Shown: piece after piece, positions 1 through 64,000 of the stretch | Numbering within the stretch: position 1 is the stretch's first letter | Layout of the letters: each line of letters opens with the position of its first letter | Source of the DNA: an uncultured archaeon | Lineage (GTDB): Archaea > Thermoproteota > Bathyarchaeia > Bathyarchaeales > Bathycorpusculaceae | Assembly: GCA_963782915.1 (NCBI GenBank) | Contig: CAWALK010000020.1 | Location: 320,001 to 384,000, forward strand | Direction of reading: 5' to 3' | DNA: 64,000 nucleotides | Made by a program: the position numbers and the translations under genes | The notes under the pieces: model-generated | Told to the model about the DNA's origin: nothing | The model's input: the letters and a program-made list of their open reading frames with translations, nothing else | The model's database searches: none

Positions 1-810
1 GTCGGTTCCAACGATTTCTTCTACGCCTGCGTCGAGGATGCGTTTTTCTGCGTCGCCTATGAGTAAGCCGTGGACGCAGCCGCAGAACACATGTTTAGCG
101 CCGTTTTCGCGGAGGATTTTGGCTGCGCCGACTATGGTGCCGCCTGTGCTGATGATGTCATCGAGGATTATGACGGTTTGGTCTTTAACGTTTAAGCCTT
201 CTGCGGTTTGGACGGTTTGGCCTGTGTAGCGGTCGCGGGTTTTGTTGAGGTGTCCTGCGTCGCCGCCTAGGACTGCTTGGGCTTGTTGGGCGATGTACAT
301 GGCTCCTTTGTCGGGTGAGAGGGCGTATGCGCCTTTGTAGCCTTTTTTAACGAAGTAGTCTGCGATGAGTGGGATTGCGCTTACGGTTTTGGATGGCAAG
401 CGGGAATTGTTTTAGGGAAGCTTCTAGTGGAGGTTAACTGTTAAGAACTCGTCGATTCCCGAGGCTTTAAGCATCCTTGCGATGGTTTCAACGCCGATGC
501 CTTCGCCTGCAAGGAAGATTTTGTCTTGCCTTGCATACGCCATGTAGGGTACGACTGCGGTGACTTTGGTAGCGCCCGCACGTTTAGCGGCGTCTGCCAT
601 GAATGCCAACTGGAATAATCTTCCATCCTGCATCGGAGGACAAGTTGTTTGGATAATCGCGACTTCTTCGCCTGCTACGTTGCCGTCTAAGCGGACGTAG
701 GATTCGCCGTCTGGAAAAATCTTTGCAACGACTGGAACGTTTGGGTAACCTGTTTGGGCTGATACTGCTTCAGCTAAGTCTTTGGATGCGGGACCCGAGA
801 TAACCTTCAC
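1..810 (-). CDS. prs: Ribose-phosphate pyrophosphokinase (3' end outside window; frameshift near 425)
   Basis: FPDGESYVR and PYMAYARQDK motifs; the downstream frame gives SPDKGA and ILDDIISTGGT (PRPP-binding). Confidence 0.95.
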
Positions 811-914
811 TGTAAATGCCTCTTTGCCTTTAGGAATGCAAACTCAGGTTTTAAGGCTTATCTCTAAAAATAAACCTTGATAAAATGGATATGAGACTAA
901 ACCGTTAGGTAAGT

Positions 915-1415
915 ATGAAAACAGTACACGTACTCCGCGACATGCAAGAAGCTTTCAGAGATGCAGACCGCCTGTTTCACCAGGGTAACTATGAGGGTTC
1001 AGTTGAATGCTACAACAAAGCTCTATGTCTCTGCCAGTCGCTTCCACCGAATGCCATTGAGCAGTTCGATTGGCGCCGTTTTGAAGCGTCCTGCCAAGCT
1101 GGATTATCCGCTGCATACGGGCGTTTAGATAAACCCATCGAGAGCTTTGCAGCCGCCAATAAAGCCCTGCTCTTCTATGATGAATGCGGCGAAAACTACC
1201 CCGCAGACACAGGCCGATGGCTTATGGCTATGGTGAATCAGGGCACCGCGTTGGCGGCATTCAAATGCTTCAACGACGCCCAAGCGGCTTTCAAGCGGGC
1301 AAAAGAAATTTTCATATGCAAGGGGCTGGATACTCCTGAGAATAAACAGTGGATAGAGATGGTTGACGGAAACATCGCAGCCCTAGACGCTCATCTCGCA
1401 AAAGAAGAGCAATAG
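915..1415 (+). CDS. TPR-like helical repeat protein (DUF3856-like)
   Basis: TPR-type helix pairs (GNYEGSVECYNKAL; NQGTALAAFKCFNDAQAAFKRA). Confidence 0.65.
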   Translation: MKTVHVLRDMQEAFRDADRLFHQGNYEGSVECYNKALCLCQSLPPNAIEQFDWRRFEASCQAGLSAAYGRLDKPIESFAAANKALLFYDECGENYPADTGRWLMAMVNQGTALAAFKCFNDAQAAFKRAKEIFICKGLDTPENKQWIEMVDGNIAALDAHLAKEEQ

Positions 1416-1456
1416 ACTGCTTTGGACCTTGACCACACTGGAAAAGAGTGAGTCGT

Positions 1457-2243
1457 ATGGATACATGGCGTTACCTTCCCCTCTCAACTAACAATGCCGC
1501 ATTGAACATGGCAATCGACGAAGCCATCCTGACAAGCCCGAGTCGCCGACAAAGTGCCAAATACGCTGCGGTTTTACCGTTGGCAACCCTCCGCCGTAAG
1601 CATCGGCAGAAACCAGAACCCCGAAGCCGAAGTCTACCTTGACGCAGCCAAACAGTTAGGCGTGGATGTTGTGCGGCGGCCAAGCGGCGGCGGAACCGTC
1701 TACCACGATTACGAAGGCGAAGTAACCTACAGCGTCATCGCCAAAACCAGCGATTTAGGCACCGCAGACATAACCACCGTATACACCAAAATCTACGGCG
1801 CAATAACCGATGCCCTGCGATTATTGGGTGTTCCAGCCGATTTTAGCAGTGGAGACGCCAAAAACTGCCCCAACCTAACCGTAAATGGCAAAAAGATTTC
1901 GGGCAGCAGCCAAACCATCACCCGCGGCGTCGTCCTCCAACACGGCACAATCCTGCGCAGCGTGGACATCGACAAAATGTTCCAGCTCCTCCAGCTAAAA
2001 GGCGCAAGCTGCACCCAAGCCGCCGATATCGGCAAACGCAAAATCACCAGCATCCAAACCGAACTCGGACACAAAATCAGCCCCGACACAATCGCCAACG
2101 CATTGGCACAGGGCTTCAAAGCAATCCTCAAAATCCAACTCGAACCAAGCGAACTAACCGCAGAAGAAAAAGAAACAGCAAACAAACTCTACAAAGAAAA
2201 ATACACAACAAAAGAATGGAACCTAAGCGGAAAAACCGCCTAA
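1457..2243 (+). CDS. lplA: Lipoate-protein ligase A family protein (frameshift near 1535-1550)
   Basis: NMAIDEAIL, VVRRPSGGGTVYHD, GKKISGSSQ, LQHGT motifs across two frames. Confidence 0.9.
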
Positions 2244-3662
2244 GCCTTCTCCTTATGCCACCTTATACCCTGCGCAGTATCCTCAAGCACAATACCCATA
2301 GCTTTAAGTTGCGCGCGGATTGCGTCGGCTTCTTTCCAATTCTTAGCTTTCCTTGCATCCTCACGCTTCTGCACCAACGCATCGATGTCTGCGGATAGGG
2401 CTTCTTCAACCTCAACTTTACCAATCACACCCAAAACTGCGTCTATGCGCATCATTAAGCCGCCGATATCTGCTGCTTCTTGTTTGCTTACCAAGTTGAC
2501 GTCGAGTAAACCGTTGATTTCCCGCACAAAATCGAAGAGGGATGATAGGGCGATGCCGATGTTTAAGTCGTCGTCCATGGAGCCGCCAAAACAAGCTTCA
2601 AGTTTAGCGGTTAAGATGGCGACTTTTTCTGGGTTTGTTGTGCCCTCAGCCTCATGGAGGCGGCGCACGAAGTTTCGGAGCCGTTCTACTGCTGCTTTTG
2701 AGGCTTCTAAGCCTTCGAAGGTGAAGTTGAATTGTTGGCGATAATGCGTGGACATGAGCAGGTAGCGGATGACGATTGGGTCGTAGCCTTTGGCGAGTAA
2801 GTCGCGGAGTGTGTAGAAGTTGCCCAAGCGCTTGGACATTTTTTTGCCTTCTACTTGGAGGTGCTCGTTGTGCATCCAGTAATTGACAAACTTTTTGCCT
2901 GTCGCCGCTTCGGATTGGGCGGTTTCGTTTTCGTGATGGGGGAACATGTTGTCGACGCCGCCGCAGTGGATGTCAAAGGTTTCGCCTAGGTACTTCATGC
3001 TCATGGCAGAGCATTCGATGTGCCAGCCGGGGCGTCCTTTGCCGAGTTCGGTTTCCCAGAAGACATTGCCGTCTTCGGGAGTCCATGCTTTCCAGAGCGC
3101 GAAGTCTTGGGCTTCCTCTTTGGCATATTCGTCTTGGCTAACCCGTGCGCCCGCTTTGAGTTCACCGACTTTTATGTGGGATAGTTTGCCGTATTCAGGG
3201 AATTTGCACACTGAGAAGTAGATTGAGCCATCTTCGCCCTTGTATGCGATAGCCTTTTGCCATTAGGGTCTGGATTATGGTTACCATTTCGCGGACGTGA
3301 TCTGTGGCTTTGGGGTAGACGTCGGCGGGTTCTATGTTTAGGGCTTTTATGTCTTCGAAGAAGGCTTTCACGTAGAAATCTGTGAATTGGCGTAGTGGGA
3401 TGCCTTGTTTTTGGCTGCCTTTGATGGTTTTGTCGTCGATGTCGGTTAGGTTCATAATGTGGGTGACGTTGTAGCCACGGTAAACCAGCCACCGTTTAAG
3501 CAGATCCTCGAAGAGGAACGCGCGGAAGTTGCCTATGTGGGCGTAATCGTAGACGGTTGGGCCGCAAGTGTACATTTTGGCTTTGCCCGGCACCATCGGG
3601 ATAAATGTTTCTTTTTTGCGTGTTAGGGTATTGAAAAGGCAGATGGATTGATTAGTGGTCAC
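2240..3662 (-). CDS. cysS: Cysteine--tRNA ligase (frameshift near 3210-3250)
   Basis: CGPTVYD, HIGN, GRPGWHIECSAM, DIHCGGVDNMFPHHENE, KMSKR. Confidence 0.97.
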
Positions 3663-3852
3663 GTTCTCAGCTCAGGTAAGGTTTAGAGCCGAAATTATTT
3701 AAGGCTATATGTAGCTGGGATTCGTTGGCTTATTTGATTCTATATATCGGTAAATCAAAAGAATTCTGTTCTGCTTGCGGTTTACTCCACTACCAGCCAG
3801 CAACTTGTACCAATTGCAGAATACAAAACACAATCGGTAGTATAATCGGCTG

Positions 3853-3892
3853 GTTGTTGTTGAAATAAGAGGGGTCCACAGCGACAACTAAC
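3853..3892. repeat. Intergenic motif A, imperfect copy (GTTGTTGTTG-N19-CGACAACTAAC)
   Basis: Near-identical to 50221-50260; related to perfect inverted repeats at 20207, 38818, 59653. Confidence 0.8.
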
Positions 3893-4040
3893 AAAACCAA
3901 AAACTGAATCATATAAAAAGCATCACCAAACCCAAAACAGTTGCATACAAATCCAGTTCAAAACCCAACAAACCCACATCAAACCAAACTCCCGCCTAAC
4001 AAGCAACCAACCCAAAACGCATCCACCCAGCACTTGTTGA

Positions 4041-4080
4041 GCCTATAAATAAGGGAGGGGGTAGGTCGGCAGAGCAACAA
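4041..4080 (+). repeat. Intergenic motif B (TATAAATAAGGGAGGGGGTAGGTCGGCAGAGCAACAA)
   Basis: Related copies near 10473, 11509, 20286, 38731, 50021, 50076, 63312, 63746. Confidence 0.85.
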
Positions 4081-4170
4081 AGTCCTGCACGTACGTTCAA
4101 ATTTTCACTGCAAACAGTAAAAACTATAACCGTTAACCGATAACTCGTATGACCATCAGGAAGGAGCAAT

Positions 4171-5020
4171 ATGGGTAAATCAAAACTGGCAATCACTCTA
4201 TTAGCAATTCTATTAGTCGCTTCACTAGCGGTTAACATCTATTTCGGAAGCCAAAATGTGGCGCTTAACAACCAGACTGCCGCTGACGCAACAAAAGTTG
4301 AAATGACCTCGCTATTGTCAGAGGTGCAAGTACAAGTTGAGGCAGAAATCGAACGCGTCGGCAACAGCGTAATCTACGCTTCACAGCAACTCTCCACCAC
4401 TGGAATCTCAGGCGACCCAGCGCGCCAAATAATCAGCGCCTTAGCCGCCAACAGCAGCTACATAATCGAAGCCGCAACACAAAACCTTGACCGCAAAATG
4501 ATAGTAGTCGAACCCCCAGCATGGCACACATCCGAGGGCAAAACCATCGGTGAACAAAAATGGTTAAACACTAACCCACTTGCTGACTTAACCCCATCTA
4601 TGACGCCAGTTATCATGCTAATAACTAACCAAAGCGGCTGCTCCATAGTTGCCCCAATATTCAACAGCGACAAAGTATTGATTGGCACAGTAAGCTCAAT
4701 TTTTGATCCGCAAGCAATGATTAACGCCTCAATAGACGGCAGTCGCTCCAAATTCAGGCTATAGCTTTACCGCTTCTCAGCTAGATGGCTTAGTAGTTTA
4801 CAGTGGCAGCCCAGCTTTCCAAAGCAAGAACCTCTTCACTGACACATCACTCGATAACTTCCCAGGCATCAGTGGCATCAGAGAATCATCTCATTTGACC
4901 TCTGCAGTAAGCAGCGGCTACCACGCCTATGCAGTTGGAACACAGCAGCGAGAATCCTACTGGACAACAATCAATGCTTATGGCCAAGAATGGCGCTTAG
5001 TTATTCACCACGCAATATAA
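4171..5020 (+). CDS. Membrane-anchored Cache-like sensor domain protein, paralog 1 (frameshift near 4740)
   Basis: N-terminal TM; IVAPIFNSDKVLIGTVSSIFDP Cache-like motif; C-terminus YWTTINAYGQEWRLVIHHAI shared with paralogs. Confidence 0.75.
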
Positions 5021-5054
5021 GTAAGCCCAGAAGAAGTTAATGTAGAGAAAAGGC

Positions 5055-5920
5055 ATGGCTAAATCAAACCTAATCGCAATCATATTGACTGCAGCGTTAA
5101 TCATCTCAATCGCTGCCAACCTCTACTTTGTAACCCAAAACCCATCCCTAAACAGCCAAAAAACTGCTGATCAAGCAAAAATCGACATGATTGCCACCTT
5201 AACGCAAGCACAAATCAGCACAGACACCGAATTGAGGCGAATCGGCGAAAGCCTCATCTATGCATCAGAACAGTTAGGCAAAGCTGGAATCGTTGGCGAC
5301 CAAGCAGACAGCAATCCTTAATGCGTTGGCAGCAAAACAGCTCATTCATAATTAACGCTGCAACAGAAAACCTCGACAACACAATTGTAGCAGCCGAACC
5401 CTCCAACTGGAGCTACATCGAAGGCAGAAACGTCGGCGAACAAACCTACCTTAACCCTAACCCAAACGGCGAAATAACGCCCATGATGACTCCTGTTGTT
5501 CCCCTGCAGTCAGATATGATGGGTAATATTGTGGCAGCTCCAATTTTTAACAGTAACAAAGAATTGATTGGCACCGTGAGCGTCATTTTTGATCCAGCCA
5601 AACTCCTCAACGCCACCATAACAGCAGCATTACAAGGCACCTCTTACACAACTACTGTCATGCAGGTTGATGGCTTGATGATTTTCGACACTGACCCCTT
5701 GCAGCAATACAAGAACATGTTCACTGACCCCGCATACGCTAACTATACGCAGCTCCTATTGTTGGGGCATCATGTGGCGGATTATAGCAGCGGATATGGC
5801 ACCTACAAATTCACCGTAGATGCAGCATCACCCATAGTTGTAAACAAAGAATGCTACTGGACCACAGTTTCCGCTTTTGGCCAAGAATGGCGTATAGCCC
5901 TCCAACATTCACTAAGTTAA
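5055..5920 (+). CDS. Membrane-anchored Cache-like sensor domain protein, paralog 2 (frameshift near 5315)
   Basis: AAPIFNSNKELIGTVSVIFDP; YWTTVSAFGQEWRIAL; collinear with paralogs 1 and 3. Confidence 0.75.
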
Positions 5921-5965
5921 AGTGAAATAATAAACCCTAAATAACAAAACTGCTACTTGCCAGTT

Positions 5966-6650
5966 ATGTTAGGCTCAGATAATTCCACTCCGCATAAAGC
6001 ATCCACTTATGATGCGCAGGTACGAAAAACCCTGGTTTACTATGACAGCTTTCACGATGAAACCCTAAACATCCTCAAAGCCAATGCGTATATCGCCTAA
6101 AAATTGGCTCGATACAGGCTGCGGAACAGGCACACTCGTTGAAAAAGCACTCAAACAATTCCCAAATACCCACTTTGTCTTGGTTGATCCTTCACCGCAG
6201 ATGATAGAAGCCGCCAAACAAAAACTCGCAACTTACCCAAACGTAGAATTTCTTGAGCCTGCCCCAACAGAAAACCTATCCAACCTAAAAACCACCTTCG
6301 ATGTAATAACAGCCATACAAAGCCACCATTACTCAACCACCCCCGAACACCAAAAAGCCACCCAAATCTGCTTCAACCTACTAAACCCAAAAGGAATCTA
6401 CATAACCTTCGAAAACATTCGCCCCTTCACTGTTCAGGGTACAGAAATCGGTAAAGAGAACTGGAAACGCTTCCAAATAGCAAGCGGCAGAGACCAAGCC
6501 ACAGCAGAAGCCCATATGCAACGTTTCGGCACAGAATACTATCCCTTAACAGTCGAAGAACACCTGTCTTTGCTGCGGAAAACTGGGTTTTCAGTGGTTG
6601 AATTATTGTGGTTTTCAGTTATGCAAGCTGGATTCTATTGCATCAAATAG
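5966..6650 (+). CDS. Class I SAM-dependent methyltransferase (frameshift near 6083)
   Basis: WLDTGCGTG, VLVDPSPQM, FDVITA, LNPKGIYI motifs. Confidence 0.9.
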
Positions 6651-6777
6651 TTGATTCCTAGTCTTTAGGCTGTACCAGCCACATCTGGCGTAGCATGTTT
6701 ACTTTAAAACATTTATTGGTAGACAGTAATGCCTATAACCAATCCACTCATAACTCGTATCTTACATAGGAAGATAT

Positions 6778-7615
6778 GTGCAAATGAATCGGTCTAAAAT
6801 ACCCCTAACCCTTTTAGCAGTTTTATTAATCGCCTCAATTGGCGCAAACGTCTACTTCGCAGGCTTCATGACAGCGCCAAACAACAATGACCAAACTAAA
6901 CTTGGGATGGTCTCAGCGCTATCGCAGGTCCAAGTCAATATAGACACTGAACTGCAAAAGATCGGCAGCAGCCTCGCCCTTGCCTCACAGAAACTCACCT
7001 ACACAGGCTTAACAGGTACACAAGCAGACGCAGTGCTAAGCGAGCTAGCCGCTAACAGCACATTTATCATCGACGCAGGAACCGAAGACATGAACAACAT
7101 AATGGTTGCTGTGCAGCCACCATCATGCAGCAACGTAATCGGCATAAACGTCGGCGAACAAACCTGGCTAAACACCAACCCAAACGGTCCCATAACACCC
7201 ATGATGACTCCAGTCATATCCCTAATCGAAGGCACAACAGGCATAGCAATGGCAGCACCAGTCTTCAACACAAACAAAGAAATGATCGGCACAGTCAGCA
7301 TCATCTTTAACCCACAGGCACTCATCAGCGCAGCTGTCGCAAAAACCCCGGACAACGCCAAATATGAATTCGCAGCTATGCAGACAGACGGATATTCAAT
7401 GTACGACAGTGAGCCAGAATACCAGGGCACAAACCTCCTCACCAACACTTCAGTGACCAGGCTACAGCCTCATCTATAATTCAGTAAGCCTAACTGCCAA
7501 CAACATCTCTGGATACTACCTCTACGACTACCAAGGCACCAATTGGCAACTGTACTGGACAACCATAAACGCTTTCGGCCAAGACTGGCGACTAGCTGTT
7601 CACCATGCAGCATAA
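6778..7615 (+). CDS. Membrane-anchored Cache-like sensor domain protein, paralog 3 (frameshift near 7460)
   Basis: MAAPVFNTNKEMIGTVSIIFNP; ends YWTTINAFGQDWRLAVHHAA. Confidence 0.75.
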
Positions 7616-7708
7616 AACAATCAACTTTTTCCTTTTCCTTTTTTGTTAAACTTGTAAGTAACGACTAAATTGTTACGTTAACCTGTCTGGTAAATGGATT
7701 CTACAGCA

Positions 7709-9039
7709 TTAAATAACCATATAACCCAATTCGCCGTCGCTCTCAGCTACCACGATTTTGCCTTTGAGATACGTCATTGAAGCCTCAACCACTTCAACCC
7801 TCAAAGTTTTACCCAACAAGTCTTCGCTGCTTTTAACTACGATGGGTTTGTAAGCGAAATTCCGACCAATCCATGAACCCTCCACTTTACCCTTCTCATC
7901 CACCAGCACTTCACCGCTCCAACCAACCCAATTCTTGTTACGTTTCGCCGACAGATTTTTGGCTAATTCCGCTGCAAGGGTGCTTCTGCGTTTGGTTTCT
8001 TCTTTTTCAACTAAACCATCACGCATTTCCCACGCCGCCGTTTTGGGTCGGGCAAAAAACTTTGGAGACATTGGTGATGTCTGGCTGAATTTCTTCGAGG
8101 AGTTTGAGTGTATTGTTGAAGGCTTCTTCTGTTTCGCCCGGAAAACCAACGATGACATCGGTTGCAAGGGTTATATCGGGGAATTCTTCTCTGAAAGCTT
8201 CAACAATCCCCTTGAATTCTGCTGATGTGTAGAATCTGCGCATGCCTTTCAAGACGTTGTCGTCGCCGCTTTGCACCGGCAGATGCAGGAACTTGAAGAC
8301 TTTCTGGTTCTTCAAAAGAGCCAATTAGGCGTTCCTGTATGTCGGTAACCAAGTTGGGTGTCATCATGCCAACTCGGACCCGAAAATCCCCTTTTAAGCC
8401 GCCGACTGCGCACAGCAATTCGGCGAGGTTAGTGTGGATGTCTCTGCCGTAGCTTGAGGTATCTTGGGAAGTTAGCCAAAACTCCCGTGCACCCGCATCG
8501 TAATCTGTTTGGATTCGTTGGGTGATTTCGTTTACTCCATAACTTCGCAGATGTCCCCTTGCATGCACAACACAACAGTAAGTGCAGCTTCCTAAGCACC
8601 CGAAATTGATGGGAACAACGCTGACAACGGGATTTGTGCTCAGTTTAGGTAGGGTAAGTGACGGTTTTTCTTTGAGTGCTGCTAAATCGATGATGTTTTC
8701 GCCGGCTAAAACACGGTTGACTACATCGACGATTTCTTTGCCGACTGCTGGGCCGATTGCGGCGTCGAAGCGGGTTTCGCGGTTGAGGCGCTCAAAACTG
8801 ATTTTGGGTAAGCATCCTGCGACAATGATTTTTTTGTTTTTTGGGGCATGTTTTATGTCGTCGATTATGCGGTTTTCTGTTGGTCCTTTAACTGCACAGC
8901 TGTTAAAAATGATCACATCAGCTTCTGCTTCGGTGGTTGCGAGTGTGTATCCTGCTTGTTTTAGGCATCCTGCGAGTGTTTCTCCATCGGCGGTGTTTGA
9001 GCTGCAGCCATAGTTTTTGATGTGGACTTTGCTGTGCAT
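7709..9039 (-). CDS. tRNA t6A methylthiotransferase (archaeal MtaB/CDKAL1-like radical SAM; two frameshifts)
   Basis: N-terminal YGCSSN..NSCAVK domain, CLGSCTYC radical SAM motif, HLPVQSGDD, TDVIVGFPGETEE, C-terminal TRAM-like domain. Confidence 0.9.
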
Positions 9040-9251
9040 GTTGTAACCTGATTGTTAGTTGCTTTGTCTTGCCATAAAAACGTGTTCCCTAGCTTGGCTG
9101 AATTGACATTTAGCTGATGAATCCCCGTTTTTGGCTTTATATGTAGTGGTACCAACATGTTATGGGCATGTATGTAGCATAATATGTAGAAGTATAAGTG
9201 TCCAGTAGCGTTGTATAGTTGTAAAGAAGTAGCAGGGGAGAGATAACCCAA

Positions 9252-9407
9252 TTGAAACTAATAACTCTGTATTTACCTGAGACGTATATTAAAGCTTTGG
9301 ACCAGTTAGTGGACGAGCGGTTCTACCCTAACCGAGCCGAGGCTATTCGAGTTGCAATCAGAGATCTTATCAGTGCTGAAGTTTGGAGGCGAAAAGGCGT
9401 TGACTAA
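9252..9407 (+). CDS. Ribbon-helix-helix regulator, CdrS-like (51 aa, not in ORF track)
   Basis: TTG start; MKLITLYLPETYIKALDQLVDERFYPNRAEAIRVAIRDLISAEVWRRKGVD. Confidence 0.85.
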   Translation: MKLITLYLPETYIKALDQLVDERFYPNRAEAIRVAIRDLISAEVWRRKGVD

Positions 9408-9684
9408 ACATGTTCATGATGATTTGAAATGCAACCTCTCCGTCGACGACGCCAAAGTTGAAGTTGCCCCAGTTAAGCCGGCACTCATCGAATCGTCCAT
9501 GGTTATTGCTGCACAGGGTATTGTAGCGCAACCGAAAAAGGTAAGGATGGATAAAGTAAAATTGACCGCTAAAAAGAGTCGCTTAGACAAAGCCACCAGC
9601 CACCTCTATGACCTCGAAGACTGCCACGGCCCAGAAAAATCCTTAAACATCGATTTGGGCCTCTATCAAATGGAAGACTACTAA
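9400..9684 (+). CDS. Hypothetical protein
   Basis: ORF overlapping the RHH stop codon; start uncertain. Confidence 0.55.
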   Translation: MTKHVHDDLKCNLSVDDAKVEVAPVKPALIESSMVIAAQGIVAQPKKVRMDKVKLTAKKSRLDKATSHLYDLEDCHGPEKSLNIDLGLYQMEDY

Positions 9685-9755
9685 TCTTCCTACCCAACTT
9701 TTAGACAATTCCGCGTTAACAAAGCATATATTTTCTGCGCAATCCCTCTTCTGCT

Positions 9756-10467
9756 ATGAGCACTATTCTTGCCCAAATACGAGCGGACCTCCAAGCCAAC
9801 GTCGATGAACATACAAAACAGATTTCTCAGCATTTCTTCAAAGAAAACATTAAAGTCTACGGAATCAAAACCGCAACTGTCGGAAAAATCGCAAAAAAAT
9901 ATTGGCCCCAAATCAAACCTTTAGGTAAACAAGAAATTTTCCGTTTATGCGAACAATTCTACAGCTCAGACTACCTCGAAGAAGCTGGATTGGTTGCCGA
10001 TTGGCTTCCACGCTACCTCGAGCACCTCGAAGCCTCGGATATAACCACGTTTAAGCACTGGATTGAATGCTACATCAACAACTGGGCAAAATGCGACAGC
10101 TTCTGCAACCACACCATCGGCGACTTAATCGTGAAATGCCCCGAAATCGTCGGAGAAGTCAAAAGCTGGGCAAAAAGCAGCAATCGCTGGTTGAAGCGTG
10201 CTTCGGCGGTTTCGTTTATTGTGCCTGCAAAACGAGGCAAGTTCCTCGCTGGATGCGTTTGAAATCTGCGATGTGTTGTTGCTGGATGGGGATGATATGG
10301 TGCAGAAGGGTTATGGTTGGCTTCTCAAAGAGGAAAGCCGTGTGCACCAAAAAGAAGTCTTCGATTACGTGGTTAAGTACCGAAAAGTTATGCCTCGGAC
10401 GGCGTTGCGTTATGCGATTGAGTTGATGCCTAAAGAGCTCAAGATGGAAGCAATGAAGAAAGAATAA
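9756..10467 (+). CDS. DNA alkylation repair protein (AlkD-like HEAT repeat; frameshift near 10250)
   Basis: NNWAKCD, WAKSSNRWLKRAS, DMVQKGYGWLLKE, PRTALRYAIE. Confidence 0.88.
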
Positions 10468-10472
10468 CTGCG

Positions 10473-10514
10473 TTTGTTGCTCTGCACAGGGGTACCCCCT
10501 CCCCTATATATAGG
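10473..10514 (-). repeat. Intergenic motif B copy
   Basis: Reverse complement reads CCTATATATAGGGGAGGGGGTACCCCTGTGCAGAGCAACAAA. Confidence 0.8.
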
Positions 10515-10736
10515 ATAGACAATTGCATGCTAAGATGTTAAGACGGCATTAACCGTTCATTGAATAAGCCAGTCTTGTGGCTAATGAATGCTGAGGGAAA
10601 CATTGTTTTGATATGCGTTTGCAGTGGGTCTAGCCTGCGGAATGCCGTGTTGGAACCCAGTGGTCTCTAAGCCATTACGTGACCTTTAATTAACGCCCCA
10701 AAGCTGATTCAATTATTCGCTAACCGATTGAATAGC

Positions 10737-11393
10737 TTACTTTTTTGCTCTCCCTCGCCAAACCACCAACAAAACCAACGCCACAAAAATCGATGCCACC
10801 GCAACCAACCCTGCAACCAACACATATAGAACGCCTGGGGCTAACCCGGCAATTTGCGGCTGCCAAAGATTAGTCGCTTTCACCTCCGAAAAAACCATGC
10901 AATCATCCAGCAAAGTCGTCGCTTTCACCATAATGCCTGTTTGTTTATCCCAGTAGTAACTGGTATTGTGTGCTTCCCCAGTGAGCACGGTGCGTTGTGT
11001 TCCCGCGGCTTCGATGGTGTGGGTGCCTGTTATTGTTATGTTGCCTTCATACTGACTGAAGTAGATGTCGCCGACGGATAGGTTGGTGGGTATGATGGCT
11101 CCTTCGCCGACTAAGCCCGTGGCAACATTAAAGTTTGTGTTTGGTTCAAGCCACAACGTGCCGTTGCCCAGCATTGTTTGAATGTCAGTGTTTATGGTGG
11201 AGCCTTCAACGCTTTTGACATCTAATCTTGCCCATGTGATGTTGTGGATTGGTGTCGGGTTGCCTATGGCGGTGACTTTGTATTCTATCCAGTCGCCTTG
11301 CTTTACAGCCACAGAAGGTGCCGCCGATGCAATGTTTACAGCTAAAGCTGCAACCAACAGAATTGCCGTGGCTAATAGGGCTAATTTCTTCAT
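10737..11393 (-). CDS. Secreted protein with C-terminal membrane anchor
   Basis: Signal peptide MKKLALLATAILL; VKQGDWIEY and YYWDKQTGIMV motifs; C-terminal TM plus basic tail. Confidence 0.75.
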   Translation of the reverse strand: MKKLALLATAILLVAALAVNIASAAPSVAVKQGDWIEYKVTAIGNPTPIHNITWARLDVKSVEGSTINTDIQTMLGNGTLWLEPNTNFNVATGLVGEGAIIPTNLSVGDIYFSQYEGNITITGTHTIEAAGTQRTVLTGEAHNTSYYWDKQTGIMVKATTLLDDCMVFSEVKATNLWQPQIAGLAPGVLYVLVAGLVAVASIFVALVLLVVWRGRAKK

Positions 11394-11508
11394 TGCAGGT
11401 CGAGGCGTCTTTGTTGGTTTATGCTTAAATTTTTTGTGCATAATCACCGCTCTTATGTGGTACTCAAAAATGCAGGTCTAAAATTAGTGAGGGAATGTTT
11501 TTGGGGAA

Positions 11509-11546
11509 CTGTTGCTTTGCAGTACCTCCCCTCCCCTTATTTAAAG
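11509..11546 (-). repeat. Intergenic motif B copy
   Basis: Reverse complement CTTTAAATAAGGGGAGGGGAGGTACTGCAAAGCAACAG. Confidence 0.75.
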
Positions 11547-11575
11547 CAGAAATCTGGCTTTTGCTGGGTCCAATT

Positions 11576-11974
11576 TTATTTAACTGTGATGGTTCCCTTG
11601 CATTTCTTGCTTCCACAAGTGCATTTCATGGAAAAGCCGCTTTCAGACTCTTTCCTGTAATCTGCGGTTAATTCATCGCCTTTCTTTATGTCCTTTTTCG
11701 CGACATAGGTAAAGTTTTCAAGGCGAACGTTAGAGTCGCATGAATGGTTAACCCAGCAATCAGCGGGAACCAAAATATACTTGCCCTCAATGAAGGAAAC
11801 ATGCTCCCTATCCGCTTTAGAGAGATTTTCAAGGTCTTGTTTTTGAAGTTCTCTATAAGCGTTCCATTTGATGACTATTGCATCTTTTTTGAAATTACGT
11901 GCGGCGAATATGCCAAGCCCATTAATCTTTGACCTTTTTACTACAACATCAATAACCACGGATAAAGACACCAT
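11576..11974 (-). CDS. SET-domain protein-lysine methyltransferase with post-SET zinc motif
   Basis: SKINGLGIFA, VNHSCDSN, DIKKGDELTADY, CTCGSKKC. Confidence 0.9.
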   Translation of the reverse strand: MVSLSVVIDVVVKRSKINGLGIFAARNFKKDAIVIKWNAYRELQKQDLENLSKADREHVSFIEGKYILVPADCWVNHSCDSNVRLENFTYVAKKDIKKGDELTADYRKESESGFSMKCTCGSKKCKGTITVK

Positions 11975-12125
11975 AACTATTTTTTTCTTAAACAGTAAAT
12001 TAACAACAGTGTATTTCAATCTTTCAGCAATTTCGGATGTAAAATTCCTGTTTTTAGCTAATTATTAAATAATCAGACCCAGAACAGTTCTCTTGAAGCA
12101 AAAAATGTTTTTCTGAGGTTATGTG

Positions 12126-12695
12126 ATGAAGGTTGAACTTGGCGCAAAAAACTGTCTCTATCCCTTGCCCACCGTACTGGTCGGCGCATTAGTGAATGGT
12201 AAACCAAACTACCTTGCCATAGCGCATGTCGGAATAATGGATCTGGGCAGCGTCTCTTTGGGCATGAATAAAACCCATTACACAAACATCGGCATCAAAG
12301 CGAACAAAACCTTCAGCATCAACATACCCTCAACGAAACTGGTAAAAGAAACCGATTACTGCGGGTTAGTATCTGGCAAAGATACAGACAAAGCGGACCT
12401 CTTCAAAACATTCTACGGTAAACTCAAGACCGCTCCGTTGATAGAGGAGTGTGCCGTGAACATGGAATGTGAACTCTTGCAAACAGTTGATTTTCCACAG
12501 CACGACATATTCATCGGCAAAGTAGTTGAAACGCATTGCGATGAATCGGTCCTCACGGGTGGGGTTGTGGATTTGGAGAAGTTGCAGCCAATCCTATTTG
12601 CGATGAATGACCGCAGTTACTATCGTTTGGGTGAGCGGTTTGCGAGGGCTTGGAGCATAGGAAAAGACCTTAAACAAAAGAATAGCGAGTCGTGA
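12126..12695 (+). CDS. Flavin reductase family protein (flavoredoxin-like)
   Basis: YPLPTVLVG, DYCGLVSG, APLIEEC, HDIFIGKV. Confidence 0.9.
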   Translation: MKVELGAKNCLYPLPTVLVGALVNGKPNYLAIAHVGIMDLGSVSLGMNKTHYTNIGIKANKTFSINIPSTKLVKETDYCGLVSGKDTDKADLFKTFYGKLKTAPLIEECAVNMECELLQTVDFPQHDIFIGKVVETHCDESVLTGGVVDLEKLQPILFAMNDRSYYRLGERFARAWSIGKDLKQKNSES

Positions 12696-12843
12696 GTCAC
12701 AAGCTACGCGCATGATTGTATAAGTTTACCCTTGATTTCACACTTTTCTCTGTGTTTTTCCATCGTTTTCTTGAAAAAAATTAAACATTCATCCATAACC
12801 CTAATAAGGGAAAGTTCTTTTCCCCTTAAAATGGGGCAATTGG

Positions 12844-13263
12844 ATGTCGATTAATCTTCAGAGCGCCAAAAACTTTGAGGAAACCGTTGAAACAGTTTTC
12901 AGACATATGGGTTATCACACACAAACCAACATAACCCTACACACTAGACCTGTTCATATCCATGCGGAAATGCATCACCCGAAAGGCAAACAGAAACTGC
13001 TCATAGAATGCAAACATTACCACCATCACCATGAATCAGTGGGTGTGCATGATGTCCAAAGATTCTGCGACAAAATCGCTTTCGCCAGAGAGCAATCGCG
13101 GGCAGATATTGGGTTACTGGTTTCGAATACTGAGTTCAGTCCAGAAGCTGTATCATGGTGTGCAAGGAACTGCTCATTTGTCAAATTGAGAACCTATAAG
13201 CAGGTACTACACGCTTCTACCCGATGCCGAAAGCTACTGCGAAAATTCCACAAACACATGTAG
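12844..13263 (+). CDS. Mrr-like restriction endonuclease domain protein
   Basis: FEETVETVFRHMGY, LLIECK, VGVHDVQRF, GLLVSNTEFSPEA. Confidence 0.75.
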   Translation: MSINLQSAKNFEETVETVFRHMGYHTQTNITLHTRPVHIHAEMHHPKGKQKLLIECKHYHHHHESVGVHDVQRFCDKIAFAREQSRADIGLLVSNTEFSPEAVSWCARNCSFVKLRTYKQVLHASTRCRKLLRKFHKHM

Positions 13264-13277
13264 CCTAAGCTTCAGCT

Positions 13278-13832
13278 TTACCGCCCGTTTAATGTGTTAA
13301 ACAGGGCTAATTCATCCTCTGTTATTCCCACTTTACGCAACTTAGCTACGCATTCCTGATAGCGTTCTTCAGTTAATTTTGAGGGTTTTATTGGGTCTTT
13401 TGTGAAGTGGTACGTTTTTTTGGCTGTTCTACCTCTGCATAACGCAATGGCTTGTTTTTTGAATCGGTTAAGTGCCATACAGTCTTGGCTCTGAAATCCA
13501 AACATTGTATTTGGGAATGCCTGACAGCCTTCGGGTCGAACCTCATAGATTGAACAGGTCTTATCCTTAACAAATGGGCAAGGGGTATGCGTGATGTATT
13601 GGTCGTATTTGGCTTGGTCTACTTCCCAGCGTTTACCCATCTCTTCATAGATTTCTTTTAGTTTAGTTTGGAGCTTCGGGTTTTCTAGTGGGCTTATTTT
13701 TACTTCTCCAGCCGTCAAGAAATCATCCAGTGTGCAGCAGACGCCGCATTTATCGCATACGAAGGGCAAATTGGTTGACCAACTGGTGTTTTTTGTTTTG
13801 AATTCTAAATGAAGATAACATGTGTCAACCAT
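13278..13832 (-). CDS. YkgJ-family Cys-cluster protein
   Basis: CDKCGVCC, CPF, CSIYEVRPEGCQAFP. Confidence 0.85.
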   Translation of the reverse strand: MVDTCYLHLEFKTKNTSWSTNLPFVCDKCGVCCTLDDFLTAGEVKISPLENPKLQTKLKEIYEEMGKRWEVDQAKYDQYITHTPCPFVKDKTCSIYEVRPEGCQAFPNTMFGFQSQDCMALNRFKKQAIALCRGRTAKKTYHFTKDPIKPSKLTEERYQECVAKLRKVGITEDELALFNTLNGR

Positions 13833-13921
13833 GCTGCATCTGCCTCAGAGAAACTGTAAACGGCGCTTTCAACTTTTCCCCAAAAAACATCAATTTAAAA
13901 ACCAATCACAACAATAGTTCT

Positions 13922-15031
13922 ATGAGCGGAATGTTGCATAGTGACGACTTGCTTGATGTTCTCTACAGAATAAAGGACAGCATTGTAGCTTTAGATAATA
14001 ACTGCAATATAACCTACGCTAATCAGGCGTACGCAGACATCTTTGGCTTAGAAACTAAAGCGATGATTGGCAAAAACATTTGGGAACTTGTACCAAGAGC
14101 CGTTAACTCAATTATTTACCAGAAAATAATCGAAGCAATGAAAACCCGTACCTTCCATCGTTTCGAGTGGCAAGGCATATACACTGATGTATTCTGGGAA
14201 ACAACACTCTTCTGCTCAACTAAAGGCATAACTGTCATTAACAAGGATATAACTCAACGCAGAAAAGCAGAAGAAGCACTGGAAATCAATAATAAAAATC
14301 TCGAGAAAATGGTTGAAGAAAAAACAAAGCAACTTCGGGATTCCGAAAGACTTGCCGCTATCGGCGCCACAGCAGGCATGGTCGGACACGACATCCGCAA
14401 CCCACTACAAGCCATAGTGAGCGATGTCTATTTGCTAAAAGACTTTTTGCAGGATATGCCTGTGTCACAGACAAAGGATGAGGTAACTGAGAGTTTAGAT
14501 GGCATCGAGAAAAACATCGGCTACATCAACAAAATCGTCGCCGACCTCCAAGATTACGCCAGACCCCTTACACCCGAATTCTCAGACGTTAACCTCTATG
14601 AATTAGTAACAAGCGTATTCGCACCCATAACTGTACCTGAAAACACAACTCCACTGATTGACATTGATCCTCAATTTTGGTTAAAATCCGACCCAACACT
14701 GCTTCGACGCATCCTAACCAACTTGATTATCAATGCTATCCAAGCTATGCCTCAGGGTGGAAACCTCACAGTCAGCGTTACCCAATTGAACGGCAACCTG
14801 CTGCTTGTTGTAAAAGATACGGGCGTGGGCATTCCAGAGGATGTTAAACCGAAGTTGTTTACGCCTATGATGACGACTAAGGCTAAGGGTCAGGGTTTAG
14901 GTTTGGCTGTGGTTAAGCGGTTGGTTGAGGCTTTAGGTGGTTCTGTTTCGTTTGAGAGTCAAGAGGGGAAAGGAACAGAATTCCATGTGACTCTTCCTAA
15001 GGCGCAACTGAAAAGTAAAAGAGATTTTTAG
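13922..15031 (+). CDS. PAS-domain sensor histidine kinase
   Basis: PAS domain; H-box HDIRNPL; NLIINAIQAM, DTGVGI, GQGLGL. Confidence 0.93.
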   Translation: MSGMLHSDDLLDVLYRIKDSIVALDNNCNITYANQAYADIFGLETKAMIGKNIWELVPRAVNSIIYQKIIEAMKTRTFHRFEWQGIYTDVFWETTLFCSTKGITVINKDITQRRKAEEALEINNKNLEKMVEEKTKQLRDSERLAAIGATAGMVGHDIRNPLQAIVSDVYLLKDFLQDMPVSQTKDEVTESLDGIEKNIGYINKIVADLQDYARPLTPEFSDVNLYELVTSVFAPITVPENTTPLIDIDPQFWLKSDPTLLRRILTNLIINAIQAMPQGGNLTVSVTQLNGNLLLVVKDTGVGIPEDVKPKLFTPMMTTKAKGQGLGLAVVKRLVEALGGSVSFESQEGKGTEFHVTLPKAQLKSKRDF

Positions 15032-15834
15032 GGCTCGAGTTTTTTGCCGCATCGGACGCAGTAGGTGGAGTCGGTTTGGTTTTGTGCTCCGCAATGGGTA
15101 CAGTACTTTGCCTGTGGGACTGAGGTGGCGACCGTTGGTGGGATAACTGTTTGGGTTGGTGGCGCTTTAATTGCCCAATATCCTTTTGCCACAAATACCC
15201 AAGCCACATATTCTATGAGTCCGCCTGGTACAGAGGCCAAAGCAAGTATATTGGAGTCGATAGAGTTGCTGTAGATTAAAACAACGAATACTGCTCCAAC
15301 TGCGATGTTAATGATGGCGCCGAGGACGAAGATTTTTGCGGCACTTCTAAATAGGGATACATCTGATTTGTCGGCTAAGAGATTGTATGATTTATAATTG
15401 AAGTATATCCAGACTAATGCAGCCACCGACATTACTGGTGTTAAGGCTGAAATGTAGGGTGCAAACAGCGCCGTTGCATTGGAAGAATTAGAGGGTATCG
15501 ACTGCGCGTTTAACGTAAGTATATTCACTAATGTCAGTATAGCCCATGTTGTCAAGGTTACTACCCCCGTGACAATTGCGCCTATAAAACCGTAGACGAT
15601 ATATTGGAATATGCGTTTGTCAGCGTAATCTCTTGAGAACCCATTCATTGAGATTAGGAACAAAATAAACCCTACAAATGATAAAAGGCCAGTCAAGCCA
15701 ATTATCAAAAGAAATACAAAGTTTAGTGTTCCTGCATTGCCTATTGTAAATATGGATGAGATGGTGCCGACTACACCGGTTAATGTTAGAAGGGCACCTA
15801 TGCCGCCTAAGGTTTTGTTACTCTCAATAGTCAC
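15028..15834 (-). CDS. DUF996-like membrane protein with C-terminal zinc ribbon
   Basis: KTLGGIGALL, multiple TMs, CTHCG...CVRCG. Confidence 0.8.
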   Translation of the reverse strand: MTIESNKTLGGIGALLTLTGVVGTISSIFTIGNAGTLNFVFLLIIGLTGLLSFVGFILFLISMNGFSRDYADKRIFQYIVYGFIGAIVTGVVTLTTWAILTLVNILTLNAQSIPSNSSNATALFAPYISALTPVMSVAALVWIYFNYKSYNLLADKSDVSLFRSAAKIFVLGAIINIAVGAVFVVLIYSNSIDSNILALASVPGGLIEYVAWVFVAKGYWAIKAPPTQTVIPPTVATSVPQAKYCTHCGAQNQTDSTYCVRCGKKLEP

Positions 15835-15890
15835 GCCGTATACCCCAGCGCTTACTATTCCAGCGGTTAGGGGATAAGGTTTGTGCTCAG

Positions 15891-16916
15891 TTACTGAGTA
15901 ACCATTTTTTTGGCCGGTTCTTCTGCGCCGACTCGAAGCCGGTCTACATCTGCCCGCTGAGGCAACACTACCCTGATGGATTTGTTTAGGCTTTCTTTTC
16001 CGTATTTAACGTTGGCTTCCGGGGTTTTGGCGTCGGAGTAGAAAGCGGTTAACTTTGCGGCTGTCTCTACGGCAGCTTTGGTTTTGGGGCCTTGCAGCAG
16101 TGTGGTTGGGCCAACGATGTCTGAGGGTTCAAAGTAATAGTCGCTTTTGGCTTTGTTAGTTGTTAAAAAGTTGTTTTCAGCTTGGTTTCTGCCGACAACG
16201 ATTTTGTTCTCGCCCAACCGGAAGTGCCTGCCAATCCGCAGCAACGCCACATCCGCCACTGTCACGCGTTTCTTGTGTTCAAAGAGGTCACTGAGTTTCT
16301 TTGCGTATTCCTCACAGGTCAAGAGGCATCCGCCGGCAGGAGAAGGATACACCGTTATCCCAAACTCTTTCGCCAGCTCCATCTGGGGCTTTCGACACCT
16401 GCCCTGAATGCTTAAAAGGTTATTGCGATCAATCAGCCCTTTCTTTTCTGCTTCAGTCTCAGCCATCAACTTCGCCGAAAGCGGCCTGAGCAGTTTACCT
16501 TTCAAACCGGCTTCTTCAGCGATGGTTTTTAGGGCGGGTCCATGCTGCGACATCGGCCGTTCACCCAACACTTCGCCTGTGAAGAGGAAGTCGGCGCCGA
16601 CTTCTTTAGCATATTTTTTAGCATGTTTTAATATGAAGATTTTGCAGTCGACGCAGGGGTTAATGTTTTTTCCGTAGCCATGCTTGGGGTTACGCAGCAT
16701 CTTTATGTATTCTAAATCGACTTCTTGAACTTTAAGCGGCACCTTAAGTTGCTCTGCAGCTTGGGTTGCTTCGCTTGAGCCATCCTTCTTTGGTATGCCA
16801 AACGGCGTTTTTATGTTGTATGCGATTACTTCTATGCCTTGACGCCGAACTAGTTCTGTGGCGAGTATGCTGTCTAAGCCGCCGGAGAATAAACTGATGG
16901 CTTTAACCTTAGTCAT
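15891..16916 (-). CDS. PP-loop tRNA sulfurtransferase (ThiI/MnmA-like)
   Basis: SGGLDS, NPCVDCK, TGEVLGERPMSQ, PAGGCLLT, GRHFR. Confidence 0.85.
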   Translation of the reverse strand: MTKVKAISLFSGGLDSILATELVRRQGIEVIAYNIKTPFGIPKKDGSSEATQAAEQLKVPLKVQEVDLEYIKMLRNPKHGYGKNINPCVDCKIFILKHAKKYAKEVGADFLFTGEVLGERPMSQHGPALKTIAEEAGLKGKLLRPLSAKLMAETEAEKKGLIDRNNLLSIQGRCRKPQMELAKEFGITVYPSPAGGCLLTCEEYAKKLSDLFEHKKRVTVADVALLRIGRHFRLGENKIVVGRNQAENNFLTTNKAKSDYYFEPSDIVGPTTLLQGPKTKAAVETAAKLTAFYSDAKTPEANVKYGKESLNKSIRVVLPQRADVDRLRVGAEEPAKKMVTQ

Positions 16917-17089
16917 AACAGTGACATAACTTCCCCGCAAATAATAATGTAGCTGTCCAACCCGCAGAAGAAAACCCTATGGAGACTCCATGGATTTTTT
17001 TCTTGTTAACGGTACTTCGCTAATTGGCAAAGCTCGCTTGGCAAAAATCTATATGAATTATCAATCCCCAACAGGAAACCAGAGAGCGA

Positions 17090-18439
17090 TTGGAGGAGAA
17101 GAATCTGATTGTTGAAAAAACTGAACCCCTGATAAGCTATGAATCCTATGTATCCAAGAAACAGGATGAACCAGTCTCCATCATTGAATGGATGGATTAT
17201 CGGTGGCAACTAAAGAATTCAATCAAAACCATAGAAGCATTCGAGGGCTTCATGGGCGTAAATTTCTCGAAGAAAGAGAAAAAAGAATTAGAGAAAACAG
17301 TAAAAAAGTTCCCACTAAGCATCACACCTTACTATGCGTCGCTTATCGAGAAAGAAAACATGCGCAATGACCCAATCTTTAAGCAGGCTTTCCCCAACCC
17401 AGCGGAACTAGTCATCTCAAAATATGACATGAAAGACCCCCTTCACGAGGACAAGGACAGCCCAACTAAAGGCATCACACACCGCTACCCCGACCGCGTC
17501 CTCTTTCTCATCAGCAACCGCTGTGCCATGTACTGCCGCCATTGCACGCGGAAAAGAAAAGTCGGCGACCCAGAACACATCCCCTCCAAAGAACAAATCA
17601 TCGCCGGATTAGATTACATACGAAGCCACAGTGAAGTCCGCGATGTACTCTTATCCGGCGGCGACGCATTGATGCTCCCGGACGATTTCCTCGACTGGAT
17701 ACTAACCGAACTCAACAACATACCACACGTAGAAGTAGTCAGGATTGGCTCAAGAACCCCAGTTGTGCTACCCTACCGCATAACCGATGAACTCGTAGAC
17801 ATGCTAAAACGCCATCACCCCCTATGGCTAAACACACATTTCAACCATCCACGCGAATTAACTCCCTCCGCCCGGGAAGCACTAAGAAAACTAGCCGACG
17901 CAGGCATACCCATCGGCAACCAATCCGTATTGCTCGCAGGCGTGAACGATTGCCCCCAAATCATGAAGAAACTCAACCAAAAACTCGTCCAAAACCGCGT
18001 CCGACCCTACTACCTCTTCCAATGCGACCTCTCCGAAGGCCTAACACATTTCCGCACCTCAGTCGGTAAAGGCGTAGAAATCATGGAGAGCCTTCAGGGA
18101 CACACCAGCGGTTTCGCAGTGCCAACGTTCGTGATTGATGCGCCCGGCGGCGGAGGAAAAATCCCAGTTATGCCCAACCACATCATTAGCTGGTCAACCA
18201 ACAAGACAGTGCTACGCAACTATGAAGGCGTAATCACGACTTATCAGGAACCGGACAACTATAAACCTGTCAAATGCGACTTGAAATGCCAGAATTGCAA
18301 CTTGCAGCTTGAAGCAGAAGATAAAGCACCTATTGGGATAGAGAAATTGCTGGCGGACTCTAATGAAACCATCTCGCTTGTGCCAAAAGGGAACCTTAGA
18401 TTGGAACGCCGAAAAAAGAGCAGCCTTAAAGTGCCATAA
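17090..18439 (+). CDS. ablA: Lysine 2,3-aminomutase
   Basis: [38 protein letters not shown]-terminal Cys cluster; resembles methanogen AblA/KamA. Confidence 0.92.
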
Positions 18440-18975
18440 ATGCCCCGCCCCCTCGACATCTCAGCTTTAACCATCCGAAAAGTCGCCATAGCGGACATAT
18501 CTGAAGTCTACAAACTACTCGCCGCCAACAGGCCCTATGTTGGGCTTAAACAGCCGCTACACATACTTCCTCTTAGCCAGGGACTTCTCGGAAACCTGCC
18601 TTGTTGCCCTTGACGGCGGACGCATCATCGCTTTCTCTTCCGGCTATGTCCCACCCAATAGACCTGATACTTTTTTCAGTTGGGAAGTCGTGGTGGATAG
18701 TGGATTACCGTGGCAATGGGTTGCAAAAGACGCTGCTGCTTGAGCAATTAAGGTTGACTGAAGCGAAATATTTCGAGGGAACAATTAACCCTTCAAACGG
18801 GGCTTCGGAAAAGAATTTTTTGGAAATCGCTCGGATACTAAACACAGACGTTTCCAAGAGTGTACTATTTAGCGAAGAGGACTTCGGAAATGACGGTCAC
18901 GAAGCCGAGCACCTTTACAGGATTGGTCCAATCTCGCTTGTTGGGTTGAAAAATTCTGCTGATTATTCGATTTAG
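18440..18975 (+). CDS. EctA-like (diaminobutyrate acetyltransferase family) GNAT; frameshifts near 18540 and 18700
   Basis: LNSRYTYFLLARDFSETCLVA, SGYVPPNRPDTFFSWEVVV, RGNGL, TINPSNGAS, GHEAEHLYRIGP match EctA family motifs. Confidence 0.8.
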
Positions 18976-19039
18976 ATTCGATATTTGTTCATCTGTACGG
19001 CGCTTGTTCCCTTGAGTTCAGAATTATTTAAAAAGCCAG

Positions 19040-20188
19040 ATGAGAATAAACCAGATGGCTTTGAGCTTTCGGGGTTTAGCGGTGGACATTAGCATCTTCG
19101 TTCCAATATTCAAGGAGTCAACTGAACTAGAAGGGATGCTTGATATTCTGTGTCCGCAGAATGTGTCTAAAGAAATTTTTGTCACTGTTGATGAACCCAC
19201 CGATGAGTTTACCCAAAAAATTAAGCAGCTGCAAAGAGAAAACGTCACATTCATCACTAATAAAGAACGAGTCGGCAAAGCTAACGCACTCAACAGCACC
19301 GTACAGCTCTCAACGGGCAAAGTGCTGCTCTTTTTGGACGCCGACGTGGGGTTACCAAACGATCCTGATTATCTGAGAAAAATCGTTATGGACATGGAAC
19401 ACACCGACATCTTAGACATCAAAAAAAGAGTCACCAAAGACAAATCGTTCCTCTCCAAAATGGCATATTACGAATACTTGACGTTTAACATGAGTGCTTG
19501 GTTATCTTCCAAGTTTATGCATAAATGCCCCGCAGTAAACGGCGCAGCTTTCGCGATTAGGCGGGAAATGTTTGAGAAAGTCCATGGCTTCCGCAAAGTA
19601 GTCGCCGAAGACATCGATATTGCAACCCGCGCTTTTTTGGCCGACGGCAGCTTCGCTTACTCATCAGAGGTTGAAGTAAAAAACGTGGTGCATGGCGACT
19701 GGCACAAATGGTTCACCCAGCGCCGCAGATGGTCGATTGGGCAGGCTCTTTGGCTCAAAGACTGGTATAAACCATTGATTGGACGCTTTATCAAGAAGCC
19801 CCAAGTTTTTCTGCCAAGCCTATTCTTCTTGTATCCGTCGGTTACGGTGTTCTTTTTGAGTGCCGTAGTGCCGAGTCTATGGATGTATAATGGGCTGCTA
19901 TTCACTTCGCTGTTCCTATCGGTTAAATTTAACATTGCTTTGCCGGTTTTCTTGGTTTCGTTGGCGACTGCTGACGCACTAAAGGTGCTGCTGATTTCGC
20001 TGGCCGGTTTTGGCATCACTGCGGCGGTTTTCTATGGGTTCTCTAGGAAACTGGGCTTTAATGAGATGAAGTTGCATGAGTTGTTCGTGTATTACTTCTT
20101 TTACTCGTCACTTTGGATGGCAATGATAGTTATTGGTCATTTGCAAGTGTTGGTTGGGAAGCGGTCTGGTCCCGGCTGGAAAACATAG
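19040..20188 (+). CDS. Glycosyltransferase family 2, membrane-bound
   Basis: GKANALN, FLDAD, AEDIDI, QRRRW; C-terminal TMs. Confidence 0.9.
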   Translation: MRINQMALSFRGLAVDISIFVPIFKESTELEGMLDILCPQNVSKEIFVTVDEPTDEFTQKIKQLQRENVTFITNKERVGKANALNSTVQLSTGKVLLFLDADVGLPNDPDYLRKIVMDMEHTDILDIKKRVTKDKSFLSKMAYYEYLTFNMSAWLSSKFMHKCPAVNGAAFAIRREMFEKVHGFRKVVAEDIDIATRAFLADGSFAYSSEVEVKNVVHGDWHKWFTQRRRWSIGQALWLKDWYKPLIGRFIKKPQVFLPSLFFLYPSVTVFFLSAVVPSLWMYNGLLFTSLFLSVKFNIALPVFLVSLATADALKVLLISLAGFGITAAVFYGFSRKLGFNEMKLHELFVYYFFYSSLWMAMIVIGHLQVLVGKRSGPGWKT

Positions 20189-20199
20189 CTTGGGCTTTT

Positions 20200-20445
20200 C
20201 TCTATAGTTGTTGTTGCCGAAAAGCCCCTATACACAACAACAACCAACTCGGCATATGCAATAAACTGAGGGCAAACCAGAGAGAGGTCTTTTGCTCTGC
20301 CGACCCTATCCCCCCTTATTTATAGGCTAAACAACCGCCTAGCGGGGTATTTGCTGATTGTATGGGTGCAATCTTTATGTTTGGGCTGTTAGGCGTTTGT
20401 TAGGTTCTGTGGCGGTTTTGTTTGCAGTTGTTTTCAATCGGGAAG
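20200..20445 (-). repeat. ~250-bp intergenic element (motifs A+B plus A/C-rich arm); inverted copy at 38613-38860
   Basis: Reverse complement aligns collinearly with 38613-38860, e.g. TCCCGATTGAAAACAACTGCAAACAA.ACCGCCACAGAACCTAACAAAC. Confidence 0.9.
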
Positions 20446-20689
20446 ATTTGTTTTGGTTGAGGCTTTGTTGGGGTTCGTTTTTTTAGTATTAGATATGGAC
20501 TAGACCCCTCTTTCTCTTCTTCCTGTGGGCTTGGCTGACGGCTGCCCGCAAGCAGATGGTGCTGCGCTAAAAACAACCTGATTGGTCTTTTCCTAGCCTC
20601 CAGCCAATCAACCGAGCCCAACAAGCAACATAACCGAACCGAAGCGGAAAAAGATTATAATAAGTGATAAGATGTCATTGTTGGAAAAG

Positions 20690-20767
20690 GGGTCCGTGAC
20701 GCAGTACGGATAGCGTGTCAGCCTTCTAAGCTGAAAGTCAAGGGTTCAAATCCCTTCGGACCCGCCA
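20690..20767 (+). tRNA. tRNA-Arg (TCT)
   Basis: Acceptor GGGTCCG/CGGACCC, anticodon arm TCAGC-CTTCTAA-GCTGA, GTTCAAATC T-loop, encoded CCA. Confidence 0.96.
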
Positions 20768-21047
20768 TATTACTCACTTTAGAGCTTAATTCTGCATTTA
20801 CTAGGTCAACATTATCTATGTGACCATTATGACCAATTTCCGATTTATCTGTAGGTAATTCAATAAGTTTGCTGTTAATATACTCTATAGATTGTTGATG
20901 ATATTCAAATTGTGCTTTACCATTCTGTCTGCCAATATAATGTCTAGCTCTACCATAAGATAACTCCCCATTGCTCCTAAAGAATAGTTGAATTGTAGAA
21001 ACTTTGCCGCATTCTTCACACTCAAACTGTAAACACTTAATCTTCAT
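20718..21047 (-). CDS. Hypothetical CxxC protein at island edge, reading into the antisense of the tRNA
   Basis: CEECGK motif; C-terminal MAGPKGFEPLTFSLEG is the tRNA antisense translation. Confidence 0.6.
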   Translation of the reverse strand: MKIKCLQFECEECGKVSTIQLFFRSNGELSYGRARHYIGRQNGKAQFEYHQQSIEYINSKLIELPTDKSEIGHNGHIDNVDLVNAELSSKVSNMAGPKGFEPLTFSLEG

Positions 21048-21167
21048 ACCAATTCCTTCTACTTGGAGCTGGCTGGAGAGCTAGAAGAGGTATTTAATGA
21101 CCCCTAAAGAACAATTTTGGAGTGTTAGTTTAGTTAACTTCTTAAGGTTAACTAACTTACATAGTTA

Positions 21168-21467
21168 GTGATTGTAATGGTTGAATTATCTCCATTGGCT
21201 GAGATACTTTTTTTCCTTCAATATCTCATGTTACCATTAATTCCTTTTGTTGTTGGAGGAATTTTGTTCTATTTTAAGCCTAAGCATAGAGTGAGCATTG
21301 GAATATCATTGATTTGTTTTGGAGTTCTTAAATTATTATTTGTGTTTAATGAGTATTGGTATCTGTATATGGCATATGGTTTCTTTGGTTTTCTGACAAT
21401 ACTTCTAGGGGTACTCTCTGTTCTTTACCCCAAAATGCTAAGCAAAGACAATAGAATTAAGAACTAG
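21168..21467 (+). CDS. Small membrane protein (cassette 1)
   Basis: Three hydrophobic segments; TAG stop lies inside repeat 2. Confidence 0.7.
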   Translation: MIVMVELSPLAEILFFLQYLMLPLIPFVVGGILFYFKPKHRVSIGISLICFGVLKLLFVFNEYWYLYMAYGFFGFLTILLGVLSVLYPKMLSKDNRIKN

Positions 21468-21763
21468 TTTTGGAGCGTAACTCTGCTTTGTTTTCTCTTC
21501 TTATTAATACAATGAAGATAGCATTACCTATCAATGTAACGATGAATGCAAACAATGGGTAATTCCACAATGGTGTCTCCAACTCCTGTTGGTGTATATT
21601 CTATTGGACCTATGTATTTTGTGCTTATAAAAATACCAACTGAGCTCACCACTTCATTTGTGTTTATTAGTTCTGATAAAACAAATTGGCTAGACAAGAC
21701 TAATACTAAACTCATAACAACATTGAAAACAATCATATTTGTTGTTAACTTACTGAATGTCAT
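21457..21763 (-). CDS. Small two-TM membrane protein (cassette 2; frameshift near 21570)
   Basis: N-terminal TM; shifted frame gives NYPLFAFIVTLIGNAIFIVLIRRE ending at a TAA inside repeat 2. Confidence 0.6.
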
Positions 21764-21912
21764 AATAGCTATTGCTTCTTTGTCTGCTTATAAAATTAAG
21801 GCATATTCACTAAAGACGCTAATCATCTAGTACAGCAACCAATCATTAAGAACTATTTTTAGAGCATAGGCTTGAGGGATGAAAAATCTATTATAGCTTA
21901 GACTACTGAAAG

Positions 21913-22212
21913 ATGGCTATGCATAAAATAGCTAAGATTGCTATGGTAACCAATCTTATCTTAGCTCTGCTTTTTATTTATTCCAACTTATTAGTTTGGG
22001 ATGTCTTCAATGGCAATAATGCTTTACATAGGACTGAGTTTGCTACTCATTGGGGATTCAATAACTATCTCTTAACATTCTATGACCATTTACCTGATGG
22101 TAGTGTTGGAGTTGTACAGGGAATTTTTATTTACCCAAATTTCCCAATCTGCGTATTCTTTGTTGCTCTAGCAGTAAATCTATTCTTTATCTATAAACTG
22201 AGCAAGAAATGA
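21913..22212 (+). CDS. Small two-TM membrane protein (cassette 3)
   Basis: TM-loop-TM; PNFPICVFFVALAVNLFFIYKL resembles the cassette 2 C-terminus. Confidence 0.7.
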   Translation: MAMHKIAKIAMVTNLILALLFIYSNLLVWDVFNGNNALHRTEFATHWGFNNYLLTFYDHLPDGSVGVVQGIFIYPNFPICVFFVALAVNLFFIYKLSKK

Positions 22213-22275
22213 TAAGACCATTAAGAACTAGTTTTGGAGCGTTAGATTTCTATAATTCAGGTATGATCTTATTGA

Positions 22276-22401
22276 TTAAACAGTAATTTTGAAGCTTTTA
22301 TGGCATTTATCGCAATCATAGACTTGGATAAAGAAAGCACTGTTCTTTAGTTCTCTTGATGGGGTTGTAACTTCGTTTTCGCAATTGGGACATTTTGCCA
22401 C
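22276..22401 (-). CDS. 41-aa zinc-ribbon microprotein (not in ORF track)
   Basis: MAKCPNCENEVTTPSRELKNSAFFIQVYDCDKCHKSFKITV; paralog at 26484-26609. Confidence 0.8.
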   Translation of the reverse strand: MAKCPNCENEVTTPSRELKNSAFFIQVYDCDKCHKSFKITV

Positions 22402-22526
22402 AGGTATCAGTAACTTCAGCGCTTACTCACATTCGGAATATGAACATTGCCCTCTGGCGTTGCCCTAATAATCCAACAAACTATTGATGCTAATCATCTA
22501 TACCCCTATCATACTACTCTTGGGGG

Positions 22527-23339
22527 TTATCCAATTTGGAATGCCCTCATTGAAACCGAGCCATTCTGGAAACCCTCATGAATGAACCTTAGCTTATCCT
22601 CTTTTCGCTGGAGACCAATTGCGTAAATCATTGGCAAGTAATGGTCTTGAGTGGGCACCGCATAGACTGCTTCTTTTCCTAACTGGAGGTAATTAATGAG
22701 TGCTTGATGATCCCTTGAAACTAGAGCCTGCTTGATTTTCCCGTCAAATTCTACAGCCCAATCAAACGGTTCGGCATCTATATCAAAATCTATCACCCCT
22801 AAATTGTGGACAATGTTGCCGCTGCCGATAATCAGTACCCCTTTCTCCCTAAGAGGCGCAAGCTCGGAGGCTAACCTGTAATGGTACTCGATGGGTTTTG
22901 GGTTCCAATTATTGTAGGGCGAGTAGTCTAAGCTCATTTCATAGACTGGGATGTTGGCTTCTGGGTACATGTGCTTTAGAACTGCCCATGCTGCATGGTC
23001 AAGCCCCCAATCGCCGCATTTTACTTCGGTTGATTTGACGGTGTTTATTGTTAATTGGGCATCTTTTGGGGCGCCTGGGCTGGGGTAGTTGGTTTGGTAT
23101 AGTTCGTCTGGGAAACCGTAGAAGTCATAGATTGTTTTGGGTTTGTTTGTGCATGTGACGTATGTGCCGTCTGTTAGCCAGTGGGCGGAGATTACAAGTA
23201 TTGCTTTTGGCTGGGGGATTTCTTTGGCTGCCTTAACCAAGCTGCGGGTATAGCTGTTATCTAAGATTATGTTCATGGGTGAGCCATGCCCTATGAAGAG
23301 AACGGGCATAATTTCGGCTTGTTTTGGCATTCCAGTCAC
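22527..23339 (-). CDS. ygiD: DODA-type (YgiD/LigB) extradiol dioxygenase
   Basis: FIGHGSPM, ISAHW, YDFYGFP, GLDHAAW, GSGNIVHNL, PTQDHYLP. Confidence 0.9.
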   Translation of the reverse strand: MTGMPKQAEIMPVLFIGHGSPMNIILDNSYTRSLVKAAKEIPQPKAILVISAHWLTDGTYVTCTNKPKTIYDFYGFPDELYQTNYPSPGAPKDAQLTINTVKSTEVKCGDWGLDHAAWAVLKHMYPEANIPVYEMSLDYSPYNNWNPKPIEYHYRLASELAPLREKGVLIIGSGNIVHNLGVIDFDIDAEPFDWAVEFDGKIKQALVSRDHQALINYLQLGKEAVYAVPTQDHYLPMIYAIGLQRKEDKLRFIHEGFQNGSVSMRAFQIG

Positions 23340-24173
23340 TTTTTAGCTTTTATGAAAGTTCCCTCTTCCAGCTCTTCGTAAGCTTGGTCTAATTCTTCTT
23401 CGGTATTCATCACAATTGGTCCTCTCCACGCTACAGGCTCATTTAGCGGTTCACCTGACACAAAAAGAAAACGACAGCCACCTTTAGAGCATATCTTAAC
23501 TAAGTCGCCTTCACCGAAAACTACACACTGCCCCTGTTCAACGGTTTTGCCTTGAATCTCCGCAGAGCCCTCAACAATGTAAGCAAAACACAGTGTCATT
23601 CTTTGGCGTTGCATGCTCGAATATTTCACCAGCCGTTAACTCGACATCAAAATATTCAATATCAATCGCTAAATCCCGAACAGGACCCTGAATTCCACCC
23701 ACCCTACCCGCTATAACCTTAATCTTTGCTTCGTCTTTGTTGACCGTTGGAATCTGCTCTTTAACTATGCCCCGATATTTCGGGTCAACCATCTTTTTCT
23801 TTGCTGGCAAATTCACCCATAACTGAAAACCCTGCATCAAACCCTCATACTTCTGCGGCATTTCCTGATGAATAATACCCGAACCCGCAGTCATCCACTG
23901 AACATCCCCCGATTTGATTACCCCTTTGTTACCCATACTATCGCCATGTTCCACTTCGCCCGTCCACATGTACGTGACTGTTTCCATTCCTCTATGGGGA
24001 TGCCATGGGAAGCCTTTGATGTAGTCTTGGGGGTTGTCTGATCCGAAGTGGTCTAGCAGCAAGAAGGGGTCGAGTGTGGATTCATCGTCGTTTCCTAGGA
24101 CTCTTTTTAGTTTGACGCCTGCGCCTTCGAGGGTTGGTTGCCGATTCAAGATTTTGTGTATTTGTCGTTCCAA
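23336..24173 (-). CDS. Pirin family protein (frameshift near 23600)
   Basis: DPFLLLDHF, HPHRGMETVTY, WMTAGSGIIHQE, GPIVMNT. Confidence 0.93.
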
Positions 24174-24377
24174 AAAAATCGCCTCAGAATAAAGGATTTT
24201 TCCCATTTTCTAGTTCCTTGTTCCTGCTAATATTTCTAGTGAAAATTCTCAGCTTAGCATAATCCGCATAGGCTGCCAACACATAACCGATTGCTACATC
24301 GAAAAGTATAATTCACCAACCTTTGTAGGCACCTGACTTACATATCCAAAAAGAACGCCAAAGGTGAACAAAGAAAC

Positions 24378-24782
24378 ATGCCATTGGACTGCGGAAACTG
24401 CTGTAAATGCGAAAACGAATTATGGGGAAGCTTCTATCCAGGGGAAGAATGGAAAATGAAGCATTTCCAAGGCTATGTTTTCCAGCTTGAAGGCGTATGG
24501 TTCTTCCACTCGTGTCCCCACCAGCAGAAAGACGGAAAATGCGGCGTACACGACGAATCTTGGCGCCCAATACAATGCCAAATGTACCCTTGCTACATAA
24601 ATTACCAAGGCGAAGTGGATGTGGATTTTGAGTTGTGCCCAAACGCTAAACAAGTCGATGATGACTTCAAAGCGTGGGTTAAAGGCATGTATACGCAACT
24701 GAATTTGAGTCTTGAAGAGTTGAAGCGTTGGGGGCAAGTTGTGGCTAAATGGAGTGAACCAGCCAAATGCCAAGTCAAGTGA
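24378..24782 (+). CDS. YkgJ-like Cys-cluster protein
   Basis: CGNCCKC, CPH, CGVH..RPIQCQMYP. Confidence 0.75.
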   Translation: MPLDCGNCCKCENELWGSFYPGEEWKMKHFQGYVFQLEGVWFFHSCPHQQKDGKCGVHDESWRPIQCQMYPCYINYQGEVDVDFELCPNAKQVDDDFKAWVKGMYTQLNLSLEELKRWGQVVAKWSEPAKCQVK

Positions 24783-24946
24783 CTACCGCAAGTTCCACTT
24801 TTAATTCGAATACCATCAAGTTCACAAACTAAATCTCGCAGATTTCTGTAACATCAGAAAAAGATAAAACGTTACCGTGGCATGTTAAGTGGGGGTTAAT
24901 TGTCCTGCAGCATAGTAGTCGTATATCTATTCTTGTTACTGTTTTC

Positions 24947-25147
24947 ATGGTGTTGGTTCTTGTTAGCGTTATGTCATTTACTATGGTGTCGATTGCTGCA
25001 GGGTGGACTGATGCTTTTCTCCTTATGTTTACCCGAAATTGGCTTATTGGTGTAGTCGTTGCTTTACCTACTGCTCTGTTAGTTAACATTCCAATAGTGC
25101 GCTTGGTTAGAAGAATCTTCAAGAATAATGAGCTCAACGAAAAGTAA
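24947..25147 (+). CDS. DUF2798-like small membrane protein
   Basis: VMSFTM..GWTDAFL..RNWLIGVVVALPTALL; start may lie further upstream. Confidence 0.6.
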   Translation: MVLVLVSVMSFTMVSIAAGWTDAFLLMFTRNWLIGVVVALPTALLVNIPIVRLVRRIFKNNELNEK

Positions 25148-25169
25148 ATTGAGACAAAAGGTCTGTTAA

Positions 25170-26449
25170 CCCTGAACAGGAACCTAATCCCCAAAAGAAT
25201 ACCCGTTACAACCCCCGACTTAGTCGGGTACTCACTGCTAAAATACAGCGACGGACAAATCCGCTTAATCGTAAAATTCGGCGGCAGATTAGATGAAGCT
25301 ACTTTAGCTAAAGCTGTTAGGTTAGCGTTTGATGCATACCCCGTGCTTGGATGCATGTTTGTAGAAAAACCGTTTCGTCCCTATTGGCAGCGTTGCAGCA
25401 GCCTCCAAGACGCTTTTGAATTCAGTGACAGTCGCTAACCCGGAGCAGGAAGAAGCAACCACCGTTTTTTGCTGGCGCCGCTCGACCCATTTGCGGAGCC
25501 GCAGGTTAAAGTGGGTTTATTCCGCTCGGACGTTGATATTTTATGCATTAAAATGACCCATATTGTCGCGGACGGTGGCGCTTCAATGCAGTATCTCCAG
25601 CTGCTCTCTAGTATATACCGAAAGCTCAAAAAGCAGCTGAATTTTCAGCCCAACCCCAATTTAGGCGGCGGCAGAAGCTACTTTGAGATATTGCGGCACA
25701 CCAGTATACCCAAACTGATGTTATCCTGCGCTCATATTTCAGTGCCCAAAGTCACCTGGCAATTCCTCAAGGCAAACAATGAAAACCTCCGCCCTTGCTT
25801 ACTCATCAAACGCATCGGACCAAAACATTTTCTCCACATCAAAACATATGCAAAGAACAATAACGTAACCATCGGCGATGTTTTACTAACCGCTTACTAT
25901 AGAGCGCTGTTTAAAGTGATTGATCCACCAGAAAACGTTGCCTACGCACTGTTTATTCCTGTTAATCTGCGTAAATATCTTCCAGAAGGCACCCGCAAAT
26001 CAATGGGTATGTTATCAGCGAGCTATTTTGCCAGTATTAAGCATAAAAAAGACGCGCCTTTTGGAGAAACTTTGTCTTTGGTGCATGCTGCTCTGAAGAA
26101 GGAAAAATCAAAACAAACCGAATTAGCCTTAATGTTCGCGATGGAGTTAATTCCTTTTCCCGGTTTTGTTATTCCAAGGGTTATTGGGCCATCGGTTTCC
26201 TCGGTCTCTGCACTGCCTGAATTCTCCAACATTGGCGTAATTGATGCTCAAATCGCCGATTTCGGCGATGTTGCCGTTGAGGAGATATTGTCTGCTGGCC
26301 CAACGATGGCGCCGCCGCTTTTCTGTTTGGGCTCCAATACCTTCAATGGCGAAATGCGACTGACCGTTAGCCTATATTGCAACGATGAATACCGTGTAAA
26401 AGTCGAGGGTTTCTTGGATAGTTTAATTACGGAATTACCGACAAAATGA
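25170..26449 (+). CDS. Stand-alone condensation-domain / CoA-dependent acyltransferase (frameshift near 25430; start approximate)
   Basis: GRLDEATLAKAVR..YPVLG, HIVADG (HxxxDG), VTIGDVLLTA, PVNLRKYL, FSNIG. Confidence 0.8.
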
Positions 26450-26483
26450 TGTTAATCAAGAAATTGGGGTCTACTTATTGGTG

Positions 26484-26609
26484 CTAATGTAGCTCTTTAA
26501 AACTATAGTGACATTTATCGCAGTTATAGGCTTGAATGGTAAATGCACAATTTTTCAGCACCTTTGAGGGCTTGTTGACTTCCATAGCACATTTTGGACA
26601 TATCGCCAC
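26484..26609 (-). CDS. 41-aa zinc-ribbon microprotein (not in ORF track)
   Basis: MAICPKCAMEVNKPSKVLKNCAFTIQAYNCDKCHYSFKELH. Confidence 0.8.
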   Translation of the reverse strand: MAICPKCAMEVNKPSKVLKNCAFTIQAYNCDKCHYSFKELH

Positions 26610-26834
26610 AGAGACACCAACCTTCCTATTGGTTGCTTGCCAGTGATAAGAATCTAATTGACACGGTTATGCAAAAAGAAAGCCTTCCTATTTTGCTGTC
26701 ATGGGCTAGTGTGTATCATAAGCCTGTCTATATGAAATAACAATATATTCTATATCAATGGATAACGCATACATAAAACCGTGCAGGCAAATAAAAACGC
26801 GGAAAAACTCTAATTTGCATGGCGCTAAATAGTT

Positions 26835-27209
26835 TTAGAACTCAACAGCCAACTGCACAACCGCAGCCAAAAACTCCACATCCCCCACCACCCGAGTCGT
26901 ATGTCCCCTGCCGCTTAAATCTTCCAAAAGAAACACATCACCCGAGCGGAAACTCCGTTTTTCACCATCACCGGCAGTCAACACTACCTCGCCATGCAGA
27001 CAACAGAAAAACTGTTTCTTAGGCGCCGGATGCCAATCGCCAAACCAACCCACAGGCAACCTAAAAAAGACCATTTTGCTGGCATCCATAAAATCCGAGA
27101 GGCCGACGGGGGGTGCGGGAGGCGCAAAATTAACCAGTTCAAACCCTACTGTGGCATCTCTGAAATGCGATTCGCCATCCTTATCCGTGAAGAGGGTTAT
27201 ATACTCCAT
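26835..27209 (-). CDS. Cupin domain protein
   Basis: DGESHF, WHPAP, GDVFLLEDLSGRGHTT. Confidence 0.85.
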   Translation of the reverse strand: MEYITLFTDKDGESHFRDATVGFELVNFAPPAPPVGLSDFMDASKMVFFRLPVGWFGDWHPAPKKQFFCCLHGEVVLTAGDGEKRSFRSGDVFLLEDLSGRGHTTRVVGDVEFLAAVVQLAVEF

Positions 27210-27541
27210 AAATTACCAGCCAACAATAACAAGTGTTTAGGAATTTATATTCATACTGCCGTATCTATCATGATGCCGATTTATCCCTCGGGAACTCCTG
27301 CCCTCGTTATGGTGATGGCTGTTCTGGTTTATGGACATAGCGAATGTTGCGGGTCAGGATGAAACTTGACCAAGGCGTTGGCGAATTGCCCGTGTATAAT
27401 TCTTAATAATCCAGCTTATTCAAGATAAGACTACATAAACCGTTGCCACCGTGGCAGCCTTGACAAGTTTGATGGCAAAAAGACTACCTCTTTTGCTAAA
27501 AAAAGATGCATGTCACATAATTAATCATGGAAACGGGGTTG

Positions 27542-27973
27542 TTAGACGCTGGGTCCTGTTGGATAGCGTCCTAGTGCATCAAGAATCTCTTCAGTAGTCG
27601 TCTTTTTGCCTACGTTTCGCACAAAATCTGATGCTACCACTATTCCGACTAGCTTGTTCTGCTTAAGAACAGGTAACCGCCTGATCTTGTTGGTGGACAT
27701 TATCCTTGCGGCTTCCTTAAGTGAAGTTTCTGGTTCAACTGTGATTAGTGTTTTAGTCATAACATCGGTTAATTTAGTGTCTAATGAGGCCCGTTTGGCT
27801 ACGATTCTTCTTACGATGTCTCGTTCAGTAATTATTCCAACAGGAAAAGCTTTGATTACGACGATTAAGCAGCCCAATCCGTTCTCAGTCATAAGTTCTG
27901 CTGCTTCAAATACGGTTTTGTTAGCTTCTACTGTTATTACTTCTTTTGTCATGATGTCTTTAACTGCGGGCAT
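27542..27973 (-). CDS. CBS domain pair protein
   Basis: VKDIMTKEVITV, GIITERD, IRRLPV, LVGIV. Confidence 0.92.
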   Translation of the reverse strand: MPAVKDIMTKEVITVEANKTVFEAAELMTENGLGCLIVVIKAFPVGIITERDIVRRIVAKRASLDTKLTDVMTKTLITVEPETSLKEAARIMSTNKIRRLPVLKQNKLVGIVVASDFVRNVGKKTTTEEILDALGRYPTGPSV

Positions 27974-28281
27974 AAATGATCACGTTAATAAATTAAAATT
28001 CTGGATAAAAGGGTTGTTATTGGTGTTATTTTTTATTTTTTTTATTCTTATTATTTGGTATTGATGCATTTTTGCTTCGGAAAATGAGTAATTCTGCTAA
28101 ATGTGCGGGGGAACCACTTTTCTAATTCAAGACCGTCGTTTTTTTGGCAAATTAACCTTCTATTGGTGAGGTGTGGTTTTTGTGTCCATATACAGCAAAA
28201 TATTGTGGTGCTGATTTGGTAAACGCTTATAAGGTTAGCCGTATATGGGTTGAGGCTATTGAATTAAGGAGAAAAGAAATA

Positions 28282-30895
28282 TTGAACACTAAAAGTAAAA
28301 CTGCAACTATTATGATTGCGGCATTATTGATAATTTCAATGGGAGCTTCAATATATGCACAGACAGCAACTGCAGCAACAACAAGATCAACATTTGCTTA
28401 TGTTACAACCATGCCTCACAACGTTGGGGTTGGCGACACCCTCACTATTTACATGTGGGTCAACCAACTCTTCCCAAGTACTGGTATGGCTAATGACTAC
28501 AGATTCCACAACTACCAGTTAGTCATCACACATCCAGATAACACAACAAAAGACACTTACACAATCGCAACAGTTCAAGATACAACTTCTAACCAAGCAT
28601 ACAGCTACACTCCAACAACAACCGGAACTTACAAAGTAGAATTCTTCTTCCCACAAACACTCGTTAACGCATCTAGTCACGCAACAGGTGCAACAGCTGA
28701 CGACGTTTATCTAGCAAGCAACGCAACATGCACCTTCACAGTACAAGAAACCTCAATCGGCAACGCACCAGACAGCTATCCCCTACCAACCGAATACTGG
28801 ACTCGCCCAATTTACGGAGAGAACAGCTACTGGTACACCATATCCTCAAATTGGCTTGGATTCGGTGCACCTGGCTACCTATGGAACAGCCCTTCAACTT
28901 TCGGAGCAATGATGGGTGGTAACGGTCAACAATATCCATCTGACGCAGTTGGCTCATTAACCAACCACATCATGTGGACAAAACCACTCCAAACCGGCGG
29001 TGTCGTCGGTGGAGACACAGGCGCAATCGCAGGCAATACCTACTTTGACGGCTCAGCATACTTCGTAAGATACGTAAACCCAATCGTTGTCAACGGATAC
29101 ATCGTCTACACTGAACCATTATCTTATGCCCAAGGAACCGGCGGCGACACAGTATGTGTTGACCTACGCACAGGCCAAGAATTATGGAGAAACCCAACAA
29201 TGGGCACTCTATCATTCGCCTTAATTGCTGACTTCGAAAACCCCAACCAACACGGTCAATTCAACGCACAACTCGTCGCAGTAAGCGGAACTACTTGGAG
29301 ATTTTACGATGCAGACACTGGCAGAGCACTCTTCAATGCAACAGGCGTTCCATCAGGCACAAAAGCAATGGGACCAAACAATGAATATCTACTATACACC
29401 GTCACAAACCAAACCGTAGGATGGAATCTATCACAATGGAACTCAAGCAGACTATGGACACAAGGCGGAACCGGTACAACAGCAAACGTTAACACAGTAG
29501 TAGCAGCAAACACAGCCGCACAGATATGACTGGTCAACCAACATAACAGTCAACGGCGCAAACTTGACTACATCACAAAACTTCAGAGTCCTTGCAGCAT
29601 ACTACGACGACTACATGCTATGCATGAACGGTACATTCCCATCAACAGGCACCAACATGTTCTTCGGAGCAACAGAAACATACCAACCATACACCTACTT
29701 CAAAGTAAACCTAAACGCATCTAAAGGTGCTATCGGCAAAGTCGATTGGATGAAAACTATAACACCAGCAACCAATACAACAGTCGTCTACAGCGGTGTT
29801 GACACAACTAACAATGTCTTCGTCGAAGGCGACCGTGAAGAACTCTGCTGGAGAGGTTACAGCTTAACCGATGGCTCACTACTCTGGAATACCGTATCTT
29901 ATCCACAAGACGCAATGGACTACTATGGCAGCCAAGCATCAGGCAGCTTAACCAACTCATTCTACGACGGCAAGATGTACAGTGCAGCATACGCAGGCAT
30001 TGTCTACTGCTATGATACAACCGACGGTTCATTACTCTGGACCTATGGTAACGGCGGCGCAGGCAACAGCACAGACAGCGGCTTCTCAGTTCCAGGCAAC
30101 TACCCAACATTCGTCTCTGGCTTCGGTAGCGGCGTAGTCTACACCCTTACCTCAGAGCACACAATCGAAACACCACTCTACAAAGGCGCAATGCAACGTG
30201 CACTCAACGCAACCACCGGTGCAGAAATCTGGACCCTAAGTGGTTACACCAACGAATTCAGCCAAGGCGCATTTGCAATCGCAGACGGCTACAACACATG
30301 GTTCAACGGCTATGACAACCAAGTCTATGTTGTCGGTAGAGGCGCAAGCCAAACCACCGTCACAGCACCAGACGCAGGCTTAACACCAGGTCAAAGCGTA
30401 GTCATCAGAGGCACAGTAACAGACATTGCAGCAGGCACAACACAAAACGAACAATCACAACGCTTCCCTAACGGCGTAGCAGTCGCATCTGACGCAAGCA
30501 TGAAAGACTGGATGGGCTATGTTTACCAACAGAAACCATTGCCAACCAACTTCACCGGTGTCGAAGTTACCATCAGCGTCGTTGACGCAAACGGCAACTA
30601 CCGCACAATCGGTGCAGCAAAAACAGACGCAACTGGCGATTACTCACTCTCGTGGGTTCCAGACATCACTGGCGACTTCCACGTCATCGCATCATTCGCA
30701 GGCACTAACGGCTACTTCCCATCAAGCGCAGACTCAAGCTTCACAGTTGACAAAGCAGCAGCAACAACAGCACCAACAGCAACACCAACACAAACAGCAT
30801 CTGACCTATACTTCATCCCAGCAATCGCAGGTCTACTCGTTGCAATCATAGTTGTCGGTCTTCTGACCATCGTTATCCTCAAAAAACACGCATAA
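28282..30895 (+). CDS. Large secreted PQQ-like beta-propeller surface protein (frameshift near 29525)
   Basis: Signal peptide after AAGGAG; PLPTEYWTRPI, repeated DxxTGxxLW blades, Thr-rich linker, C-terminal TM. Confidence 0.85.
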
Positions 30896-31096
30896 AACAA
30901 GGAATAAATGAGAACCATTTATTCTCCCTTTTTTAATTTTTTTGTTTTAATTTTTGTTTAATCAGCTCGTTCACGTTTAGCTTCAGAATAATTCTGCTCT
31001 GTTATTACTCCGCAACAATCACATACCGTTAAAAGCAACATGCAATGAACGTTCTATCGGTAGCCACCCGACCAGTATCCTTTGGATAGTGATTGC

Positions 31097-32101
31097 ATGA
31101 AAGCTCAATTATGCACTCGAATAGACAAAATCGAAAACCATCCCTTAATCTACACAACAGTACCGAATCCAACCCCCAAACCCGATCAAGTGCTTATCAA
31201 AGTGAAAGCCTGCGGTGTATGCTACAGCAACCTGCATATGATAGAGGGTGAACTCAAACAATTCGGTGTCCCGGCAAAACTCCCGATTATTCCCGGGCAT
31301 GAAGTTACAGGCGAAATTGCAGAACTCGGCAGTCAATCAAGGGGATTTGAAGTTGGCGATAGAGTAGGCGTTCAAGTTCTATGGAAAACCGATGGCACCT
31401 GCGAGTTCTGTCTCTCCGGCCGAGAAAACCTATGTCTCAAACGCCAAACCACCGGTGAAGTAGTCGACGGCGGATACGCCGAATACATGGTCGCCCCCAG
31501 CGCCTTCGTTCATCACTTACCCGATAACTTGGGGTATGAAGAGAGCGCTTCACTATTCTGCCCCGGCGTTACCGCTTACCATGCCGTTAAACGGGCAAAC
31601 GTACGCGTCGGCCAAAAGGTAGCGGTTATTGGCATCGGAGGGGTGGGTCACATGACTTTGCAGTTTGCCAAGCTGGCGGGAGCCGAAACTGTTGCGGTTG
31701 ATACTTCTGAAGCTAAGTTAAAGTTGGCGCAGGATATTGGTGCGGACCATGCTTTAGTTGCAGCTGAATTGGATGAATTCGTCGTTAACACTGGGAGACC
31801 CGATGTAGTTATGGTTCATGCGCCTTCCCAGAAAGCCGTGGAGCAGGCACTCCGTATTGTGAAGCGGGGCGGAACCGTTTTGATGGGTGTCTGCGGTGAT
31901 GCGCCTATGCAGTTTCCTGAGGAATACACGATTATGGGTAGCGTGATTGGGACGCGGCAGGAGATGAATGAGGTGTTGCGGTTGGCTTCTATGGGTAAGG
32001 TGCGTGTGGATTGGAGTTGTTATCGTCTCAGTGAGGCGGAGGATGTGTTGATTAAGTTGAAGCAGGGCAAAATTGTGGGCAGAGCTATCCTGGTTCCTTG
32101 A
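31097..32101 (+). CDS. Zinc-dependent alcohol dehydrogenase
   Basis: ACGVC, IPGHEVTG, CEFC..ENLC, GIGGVG. Confidence 0.92.
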   Translation: MKAQLCTRIDKIENHPLIYTTVPNPTPKPDQVLIKVKACGVCYSNLHMIEGELKQFGVPAKLPIIPGHEVTGEIAELGSQSRGFEVGDRVGVQVLWKTDGTCEFCLSGRENLCLKRQTTGEVVDGGYAEYMVAPSAFVHHLPDNLGYEESASLFCPGVTAYHAVKRANVRVGQKVAVIGIGGVGHMTLQFAKLAGAETVAVDTSEAKLKLAQDIGADHALVAAELDEFVVNTGRPDVVMVHAPSQKAVEQALRIVKRGGTVLMGVCGDAPMQFPEEYTIMGSVIGTRQEMNEVLRLASMGKVRVDWSCYRLSEAEDVLIKLKQGKIVGRAILVP

Positions 32102-32281
32102 TTTTACTTATTTTATGGTTAATCATTTTTTAGAATTATTCATTAGTGTAATTCAATATTTTTTATTTTTAGAATCAGCTGTCATCAGTAGCCACTTTGC
32201 AACTTAATATTATAAACTAAACTTGACGATATTTGTGGACAAGAGCTCAATTTTTGCTCTAAACAAATTGGAGAAAAAAAA

Positions 32282-34998
32282 ATGCAAAATATAAAAAAAC
32301 ACTTAGCTACAATCCTAACTATACTACTAATATCATCTATGGCTATCACTTTAACACCTACAATCCATGCAAGCGCAGAAGTAATAAACGGAATAAACTA
32401 CGATTCTGCAACTGCTAGCTGCAATCAAAGCTGGCATGCACTGGGACTTAAATGCAAACGCCTCCAACAATCAGATTAATTATGTGGAACAGATACCAAG
32501 ACAAAGTTCCAACTTGGGTATATGGTGTCATTTCACCAAACCCAGTTGGCGTGGGCCAACAATTTTCTATCGTTGTTTTCAACCCACAGGTACCACTATG
32601 GCGCATCTGATGCCAACGACATCCGATACAAATACCACGTAGATATCACAAAGCCCGACGGAACAACAGAGAGATTGCCTTCAAGCGGATCTCTAGTATC
32701 TGACTCCACAGGAACAACTTATACACAAATACTCACCGACTACAAGTAGGCAATTACACAGTGAATGGTCGTCTTTGAAGAACTCAAATGGACATGGACA
32801 GCTGGCAGTAGCGGCGGTTTCAGCGCAGGTCAAATACGTGACTACTACGGCGTAACTTTACTATCAAGCAACCGAACATACACAGTCACAGTACAAGAAG
32901 ACCCTGTACATCCAATTGCAATAACATAACTATCCACTTCCAACAGAATACTGGAGCCGACCAATTGAAGGACAGAACAACGCATGGGGTGCAGTCTCAT
33001 CAAACTGGCTTAACAGTGCAGCGGACCGCGACTACGGAAGCACTAACAACAGAGTACAAACGCAAGGATCGGCACCAAACAGCGGACACATTCTATGGAC
33101 TAAACCAACCGAAGACGGCGGCGTAGTCGGCGGAGACGGACTTTTGACAGAGAAGGACAAGTCTTCAACGCAGGACACCAATACCAAACAAGAATGTCTG
33201 ACACTACAATCATCATGCACGGAAGACTCTACTACCAAGAACCAATAACATGGTCTGGCAGCGGAGGCGACTGGGTATGTGTTGACCTAAAGACTGGCCA
33301 AGAAATCTGGCGCAACCACACAATGAGCTGCAAACACCATCCTTCGGTTACTACTATGACTTTGACACATGAACCAGCACGGAGTTGTTAACCCAGGCTA
33401 GCTATTCTCAAGCAACTTTGGCACTGCAATTCATCCCCGCTATGGAACAACCATTGGCTCAACACCACTAAACCTTACTAGCGTACCTATCAGGAACTGA
33501 AGTATTGGTCCAAATGGCGAACAACTACGGTACATAGTCCGACAGAAGGAACGGCACAACAATGGCGATTATACGAATGGAACTCATCTAGAGTATTTCG
33601 TTGACAGACAGTGGTTCAAACGCAAGCTAGTGAGTTCGATAAATGCAAGCACTAGCAACAGCCCCGACCGTCTAACTTGGGATTTCAACGTAACAGTATC
33701 AAATCTACCCGCAAGCTACCTACAACAGGGTATCTGCAATATTACCGTGATGTACTACTGGTCAGCAACGGCACAATCCCAGCAGCAGGCACAGGCTCAC
33801 TAACTACCACAACCTAGAAGAATCTACACTAACCGCCATCAGCCTCAAAGAAGGCGAAGAAGGACGAGTAATGTGGACAAAGAACTATAAAATGACCTTC
33901 AACAGACGGCTCACAGAACCTATACATCCGCTCTGGCGACGGCGTAATTCGTCATGCAACACATGCCCTGACTTGAAATTCATTGATTACGACATCTACA
34001 CAGGAAACAAACTCTGGAAAGCGCACCACAAGCAGACATCAATCCATTCGGTTACTATCATCTGGGTCAGTCTCATGAACGTCTATGGCACATCCATCTC
34101 CGACGGAAAACTCTTCACAACAGGCTACACTGGCAGAGTTTATGCTATGACCTCCACAACGGAACCTTAATCTGGGAGCAACGAAGCACCAACAGGCGGC
34201 GAAATCTTCGAGTATTACACACTATTCCACGGAGTAACCGCTGACGGCAAAATCTACATCGGAACCCACGAACACTCAGCAGACACACCGCTCCTAAAAG
34301 GCGCTAAAATCTACGTGTATTGACGTAAACACGGGCGACGAAGTCTGGAGTATGATCAGCTGGGCTAATCCAGTCACAATGGCACTCGCAGATGGCGTCC
34401 TCACTTACTGGAACAACTACGACCACCAAGTCTATGCAGTCGGCAAAGGCGCAAGCAGCACCACAATTGAAATCGACCAACGACGTAGTTCAATCTGGAA
34501 AGAGTGTCATGATCAAAGGCACTGTAACCGACATTTCACCAGGCACAAAGCAGTCCGAACAATCTCTACGGTTCCCCAACGGTGTCCCAGCAGTCTCTGA
34601 TGCAAGCCAAAGCGCATGGATGGAATACGTATACATGCAAAAGCCACGTCCAACCAACGTTACTGGTGTCACTGTTTACATTGAGTGTTGTAGACTCAAA
34701 CGGCAACTACCGAACCATTGGAACAACAACCGCAGACGCAGACGGATTCTACAGCTATAACTGGATGCCAGACATCGATGGACAATACAAAGTGTACGCT
34801 ACATTCGAAGGCAGCGAATCATATTGGCCATCACATGCCGTAACAGCATTCAACGTTGACCCAGCACCAGCACCAAGCGCAACCACAAACACAGTCGTTA
34901 GTCAACCTCCATTCGAACTCTACTTCGTAGGCAGCACAGTAGCTATCATCGTCGCTATCGCAATAGTCGGTTTAATGATGCTCAGGAAAAAGGCATAA
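32282..34998 (+). pseudogene. Second PQQ-like beta-propeller surface protein, broken by many indels (pseudogene or poor consensus)
   Basis: Fragments match the paralog at 28282 (PTEYWSRPI, VCVDLKTGQEIWRN, RFPNGVPAVSDAS, C-terminal TM). Confidence 0.7.
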
Positions 34999-35176
34999 AA
35001 ACAAAAACAATCAACCATCTTTTCTTTTTTTTTTTAAAAATCTATTTATCCGCACTGATTTTCGAAGAAGTAACCCAGAAGCTCAAGAGTAATTGACCAA
35101 CAGTTTTAGACGCGGGTTTCACTAAAGTTTATCACAATCGAATTTGTTCCATAACTTAACATCTGGATGCATACGG

Positions 35177-36199
35177 ATGGAACGCAAAGATTACCTCAAA
35201 GAACCCGTAAAACACATCAAAATCAATGGCGTCTTAACCGTTGATCAATTGATGCAGCAATATGCCAACTCCGGGTCATTTGGCGCTGGGCGGCTGGCTG
35301 CTGCATGTGACACATACGAGAAAATGCTCAGAGACCCAGAATGCACCGTATTTTTGGCGCTTTCAGGAGCAGTGGTTCCTGCAGGTATGCGTCAAATCGT
35401 AGTAGATTTAATCAGAAACCACCTTGTAGACGTGATTGTCAGTACAGGCGCCTGCATGGTCCACGACGCCATCGAAGCCGTCGGCGGACACCACTATAAA
35501 GGCGGCTGGGCAGTCAACGACGCTGAACTTTACAAATACCACATTTTCCGTATTTACGACATTTTTGTTCCCGAAGAAGACTACGTCCGATTAGACTACG
35601 TATTCTCAGAAATGTACGCTGACATCGCCAAAGAACGCAACGGCCAAGCCTTAGCCTCAGACGAATTCACCTATGAAATAGGAAAACGATTAACCGACGA
35701 AAACTCCATCTTAAGAGCTGCCTACGAAGAAAACGTTCCAGTTTTCCTGCCTGCGGTGCGTGATTCAGAATTTGGCTTCATCCACTGGTTGCATGCCTCG
35801 CAGGATGGACAAAAAAACGTGCTTTTAGTAGACGCGTTTAAGGATGTTCCAACTATCTGCGGTATCTGTTCTAAATCTCCCAAAAACGGCATGATAGTTA
35901 TCGGCGGCGGCGTTCCGCGCAACACTATCCAATCCTCCGCTTTAGCCTCCAAAAAAGGCTTAGATTATGGTATAGTCGTCACGTTGGATCGTCCCGAAAC
36001 GGGCGGTTTGTCGGGTTCAACGCTTGAGGAAACGGTTAGTTGGGGCAAAATGAAGGGGTCCGCTGATCATGTGATGGTTATTGGCGAGGCTTTGATGGTT
36101 TTCCCCTTTATGGTCGCTTCGGTGACGGAGCGGTTGGGCAGCGGTTTTAAGCGTAATCCGTATTTGCTGCGGGAAAAAATCTTAGAAAAGGGACCTTAA
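35177..36199 (+). CDS. dys: Deoxyhypusine synthase family protein
   Basis: LSGAVVPAGMR, IVSTGA, IGGGVPRN, GGLSGSTLEETVSWGK (active-site Lys present). Confidence 0.9.
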   Translation: MERKDYLKEPVKHIKINGVLTVDQLMQQYANSGSFGAGRLAAACDTYEKMLRDPECTVFLALSGAVVPAGMRQIVVDLIRNHLVDVIVSTGACMVHDAIEAVGGHHYKGGWAVNDAELYKYHIFRIYDIFVPEEDYVRLDYVFSEMYADIAKERNGQALASDEFTYEIGKRLTDENSILRAAYEENVPVFLPAVRDSEFGFIHWLHASQDGQKNVLLVDAFKDVPTICGICSKSPKNGMIVIGGGVPRNTIQSSALASKKGLDYGIVVTLDRPETGGLSGSTLEETVSWGKMKGSADHVMVIGEALMVFPFMVASVTERLGSGFKRNPYLLREKILEKGP

Positions 36200-36200
36200 A

Positions 36201-36416
36201 ATGGCGAACGCTAACGAATACTGCGGAAACTGTGACAGCCACAACTCCTACCAGTACCCAACCAAAGTTTTCTGCTCAACCAGATACTGGCACAGCCTAA
36301 ACCCAATAGTGGATACGCTTTGGCGCTGCGAAAGCTACAACCGAGTCAGCCAAGAATGCCACTGCATACGCGAAGCCCAGAAAGCTAAGAATGGCAACGG
36401 CGAAGCGCAACGCTAA
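36201..36416 (+). CDS. Small Cys-rich protein
   Basis: CGNCDSH..C..C..CHC; starts 1 nt after the dys stop. Confidence 0.7.
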   Translation: MANANEYCGNCDSHNSYQYPTKVFCSTRYWHSLNPIVDTLWRCESYNRVSQECHCIREAQKAKNGNGEAQR

Positions 36417-36452
36417 AGTTATAAAACTGCGCGTTGTTTGTGTTGTGTTCGC

Positions 36453-36528
36453 AGCCCAGTGGTGTAGTGGTCAAGCATAGAGGCCTCTGGAGCCTTTGAC
36501 AAGAGTTCGAATCTCTTCTGGGCTACCA
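36453..36528 (+). tRNA. tRNA-Gln (CTG)
   Basis: Acceptor AGCCCAG/CTGGGCT, anticodon loop CTCTGGA, GTTCGAATC, encoded CCA. Confidence 0.96.
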
Positions 36529-36645
36529 CTATAATTTCAGAATCCTCAGAATTATTTACAAGGGCATGTTCTAACAATCAAGCGTACGTACTCTCAAAAA
36601 TAAGTACTTAGAAAGCAAAGCAACGAATGGGTGTCATTTTTTTCT

Positions 36646-36894
36646 TTAAAGTCTTTGGCGTGTTGGCTTTTTACGCGTTTCATTAGATTGATTTGACGAT
36701 GTCGGTTTTGTTTCGGTTAGAAGTTGTTTTAGATGCCAGACTGTTACATCTCGGTCGTTGGGTTGCTGATTTATCCATAATTCACGGTACTCTCGAAACT
36801 GTTTTCCGTCGATTTTGCCTTTTGATTGCAACTCACTCAGCAGTCTTAAGAAGACTTTGAGCTTTATCTGTTCATCAGTTTCTGTGCTACTCAT
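36646..36894 (-). CDS. Hypothetical protein
   Basis: ORF with AGGAG upstream. Confidence 0.6.
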   Translation of the reverse strand: MSSTETDEQIKLKVFLRLLSELQSKGKIDGKQFREYRELWINQQPNDRDVTVWHLKQLLTETKPTSSNQSNETRKKPTRQRL

Positions 36895-37281
36895 TTGTTT
36901 TTCTCCTGTTTTGGTTGCCGCTATCTCTCTACCTGGCAGCGGATAATCATTTTATAGGAAAGGAGTAAAAAATGGTATTTCTGGCTTTCTACTTTGCGTG
37001 GGTAAAATTATCTCTTTATCGGACCGAACAAAAGAGCATTTTTCCCCAACCTACCAAAAACTGAAAAACAACCCAAACCAAAAAAGACTCCCTTAACTAC
37101 TGATATCGTTTGGTCCTGTTTTGTTGGTAGTAGTCGTCATAGGGGTGTAGCGCCTACTACTTCTTAGCGTTCTGCATTACACTGGGTTATTGAGTAGGTT
37201 TAAATTGTAATATTGATTTTCTGTTGTCAGGTAACTGATATGGCTGATTTGAAGGGCTACCTGACTTCCTACTGATCTCAA

Positions 37282-37653
37282 ATGAAAAAGACCCGTTTTC
37301 TGATAGTTGCTGGCATGTTAACAATCGTTGCTTCTTTTGTCGCTTTAGCCATCGGCTTGATCGCTTTTTCCGCTGCCCAAACAAGCTATTACTATAACCA
37401 CGGCTACAACTTCTACTACGCGTACTATCTAGCAACGGGTATCGTGGGTGCTGTTTCGTTTCCTTTGGGGTTGGCCGCTGGCATCCTCATCCTGATGCGT
37501 AGGCGACCGATTTTTTGTCTGTTTGGCTTGGGTTTACTGGTTGCATGCGGTGCCGTAATGACTTTTCCGCTGTGGTTCTTCGGCTTCACCATACTTACGC
37601 TTGCAATTCCGAGTGTAGTCCTTCTTGTCACGTCGAGGTCTGGATTCAATTAA
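37282..37653 (+). CDS. Membrane protein
   Basis: Four hydrophobic segments. Confidence 0.65.
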   Translation: MKKTRFLIVAGMLTIVASFVALAIGLIAFSAAQTSYYYNHGYNFYYAYYLATGIVGAVSFPLGLAAGILILMRRRPIFCLFGLGLLVACGAVMTFPLWFFGFTILTLAIPSVVLLVTSRSGFN

Positions 37654-37844
37654 GGCGTTTTGACAGGTGAATTAATAACCCTAAACTACCAATCAGTATT
37701 CAATTGGTGAAAATGTATGGCTGATTTGAAAGGTTGCCCGTTTGGTCAAGACATAAAAAACGATTGAAAAACATGTGATTATGGTAGCAAGAACCATTTT
37801 GATGCTGCATCGGGGCAATGCGTTAAACGCTAACTGTTAGGCTT

Positions 37845-38045
37845 CTATTCTAATAGTTTCCATGGGTCATCGGGGCCTAAAGCGCAATTATCCTTCGATG
37901 CGTTTGAGCCTTGTTTTTGGGTTTTCTTAGCTGTAATTTCCACAAGCATATCCGCCCCAATCTGCTCAGCCTGCAAAAGCTCCTTTGGCAAAGTTACGAC
38001 GATGCAGTCGCCGACTTTTCTGGTCTTAACAATGTATGTGCGCAA
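37845..38045 (-). CDS. AbrB/MazE-like DNA-binding protein
   Basis: VKTRKVGDCIVVTLPKE..IGADMLVEI. Confidence 0.75.
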   Translation of the reverse strand: MRTYIVKTRKVGDCIVVTLPKELLQAEQIGADMLVEITAKKTQKQGSNASKDNCALGPDDPWKLLE

Positions 38046-38109
38046 TCAAATCCGCCTTAGCTCTTTTAGTTACTCGTAGTGTCTGATGCTTTTTACCGTT
38101 TCCCCACAA

Positions 38110-38550
38110 CTACTTGAACAGCGCTTCAAAACCGCTTAAGCTAGCCACGCCAACAGCCGTTAACCCAATACTCCATACCACTATGCCTATGCTCATCCAG
38201 AGCAGCAGCCGCCACCTCTTTGCACCAAGCAAACTGCCCAAAGCTGCCCCAATCAATGCGCCAAAAAGCAGCGGCGACAACAACCCCAACCCTACTACGC
38301 CGTATTTGTTCCAGATGCGGTAGAGGCGGCTTTGATTGAAGTCTTTTTTGTCGCCATATCGCCACTTTACGATTTTGTTTCTTATTTTCTCCCCCGCCAA
38401 AATGATTAACAGGGCACCGACTATGGCTCCCGCCGAAGATGCTATGATAATTGCTATGGGGTTAAGGTTCAATGCCAAGCCTGCGGGGATAGCAGCCCAT
38501 AGCTCAATTATGCTCAACCCGAAGACTGTCAAGGGCTCAATGAAATCCAT
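38110..38550 (-). CDS. Small multi-drug export family membrane protein
   Basis: ELWAAIPAG, WNKYGVVGLGLLSPLLFG. Confidence 0.8.
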   Translation of the reverse strand: MDFIEPLTVFGLSIIELWAAIPAGLALNLNPIAIIIASSAGAIVGALLIILAGEKIRNKIVKWRYGDKKDFNQSRLYRIWNKYGVVGLGLLSPLLFGALIGAALGSLLGAKRWRLLLWMSIGIVVWSIGLTAVGVASLSGFEALFK

Positions 38551-38612
38551 GTTATCGCTATTTGGTTTGTCTGTTGGGCTTTTAAGAATATCCATAAAAT
38601 CAATACCAAACC

Positions 38613-38860
38613 CCTCCCGATTGAAAACAACTGCAAACAAGACCGCCACAGAACCTAACAAACCCCTAGCTGCCCAAACAAAAAGAGTGCACACATACAA
38701 TCCCCAAGCGCCCAGCTAGGCACTTGTGGAGCCTATAAATAAGGGAGGGTGTAGGTCGTGAGAGCAAAAGACCTCTCTTTGGTTTGCTCTGAGTTTATTA
38801 CATAACCAAGTCCGTTGGTTGTTGTTGTGTATAGACGGTTTTCGCCAACAACAACTAAAC
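38613..38860 (+). repeat. ~250-bp intergenic element (motif B 38731-38772, motif A 38818-38855)
   Basis: Inverted homolog of 20200-20445. Confidence 0.9.
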
Positions 38861-38975
38861 AAAAACAAAAAACCTCCCATCAAAATGACGCCAATTAAAA
38901 GCTACTGCACAAAAGCTTTAGAAACCACAAACCCCTTTAACCATTAAACAAACCCTAATATTGGCTGTGTAAAAA

Positions 38976-39290
38976 ATGCAGAAAGTATGGGAAGAACTAA
39001 AAAGTATCGAAGCCCAAGCTGACCAAATCCAAAACGACGCCAAAACCAACGCCAAAAAAATCGTCACCCAAGCCCAAAAAGACGCAGAAAAACTCCTCGC
39101 CAACAGCAAAACCTACGGCGCAGAAGAATCCCAGAAACGCTATGACGCCGCCATCGCTGAAGCTAACAAAAACCGCGACGCACAATTAGCCGAAAACGAC
39201 AAAGCAGCCGCCAAACTCAAGACACAAGCCGAAAAACGCATGGATAAAGCAGTATCAGCCGTCGTTAAAGCGGTGCTTGAGGAAAACTAG
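38976..39290 (+). CDS. atpH: A/V-type ATP synthase subunit H (G)
   Basis: Charged coiled coil, first gene of the ATPase cluster. Confidence 0.8.
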   Translation: MQKVWEELKSIEAQADQIQNDAKTNAKKIVTQAQKDAEKLLANSKTYGAEESQKRYDAAIAEANKNRDAQLAENDKAAAKLKTQAEKRMDKAVSAVVKAVLEEN

Positions 39291-39292
39291 TT

Positions 39293-40346
39293 TTGACTCA
39301 AACAACCCGTTATGCAACTGTTCTGCCAAAGATGGGTGCAGAAAGAACCAAATTTTTAAACGAAAACAAACTTAAGGCGCTTAGCGAGAGCAAAAACATC
39401 GGCGACATCGCCTCACAGCTCCGTGACAGTAGTTATCAGGAGCAGATCGCCCGAATCGTTCCGCCCCTTACAGGACGCAAACTCGAACGCGCCTATACAG
39501 AGAACCTGCTTGAAACTTACCTGAAAATCATAAAGTATGCTCCAGAACGAGCTAACCGTTACCTCGATATTTACCTCTCACGGTTCGAGGCAGAGAACGT
39601 TAAAACCCTGATTAGAACCGCCAACGTTAACATGCCTATGGAGCAGAGGCTTGCAAAAATTTACCTTGCCGTGGAAAAGTATCTTGATAGGGTTGCGGAG
39701 ATTGAGGAAGCCGCAAAAGCCCCAAACATTGCCCAAGTGGTGGCAGTCTTCAAAAACACAGAGTACGCTTCAGCCCTGAGTATGGGTTTGAAGAGTTTTG
39801 AGGAAACTGGCTCAACCACAACATTGGACATATTCATTGACACGTTATTTTATGAGAAGCTTATGGCTGCCTACAAGAGTTTGCCAAGGCGTGAGAAGCC
39901 GCATGCTTACCATTACGTAAGCATCGAAAACGACAGCTTCATATTGCTAACATTGCTTAGGGGCAAAAACCTCAATTACGACCCCAACTGGCTACGCCTT
40001 GCCGTTCCACATTGCTTCTTCAACTTAAACAAGCAGGAAGTCGAATCCATAGTTTCAGCATTAAACTTTGAAGCAGCCTACAAAATCGTAGAGGACAGCT
40101 TCTACGCCAAATACTTTGAGAGAAAAGCGACGCCTGAAGAAACGATTGCAAACGCTGAGAAGGCTTTTAGAAAAGACATTTTGGCGTATGCAAAGAAAAG
40201 TGTATCTGCGGGAAAAATTCAACATCGGCTCCACACTTAGCTTCATAACACTAAAAGAGGCTGAAGCCCACAACCTAACCGCGCTTACTTTAGGCGTGGA
40301 AAGCGGCATGAAGCCCGAAGCCATCCGCAACCAGCTTCTTTTCTAA
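39293..40346 (+). CDS. atpC: A/V-type ATP synthase subunit C (frameshift near 40205)
   Basis: RFEAENVKTLIR, KEAEAHNLTAL..GVESG; size and position. Confidence 0.88.
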
Positions 40347-42364
40347 ACTTTTTGCTCTTCTTCTTTTTTAAGCGTTAAGTCGGTGTGGCTGAATTTCTGT
40401 TTAAATGGGCTAAACTCGGTTCCTGAGCCGCTATAGAATTTGCTGAACCATTCGTAAAAGTGCAGTCTTAGGGTGTGGATGAATACGATTAAGCCTTCCA
40501 ATGCCAGGACGAATATGTTGCCAAACACGATGACTATGCCTGCGATTATGAAGCCTAAGGTTGTTGGTGCAGCGGCGGGGTTGATTAATTCTGCAACGGT
40601 AGAGACCACGAGAAGCAGTGCCCAGTGTGCCATCAGTAAAGCGAGTATACGGCTGTAGGATATGGTGTTGCTTAGTAATCTGGTGAGGAAGTCTCCTGCT
40701 TCGAAGAATCTGCCGACGAAGGTTTCCTGTTCTGGATGCTCATTCGCGTGTAGCACGACAGGTTTTGCAATCATGGTATACACTGGTTTGCCTGCAACCA
40801 TAATTATGAATGGAATCAAAGGCACCAGTATGGGTCCGCTTAGCCAAGCTGCAAAATCCAGTTGATACACTGCAATTAAGTAGACGCCGCCTGCAAAGAA
40901 AGCAATCTTTGGCGCCGCTGTCAAGAGGGCGTCAGCTACATCGTGTTTTAGCAGGTAATTCACCATTTCAATGACTATGCCCGCAGTGATTTGCGTTATA
41001 CCCACGAATAGGCTGAAGAGTAGAAAGCTGAATACGTTCTCGAATGGGCTAAACCACAGTGGCGTAAATTGTATGCCGAAGAATTCTCCGAAGAGCAAAC
41101 CTGCAACCATAGCGCCAATGCCGCAGGCAGCCATAATCCAGCAGACATTCTTCATGCCCTGATTACCCTTAATTAATGAACCGACGACTAAACCGCCGAT
41201 TAACAACACTAAGCCATGACCCAAATCGCCGAACATTAAACCGAAAAGAATTGGGAAGGTTATGGCGATGAATGGTGTGGGGTCAACTTCGTTATAGTTT
41301 GGTAACCCATAGAGTTTGGTGATTTCCTCGAAAGGTTTCACGAATCTGCCATGAGTAATTTTGCTGGGAGGCTCAACTGTATGCGCCGATTCTATAGCGT
41401 TGTTTTCCAGTACAAGCGCTTTTCCATCCATCTTGCTGTTAACTGTTAAGGTGAGCTCATGGAACTTGTTTTTGGGCACAAATCCCTTAACCGTCGCAAG
41501 CCTGCCTGACTGGAGAATCTTTTTCTCCGCGGTTAAGAGTGTTAAAATGTTTTCGGAGGTTTCTTTCCAAGAAGCAAGTTTATCTTTGTTTTCTTCACCC
41601 AACTTTTTGAGTGATTCAGTTACGGTTTTTTCTTTTTCTTCGTTGTCTTTTAAGCGTTTTTTAACTTCTTTATGCGCCTCATCCACATTGTTGGGCAAGT
41701 CGGGGGGCATCTGGAACATTTCAGCGTGGTAAGTGCGAAGGATGCGTTCGACTTCTTCTTGATGCTTTTTTGGAGCTGCCACGCATAGGAAGCATTCGTC
41801 TTCTGTTAGGTGGGTTTGTTTAGCGAAAAGCGGTAAGCCTGTGATGGCTGTTTGGAATGCTTCGCAGTTTTTGATGGGCATGCTTGCGAAGACTACATAG
41901 ATTAGTTTGAGGTCGCCGACTGTTTGGAGGTCTGCGCCCATGCTTTCCATGGTGGAGAGCATTTTTTTGAGGTGATTTAGCTCAAGGTTCTTCTCTTTCA
42001 TGCCTGTGAGGGAAGCGTTTAGGGTTTCGATTTCTTTTTTAAGTGTTACAATTTCTTGGCTGGTGTTATCCAGGAGTGCTTGCCAATTATCTGCTGTAAC
42101 CGTGACTTTGATGGGTTGGGTAAGTTTGAATATGCCTAAAAGGCTGCCTTTTTCATGGACAAGCTGCTTGATTAAGCCGTCAACATCGAGAATACGTTCT
42201 TGGACTTTGGAAATGTTTGCGTTGTACTCTGTTAAGCTTGCGTCATCTTGTGCTGATGGTTCAATATGGAACTCGCCGAAGGTGTTTAGAGTATCTAATA
42301 CAGACTCGACATCTTTTTTTGTACATATAATAGATGTCGAAGTCATTCTTTCGGGTCGCAACAT
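40343..42364 (-). CDS. atpI: A/V-type ATP synthase subunit I (a), inverted relative to the cluster
   Basis: YGLPNYNEVDPTP, FGLMFGDLGHG, SNTISYSRILAL, HTLRLHFYEWFSKFY. Confidence 0.96.
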   Translation of the reverse strand: MLRPERMTSTSIICTKKDVESVLDTLNTFGEFHIEPSAQDDASLTEYNANISKVQERILDVDGLIKQLVHEKGSLLGIFKLTQPIKVTVTADNWQALLDNTSQEIVTLKKEIETLNASLTGMKEKNLELNHLKKMLSTMESMGADLQTVGDLKLIYVVFASMPIKNCEAFQTAITGLPLFAKQTHLTEDECFLCVAAPKKHQEEVERILRTYHAEMFQMPPDLPNNVDEAHKEVKKRLKDNEEKEKTVTESLKKLGEENKDKLASWKETSENILTLLTAEKKILQSGRLATVKGFVPKNKFHELTLTVNSKMDGKALVLENNAIESAHTVEPPSKITHGRFVKPFEEITKLYGLPNYNEVDPTPFIAITFPILFGLMFGDLGHGLVLLIGGLVVGSLIKGNQGMKNVCWIMAACGIGAMVAGLLFGEFFGIQFTPLWFSPFENVFSFLLFSLFVGITQITAGIVIEMVNYLLKHDVADALLTAAPKIAFFAGGVYLIAVYQLDFAAWLSGPILVPLIPFIIMVAGKPVYTMIAKPVVLHANEHPEQETFVGRFFEAGDFLTRLLSNTISYSRILALLMAHWALLLVVSTVAELINPAAAPTTLGFIIAGIVIVFGNIFVLALEGLIVFIHTLRLHFYEWFSKFYSGSGTEFSPFKQKFSHTDLTLKKEEEQKV

Positions 42365-42421
42365 TTTTAACAGATATATTGAATTTGCTAACAAGCATTT
42401 AAAGTTGTATTAGGTGAGGGC

Positions 42422-42730
42422 ATGATTGGTTACGTAATTGGCGATAGCGACATGATTACTGGCTTTAGGCTAGTTGGAGTCGAAGGCGCTGAAGCAGTCA
42501 CCGTAGATGAAGCAAAGCAGGCCCTAAGCAAGGCACTGACACGTAGCGACATCGGAGTCATCATCATAAGTGAAGCATACTTCACCGACGCAAGCATTCG
42601 CGAGCAAGTCGACAAGATTCGCCAAGAAAGAGTCACACCCCTAATCGTCGTACTCCCTGGAAGCAGGGGACCAACACGCGGCACCCCATTATCTGAAACA
42701 ATCAGTAAAATCTTGGGCATCAAAATTTAG
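42422..42730 (+). CDS. atpF: A/V-type ATP synthase subunit F
   Basis: VIGDSDMITGFRLVGV, DIGVIIISE. Confidence 0.93.
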   Translation: MIGYVIGDSDMITGFRLVGVEGAEAVTVDEAKQALSKALTRSDIGVIIISEAYFTDASIREQVDKIRQERVTPLIVVLPGSRGPTRGTPLSETISKILGIKI

Positions 42731-42742
42731 AGGTTAAATGAT

Positions 42743-43367
42743 TTGAGCACTAAAAGTGGCGTAGTAGCGATAGCAGACGAAGTAATAGGCGACGTTCAGA
42801 AAGAAGCTGAAGCCATCATCCTGGCGGCACAGAACGAAGCCAAAGAAACCCTCCGAGTAGCTAAGGAACAAGCAGACAAAACCTACCATGCAATCCTTGC
42901 TGAGGCAAACCAGAAAGCTGAAGGCGAGAAAAGAAAGATTGCTTCTGTCACTGAAGTTGAGTTGCGGAATCGTTTGCTTCAAACAAAAGAGAACCTTGTC
43001 GATGAAGCCTTCGAAAAGGCTCTTGTTAAATTGAAAAATTTTGTTGAAACACCACGAATATCATACTTACCTAATCAAATTAGTTGAAGATTTAGCGAAA
43101 AAGATGGATCAGACTGTCCTTGTCGTAGAAGTTAACGCCAAAGACAAAGAATTCTTAACCGATGAATTACTCAAAAAAGTCTCCAAAAAACTCAAAATCG
43201 AATTAACCCTTTCCGAGCAAACCCCCAACTATATTGGCGGCTGCAAAGTTCAAACACAAGATGGCAAAATAGTATATGACGGCACACTTGATAATAGATT
43301 GCAGGAGCTTAAACCTGAATTGCGTGCCCAAATCGCAAAAAGCCTCTTTGGAGAAACATCCCAATGA
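42743..43367 (+). CDS. atpE: A/V-type ATP synthase subunit E (frameshift near 43055)
   Basis: Coiled-coil N-terminus; IGGCKVQTQDGKIVYDGTLDNRL. Confidence 0.9.
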
Positions 43368-45133
43368 CAGCTAAAGGTAGCGTTATCCGAGTTGCAGGTC
43401 CAGTCGTTGAAGCCAAAGGCCTTTCAGATTCAGTTATGCATGAAATGGTCGAAGTCGGCAACGACGGCTTGATCGGCGAAATCATCCGTTTAGAAGGCGA
43501 ATACGCCACAATCCAAGTATACCAGAACACCTCTGGCCTAAAACTCAACGAACCGGTAGTAGGTACTGGCAGCCCCCTCTCAGTAGAATTAGGCCCAGGA
43601 TTGTTAGGCAACACCTTCGACGGTATCCAGCGACCTCTCGAAACCATACGGAAACTAACAGGCGCATTCATCAAGCAAACCCACGGCGTAACAGCGCTCG
43701 ACAGAGAGAAAAAATGGACTTTTACCCCTAAAGCTAAAGTCGGCGCAAAACTCGTAGGCGGCGACATCTTGGGAGTAGTCCAAGAAACCGACTTAGTCGA
43801 GCACCGCGTCATGGTGCCCATCGGCGTTTCAGGCAAACTCACATCAATCGCCGCTAAAGGCGACTACACAATAGTCGAAACAATCGCCACATTAGACACA
43901 GACGGAAAAAAAACCGATGTACAAATGCTCCAAAAGTGGCCAGTCAGAAAACCCAGACCCCACACCAAACGCCTCTTCGCCACCGCCCCCCTAATCACAG
44001 GGCAACGCGTCATCGACACATTCTTCCCCATAGCAAAAGGCGGAAGCGCAGCCATCCCCGGACCTTTCGGCGCAGGTAAAACCGTCACCCAACAGCAACT
44101 CGCCAAATGGTCAGACGCCAACATCGTCATCTACGTTGGCTGCGGAGAACGCGGTAACGAAATGGTCGATGTCCTCGACTCCTTCCCTAAACTGCTTGAC
44201 CCAACCACCGGGCATCCACTCATGGAACGCACAATCCTCGTCGCGAACACGAGCAACATGCCTGTTTCTGCCCGTGAAGCCAGCATCTACACAGGCATCA
44301 CCTTGGCCGAATACTACCGTGACATGGGCTACAACGTGGCGTTGATGGCGGATTCAACCAGCAGATGGGCAGAAGCCCTCCGAGAAGTCTCGGGAAGGCT
44401 CGAAGAAATGCCCGCTGAAGAAGGCTTCCCAAGCTATCTACCATCAAGATTAGCCGAATTCTATGAACGCACAGGAGTCGTCGAAACATTAGGCAGCGAC
44501 GAACGTGTCGGTTCAATCTGCGCCATCGGAGCTGTTTCCCCTCCGGGCGGAGACTTCTCAGAACCAGTCACCCAACACACCAAACGTTTCACCCGAGTCT
44601 TCTGGGCGTTGGATGCTGAACTTGCAGATGCCCGCCACTACCCCAGCATTAACTGGATGGCAAGCTACAGCGGCTACATCGCTGACCTCGCCGGTTGGTG
44701 GCACAAAAACGTGGATGAAAAATGGAATAGCTACCGCGAAGAAGCCATGCGCATACTTCAAGCCGAAGACGAACTCAAAAACATCGTCAAACTCGTCGGC
44801 CCCGAAGCCCTACCCGACAAACAGCGCTTAATCCTTGAAACCGCCCGAATAATCCGCATAGCCTTCTTACAGCAGAACGCACTCGACGCAATCGACACCT
44901 ATTGTAGCCCGCAGAAGCAGTTTAAGATGCTAAAAATCATCGTTGACTTCCACCGCCTCGCAGACAACGTCGTGAGCAAAGGTGCGCCAATCTTTAAAGT
45001 CACCGAGTTACCCGTCACAGAAGACATTATGCGCATGAAAAGCAGCATCCCCAACGACCAGATCGCTCGGTTAGATGATGTGGAAAAGAAGATGTATGAT
45101 AACATTGCAATGTTGGAGGCAACTCTGAGGTAA
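43364..45133 (+). CDS. atpA: A/V-type ATP synthase subunit A
   Basis: GPFGAGKT P-loop, [21 protein letters not shown]. Confidence 0.98.
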
Positions 45134-45138
45134 TTATT

Positions 45139-46538
45139 ATGGCTGGTATAGGTTTAGAGTATAAAGGTTTAGCTTCAATTTCAGGACCCATCATCGTTGT
45201 CGAAAACGTCAAGAACGTAGGCTACGATGAACTTGTCTCAGTTAAAACCCAGAGTGGCGAAACCCGCCTGGGCAAAGTTATCCAGGTTAGCCAAAAAGCC
45301 GTCATGGTGCAGGTCTTCGAAGGCACCACAGGATTATCTCTATCGCAGACACGCACACGCTTCCTCGGCCACTCCTTGGAAGTGCCGGTTTCAACGGAAA
45401 TGTTGGGGCGAGTCATGAACAGCTTTGGCGAACCCATCGACGGTCACCCAAGGTTCTTCACGGATGAAAAACGCGATGTTAACGGTTTCCCACTTAATCC
45501 CAACGCACGAGAGTACCCAAGAGACTTCATCCAAACAGGCATATCCGCCATCGACGGCTTAACCAGCCTTGTCCGCGGGCAAAAGTTGCCAGTGTTTTCT
45601 GGTCCGGGTTTATCCCATAACGAATTAGCCGCCCAAATCGTGCGTCAAGCGCAGATTCGCAGTGCCAACGAACCCTTCAACATCGTCTTCATCGCCATGG
45701 GCCTCGAACACGACGACGCAGCCTACTTCAAAAAGAGCTTTGAAGAAACAGGCGCAATCAAAAACGTCGCCATGTTCCTCAACCTCGCCGAAGACCCTCC
45801 GGTTGAGCGTATCATTACACCCCGCGCAGGCTTAACCCTCGCAGAATACCTCGCATTCGAAGAAGACTCACATGTACTCGTTATCATGACGGACATGACA
45901 AACTACTGCGAAGCCCTCCGAGAAGTCAGCTCTTCCATGGAGGAAGTGCCAAGCCGCAAAGGCTACCCCGGCTACATGTACAGCGACTTAGCCAGCATCT
46001 ACGAACGCGCAGGCAGAGTCATCGGCAAAAAAGGCAGCATCACCCAGATGCCCATCTTAACCATGCCAAACGACGACATCACCCACCCAATCCCAGACTT
46101 AACCGGTTACATCACCGAAGGACAAATCGTCCTCTCGCCGCAGTCTTGGAAAAACAGGGGATTTATCCGCCAATCTACATCTCAACCAGCCTCTCCCGAT
46201 TAATGAAAGACGGCATCGGCAAAGGCAGCACCCGCGAAGACCACGCAAACGTCTCAAGCCAACTCTACTCAGCTTACGCCCAATATAACTCGGTCAAATC
46301 ACTGGTTACCATCATCGGCGAAGAAGGCTTAGGCACACGCGACAAAGAATACCTCAGATTCGGCGAACGCTTCGAAAAAACCCTGATTAACCAAGGCAAA
46401 AACGAGAACCGCACAATCGAACAAACCCTTGACATCGCCTGGGACGCATTAAGCGACTTGCCCGAAGAAGAATTAACCTCAATCAAACCCGAATACATCC
46501 AAAAGTACCTACCGAAAACCGATACCGAAGTAAAGTAG
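45139..46538 (+). CDS. atpB: A/V-type ATP synthase subunit B (frameshift near 46140)
   Basis: [43 protein letters not shown]. Confidence 0.97.
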
Positions 46539-46546
46539 GCACAAAG

Positions 46547-47218
46547 ATGTCTTCGGAAAACATATCCCCAACAAGGATTAACCTCATCCAAACCAAAAAG
46601 ACTCTGCGTCTTGCGGAGTCTGGACGTGAGGTTCTGGAGCGCAAACGCGACATTCTCCTCCGCGAGCTCAGGGGCAGCGTTTATGATGCTGAGAAGACGC
46701 GGGAGGATTTGTTGGAGGTTCTTGTAAAGGCTTATTCTAGCTTAAAGGAAGCTAACATGGCTAAAGGCTCTGAAGCCATCGCAAATACCGCATTAACCAG
46801 CAGCCACCAAGCGGAATACCTGATCGATTACAGAAGCATCATGGGCGTAACAGTGCCCGTCGTCAATTTCCAAGCAACCCCCGACCTTAAACCCGATTAC
46901 GGCTTCGCCAACACCAGCGCCGAACTAGACAAGGCATTTAAGCAGTTCTACCGTGTACTAGAATTACTTGCGCACCTCGCCAAAGCCGAAGGAACAACTT
47001 TCCAAATAGCTAACGACGTACGCAGAACCCAGCGCCGTGTCAACGCCCTCAACTATGTGCTTATTCCACGTTACCGCAGCACCGCCAAACGGATTGAACA
47101 GGTCCTAGAAGAGAAAGACCGCGAAGAATTCGTTAGAACTAAAAAAATTAAGGGCATGATAAAAAAGAAAGAAATGCAAGAGAGGGAGATTGAAGAATTT
47201 GAAGAAGTTCAGCAGTGA
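46547..47218 (+). CDS. atpD: A/V-type ATP synthase subunit D
   Basis: PTRINL, LERKRDIL, TQRRVNALNYVLIP. Confidence 0.96.
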   Translation: MSSENISPTRINLIQTKKTLRLAESGREVLERKRDILLRELRGSVYDAEKTREDLLEVLVKAYSSLKEANMAKGSEAIANTALTSSHQAEYLIDYRSIMGVTVPVVNFQATPDLKPDYGFANTSAELDKAFKQFYRVLELLAHLAKAEGTTFQIANDVRRTQRRVNALNYVLIPRYRSTAKRIEQVLEEKDREEFVRTKKIKGMIKKKEMQEREIEEFEEVQQ

Positions 47219-47645
47219 AACTATCCAGAAAATTCTAGTTCCCACCGACGGCTCCGAACATAGCATTCGTGCAGCGGAATATGCTATCAGCGTCGCTAAA
47301 ACGCATAATGCACAGGTGATGCTGGTTTATGTGGTTGATGAAGTTGTTATTGACCAGTTTTCTAAGGCTGCCGAGCGCGATGTGGTTGAGGCGGAATTGA
47401 AGAATGATGGTCAACGATTCATCCATTATGTTGTTGGTTTGGCGGAGAAGGAAGGCGTCAAATCTACCTCGATGCTTGTAAAGGGCAGACCCTTTGAACA
47501 GATTGTAAATATTACTAAAAGCTTCGATATCGATTTGGTTGTGATGGGTACCTATGGCCGCCGAGGCCCAGAGCGTATCTTAATCGGTAGTGTGGCTGAA
47601 CGCGTCATCGAATATGCACCCTGCCCAGTGCTCGTCATAAAATAA
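47190..47645 (+). CDS. Universal stress protein (UspA family)
   Basis: KILVPTDGSEHS, DLVVMGTYG, IGSVAERV..APCPVLVIK. Confidence 0.93.
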   Translation: MKNLKKFSSETIQKILVPTDGSEHSIRAAEYAISVAKTHNAQVMLVYVVDEVVIDQFSKAAERDVVEAELKNDGQRFIHYVVGLAEKEGVKSTSMLVKGRPFEQIVNITKSFDIDLVVMGTYGRRGPERILIGSVAERVIEYAPCPVLVIK

Positions 47646-47664
47646 ACAATTGGAAGCCACATCC

Positions 47665-47808
47665 ATGTCCACTTTAGACAAACTGCAAAATGACTATCGA
47701 AGCTTTATTGAAAATGTCGAGCGCACAGCGGCGGCGGATATAGAAAAAATCCGCTCAGACCTCAATGCCCTCAAAGAGAAAGCGGCGCAGTTTAATAAAA
47801 CCGCTTAA
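47665..47808 (+). CDS. 47-aa coiled-coil microprotein (not in ORF track)
   Basis: MSTLDKLQNDYRSFIENVERTAAADIEKIRSDLNALKEKAAQFNKTA fills the usp-atpK gap. Confidence 0.6.
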   Translation: MSTLDKLQNDYRSFIENVERTAAADIEKIRSDLNALKEKAAQFNKTA

Positions 47809-47904
47809 TTCCTTTTCTATACCGAGCGAAGACGTGCTTAAAGAGAAAAAAGTTAATAGCTAACCTTACTGTGGTTTTACAATAGTATTGGAGTTTGACG
47901 TGAG

Positions 47905-48243
47905 TTGAAACGAAAACTATTGCTATTCGTTATAACTACGCTTGTGCTTGTACCTCTTATGGGCATGGCCGCAGCACTAACCGTTCAAACCGTTCAAGAA
48001 CAAAACACTACAACACCCGCTGGTTCTTATGACCGCGTTGCCATTGCAATCGCAGCGACATTAGCCATTAGCATCCCCGGTTTAGCTGCTGGATTAGCCA
48101 TTTCTTCTGCTGGTACCGCTGCAATTAGTGCCTTAGCTGAGAAACCTGAAACCTTCTTCAGGAGCTTTCTGATTGTTGCGTTGGCCGAAGCGTTGGCAAT
48201 TTACGGTTTAATTATGGGTATCTTGCTCTGGCTAAAACTTTAA
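47905..48243 (+). CDS. atpK: A/V-type ATP synthase proteolipid subunit K (c)
   Basis: AEKPETF..IVALAEALAIYGL hairpin; extra N-terminal signal-like helix. Confidence 0.93.
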   Translation: MKRKLLLFVITTLVLVPLMGMAAALTVQTVQEQNTTTPAGSYDRVAIAIAATLAISIPGLAAGLAISSAGTAAISALAEKPETFFRSFLIVALAEALAIYGLIMGILLWLKL

Positions 48244-48358
48244 ATCGCCAAGCTTAACCCCCTTAAAACCGCACAAATTTTTCTTTTTTATTATTCTCTA
48301 CATTCCCTCGATTTGACGGACTAGAAGGAAAAGAGCCTTTTAGCCCAAAAAGAGGTTT

Positions 48359-49867
48359 TTATTGCTGTTGATTCTGCGGTTTTTTCTCGTTATCCTTGAT
48401 AGCCTGCTTTGAGGCTGCCATGGCGATTTCACTCATCCGCGAAATAGCATCTAATCCCCAACGAAGCGCAGTAGCTGGGTCAGAAGCAGCATACTGTGCC
48501 ATAGCCGCTCCCGTTTGTCTAACATTTTCGCTGGGCTGCGACGGGTTTGAGGGATTATTCATCATATCAGAAAACGTTGACATCCCAACTGATAGGGCGG
48601 TTTCTTGAAGCGTACCCGTTAGGGCTCTGGCGGAGGATTCTTCATTGGGAAAAATCATGCCTGAAAGTATGCCTGCGATTGCATCCGAAAATGCTGGGTC
48701 ACTTTTACTTTTTTGCCCCGTTAATTCCACCCATTGAAGCCACGCTTGATTCATGTTCCTATTACGCAACAAGCCCAGTATGAAGGCTGAAAGCCTAAAG
48801 CCATACCCACACTTGCCTTCGATACGTTTTGTGTAGGGTGTTAATGCTGGGGCGGAGAAGTCATTGTTTATCATGCATGTTTGGGCGGTTTCTGCTGCGT
48901 ATTTTGCGCTTAGAAGCCCCATTTGGATGCCTTCGCCGTTATAGGGGTTGACGAGTCCTGCGGCTAAACCGATAACTATGACTCTGTTGCCGATGAGGGG
49001 GACTTGTTCGTCATGGAGGTTTAGTTGGGCAACCTCGATGTTGCCTTTGATTTTGGCGTTTTTGAGGCGAATCCTCATTGCTTCGTCGTTTTGGATGAGT
49101 TTTTTAAGCAACTCTTCGGGGGTCTCTGTTGGTGGAGTGCAGCCTGCTACTATGCCGATGCCCACGTTTGCTTCGTATTTGCTTGTTGGAAAAATCCAGC
49201 TGTAGCCGGGGAAGCTGTCGTTGCCATAGAACAGGTTTGCTTCGTTGGGTGCGCCTGTTACATTTTCAAAGATGGCTCTTGCAACGTATGCGCGTTCGGT
49301 TTTTGACCATTCTGTTCCCTTTAGTTTGCGGGCAACTATGGAGTTGGGTCCGTCGGCTCCGATTAGCAGGCGGGCTCGGATTGTCTTTATCTGTTTGTAA
49401 TGTTCAGCGATGACTGTGACCCAGTCGTTTTCGACGGCAAAATTGATTACTGAGGCTCCTTCGAGGATATTTGCGCCTGCATTGCGTGCCGCTTCCGAAA
49501 CTGCGTTCTCTAAAACTTTTTTTGGGACAATCCTTGCATACCGTGGCATGTCTTCGACAGCCGGGAAATCGTCTGTAACGAGTTTTTTGCCGCTCAGATA
49601 CACGGTGGCATGGTCGATTATGTTGGTTTCTATGATTTGGGGCATGCTTGTTACGCCGAGGTTTTGGAGTTCACGCAACGCGCCTGGGCTTACGCAATAA
49701 CCCAAGTCTCCCCCACGCGGGGAATACTTTTGCTCAAGAACCGTAACTCTCAGACCTGCTTTAGCCATGTAGGTTGCTGCGGTTGCACCGGCTGCTCCTG
49801 CGCCAATAACAACTACGTCGGCGTCAAGGATAGCTTCTAAACGCGGGGTACTCCTCTGTTGTGACAT
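48359..49867 (-). CDS. Geranylgeranyl reductase family FAD oxidoreductase
   Basis: VIGAGAAG, IGADGPNS, YSWIFP, ANVGIG, NPYNGEGI. Confidence 0.85.
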   Translation of the reverse strand: MSQQRSTPRLEAILDADVVVIGAGAAGATAATYMAKAGLRVTVLEQKYSPRGGDLGYCVSPGALRELQNLGVTSMPQIIETNIIDHATVYLSGKKLVTDDFPAVEDMPRYARIVPKKVLENAVSEAARNAGANILEGASVINFAVENDWVTVIAEHYKQIKTIRARLLIGADGPNSIVARKLKGTEWSKTERAYVARAIFENVTGAPNEANLFYGNDSFPGYSWIFPTSKYEANVGIGIVAGCTPPTETPEELLKKLIQNDEAMRIRLKNAKIKGNIEVAQLNLHDEQVPLIGNRVIVIGLAAGLVNPYNGEGIQMGLLSAKYAAETAQTCMINNDFSAPALTPYTKRIEGKCGYGFRLSAFILGLLRNRNMNQAWLQWVELTGQKSKSDPAFSDAIAGILSGMIFPNEESSARALTGTLQETALSVGMSTFSDMMNNPSNPSQPSENVRQTGAAMAQYAASDPATALRWGLDAISRMSEIAMAASKQAIKDNEKKPQNQQQ

Positions 49868-50020
49868 TAACGTGCCCTCTCTTTGTACTCGAGTTAACAC
49901 TTAATGGGTTATAGCGTATTAAAAATTTGTTCATCCGCCATAATATTTGGAGTGCCTAGAGGCTATAGCTGAGGGTAGGCTGGTTTAACTTTCTCTGCTC
50001 TACCTATCAAAAATTGTTTC

Positions 50021-50260
50021 TATATATAAGGGAGGGGGGTAGCTGGCAGAGCAGCAGAAGTTGCCTATTTATTCTTTATATAAGGGAGGGGTAGGTGCTC
50101 TGAGGTAGGTAGGTCCGCTAAGCCTAAATCTGTTCTGTTTAGCGGATTACTCCACAACCAAACTCAACCCGCCATAAACGCAGACCAGCCAAAACACAGC
50201 CGCCAGTCAAGCCCGCTGTAGTTGTTGTTGAAATAAGAGGAGCTCAAAGCAACAATTAAC
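50021..50260 (+). repeat. Mosaic intergenic repeat: two motif B copies (50021, 50076), motif C (~50128), motif A (50221)
   Basis: Motif C TCTGTTCTGYTT(A)GCGGWTTACTCCACWACCA also near 3765; motif A matches 3853. Confidence 0.8.
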
Positions 50261-50422
50261 AAAATGAAAACAAACCCCACCAACTTTTAATCCATACATA
50301 ATAAAAGGAGACGCTCAGTCCTTCCAATAATAAATCGCTTCATCGACTGCCCAATCAACAGGCAATGTAACCCTTAATTAGCGTTTCAAGACACAAAGTA
50401 CTGCGTATTAGAAGCGGTTTTT

Positions 50423-50890
50423 ATGTCCCTTGTTGACTTTTTTTCGTCCCTAAAATACGATTTTTCCAGTTTTCTCAACGGCCGCAGCGAAATTAACACA
50501 GACGTCTTCTTGTACCCCAGTAAGTACGCGATATGTTTGCCCATGGAGAAGTTGGTAGCTGACTCAAAAGTATCACGGCAAGGTGTAGAGGTTTACAAAC
50601 AGAAAATCGCTGAGAACCAAAAAATTAACCCAATAATCGTGGTTAAACATCCCCGCAAAGACCTCTACGCCGTTTTGGATGGTCACCACCGATACTACGC
50701 TTTTTTGGAGATGGGCCGAAAAGAGGTCGATTGTGCTCTTGCAGGAGATTACTCAAGTGTAATTTTCTATTTAACCCAGCATGGCTATTTTCAGCCCAGC
50801 CCCGAGTTCACGGAGGGGTTTAGGCAACCTGCAATTCGGCTGCATCAAAACTTGAAGCAGTTTTTAGCGAATTTCCTCAATAAATCCTAG
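50423..50890 (+). CDS. ParB/sulfiredoxin-like N-terminal domain protein
   Basis: INPIIVV..YAVLDGHHRY. Confidence 0.8.
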   Translation: MSLVDFFSSLKYDFSSFLNGRSEINTDVFLYPSKYAICLPMEKLVADSKVSRQGVEVYKQKIAENQKINPIIVVKHPRKDLYAVLDGHHRYYAFLEMGRKEVDCALAGDYSSVIFYLTQHGYFQPSPEFTEGFRQPAIRLHQNLKQFLANFLNKS

Positions 50891-50896
50891 CTATGG

Positions 50897-51037
50897 TTAG
50901 TCGTCGATTGTTTCTGTCATTTCTTTGCCGCAACACCAAGGGGCTTTTTCGATGTTTCGTTTAACGTCGCCTGTACAGGAAACCTCAAACTCCGCTCGCA
51001 CTTTGCGACGGCAAATGGAGCATTCAAACATTGGCAA
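50897..51037 (-). CDS. 46-aa desulforedoxin-like Cys microprotein (not in ORF track)
   Basis: FECSICRR...PWCCGKEM. Confidence 0.7.
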   Translation of the reverse strand: MPMFECSICRRKVRAEFEVSCTGDVKRNIEKAPWCCGKEMTETIDD

Positions 51038-51298
51038 TCTAGCGCTTAGCCTCAATTCATGTAGAAGAAATTTAATCTATTAACGTTTCCTGAGGTTCTT
51101 TTCAAACGGATTGGTAAATTCAGCGGATCTGCCTGAATATTATGTGCTTAAGTGCATAGCCTTATAAGTGTCTACGCACCTATATGTTTATGTGAATAAG
51201 TGAATCACAGCGAACAAAGAAAAACAACCAAACAACGCAATAAAGAAATTATCCATCACTTACCACAAAAACATATACAAGCAAACAAGTGACAAAAA

Positions 51299-51439
51299 TT
51301 GGGCCGCATCAACGTTGACATCACAGACGAAATAGAAAAACAACTAAGACTAAAAACCGTAGAACGCTTCGGAGGCAAAAAAGGCGACTTATCCAAAGCG
51401 GTCCAAGAAGCAATACAAACATGGATCAAACAAGAATAA
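51299..51439 (+). CDS. 46-aa ribbon-helix-helix protein (not in ORF track)
   Basis: MGRINVDITDEIEKQLRLKTVERFGGKKGDLSKAVQEAIQTWIKQE. Confidence 0.8.
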   Translation: MGRINVDITDEIEKQLRLKTVERFGGKKGDLSKAVQEAIQTWIKQE

Positions 51440-51548
51440 CAAAAGAAGCCTCCGTTCCCCGAAACCTAATAACTAAATTATCAAGACGCCACTCAAAAAG
51501 GCACAGGGACCAGTTAGCCTCGAATATCCTGCCTGGAAAGGCGGGTAT

Positions 51549-51788
51549 ATGGGCAATCTATCTGGCAGTCCCCTTTTAGAAAAAAGTTCAAGCAATTCTC
51601 AGACGAATAAGCATTTAATTAATAAGGTGAAAAAAGTGGAAAATAAAAAATTAGAAATTGTTTTTACCGACAAGGAAGGGAAATGGTACCCCTTAGACGA
51701 AGTTGACCATGAAACGTTAGCAGAAGGTTTAAGAAAGGTTACTGAAGAAGTCGCCAAACGTCTGCAGTTGCAAAAAGAGCAAAGATAG
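51549..51788 (+). CDS. Hypothetical protein (start may be near 51636)
   Basis: ORF; AGGTGA upstream of an internal GTG. Confidence 0.5.
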   Translation: MGNLSGSPLLEKSSSNSQTNKHLINKVKKVENKKLEIVFTDKEGKWYPLDEVDHETLAEGLRKVTEEVAKRLQLQKEQR

Positions 51789-51856
51789 AATTTTAGTTTC
51801 CATCTCTTTGAAGCTTAAATACACCTTAGCACTAACAGGATAATGGAGATTTACTT

Positions 51857-52174
51857 ATGGGTAGTTTTTCAGTGACTTTAACCCCAATATGGGAAGCTTT
51901 TTTGAAAGGTTTAGCAGACGACCACGACACAGACGTCAGTAATGTGATTAGTGGCTTGTGTGACTGGGCTTTTTCCAGCTCTGATTATAAAGTGCAGTTT
52001 GAAGATTGGTTGGATAAGGCTTATCCGCCCAAAGGTCAAGCCGAAGACAGAGCAAAAGTTCAGGGCGAAGAAAAAAGCGCACGTGAAGAAGCGCTGCAAG
52101 ATAGAGAGGAAGAAGAAGCCCATGAAGACAGAGACTACAATGAAGATAGATCAGAGGCAGAAAAGTATGAATGA
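51857..52174 (+). CDS. Hypothetical protein with acidic tail
   Basis: ORF with GGAG upstream. Confidence 0.6.
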   Translation: MGSFSVTLTPIWEAFLKGLADDHDTDVSNVISGLCDWAFSSSDYKVQFEDWLDKAYPPKGQAEDRAKVQGEEKSAREEALQDREEEEAHEDRDYNEDRSEAEKYE

Positions 52175-52414
52175 GAAAGAAACCATAAAGAAAACTGAGC
52201 AAGAACCAACATCTCAGACCTCTCACCTAAAAAAGCAGCCGCCACGATACGCCTATGAGGACAAAAAAGAAGCGCCAAAAATCCACGAATCCGAAACAGA
52301 GGCTAAACCGAAAAAACAAAGGCAACAAAAAAGAGAACGCTAAAAGCCTATCCCTAAATGGGTTACAAGCGTCTTTAGATGCTCGTCTGGCATTTCCAAA
52401 CAGTACGACGCTCT

Positions 52415-52436
52415 GTTGCTGGGGAGCCACAGTTAC
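52415..52436 (+). promoter_or_regulatory. 22-bp palindromic operator copy 1
   Basis: GTTGCTGGGGAGCCACAGTTAC followed by ACAG and TTAATA. Confidence 0.75.
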
Positions 52437-52509
52437 ACAGGCTTAATAGCCATTTATGCCCTTATGTTGCTTAAAGGTGTAACTTTTGAGTAATCTCATT
52501 ATTGATAAT

Positions 52510-52908
52510 ATGTCTTTAACAAGTCTCCTTGTAACTATTGTTGGCTTGATTATTATTTGGATAGTAGTCTCTATACCCGTATGGTTAGCGGGCAAAACAG
52601 TAACCGGTGGAAAAGGTACCTTTGGCGAAGCCATGCTTGCTACACTGCTTGGCCCAATAGTTTACGCGGTCACATTGATTTTGGTGGATGTCTTTCTGGG
52701 AACGATAATTGGTCCTGGGGCTTACATAATTGCGTTAATTTTAGCGTTCATAGCTTGGATATGGGTTTACAAAGCAAGCTTCAAAACGGGTTGGCTAGGC
52801 GGTATTGCAATTGCCATACTTGCAGTGATAATCTTTACAGTGATGAGCTTCGTGTTGGGAATCCTATTTGGTTTAGCCGTTCCTGCTCCATTCTTCCCCC
52901 ACTTCTAA
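52510..52908 (+). CDS. Membrane protein (4 TM)
   Basis: Hydrophobic; WIWVYKASFKTGWLGG. Confidence 0.8.
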   Translation: MSLTSLLVTIVGLIIIWIVVSIPVWLAGKTVTGGKGTFGEAMLATLLGPIVYAVTLILVDVFLGTIIGPGAYIIALILAFIAWIWVYKASFKTGWLGGIAIAILAVIIFTVMSFVLGILFGLAVPAPFFPHF

Positions 52909-52939
52909 ATGGAGGAAAAGAGCAATAATTAACTCTCTT

Positions 52940-52961
52940 GTTGATGTGGCAACCCAGTCAC
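52940..52961 (+). promoter_or_regulatory. 22-bp palindromic operator copy 2
   Basis: GTTGATGTGGCAACCCAGTCAC followed by ACAG and ATTTAT. Confidence 0.75.
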
Positions 52962-53014
52962 ACAGCTATTTATCCCCACAATCAGTATTCATATCAAATT
53001 AAGTTGGTTTATTA

Positions 53015-53431
53015 ATGGCAACTCCAGAAGATATAAAAAATATACTTGGCTCAAACGAGAAGGTTGAGCTCTACATTGAGGAAAAAATTTATCATCCTCG
53101 AATAAACATCGAATCCGTAATCATAACAAATGAACGGATAATTTTTAGGCACCCTCATGCACTTGGTTTGAAGAAGGATTACACCGATTACAGCTATAGA
53201 GATATAACAAACGTAACGTTGGACAAAGGAATAGTACGTTCGACAATCAAACTTACGCTCAAGCAGGTGGGAGAGCATCAGGAGAAACAGCAAGAAGACG
53301 AGCATCTGGATTTGGATAACTTGCCGAATGACCTTGCAGAAAAAGGATATGGCATTATAAGAGAAAATATTGGGAAATTCCAATCGCCCTTTTCCACCGG
53401 ATACGCTACTATTCCCAACGCCCCAAAATAG
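53015..53431 (+). CDS. Bacterial-type PH domain protein
   Basis: VIITNERIIF, DYSYRDITNVTLDKGIVRSTI. Confidence 0.8.
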   Translation: MATPEDIKNILGSNEKVELYIEEKIYHPRINIESVIITNERIIFRHPHALGLKKDYTDYSYRDITNVTLDKGIVRSTIKLTLKQVGEHQEKQQEDEHLDLDNLPNDLAEKGYGIIRENIGKFQSPFSTGYATIPNAPK

Positions 53432-53610
53432 TCGTTTAAGCAATCGTAGGCTAACCCTTTTTTTTATTAGCCTTTGAACGGTTACTATAACGCTAAATGT
53501 TCAACACTATTGTTGGTTTGCTATCGAATCTAGCCCATTTATCTTTTTAATTTTTTTAAATCCTCAATAAACATAAATATGTATTTTAACAAAATATTCT
53601 CGAGACCCGA

Positions 53611-54396
53611 ATGGCAAGCGACGAAAACACCGAACTATTGCTCGGTTTAGGTTTAACCCTTAACCAAGCAAAGATTTACTTGGCGGTTATTAAACTCGAA
53701 AAAACAACAGTGGGTCAAGTCGCAAACTTTTCGAAAGTACGCAGAGAAGACGTATATAGAATTCTGCCATCACTTGAAAAAATGGGCCTGATTGAAAGGT
53801 TGCTTGGTAAACCAACTGAAATCAGGGCAACCCGAATTTCGGATGCTTTAAGCCTCTTGGTTGCCGAAGAAAAAGGCAAATATGACGAGCGACTTGTGGG
53901 TATGAGGGGTATAGTCCAAAAGTTATCCCTTCAAGACTGGAAGCAGCAACTTCCTAAAGAGGAAAGCATCTACATACTGATAGCAGAAAAGAAATCAATT
54001 TTATCTAAAACTTCCGATTTGATCACTAATTCTAAAAAAGAAGTCGCTTTGATTGCAGACAAAGGAAGGCTGATGCCCGTTTTGTTTCAGTTTTCAGATG
54101 AGTACACCCGGGCGATAAAGAACGGTACCGTAATTCGGCTGCTTTTTGAAGGAGAGAACCCAGATGCTTTGCTTAAAGAAAAAGTGGAAAAAATCATCGG
54201 TACTGCTTCAGTTCAAATCAAGTTCCATCGTGAACCACTAAACCACTTTATAATGTCTGACGACAAAGAAGCATTGATTACCACATCCAAAGAAAGCGGA
54301 TTAGGAGAAAGCCCATCATTGTGGACAAACAACAGCAACCTAATTGGTGTGCTAAGAACAAGTTTTGAATCGGACTGGGAAAAAGCGGAAAGCTAA
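53611..54396 (+). CDS. TrmB-family transcriptional regulator
   Basis: LGLTLNQAKIYL, VRREDVYRILPSLEKMGLIE..GKP; C-terminal effector domain ending FESDW. Confidence 0.9.
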   Translation: MASDENTELLLGLGLTLNQAKIYLAVIKLEKTTVGQVANFSKVRREDVYRILPSLEKMGLIERLLGKPTEIRATRISDALSLLVAEEKGKYDERLVGMRGIVQKLSLQDWKQQLPKEESIYILIAEKKSILSKTSDLITNSKKEVALIADKGRLMPVLFQFSDEYTRAIKNGTVIRLLFEGENPDALLKEKVEKIIGTASVQIKFHREPLNHFIMSDDKEALITTSKESGLGESPSLWTNNSNLIGVLRTSFESDWEKAES

Positions 54397-54472
54397 TCCG
54401 AGACTCTACTTTCTCCTATAATTTCAAATTAGCCCTTTTACGTGTAGCTATTAACTGTTAACTCGCCATCCC

Positions 54473-54494
54473 GTTACTGGGGCTCCCCAGTCAC
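54473..54494 (+). promoter_or_regulatory. 22-bp palindromic operator copy 3 (best dyad)
   Basis: GTTACTGGGG-CT-CCCCAGTCAC followed by ACAG and CTTATT. Confidence 0.8.
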
Positions 54495-54569
54495 ACAGTT
54501 ACTTATTGTAAGAACAACTATGGTATACTAAGATAAGATTTGAAATTGTTTTTGAAGAGATGAAAATTT

Positions 54570-55579
54570 ATGGCAGATATATTTGATATTGCTGTTGAAG
54601 CCGGGGGCTTCACAAAATTTGGCGCTGCAGTACAAGCGGCAGGATTAGTTGAAACATTGAAACGCAAAGGACCGTTTACCATTTTTACGCCAAATGATGA
54701 AGCCTTTGCAAAGCTTCCTGCAGGTACAGTCGATGGATTATTGAAGAATATTCCAAAACTTAGGGCGATTTTGATGTACCATATTGTTATAGGAAAGTTC
54801 ACGGTTGACGAAATAGGTCAACTGAAGAGCATGAAAACTTTCCAAGGCCAAGAAGTAAAGATTGACGCCGCCCATTGGTGACAATTCTCACTGGAACCCA
54901 TTAATCAATGAGAGAACACATCGTAAACACAGACGTTGTAACAGACAACGGAATTATACACGTTTTGAACGGCGTACTTATGCCAAATATGGAGCTTACT
55001 TGTCCTGTATGTGGAATGGGCTTCATGACAATGGATGAAATGAGTGCTCATACAAAGAAGGGCCACGTAACTGATAAAGTTCCGGAACCAATGCCACCAG
55101 TTGAAGTGCAAAAACTTGAACCATTGCCACCGACTGAAGTAATAACACAACCCATGCCTGAAGCCACAACAGGAGTTTTTGAGATCATATGCGATTCTGT
55201 TGGTACCTTCCGTTTCCATCTAAAAGCTGCTAACGGACAGATAATTGCTGTAAGCCAATCCTATGGAACAAAAGAGTCAGCTCTAAAAGGCATTGCTTCA
55301 ATAAAGAAAAACGCTCCAATAGCTGAGACTGCTGATTTAACACCTGGCGTGACTATACCAGAATCCACGCATAAACCTGGGATTGTCCAAGACACTGTTT
55401 TCGAAATTCAATTCAACGCTCCAGACAGATTCCGTTTCCATCTAAAAGCTGCTAACGGACAAATAATTGCTGTAAGCCAATCTTACCTATCCAAACAGTC
55501 AGCTGAAAATGGCATAGCATCAGTGAAGGCGAATGCTCCAATGGCAAAGATCATCGATCAAACCGTTGCAGTAACCTAA
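54570..55579 (+). CDS. Fasciclin - C2H2 zinc finger - 2x YegP (DUF1508) protein (disrupted near 54880-54910)
   Basis: GPFTIFTPNDEAF and DNGIIHVLNGVLMP (FAS1); CPVC..H...H; two FRFHLKAANGQIIAVSQSY repeats. Confidence 0.8.
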
Positions 55580-55631
55580 ACCCAACTTTCCTTTTTTTTA
55601 ATTTAGTCAGAACTGAGTCACTCAACAGAAT

Positions 55632-55653
55632 GTCGGTGTGGGCTCCCAGTCAC
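55632..55653 (+). promoter_or_regulatory. 22-bp palindromic operator copy 4
   Basis: GTCGGTGTGGGCTCCCAGTCAC followed by ACGC and TTTAAC. Confidence 0.75.
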
Positions 55654-55731
55654 ACGCGTTTAACTTAGCCAATGACCGCTTATATGGTAGCCTAAAATTA
55701 TGTGTTTTAAATTAGACAGGATAGATAGATA

Positions 55732-56023
55732 ATGAGAACTAAAGAATTTATTAGATAGAAGCGTTTTTGCCCTAGACGAGAAAATCGGAACAGTAAAAGG
55801 CATTGAAGTAGATCCAGAAGAATGGAAAATAACCCATCTTGAACTCGAATTGAATAAAGAAATAGCTGAATCGGTTCTTGGAGTAAAGAAAGGTGGAGTG
55901 CGAAACATGTTGGCCGTTTCATCCCTAGAGAAAGGAGTCGCCCGCTGGACCGACAATGGGTTGCACTTGAAAGTGTCAAAAGATCAACTCCACATGTACC
56001 TGAGACCAGTAGTTAAGACTTAG
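55732..56023 (+). CDS. PRC-barrel domain protein (frameshift near 55748; not in ORF track)
   Basis: LLDRSVFALDEKIGTVKGIEVDPEEWKITHLEL. Confidence 0.8.
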
Positions 56024-56037
56024 CTGAGGCGATTGCC

Positions 56038-56196
56038 ATGAATACTTGGTTGACTATCGCCCTCATTGTTGTGATACTCTGGTTAGTTGGCTTCTTTGCA
56101 TTACCAGGCGTAGGTGCACTGATACATATTCTGCTCGTGATCGCTGTAATCTTGGTAGTGGTTTGGTTGTTGACCGGCAAAAAGCTGTGGAAATAA
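56038..56196 (+). CDS. lmo0937/DUF5670-family small membrane protein (not in ORF track)
   Basis: ILWLVGFFALPGVGALIHILLVIAVI. Confidence 0.85.
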   Translation: MNTWLTIALIVVILWLVGFFALPGVGALIHILLVIAVILVVVWLLTGKKLWK

Positions 56197-56379
56197 CCCA
56201 TTCCTTTTTTTGTTTAAAAATATCTGAGAAATAAAAAAAATCATATAACGTACACCGTTAAGAACAAAATGGAAGGCTATAAGTTGCGAGAGAACGTTAA
56301 GTTTAAAGGAAACGCAAGACTAACTTTACTGAAAAACAACACTCGTTTTATAGATCTCAGACTTTAGCGGGTCTCAAGC

Positions 56380-57441
56380 ATGAAACAGGTTTCTAATAAC
56401 TCTCATTTAGAAAAAAATTCCCCCCATCTCTCGGACAACCTGCGGATGGGCTTTAGGATTTACAATGGGTTAGTCTCAAATTTGTTGGGCGTTAGGGTTC
56501 CTTTTTTCTGCGGATTGCTAGGTGTTAGGGTTCCTTTTTTCTGCGGCCATAAACTGACCTATAATTGTAATCTGCGTTGTAAAATGTGCCCCTTTTGGAA
56601 ACGCCATAGCCCCGACTCGAGTTTAGACCAAGAAAAAGCAATCCTGAAGCAAATTTACAATTCGGGCGCTTGCGGAGTAGCCTTTGAAGGTGGCGAACCA
56701 CTCCTCAGACAGGATCTGGTGGAGATTCTTGCTTATTCCCGCTCTTTGCCCTTGCATACGAGCTTGATCACTAACGGAACACTACTTGAATCACGAATAG
56801 ACGAGATAGCTCCCTACATTAACGGCGTCGTCTACGTTTCGTTGGATGGGCTGGAAAAAACCCATGATGCCATAAGAGGCGTAGCTGGAAGCTTCAGAAA
56901 AGCCGTAGCTGGCATAAATGCGGCCAAAGAAAAAGTTCCTGTAACCATCAACACTACCATAATGGCTGAAAACGTTGATGAGATCGAAAGCTTGGTGGAG
57001 CTAGCCAAAGAGTTGGGGACAAAAATATCGGTCGCTGTCGCCCACGAATACTGCAACGCCAACTCATCTTCACCTGCCAATGGGAGAATACCGAAAATAG
57101 CGCGTCGGCTTATTGAAATGAAGCGGGCAGGTTATCCCTTTGCCAACTCCATGGGTTATCTTAAGGTGATGGCTAAAGAGAAAAATTGGCAATGCAAACC
57201 CTGGACGATGATAAACATTGACCCAAACGGAAAAGTGGTTTTGCCTTGCTATGTCCACAACGATTACACAAGTAGCCTCTCCATTTTTGAGAATGGCATT
57301 AAGGGCGCAGTTTCAGGGTTTGATTGGACAAAAATAGAAAACTGTCAAAAATGCAGTTTGCACTGTTATGTTGAGCCATCGTTGGTGCTTTCAAGAGATA
57401 TTAGCGCGTACATGCATTGGGCGTTTCATGTCAGCATCTAA
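56380..57441 (+). CDS. Radical SAM protein with C-terminal Cys (SPASM/Twitch-like) domain
   Basis: CNLRCKMC, GGEPLLR, TNGTLL, SLDG, CKPW..PC..CQKCSLHC. Confidence 0.9.
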   Translation: MKQVSNNSHLEKNSPHLSDNLRMGFRIYNGLVSNLLGVRVPFFCGLLGVRVPFFCGHKLTYNCNLRCKMCPFWKRHSPDSSLDQEKAILKQIYNSGACGVAFEGGEPLLRQDLVEILAYSRSLPLHTSLITNGTLLESRIDEIAPYINGVVYVSLDGLEKTHDAIRGVAGSFRKAVAGINAAKEKVPVTINTTIMAENVDEIESLVELAKELGTKISVAVAHEYCNANSSSPANGRIPKIARRLIEMKRAGYPFANSMGYLKVMAKEKNWQCKPWTMINIDPNGKVVLPCYVHNDYTSSLSIFENGIKGAVSGFDWTKIENCQKCSLHCYVEPSLVLSRDISAYMHWAFHVSI

Positions 57442-57516
57442 AATTCTAAAAGTTCCCCTGATGATGCTACCTTACGGTTACGTCACCTATCTCAGCCTTC
57501 GCCCTTTCAGCAAAAA

Positions 57517-57612
57517 TTAGTCTGTTTTTATGGGTCCCTGCGGAATAGGCTGTTTTCCTGGTTTTGGCTGAGGCGGAGGTGGTGGAGGAACTTGACTCTT
57601 AATTTTGCTCAT
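57517..57612 (-). CDS. Possible 31-aa proline-rich peptide
   Basis: MSKIKSQVPPPPPPQPKPGKQPIPQGPIKTD with GGTTGG upstream. Confidence 0.4.
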   Translation of the reverse strand: MSKIKSQVPPPPPPQPKPGKQPIPQGPIKTD

Positions 57613-57699
57613 TTTAACCAACCAACCTGCACATGTTCTGTGTGCACAATAACTGGAATGTATGGACAAATCAAGTTAGCGATGAAAAGTAAACACGTT

Positions 57700-57825
57700 T
57701 TTATTTGATCAAACAGTGAAAATATGGAAGGTCGAGAGAGGAAGGTTAACTTAAAAGCAAGCGGAAATTCAGGAAGAGAGAGGGGGAAACACTTTGCCTG
57801 CTTTTAAGCTAACCTTTTACCTAAT
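57700..57825 (-). ncRNA. Candidate sRNA or leader: 21-bp hairpin with CU-rich loop (ends approximate)
   Basis: Stem 57742-57816; both mismatches become G-U pairs only on the minus strand; TATA-like box and operator upstream. Confidence 0.55.
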
Positions 57826-57858
57826 CTTATTATTGGCTCTTGAACCATAAATAACAAT

Positions 57859-57880
57859 GTGACTGCACCAATACAACAAC
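57859..57880 (-). promoter_or_regulatory. 22-bp operator copy 5 (degenerate)
   Basis: Minus strand GTTGTTGTATTGGTGCAGTCAC followed by ATTG and TTATTTAT. Confidence 0.55.
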
Positions 57881-58251
57881 AATTAGTCGGATATCAGCGC
57901 AAAAAGTGGTGTTAGGCGGATTCAGCCGCGTGCTATATGCTGAGCGGACACAAAAATGTTGGACCCATGCCCACTCGACATTAGCAGCCGGACCCGCCCA
58001 ACCTGTCGGGCACCATACACGCTTTTCCACACAAGACACTCTATTTCCGAAATAGCATAAAAGATGATGTGGGTTCATTGGTGTAGTAACAAAGCGATAA
58101 ATCAGCGATGACTTTTGCCAATTGGTGTCCACTCAATCATGAGATTACCTGACAATGAATTTTGGCCAACACTTTGATAAAAAAAGAAAAAGGTAGAATG
58201 GTAAAAAATGTTGGGTTATGATTACCAAGGGTTTTCAATTTTTCGAGTGCT

Positions 58252-58422
58252 TTAAGCTTTTGTAGATTTAGAGACGTCACTTTTCGCTGTCGCTTTTACC
58301 TGTTTCATCGGTTTCTCACAGCACGTAATTTGGCATCCTTCACCGCATTCACATGGATTCTCAACCAGAATTACTAACCCGCAGTCTTCGCATTCGTATT
58401 GTTCACCTTTCTTTTTAACCAA
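58252..58422 (-). CDS. 56-aa desulforedoxin-like Cys-rich protein (not in ORF track)
   Basis: KKGEQYECEDCGLVILVENPCECGEGCQITCCEKPM; AGGTGA upstream. Confidence 0.8.
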   Translation of the reverse strand: MVKKKGEQYECEDCGLVILVENPCECGEGCQITCCEKPMKQVKATAKSDVSKSTKA

Positions 58423-58725
58423 AAAATCACCTTCTAAAAAGCAGCTAATTACTATTTATTTTCAAAAAATATAAGAATTTCTAAAGGCGCTGCCAAAAGA
58501 AGCACTTCCCGCCCCATAGGCGGCTTGAGTGATTCTTGTCTTTCAATTTCATTTTAGGACGAAATCCAGACTTTGTTTTTTTAGCGGAAATGACGTAGCG
58601 CTATCTTGTTTTAACAATAAATCCTCAACTGATACTCGCATAAGCAACAAATTAGCGCCAAAAAAATTGCATAACAAACGCTTTTATGCCGCGTTCTACA
58701 TAGTGCTATATTGGTCGTATTTCTT

Positions 58726-58995
58726 ATGGAGCGCAATCAAGCAATTAGCTACGTTAACGAAATTAAAGATGCCTGCGAAACGTTATCTCAGGGGGATATG
58801 CAGTTGATTGAAATAAAAACCAATGTTCAATTCGCCGTCGGCTATACCATTCTAATCAAATCTTTTCTAACCAGTGTCTGCAAACGCCAAGTAATCAGCA
58901 TTGCCCAGAAGTACAGTTTAGCGCTGAAAGAGAAGACTGAGGGGTTAATGATTTTTCAGCCACGGTACCTCAAAAAAAGCGTTAGCTCAAGATAG
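58726..58995 (+). CDS. Hypothetical protein
   Basis: ORF beginning MERNQAISYVNEI. Confidence 0.6.
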   Translation: MERNQAISYVNEIKDACETLSQGDMQLIEIKTNVQFAVGYTILIKSFLTSVCKRQVISIAQKYSLALKEKTEGLMIFQPRYLKKSVSSR

Positions 58996-59130
58996 GTAAC
59001 AAGGTTGATTCTTCGTTAAACCAAAAGATGGTATCGAGCATTTCTTAGTTTGTTGCCAAGGTACAATCACATATTCTTATGAGTTAACTTGAGACCATCT
59101 TTTTGTGCGCTCTGTTTGGAGGTGAATGTT

Positions 59131-59286
59131 TTGTCAAAACGTATACGCTCAGACCGACCTGCCATGGAGCCGAAGATGACTTCTGATGGCAAATTTGTCT
59201 GTGAAGCCGACAACCGCACTTTCGACAGCAGAGACGATTTTGATAGGCACTGTTCGCAGGCTCATATGAGCAGCAAAAGCTGGTAG
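59131..59286 (+). CDS. Small C2H2-like zinc-finger protein (CxxD variant)
   Basis: FVCEADNRTFDSRDDFDRHCSQAH; GGAGGTGA upstream. Confidence 0.7.
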   Translation: MSKRIRSDRPAMEPKMTSDGKFVCEADNRTFDSRDDFDRHCSQAHMSSKSW

Positions 59287-59352
59287 TCACATAAAACAAA
59301 CGATTTTATCGGACCCCTTTTTTAGGTTTATTTTTTAGAAAGCGGTGATTTT

Positions 59353-59508
59353 ATGGCGGAAAAATTCTTGTGCCCTCACTGTATAGACAACTTTTACACT
59401 GCAGAAGGTTTACTAGTTCACATCAAACTTTTGCATCCTGAATTCATGGCGTGCCTCCGAAATGTTTCCTTGGGGGCGGCATGTTACTCCCACCAACACT
59501 TAGACTAA
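59353..59508 (+). CDS. 51-aa C2H2 zinc-finger protein (not in ORF track)
   Basis: FLCPHCIDNFYTAEGLLVHIKLLH; GGTGA upstream. Confidence 0.7.
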   Translation: MAEKFLCPHCIDNFYTAEGLLVHIKLLHPEFMACLRNVSLGAACYSHQHLD

Positions 59509-59652
59509 CCCTCATTTGTTTGTCCGAAAATAATCCTTGGAATAACCGTTAAAATTTTTTTGGCTATGGCAAACTGCGGTTTGTTGCGCAACCAGTCTGC
59601 AACCTAAACCAAACGCCAAACCCAAAACGCCACGTTCTTCACAAGCCTATTG

Positions 59653-59689
59653 GTTGTTGTTGTGTATAGTGGTTTTTAGCAACAACAAC
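59653..59689. repeat. Intergenic motif A, perfect 10-bp inverted repeat
   Basis: GTTGTTGTTG-N17-CAACAACAAC. Confidence 0.85.
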
Positions 59690-60443
59690 TATAGAAAAAA
59701 TAGAACAAGCGCACAATTTGTGATCAAACGCATAAGGGCAGGGCGGTGTTCGTGAGCATGAGGTATAGTTCTACGTTTAGCGTTTTTGGCGGGCGCACCT
59801 TTCATGCATCATGATTGCGGGGGAGGCGTTATTTTGGGGAAAGCGGGTGGTTTTTTATGGTTTCGCTCGCGCACTTTTTCATCTATTTTTCTTTATTCTG
59901 CGGGGGCGGCTATGGTTTCGAGTAATTTTTTGGTTTGAATCGGGTTTTTGGCTGAAAAAAACCCAAAAGTCCATGGGTTTTGGCCTGTTTGGGTGAAAAG
60001 TGCTAAATTTCAAAATGGATAGCGAAATGTTAAAAACCAAACAGTACATAGTATTATACGGCTGGATTAGACTCACGAAACGCCTTCACGGGTGTTAGTC
60101 GAGGATTTTAAGGGGTGAAAAGAAACCTTTATATGAATAAGTGCCACCTCTATGTAAATTCAGCTACAAATTGCTAACCCCGCAATAATCACATGGCGGC
60201 GGCTCAACTCGTACCGAAACGGCGATACGCCTTACAGGGATGATGAAGTTGGCCTCCAATTGCGGGGACATATATGTAGGACCTGACTAATTGCTCAGTT
60301 AGGTCTGAATTGGGCTTTGACGTATAGAGTGGAATGTTTTCCCTCCAAATCCAGTTAAGTAATAGAATGCGAGGAAATTAGTGTACAATTCGTACCACAC
60401 AAAAAACAAATTAAGATCCGCAGAAATCAAAACGGAGTGCATA

Positions 60444-61932
<1,489 letters not shown>

Positions 61933-62240
61933 AAGTAAATAAGCATTTGAATGCTTGACTGGAGGAGCAAGGAGAACATAGAAACTCAGGTATACGTCAA
62001 AGCCCAAAATCAGCAACTTGTAGTTGAAGAAATCGGCGGGTTACAAAACAATAATTTCCCTTCTTCAATAGTAAATCAATTTTAATCAATTTTTTGTTGT
62101 TTTATTGTTAACTCTGTTTAGAGTGTTTTTGGTTTTTTATGCGTTGTTCTTGGCCTAATGGTTTTGTATAGTAAATTTAAATAAAATTCAATTAAAATAC
62201 AAGCGGATGCCAGCGTTTTCTCTAAACTGCACGCCTAATA

Positions 62241-62636
62241 TTATGGTTCACGCATCTCCGGACCTTCCGGGCCGCACAATTTATCCTCCACGATGGTTAA
62301 GAGTTCGCGCGGCTGGACCGGTTTGGTGAGGTAAGCGTCTGCGCCTTCATCAAGCGCCAAAACTCCGGTTTCAAGAGAAGGAAACCCCGTGATTATAATT
62401 TTTGAAGTATGCGCCAGTTGCCCGCGTGCTTTAGCGAGTAAATCGGTGCCATTCATGTCCGGCAACCGCAGATCCAAAAGCAACAGGTCATAGTGGCGTT
62501 TATTGGCTTTTGCAATCGCTTCTTTTCCGGTCTCAGCGGTTTCGATTTCGTATCCGCATTTGGTAAGTATGCGGCTGAACGTTCGCAGTATTGATTTGTC
62601 GTCGTCTACAACAAGGATTGATTTTTTCATTAGCAA
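62241..62636 (-). CDS. Stand-alone response regulator receiver
   Basis: ILVVDDD, LLDLRLPDMNG, IITG, YLTKP. Confidence 0.93.
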   Translation of the reverse strand: MLMKKSILVVDDDKSILRTFSRILTKCGYEIETAETGKEAIAKANKRHYDLLLLDLRLPDMNGTDLLAKARGQLAHTSKIIITGFPSLETGVLALDEGADAYLTKPVQPRELLTIVEDKLCGPEGPEMREP

Positions 62637-62891
62637 CTATCCACTTGACAGCTACACCAGCGCTTGAAACGCGAAGGTCTGTCATCACAAATAGCATTCA
62701 AATTCTCCTAAAAACCTGTGTTGTAGCTGCTAGTATGTAACTAACTTCTAGATTCCGCAGCTTCTTTGCAGAACTGGGCCCTCTGTTTGTAGGCGCCAAA
62801 AAGCTAAAAGGCAGCCTGAATTGTCTGCGATAAGGTTTAAACCCTTAAATTATGCCCTTACAGTAAGAACTGAGTTATTCAGGTTTTAACA

Positions 62892-63239
62892 GTGAGCACG
62901 CAAATAGTCGATAGCGTTATAGAAAAGACTTACAAACTTGTTGTAAGAGCAGTTAATTTTCAAAAAGATAAACCGATCAAAAATGTTAACGTCAAAGTCT
63001 TCAAGTTAGAAAAGGAACCGATAACTGTCGAGCAATGGGCTGAGAACATTAAAAACAATGGGGCTCCATTCAAAAGGTTGATGCTCTCAAAGAATACCGA
63101 TGATAACGGCAACCTAACTGTTGAGCTTGGCGAGGGCGTTTACGAAATTCATGCCGAAAATTTAGGTCTGAATGTTTGCGATTTAAAGCAAGATGAAGAA
63201 ATTTTGTTTGTTGAACCCAAGAAGCATTGGTGGCAATAA
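62892..63239 (+). CDS. Hypothetical beta-sandwich protein
   Basis: KPIKNVNVKV..TDDNG..LGEGVYEI pattern. Confidence 0.6.
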   Translation: MSTQIVDSVIEKTYKLVVRAVNFQKDKPIKNVNVKVFKLEKEPITVEQWAENIKNNGAPFKRLMLSKNTDDNGNLTVELGEGVYEIHAENLGLNVCDLKQDEEILFVEPKKHWWQ

Positions 63240-63311
63240 ACCTTCAACAGCGGATAATCCCGCCTAACTCCTTTGCATATTAAGAAAAAAAGAGTCAATA
63301 TCTACAGGCGA

Positions 63312-63783
63312 GGTTGCTTGTGCGTAGACCCCCTCCCTTATTTATAGTCTGAGCGTCTGTTGGATTGCAGCTTTGGGGGTTGAACATTCATTGGAAAAGA
63401 TAGGTTGATGTTTTAGGCTTGTGGGGTTCTGTGTTGTATTTGTCTGCAACTGTTTTGGTTCGGGCGTTTTTATCTGTTTGGTTATGCTTGTGTATACAGA
63501 AACCACGCGCTTCGGTATCTTCCAAGCCACAAAATTGTAGGCTGAGAACCCTGAGGCAGAAATAAAGGAAAACAAGGGGAAATGAAACCCTCATTTTGGC
63601 GCTATGTAAATTTACCCCAGAGCCTACTCAGCCCACAAAACCCAATAAACCAGCATAGGCTATTTGAGGGTGTGTTGGTGGCGCAAGAGACAACTGACTG
63701 AAAAATTCTCCACGTGGGACAGCGAAAGTCTACTTAGTAAAGCGCTTGTTGCTCTGCTATACCTACCCCCCTCTATATAAAGC
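63312..63783 (-). repeat. Two motif B copies (63312-63350, 63746-63783)
   Basis: Reverse complements TATAAATAAGGGAGGGGGTCTACGCACAAGCAACC and TTTATATAGAGGGGGGTAGGTATAGCAGAGCAACAA. Confidence 0.75.
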
Positions 63784-63788
63784 GTCAA

Positions 63789-64000
63789 TTAGATGCTGCT
63801 GTAGTAATCCCCTTTGATGGATTTGGGGTCAATAAAGTAAACAAACGGGGAGCCGCCATAAACAGTCGTCGCATTCACAGTAACCACTCTTCCCTCATGC
63901 ACCAAATAGGGCTTCGTGGCTGCCAACTGAGGCTGATGGCTCCTGATAATTCTCCCCACCCCCAGCGCCTTGCATACAGCCTCCGAAACGTCAGCGCCGA
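63789..64000 (-). CDS. C-terminal end of a PPP-family Ser/Thr phosphatase / metallophosphoesterase (partial)
   Basis: GADVSEAVCKALGVGRIIRSHQ..GRVVTVNATTVYGG resembles the PPP IIRxHE and TVxS..Y motifs. Confidence 0.65.
   Translation of the reverse strand, partial: GADVSEAVCKALGVGRIIRSHQPQLAATKPYLVHEGRVVTVNATTVYGGSPFVYFIDPKSIKGDYYSSI

Follow-up and report, generated by a model that had tools for sequence, protein, structure and literature searches.

A conserved 26-nt repeat as a probable junction of exchanged gene units in tRNA-anchored arrays of Bathyarchaeia

Introduction

Archaeal elements of the SSV type, among them SSV1/2, pTN3 and pT26-2, carry an integrase gene whose open reading frame contains the attachment site (att), and integration into a tRNA gene splits it into Int(N) and Int(C) (excerpts of PMC7253208; PMC8371274). 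In these excerpts neither a junction motif nor a cassette array is mentioned. Accounts of such elements, as excerpted, describe hyperthermophilic hosts, decaying fragments at tRNA genes, and Int(N) and Int(C) parts of different origins that have been reassorted. Here we analyze a window of 64,000 nucleotides from an uncultured archaeon of a mesophilic, soil- and peat-dwelling genus of Bathyarchaeia, in which a comparable tRNA-anchored fragment carries copies of a short repeat, hereafter M.

Integrons and CALINs resemble this locus in several respects: the recombinase gene points away from the first site, a co-oriented array of sites bounds short, mostly one-gene units that recur in different arrays, the arrays are often without a working integrase, and neighboring ORFs may end inside a site. 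They differ in that the M-associated integrase is of SSV type (PF16795), with att in its own gene and a tRNA target, rather than IntI; M is a sequence-conserved asymmetric 26-mer without a hairpin, whereas attC, an imperfect inverted repeat that forms a single-stranded hairpin, is conserved in structure; genes in M arrays lie in either orientation, apparently with their own promoters, rather than as co-oriented, mostly promoterless cassettes driven by a platform promoter (Pc); and the M platform is anchored at tRNA genes. In pdif modules, short sites likewise delimit exchangeable modules with the recombinase acting in trans, as may be the case for M. A pdif site has two arms, inverted on either side of a 6-bp spacer, and the sites around modules face in alternating directions, whereas M is without inverted arms and its copies, all on the plus strand in the window, are direct.

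Two further systems share the placement of a short motif. In Sulfolobus, large conjugative plasmids carry palindromic "recombination motifs" where variable regions begin and end. M is likewise a short conserved motif at the edges of stretches that have been rearranged or deleted in archaeal mobile elements, but it is non-palindromic and lies in tRNA-anchored arrays of single small genes. The stoperators of mycobacteriophages are about 13-14 bp long and oriented with transcription. Many copies of these asymmetric sites are scattered over the narrow gaps between genes of a mobile element, frequently where a gene ends, and one copy acts at an early promoter (excerpt of PMC9283540). M is similarly multi-copy and intergenic, including at a promoter; in contrast, it is 26 nt long, its orientation ignores gene direction, and it appears to mark mosaic breakpoints.

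Architecture of the locus

A sequence-only reading of the window had proposed an integron-like array of four repeat copies, each interval holding one small membrane-protein gene, in an AT-rich block beginning just after a tRNA. The block and its borders contain the following features.

20690..20767, plus strand: tRNA-Arg(TCT), the integration target, attL side (ARAGORN; Rfam tRNA, 68.3 bits)
20718..21047, minus strand: Int(N), N-terminal fragment of an SSV-type tyrosine integrase, 109 aa (ORF list and homology)
21091..21098, minus strand: TATA-like box TATTTAAT of the putative int promoter, beside M1 (sequence reading)
21100..21125, plus strand: M1, degenerate, ACCCC-TAAAGAAC-AA-TTTTGGAGTGT (repeat alignment)
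21177..21467, plus strand: unit 1, gene A, membrane protein of 96 aa with 3 hydrophobic segments (ORF list)
21453..21478, plus strand: M2, strong, PWM 37.3 (motif scan)
21457..21763, minus strand: unit 2, gene B, membrane protein in two overlapping frames of 79 aa and 41 aa (ORF list)
21842..21867, plus strand: M3, 2 mismatches in the 22-mer, PWM 35.2 (motif scan)
21913..22212, plus strand: unit 3, gene C, membrane protein of 99 aa with 2 hydrophobic segments (ORF list)
22217..22242, plus strand: M4, perfect, PWM 43.5 (motif scan)
22276..22401, minus strand: unit 4, four-cysteine zinc-ribbon protein of 41 aa (ORF list)
22480..22500, plus strand: right edge of the islet, a truncated "class J" flank of the kind that normally precedes M (internal repeat)
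22527-23339, minus strand: LigB-family gene, host DNA past the islet (synteny)

The base composition (GC 0.31-0.34 over about 20800-22400, against 0.43-0.49 outside) and the adjoining tRNA-Arg(TCT) agree with that reading, which had nevertheless overlooked the 109-aa minus-strand ORF overlapping the 3' half of the tRNA antisense. Synteny with LigB orthologs in 5 congeners begins at 22524-22528, and neither a tRNA nor M stands beside the LigB-family gene in these five. The Rfam scan returned the tRNA only, and none of the cassette proteins matched a Pfam or NCBIfam family above cut-off. The genes of the three cassettes are unrelated to one another, and TATA-like boxes, as read from the sequence, precede individual cassette genes. 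One membrane-protein gene of about 100 aa per interval holds for genes A and C; the middle gene is divided between two frames (21524-21763 and 21457-21582, with one hydrophobic segment each) and is probably frameshifted. As first noted, the stops of gene A (TAG, 21465-21467) and gene B (21457-21459) both fall within M2. The region upstream of gene B (21790-21845) is part of the conserved "class J" left flank of M.

A split integrase at the tRNA

The overlooked ORF begins MKIKC... and ends ...GFEPLTFSLEG inside tRNA-Arg. It matches no Pfam family itself, and aligns over 92% of its length, at 54% identity, with the N-terminal part of P0001, an unsplit protein of 395 aa that carries PF16795. ORFs running into the tRNA in the same way were found in G020, G034 and G010. 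In G034, Int(N) is followed by M, cargo and Int(C), and a segment of the tRNA is duplicated; the Int(C) of this genome opens with the att-encoded GFEPLTLSLE and matches PF16795 at 40.6 bits (cut-off 27); this catalytic domain is present in relatives (G034 Int(C) and P0001) and not in the window fragment. Partial duplicates of tRNA-Arg, representing att repeats, occur in the congeners G034, G007, G035, G016 and G021, and in the window's own genome an element of 2.9 kb at tRNA-Gly (G000:C24) is flanked by perfect att repeats of 42 bp. There are relatives with both Int(N) and Int(C), and G000:C24 likewise has the complete pair. The window islet contains no Int(C), and a search of 20800-26000 for 20-nt pieces of the tRNA (up to 3 mismatches), such as an attR remnant would provide, gave no further copy.

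Because the ORF at 20718-21047 is an SSV-type Int(N), sequence comparison identifies the AT-rich block 20768-22500 as very probably the remnant of a small mobile element integrated at tRNA-Arg(TCT), now without Int(C) and attR. With Int(N) reading into the tRNA and Int(C) missing, it is therefore a remnant rather than a complete SSV-type member. This replaces the initial assumption that no recombinase lies nearby: an integrase fragment adjoins the array, although the known target of this integrase type is the tRNA and not the repeat, and the gene is truncated in the window.

Integrase matches were found in 78 of 120 genomes of the genus, and in none of the 150 matches listed from these genomes do the N and C parts form a single open frame; the integrases in arrays are presumably inactive because they are split. 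An AlphaFold model of the Int N-domain is good over residues 1-66 (mean pLDDT of 10-residue blocks 91-96 for residues 1-60, and 66 for residues 61-70). The predicted fold, a four-stranded sheet plus a helix with conserved C-C-C-H residues, sets the domain apart from described SSV-type elements and has no clear match in the PDB (best VIA-align Z 4.2). The best Foldseek match, ORF131 of Pyrobaculum spherical virus, is weak (E 0.11, TM 0.38). A lambda-type arm-binding role for this domain was considered and is unsupported, as no clear structural match was obtained. A search of IMG/VR for a free or viral form gave one weak match, with no relatives of the unsplit integrase found in viral contigs, and among the 54 contigs surveyed there was neither an excised circle nor a circular contig, nor an unsplit int adjoining M. 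Of the public sequencing runs, none contained the islet (word shares 0.05-0.08) and no RNA run was listed as containing it; contigs matched to the region reached only the tRNA and the islet edges and had no joints.

Sequence of the repeat

M has the consensus ACCATTAAGAAC-TAA-TTTTGGAGCGT and is asymmetric, with a conserved core of about 26 nt comprising a left extension (ACCA or ATCA) and a 22-mer that ends in a sharp right edge at ...GCGT. Within the window, TTAAGAACNNNTTTTGGAGCGT is exact at 21457 and 22221, and the copy at 21846 has 2 mismatches, against a chance expectation of 0.04 matches; 0 of 100 shuffles gave three or more. The four-copy repeat described from the sequence is thus real in 3 strong copies, spaced from one another and from the fourth by the 352, 389 and 375 bp originally given, while the copy at 21105 belongs to a degenerate subtype whose spacer is 1 base shorter. 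This copy is missed at up to 3 mismatches and is 73% identical over 33 nt when aligned to the copy at 22221; its subtype was also found beside the int promoter at G000:C24 and in metagenome contigs.

The center of M varies among copies. The dyad around CTAG (AACTAGTT) that had been pointed out is present in the window and confined to that locality; relatives mostly have TAA at this position, and the dyad is therefore not conserved. A consensus built from 95 copies reads CCATTAAGAAC in the left arm, whereas the right arm, when reverse-complemented, reads ACGCTCCAAAA; the two are dissimilar, and there is no inverted repeat. Single-stranded DNA folds of the four window copies with 20 nt on either side, on both strands, gave no hairpin beyond shuffles (z -0.7 to +1.4); the sequence-only reading had likewise seen no long hairpin. 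Without a hairpin or dyad arms, M is therefore neither attC-like nor dif-like, and given its variable center it resembles no known core site of a tyrosine or serine recombinase. The proposed arm-spacer-arm tyrosine-recombinase site is accordingly unsupported, as is recombination of XerA/dif type; the adjacent integrase is of SSV type. M was also considered as an archaeal promoter for rightward genes and rejected: TTAAGAAC is a poor TATA box, and the distance to gene starts ranges from about 20 to 100 nt.

Distribution of M

M (up to 2 mismatches) was found in 15 of 36 congeneric Bathyarchaeia genomes and in 0 of 24 genomes of other families, with 0-1 matches per genome for a reversed-pattern control; because the genomes are one per species and related to each other, these counts are not independent events. 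It was further found in 53 metagenome contigs, and 14 of the 16 exact matches among 185,579 species genomes are in Bathyarchaeia. In the window's genome, strong copies are confined to two AT-rich islets rather than being common outside arrays. Co-oriented arrays of variable content recur beside the recombinase gene and a tRNA in many related genomes, as the sequence-only reading had anticipated. On this comparative evidence, the 26-nt M is a specific conserved signal that tags a family of tRNA-integrated elements and their cargo across the genus. In the portions of the literature covered, no comparable repeat was found to have been described for Bathyarchaeia or for elements of SSV type.

Mosaic junctions at M

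When 52 M copies were compared with their 350-nt flanks, 43 pairs shared the left flank only and 16 the right flank only, and no genuine pair shared both. At 88% identity or above there were 17 pairs, of which 8 had only the left flank in common and 8 only the right, while 1 was alike on both sides. Homology in the one-sided pairs extends to M and ends there. Rare variants at an M end travel together with the flank of the same side, left or right; mismatch counts for the left and right halves of M (11 and 6 in left-sharing pairs, 17 and 6 in right-sharing pairs) are weakly informative because indel variants inflate them.

Whole units bounded by M were also found in different surroundings. Three contigs share an M-to-M unit of 317 bp at 93-97% identity, while their DNA beyond both M copies is unrelated, and a second unit (257/263 bp, 86% identity) has unrelated outer flanks on both sides. 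Filled and empty sites can be paired: the int promoter is followed by M and a sequence X in G013, and by M, two genes, a second M and X in G028; likewise, a single M in G012 corresponds to M-1.3 kb-M in G000:C2. In total, 54 unique M-to-M units of 229-2129 bp were collected. Genes of the islet have relatives beside M elsewhere. A paralog of gene A (75% identity) lies behind another M in the second islet (G000:C2, L007 7270-7563), and homologs of gene C (34-45% identity) lie directly behind M in other contexts (L012/L056, L136, L119, L040). The zinc-ribbon gene is the most frequent companion of M arrays, with homologs of 40-61% identity in more than 25 M loci (tblastn), and forms a 273-bp M-to-M unit in G016 and L120.

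Part of this evidence comes from short metagenome contigs, for which a chimeric join at the repeat is in principle conceivable; several mosaic pairs involve contigs of about 47-725 kb (L063/L138, L110/L135, L045/L047, C2/L041). The comparisons point to M as probably the junction where units exchange. Gene modules bounded by the repeat had been suggested from the window, and the same bounded units do occur in different contexts, in arrays whose cassette order is not fixed.

M as a possible operator or boundary sequence

Adjacent M copies have the same orientation in 74 cases and the opposite orientation in 1, independently of gene orientation. By crude ORF calls, the genes flanking M are convergent in 19 cases, divergent in 11, and tandem in 16 and 9; left neighbors number 37 plus and 26 minus, and right neighbors 29 plus and 28 minus. 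M points away from int. Its distance to the TATA box is fixed at 5 bp for two different genes that run leftward, int and the zinc-ribbon gene. This TATA-ACCA-M layout was recovered by pattern in 22 of 95 strong copies, with a few more by eye, and a further 32 copies stand upstream of a conserved promoter-like flank.

Such geometry suggests a regulatory function, and the fixed spacing fits a regulatory site equally well; we count it against the exchange model. M might primarily be an operator-type site. A protein of the element or of the host would bind this asymmetric 26-mer and so regulate the promoters of int and the zinc-ribbon gene; in the manner of stoperators, it might also keep read-through from passing from one unit to the next. 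The mosaic would then be secondary, arising because M is the only repeated sequence open to general recombination. Conservation of the promoter and M module while Int(N) diverges to 33-63% identity (24 intact homologs aligned) favors this reading, as does the presence of a neighbor's stop codon within 20 of 68 M copies: asymmetric multi-copy sites, often over stop codons, are known for monomeric phage repressors (excerpt of PMC9283540). The Int N-domain and the 41-aa zinc ribbon are candidate M-binding repressors. Several observations fit poorly, however. Behind the 3' end of a rightward gene lie 41 of the 95 strong copies, with no leftward promoter; M is oriented independently of the genes, yet uniformly within arrays, which a regulator would not require; and no regulator is specifically linked to M, the zinc-ribbon protein having been rejected as a specific one since most of its approximately 10 paralogs in the genome are without M upstream. 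Moreover, exchange in 16 of the 17 recent pairs at a 26-bp, often imperfect repeat is a great deal to ask of general homologous recombination. We therefore regard a primarily operator-type M as unlikely, though a serious contender.

Conserved boundary sequences have been proposed to drive module shuffling in mosaic phage genomes. M could in the same way be a passive boundary sequence with no protein partner, inherited with modules and shuffled by short-homology recombination or template switching. The mosaic and the filled and empty sites require only recombination between repeats, and co-orientation would follow automatically from insertion and deletion between direct repeats. A neutral 26-mer, however, would not stay near-invariant across species whose flanks have diverged beyond recognition, nor would its conservation be expected to stop abruptly at its right edge, and this reading is improbable.

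It is very improbable that M serves as a transcription terminator or insulator between independent units. It does lie between units, with a T4-T5 run, and neighboring genes often end in or at it, but this run is short and confined to one strand, whereas genes run up to M from either side, and M lies between divergent genes in 11 of 68 copies. We know of no role for a G/C-rich right arm like that of M in archaeal intrinsic termination.

The direct arrays that delimit gene modules, together with a report of classical integrons in Archaea (10.1101/2022.02.06.479319, in part), could suggest a dif-like site of the host XerA or a folded attC-like site. A dif-type site has two arms of about 11 bp, inverted about a spacer of 6-8 bp. 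XerA binds the inverted repeats of dif (excerpt of PMC8371274), whereas the arms of M are not inverted repeats, no hairpin forms, and the associated integrase is not IntI, which leaves this origin highly improbable. Simple tandem gene duplication, seen for the 273-bp zinc-ribbon unit in L120, is scarcely credible as the source of the repeats, given that the three window genes are mutually unrelated and the same units appear in unrelated contexts of other genomes.

A model for unit exchange

We lean toward an account in which a remnant of an SSV-type element is combined with M as a seam for cargo exchange. The identity of the element and the exchange of units at M are the parts shown by sequence comparison. 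In this element family the integrase gene contains its own attachment site, and integration therefore splits it; the window has kept only the Int(N) half reading into the tRNA and has lost Int(C) and the second att copy. M is probably the seam where units of cargo are joined, lost and swapped, each unit having one or a few small genes that encode membrane, surface, zinc-ribbon and sometimes defense proteins. Recombination between co-oriented copies would insert or delete M-to-M units, and the outcome would be tRNA-anchored cassette arrays that are integron-like in result.

M may be recognized by a protein, and exchange may be catalyzed in trans; an intact integrase from this family would be the most plausible catalyst, ahead of general short-homology recombination. 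Int(pTN3), an SSV-family integrase, can recombine non-att sequences in Thermococcus with an outcome like that of homologous recombination, over identical segments of at least 104 bp (excerpt of PMC5495485). M, by contrast, is 26 bp long and often imperfect. A dedicated site-specific reaction at M seems rather unlikely, if well worth considering. Elements with both int halves carry 0-2 copies of M, whereas int(C)-less islets carry up to 5-6, a difference that no model considered here explains fully and that we count against the exchange model. On the same side we place the lack of dyad arms and of a hairpin in M, the tRNA as target of the one nearby integrase and its split state in arrays, and the failure to find circles or an unsplit int beside M in the 54 contigs.

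More speculative, and unlikely on present evidence, is an archaeal gene-capture platform independent of integrons, in which a tRNA-anchored remnant acts as the landing pad and a family recombinase acts on a 26-nt non-palindromic site. The recombinase could be a full-length integrase that an incoming element provides in trans, and the Int(N) fragment, which persists intact, might assist it. Cassettes encoding membrane, surface, zinc-ribbon and defense proteins would be inserted, excised and reshuffled singly.

Significance

Bathyarchaeia are among the most abundant archaea of soils and sediments and have barely been cultured, and to our knowledge their mobile elements are almost unknown. A gene-capture platform of the kind outlined above would, if real, open a new path for gene flow in this group, and its site would stand for a new class of substrate for site-specific recombination. 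Were a recombinase to act on the asymmetric M, a cassette system would have been invented apart from integrons, with a substrate of possible use as a tool; were M instead the operator of a regulator, it would be a rare archaeal case of stoperator-like control. The many intact Int(N) fragments bear on why "suicidal" integrases persist. M offers a handle for locating islets, for following gene flow at the strain level in metagenomes, and for picking biochemical substrates. Through exchange at such a defined sequence, small accessory genes are probably traded as discrete units.

Repeat copies and genes in the window

The motif M, an asymmetric repeat of ~26 nt, occurs in the window in four copies, M1 to M4 (21105, 21457, 21846 and 22221). 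On the + strand, TTAAGAACNNNTTTTGGAGCGT is found at 21457 and 22221 with 0 mismatches and at 21846 with 2 mismatches, where 0.04 matches are expected by chance and three were obtained in 0 of 100 shuffles. The copy at 21105 is of a degenerate subtype with a 2-nt center (TAAAGAAC-AA-TTTTGGAGTGT) and is 73% identical to that at 22221 over 33 aligned nt. GC content is 0.31-0.34 across ~20800-22400 and 0.43-0.49 in the surroundings. The features of this block are as follows.

20690-20767: tRNA-Arg(TCT)
20718-21047, - strand: ORF of 109 aa between tRNA-Arg and the first repeat, the N-terminal integrase half, Int(N)
21177-21467, + strand: gene A, 96 aa, hydrophobic segments
21524-21763 and 21457-21582, - strand: middle-interval gene in two overlapping frames, hydrophobic segments
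21913-22212, + strand: gene C, 99 aa, hydrophobic segments

Repeat 2 contains the stop of gene A and that of the minus-strand gene in the middle interval. The sequence-only reading, which proposed an integron-like cassette array, is borne out in its description of the block: the copies, the GC dip, tRNA-Arg, hydrophobic-protein genes in all three intervals and the stops in repeat 2. It overlooked the 109-aa minus-strand ORF, and the dyad symmetry it saw around CTAG is not kept in relatives.

Identity of the islet

The window Int(N), beginning MKIKC, enters the 3' half of the tRNA in antisense and has the C-terminus ...GFEPLTFSLEG. This ORF-into-tRNA-Arg layout is also found in three related genomes (G020, G034 and G010). 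G034 has another minus-strand ORF 2.5 kb away, at a partial tRNA duplicate; it starts with the same tRNA-encoded peptide (MVAGVGFEPLTLSLE...) and matches Pfam PF16795, 'Archaeal phage integrase' (40.6 bits, cut-off 27). A database search returned one unsplit homologue, P0001 (395 aa, PF16795), with 54% identity over 92% of the window fragment, and this protein encodes GRRLVWFRTLAFQ, the translated 42-bp att repeat bounding a tRNA-Gly element that the window's own genome has on contig C24. Matches to P0001 occur in 78 of 120 genomes of the genus, and in none of the 150 matches listed from these genomes (0/150) do the N-part and C-part share a single open frame. SSV-type 'suicidal' integrases are described as carrying att inside the int gene, integration yielding Int(N) and Int(C) (PMC7253208; PMC8371274). 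The arrangement seen here, with Int(N) running into the tRNA, an att-encoded start of Int(C) and no joined frame, is the signature of such an integrase. Because tRNA-Arg, Int(N) and cargo are present, and no Int(C) was found in the window and no second att copy in the islet region, comparison shows the islet to be the remnant of an SSV-type element. At its right edge, near 22500, a truncated copy of the sequence usually preceding M abuts a host LigB-family gene.

Int(N) is intact over at least 95 codons at 24 distinct, aligned loci (e.g. L135:7276-7560 and L067:6024-6308), with 33-63% identity to the window copy. Q20, F22, Y31, R35, H36 and Y49 are invariant and C5, C10 and C13 nearly so. The predicted fold is four strands and a helix (10-residue block mean pLDDT of 91-96 over residues 1-60, and 66 over 61-70), for which no clear PDB match was found. 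Once separated from Int(C), the fragment may serve a function in its own right.

Distribution of M and islet cargo

Strong M copies in the window's genome are confined to the window islet and a second AT-rich islet on contig C2. The C24 element (C24:151783-154741, 2.9 kb, at tRNA-Gly(TCC)) has an inverted degenerate M beside its int promoter, the only case seen of M inverted beside an int TATA box; it is complete-looking yet decayed, with perfect 42-bp att direct repeats, a premature stop in Int(N) and a frameshift in Int(C). The C2 islet (C2:20780-23550; L007 6780-9550) has 3 strong M copies and no fewer than 2 degenerate ones, with no tRNA within 16 kb, and carries a gene A paralogue, a zinc-ribbon unit and two secreted proteins, both apparently frameshifted, whose C-terminal tails ('PEF + hydrophobic + basic') resemble archaeosortase sorting signals; NCBIfam gave no match for them. 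A second 41-aa zinc-ribbon copy, 66% identical, lies in the window at 26496-26609 (- strand); it has no M close by, and GC over 26400-26799 is again low, at 0.37. The genome encodes ~10 paralogues of this family, whose conserved pattern is CPxC...P.R.L.N..F....Y.C..C. At L039 3885-4622 (G030:C3), the first cargo gene past M beside tRNA-Arg encodes a TIR-domain protein (PF13676, E 1e-9), and islets can therefore carry candidate defence genes.

Whether the site recurs in related genomes had been raised by the sequence-only reading, and it does: at ≤2 mismatches M is present in 15 of 36 congeneric genomes (one per species, related to one another, such that the counts are non-independent events) versus 0 of 24 from 11 further families within the order, with 0-1 hits per genome for the reversed pattern as a control, and 53 metagenome contigs have an exact copy. 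Exact scanning of one genome per species across 185,579 species gave 16 hits, 14 of them in records that bear the title Candidatus Bathyarchaeia or Bathyarchaeota and are for the most part MAGs from soil, peat and wetland; the other two are single bacterial hits, about the chance expectation. The conserved core of ~26 nt is ACCATTAAGAAC-TAA-TTTTGGAGCGT, and conservation ends abruptly past GCGT. Among 54 metagenome and viral contigs with M, 18 have a tRNA gene and 20 an Int(N)-like sequence; Int(C) relatives and circular contigs are both absent (0/54 each). The tRNAs adjoining M are Arg-TCT, Arg-CCT, Gly-TCC, Gly-CCC, Pro-TGG, Ser-GCT, Ser-TGA, SeC and Thr. Two intact split-integrase elements, L074 (G035:C1) 2305-8503 and L134 (G075:C15), lie at tRNA-Arg and tRNA-Pro without M, the former with a non-MKIKC Int(N) and the latter with an MKIKC one. 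Given these M-less elements, M is tied to a single lineage within the integrase family, or to its promoter module, rather than to every tRNA-integrating element in the genus.

M as the junction of a mosaic

Comparison of the loci shows M to be the boundary of units that are gained, lost and exchanged, with exchange points within M and one orientation per array. With flanks of 350 nt, the left flank alone is common to 43 M pairs and the right flank alone to 16, homology in most of the latter beginning 1-20 nt past M; no genuine pair is alike on both flanks, the three 'both' cases being overlapping neighbors in one locus. Recent relatives (identity ≥88%, ≥40 nt, abutting M) comprise 8 left-only pairs, 8 right-only and 1 both, and when aligned are near-identical as far as and across M, then unrelated from the first base past it. 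Many of these loci are short metagenome contigs, in which a 26-bp repeat could seed chimeric joins; several one-sided pairs do include contigs of ~47-725 kb (L063/L138, L110/L135, L045/L047, C2/L041).

Whole units are also found in new surroundings. Three contigs, each from a different sample, share at 93-97% identity a 317-bp M-to-M unit that includes a minus-strand membrane-protein gene with its promoter, and the DNA beyond both M copies is unrelated; a second (257/263 bp, 86%) likewise has unrelated outer flanks, and a 273-bp zinc-ribbon unit is recurrent and also tandemly duplicated. Two sites are seen filled and empty: [int promoter]-M-X in G013 corresponds to [int promoter]-M-two genes-M-X in G028, and a single M in G012 to M-1.3 kb-M on C2. 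Rare left-end variants of M (TCCA..., GTCATTA...) are common to pairs sharing the left flank and rare right-end variants (...GAAG..., ...CGG) to pairs sharing the right; because end variants travel with the same-side flank, exchange points are placed inside M. A gene A relative (75% identity) lies behind M in the C2 islet, and gene C relatives lie behind M in four contexts, one of them in G007 with M adjoining an int promoter, such that window genes A and C are participants in the mosaic.

Position and orientation of M

Position classes were drawn from 95 unique strong copies, with promoter assignments read from sequence. In 22 that fit the pattern, and in a few others recognized by eye, ...CTGGTCAACTTTGGATATAAAG-ACCA immediately precedes M and is the predicted TATA box, 5 bp from M, of a leftward Int(N) or 41-47-aa zinc-ribbon gene. 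Another conserved stretch, which resembles a promoter region for a small membrane-protein gene running leftward, precedes 32 copies including window copy 3, and 41, among them window copies 2 and 4, lie behind the 3' end of a rightward gene. Genes around 68 copies, from the crude, mechanical ORF calls that also underlie the locus maps, are convergent in 19 cases, divergent in 11 and tandem in 16 and 9, and by the same calls a neighbor's stop codon falls within M in 20 of the 68. Neighboring copies ≤2.5 kb apart are co-oriented in 74 cases and opposite in 1, and arrays are consistently directed away from Int(N). Since genes occur in all arrangements and adjacent copies agree 74:1, orientation is a property of the DNA array and not of transcription. 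The single opposite pair, at L138 (G130:C1) 6038-8424, has M on both sides of tRNA-Pro, each pointing outward, a layout suggestive of islet growth on either flank of this tRNA gene.

Mechanism and alternatives

Conservation of M across species with unrecognizably diverged flanks, together with its sharp edge, suggests recognition by a protein. Our working model, which we hold to be somewhat the better bet, is that M is an exchange junction at which a reaction is catalyzed. In it the islet is the remnant of an SSV-type element at a tRNA gene, Int(C) and the second att having been lost; units between co-oriented M copies are gained, lost and exchanged by crossover inside M; and M would be bound by a protein, with a recombinase supplied in trans, the obvious candidate being the integrase of the element family itself. 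Recombination of non-att sequence is known for one SSV-family integrase, though on segments of ≥104 bp (PMC5495485). The case against a dedicated reaction is that M is asymmetric, that the proven target of the integrase is the tRNA, that no circle or unsplit int was found beside M, and that complete elements are M-poor (0-2 copies, versus up to 5-6 in islets lacking int(C)).

The strongest rival, possible though on balance doubtful, is that M is an operator, the mosaic arising incidentally because no other sequence is repeated and open to recombination. M is fixed beside int and zinc-ribbon TATA boxes, and is comparable to the asymmetric mycobacteriophage 'stoperators' (PMC9283540). That M is passive boundary homology is improbable. 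M is unlikely to act simply as a promoter or terminator, because the distance to rightward gene starts varies and the only T run, of 4-5 T, is on one strand. A terminator or insulator is very improbable. The arms of M form no inverted repeat, its center varies (TAA, TAG, TAT, others), the four window copies fold as single strands no better than shuffled sequence does, and Rfam found the tRNA alone; M is thus neither an attC or dif-type site nor a known RNA. The dif/Xer-type arm-spacer-arm layout proposed by the sequence-only reading is not supported, its distinction of the system from attC integrons stands, and an Xer- or attC-type site is highly improbable. That the copies are duplication remnants is scarcely credible.

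Relation to known systems

M arrays resemble integrons in that the platform includes a recombinase gene, the sites are co-oriented, the units exchanged hold single genes, and arrays occur without a working integrase. They lack the defining features IntI, the attC hairpin and promoterless co-oriented cassettes, and are integron-like in working without being members of the integrons. The kind to which the M system belongs is that of SSV-type integrase elements, for which neither cassette arrays nor a recurring junction motif were described in the abstracts and passages reached by literature searches. Cassette arrays on mobile elements are an already known kind, of which we rate the M system a variant; it would be categorically new if M is the substrate of a recombinase.
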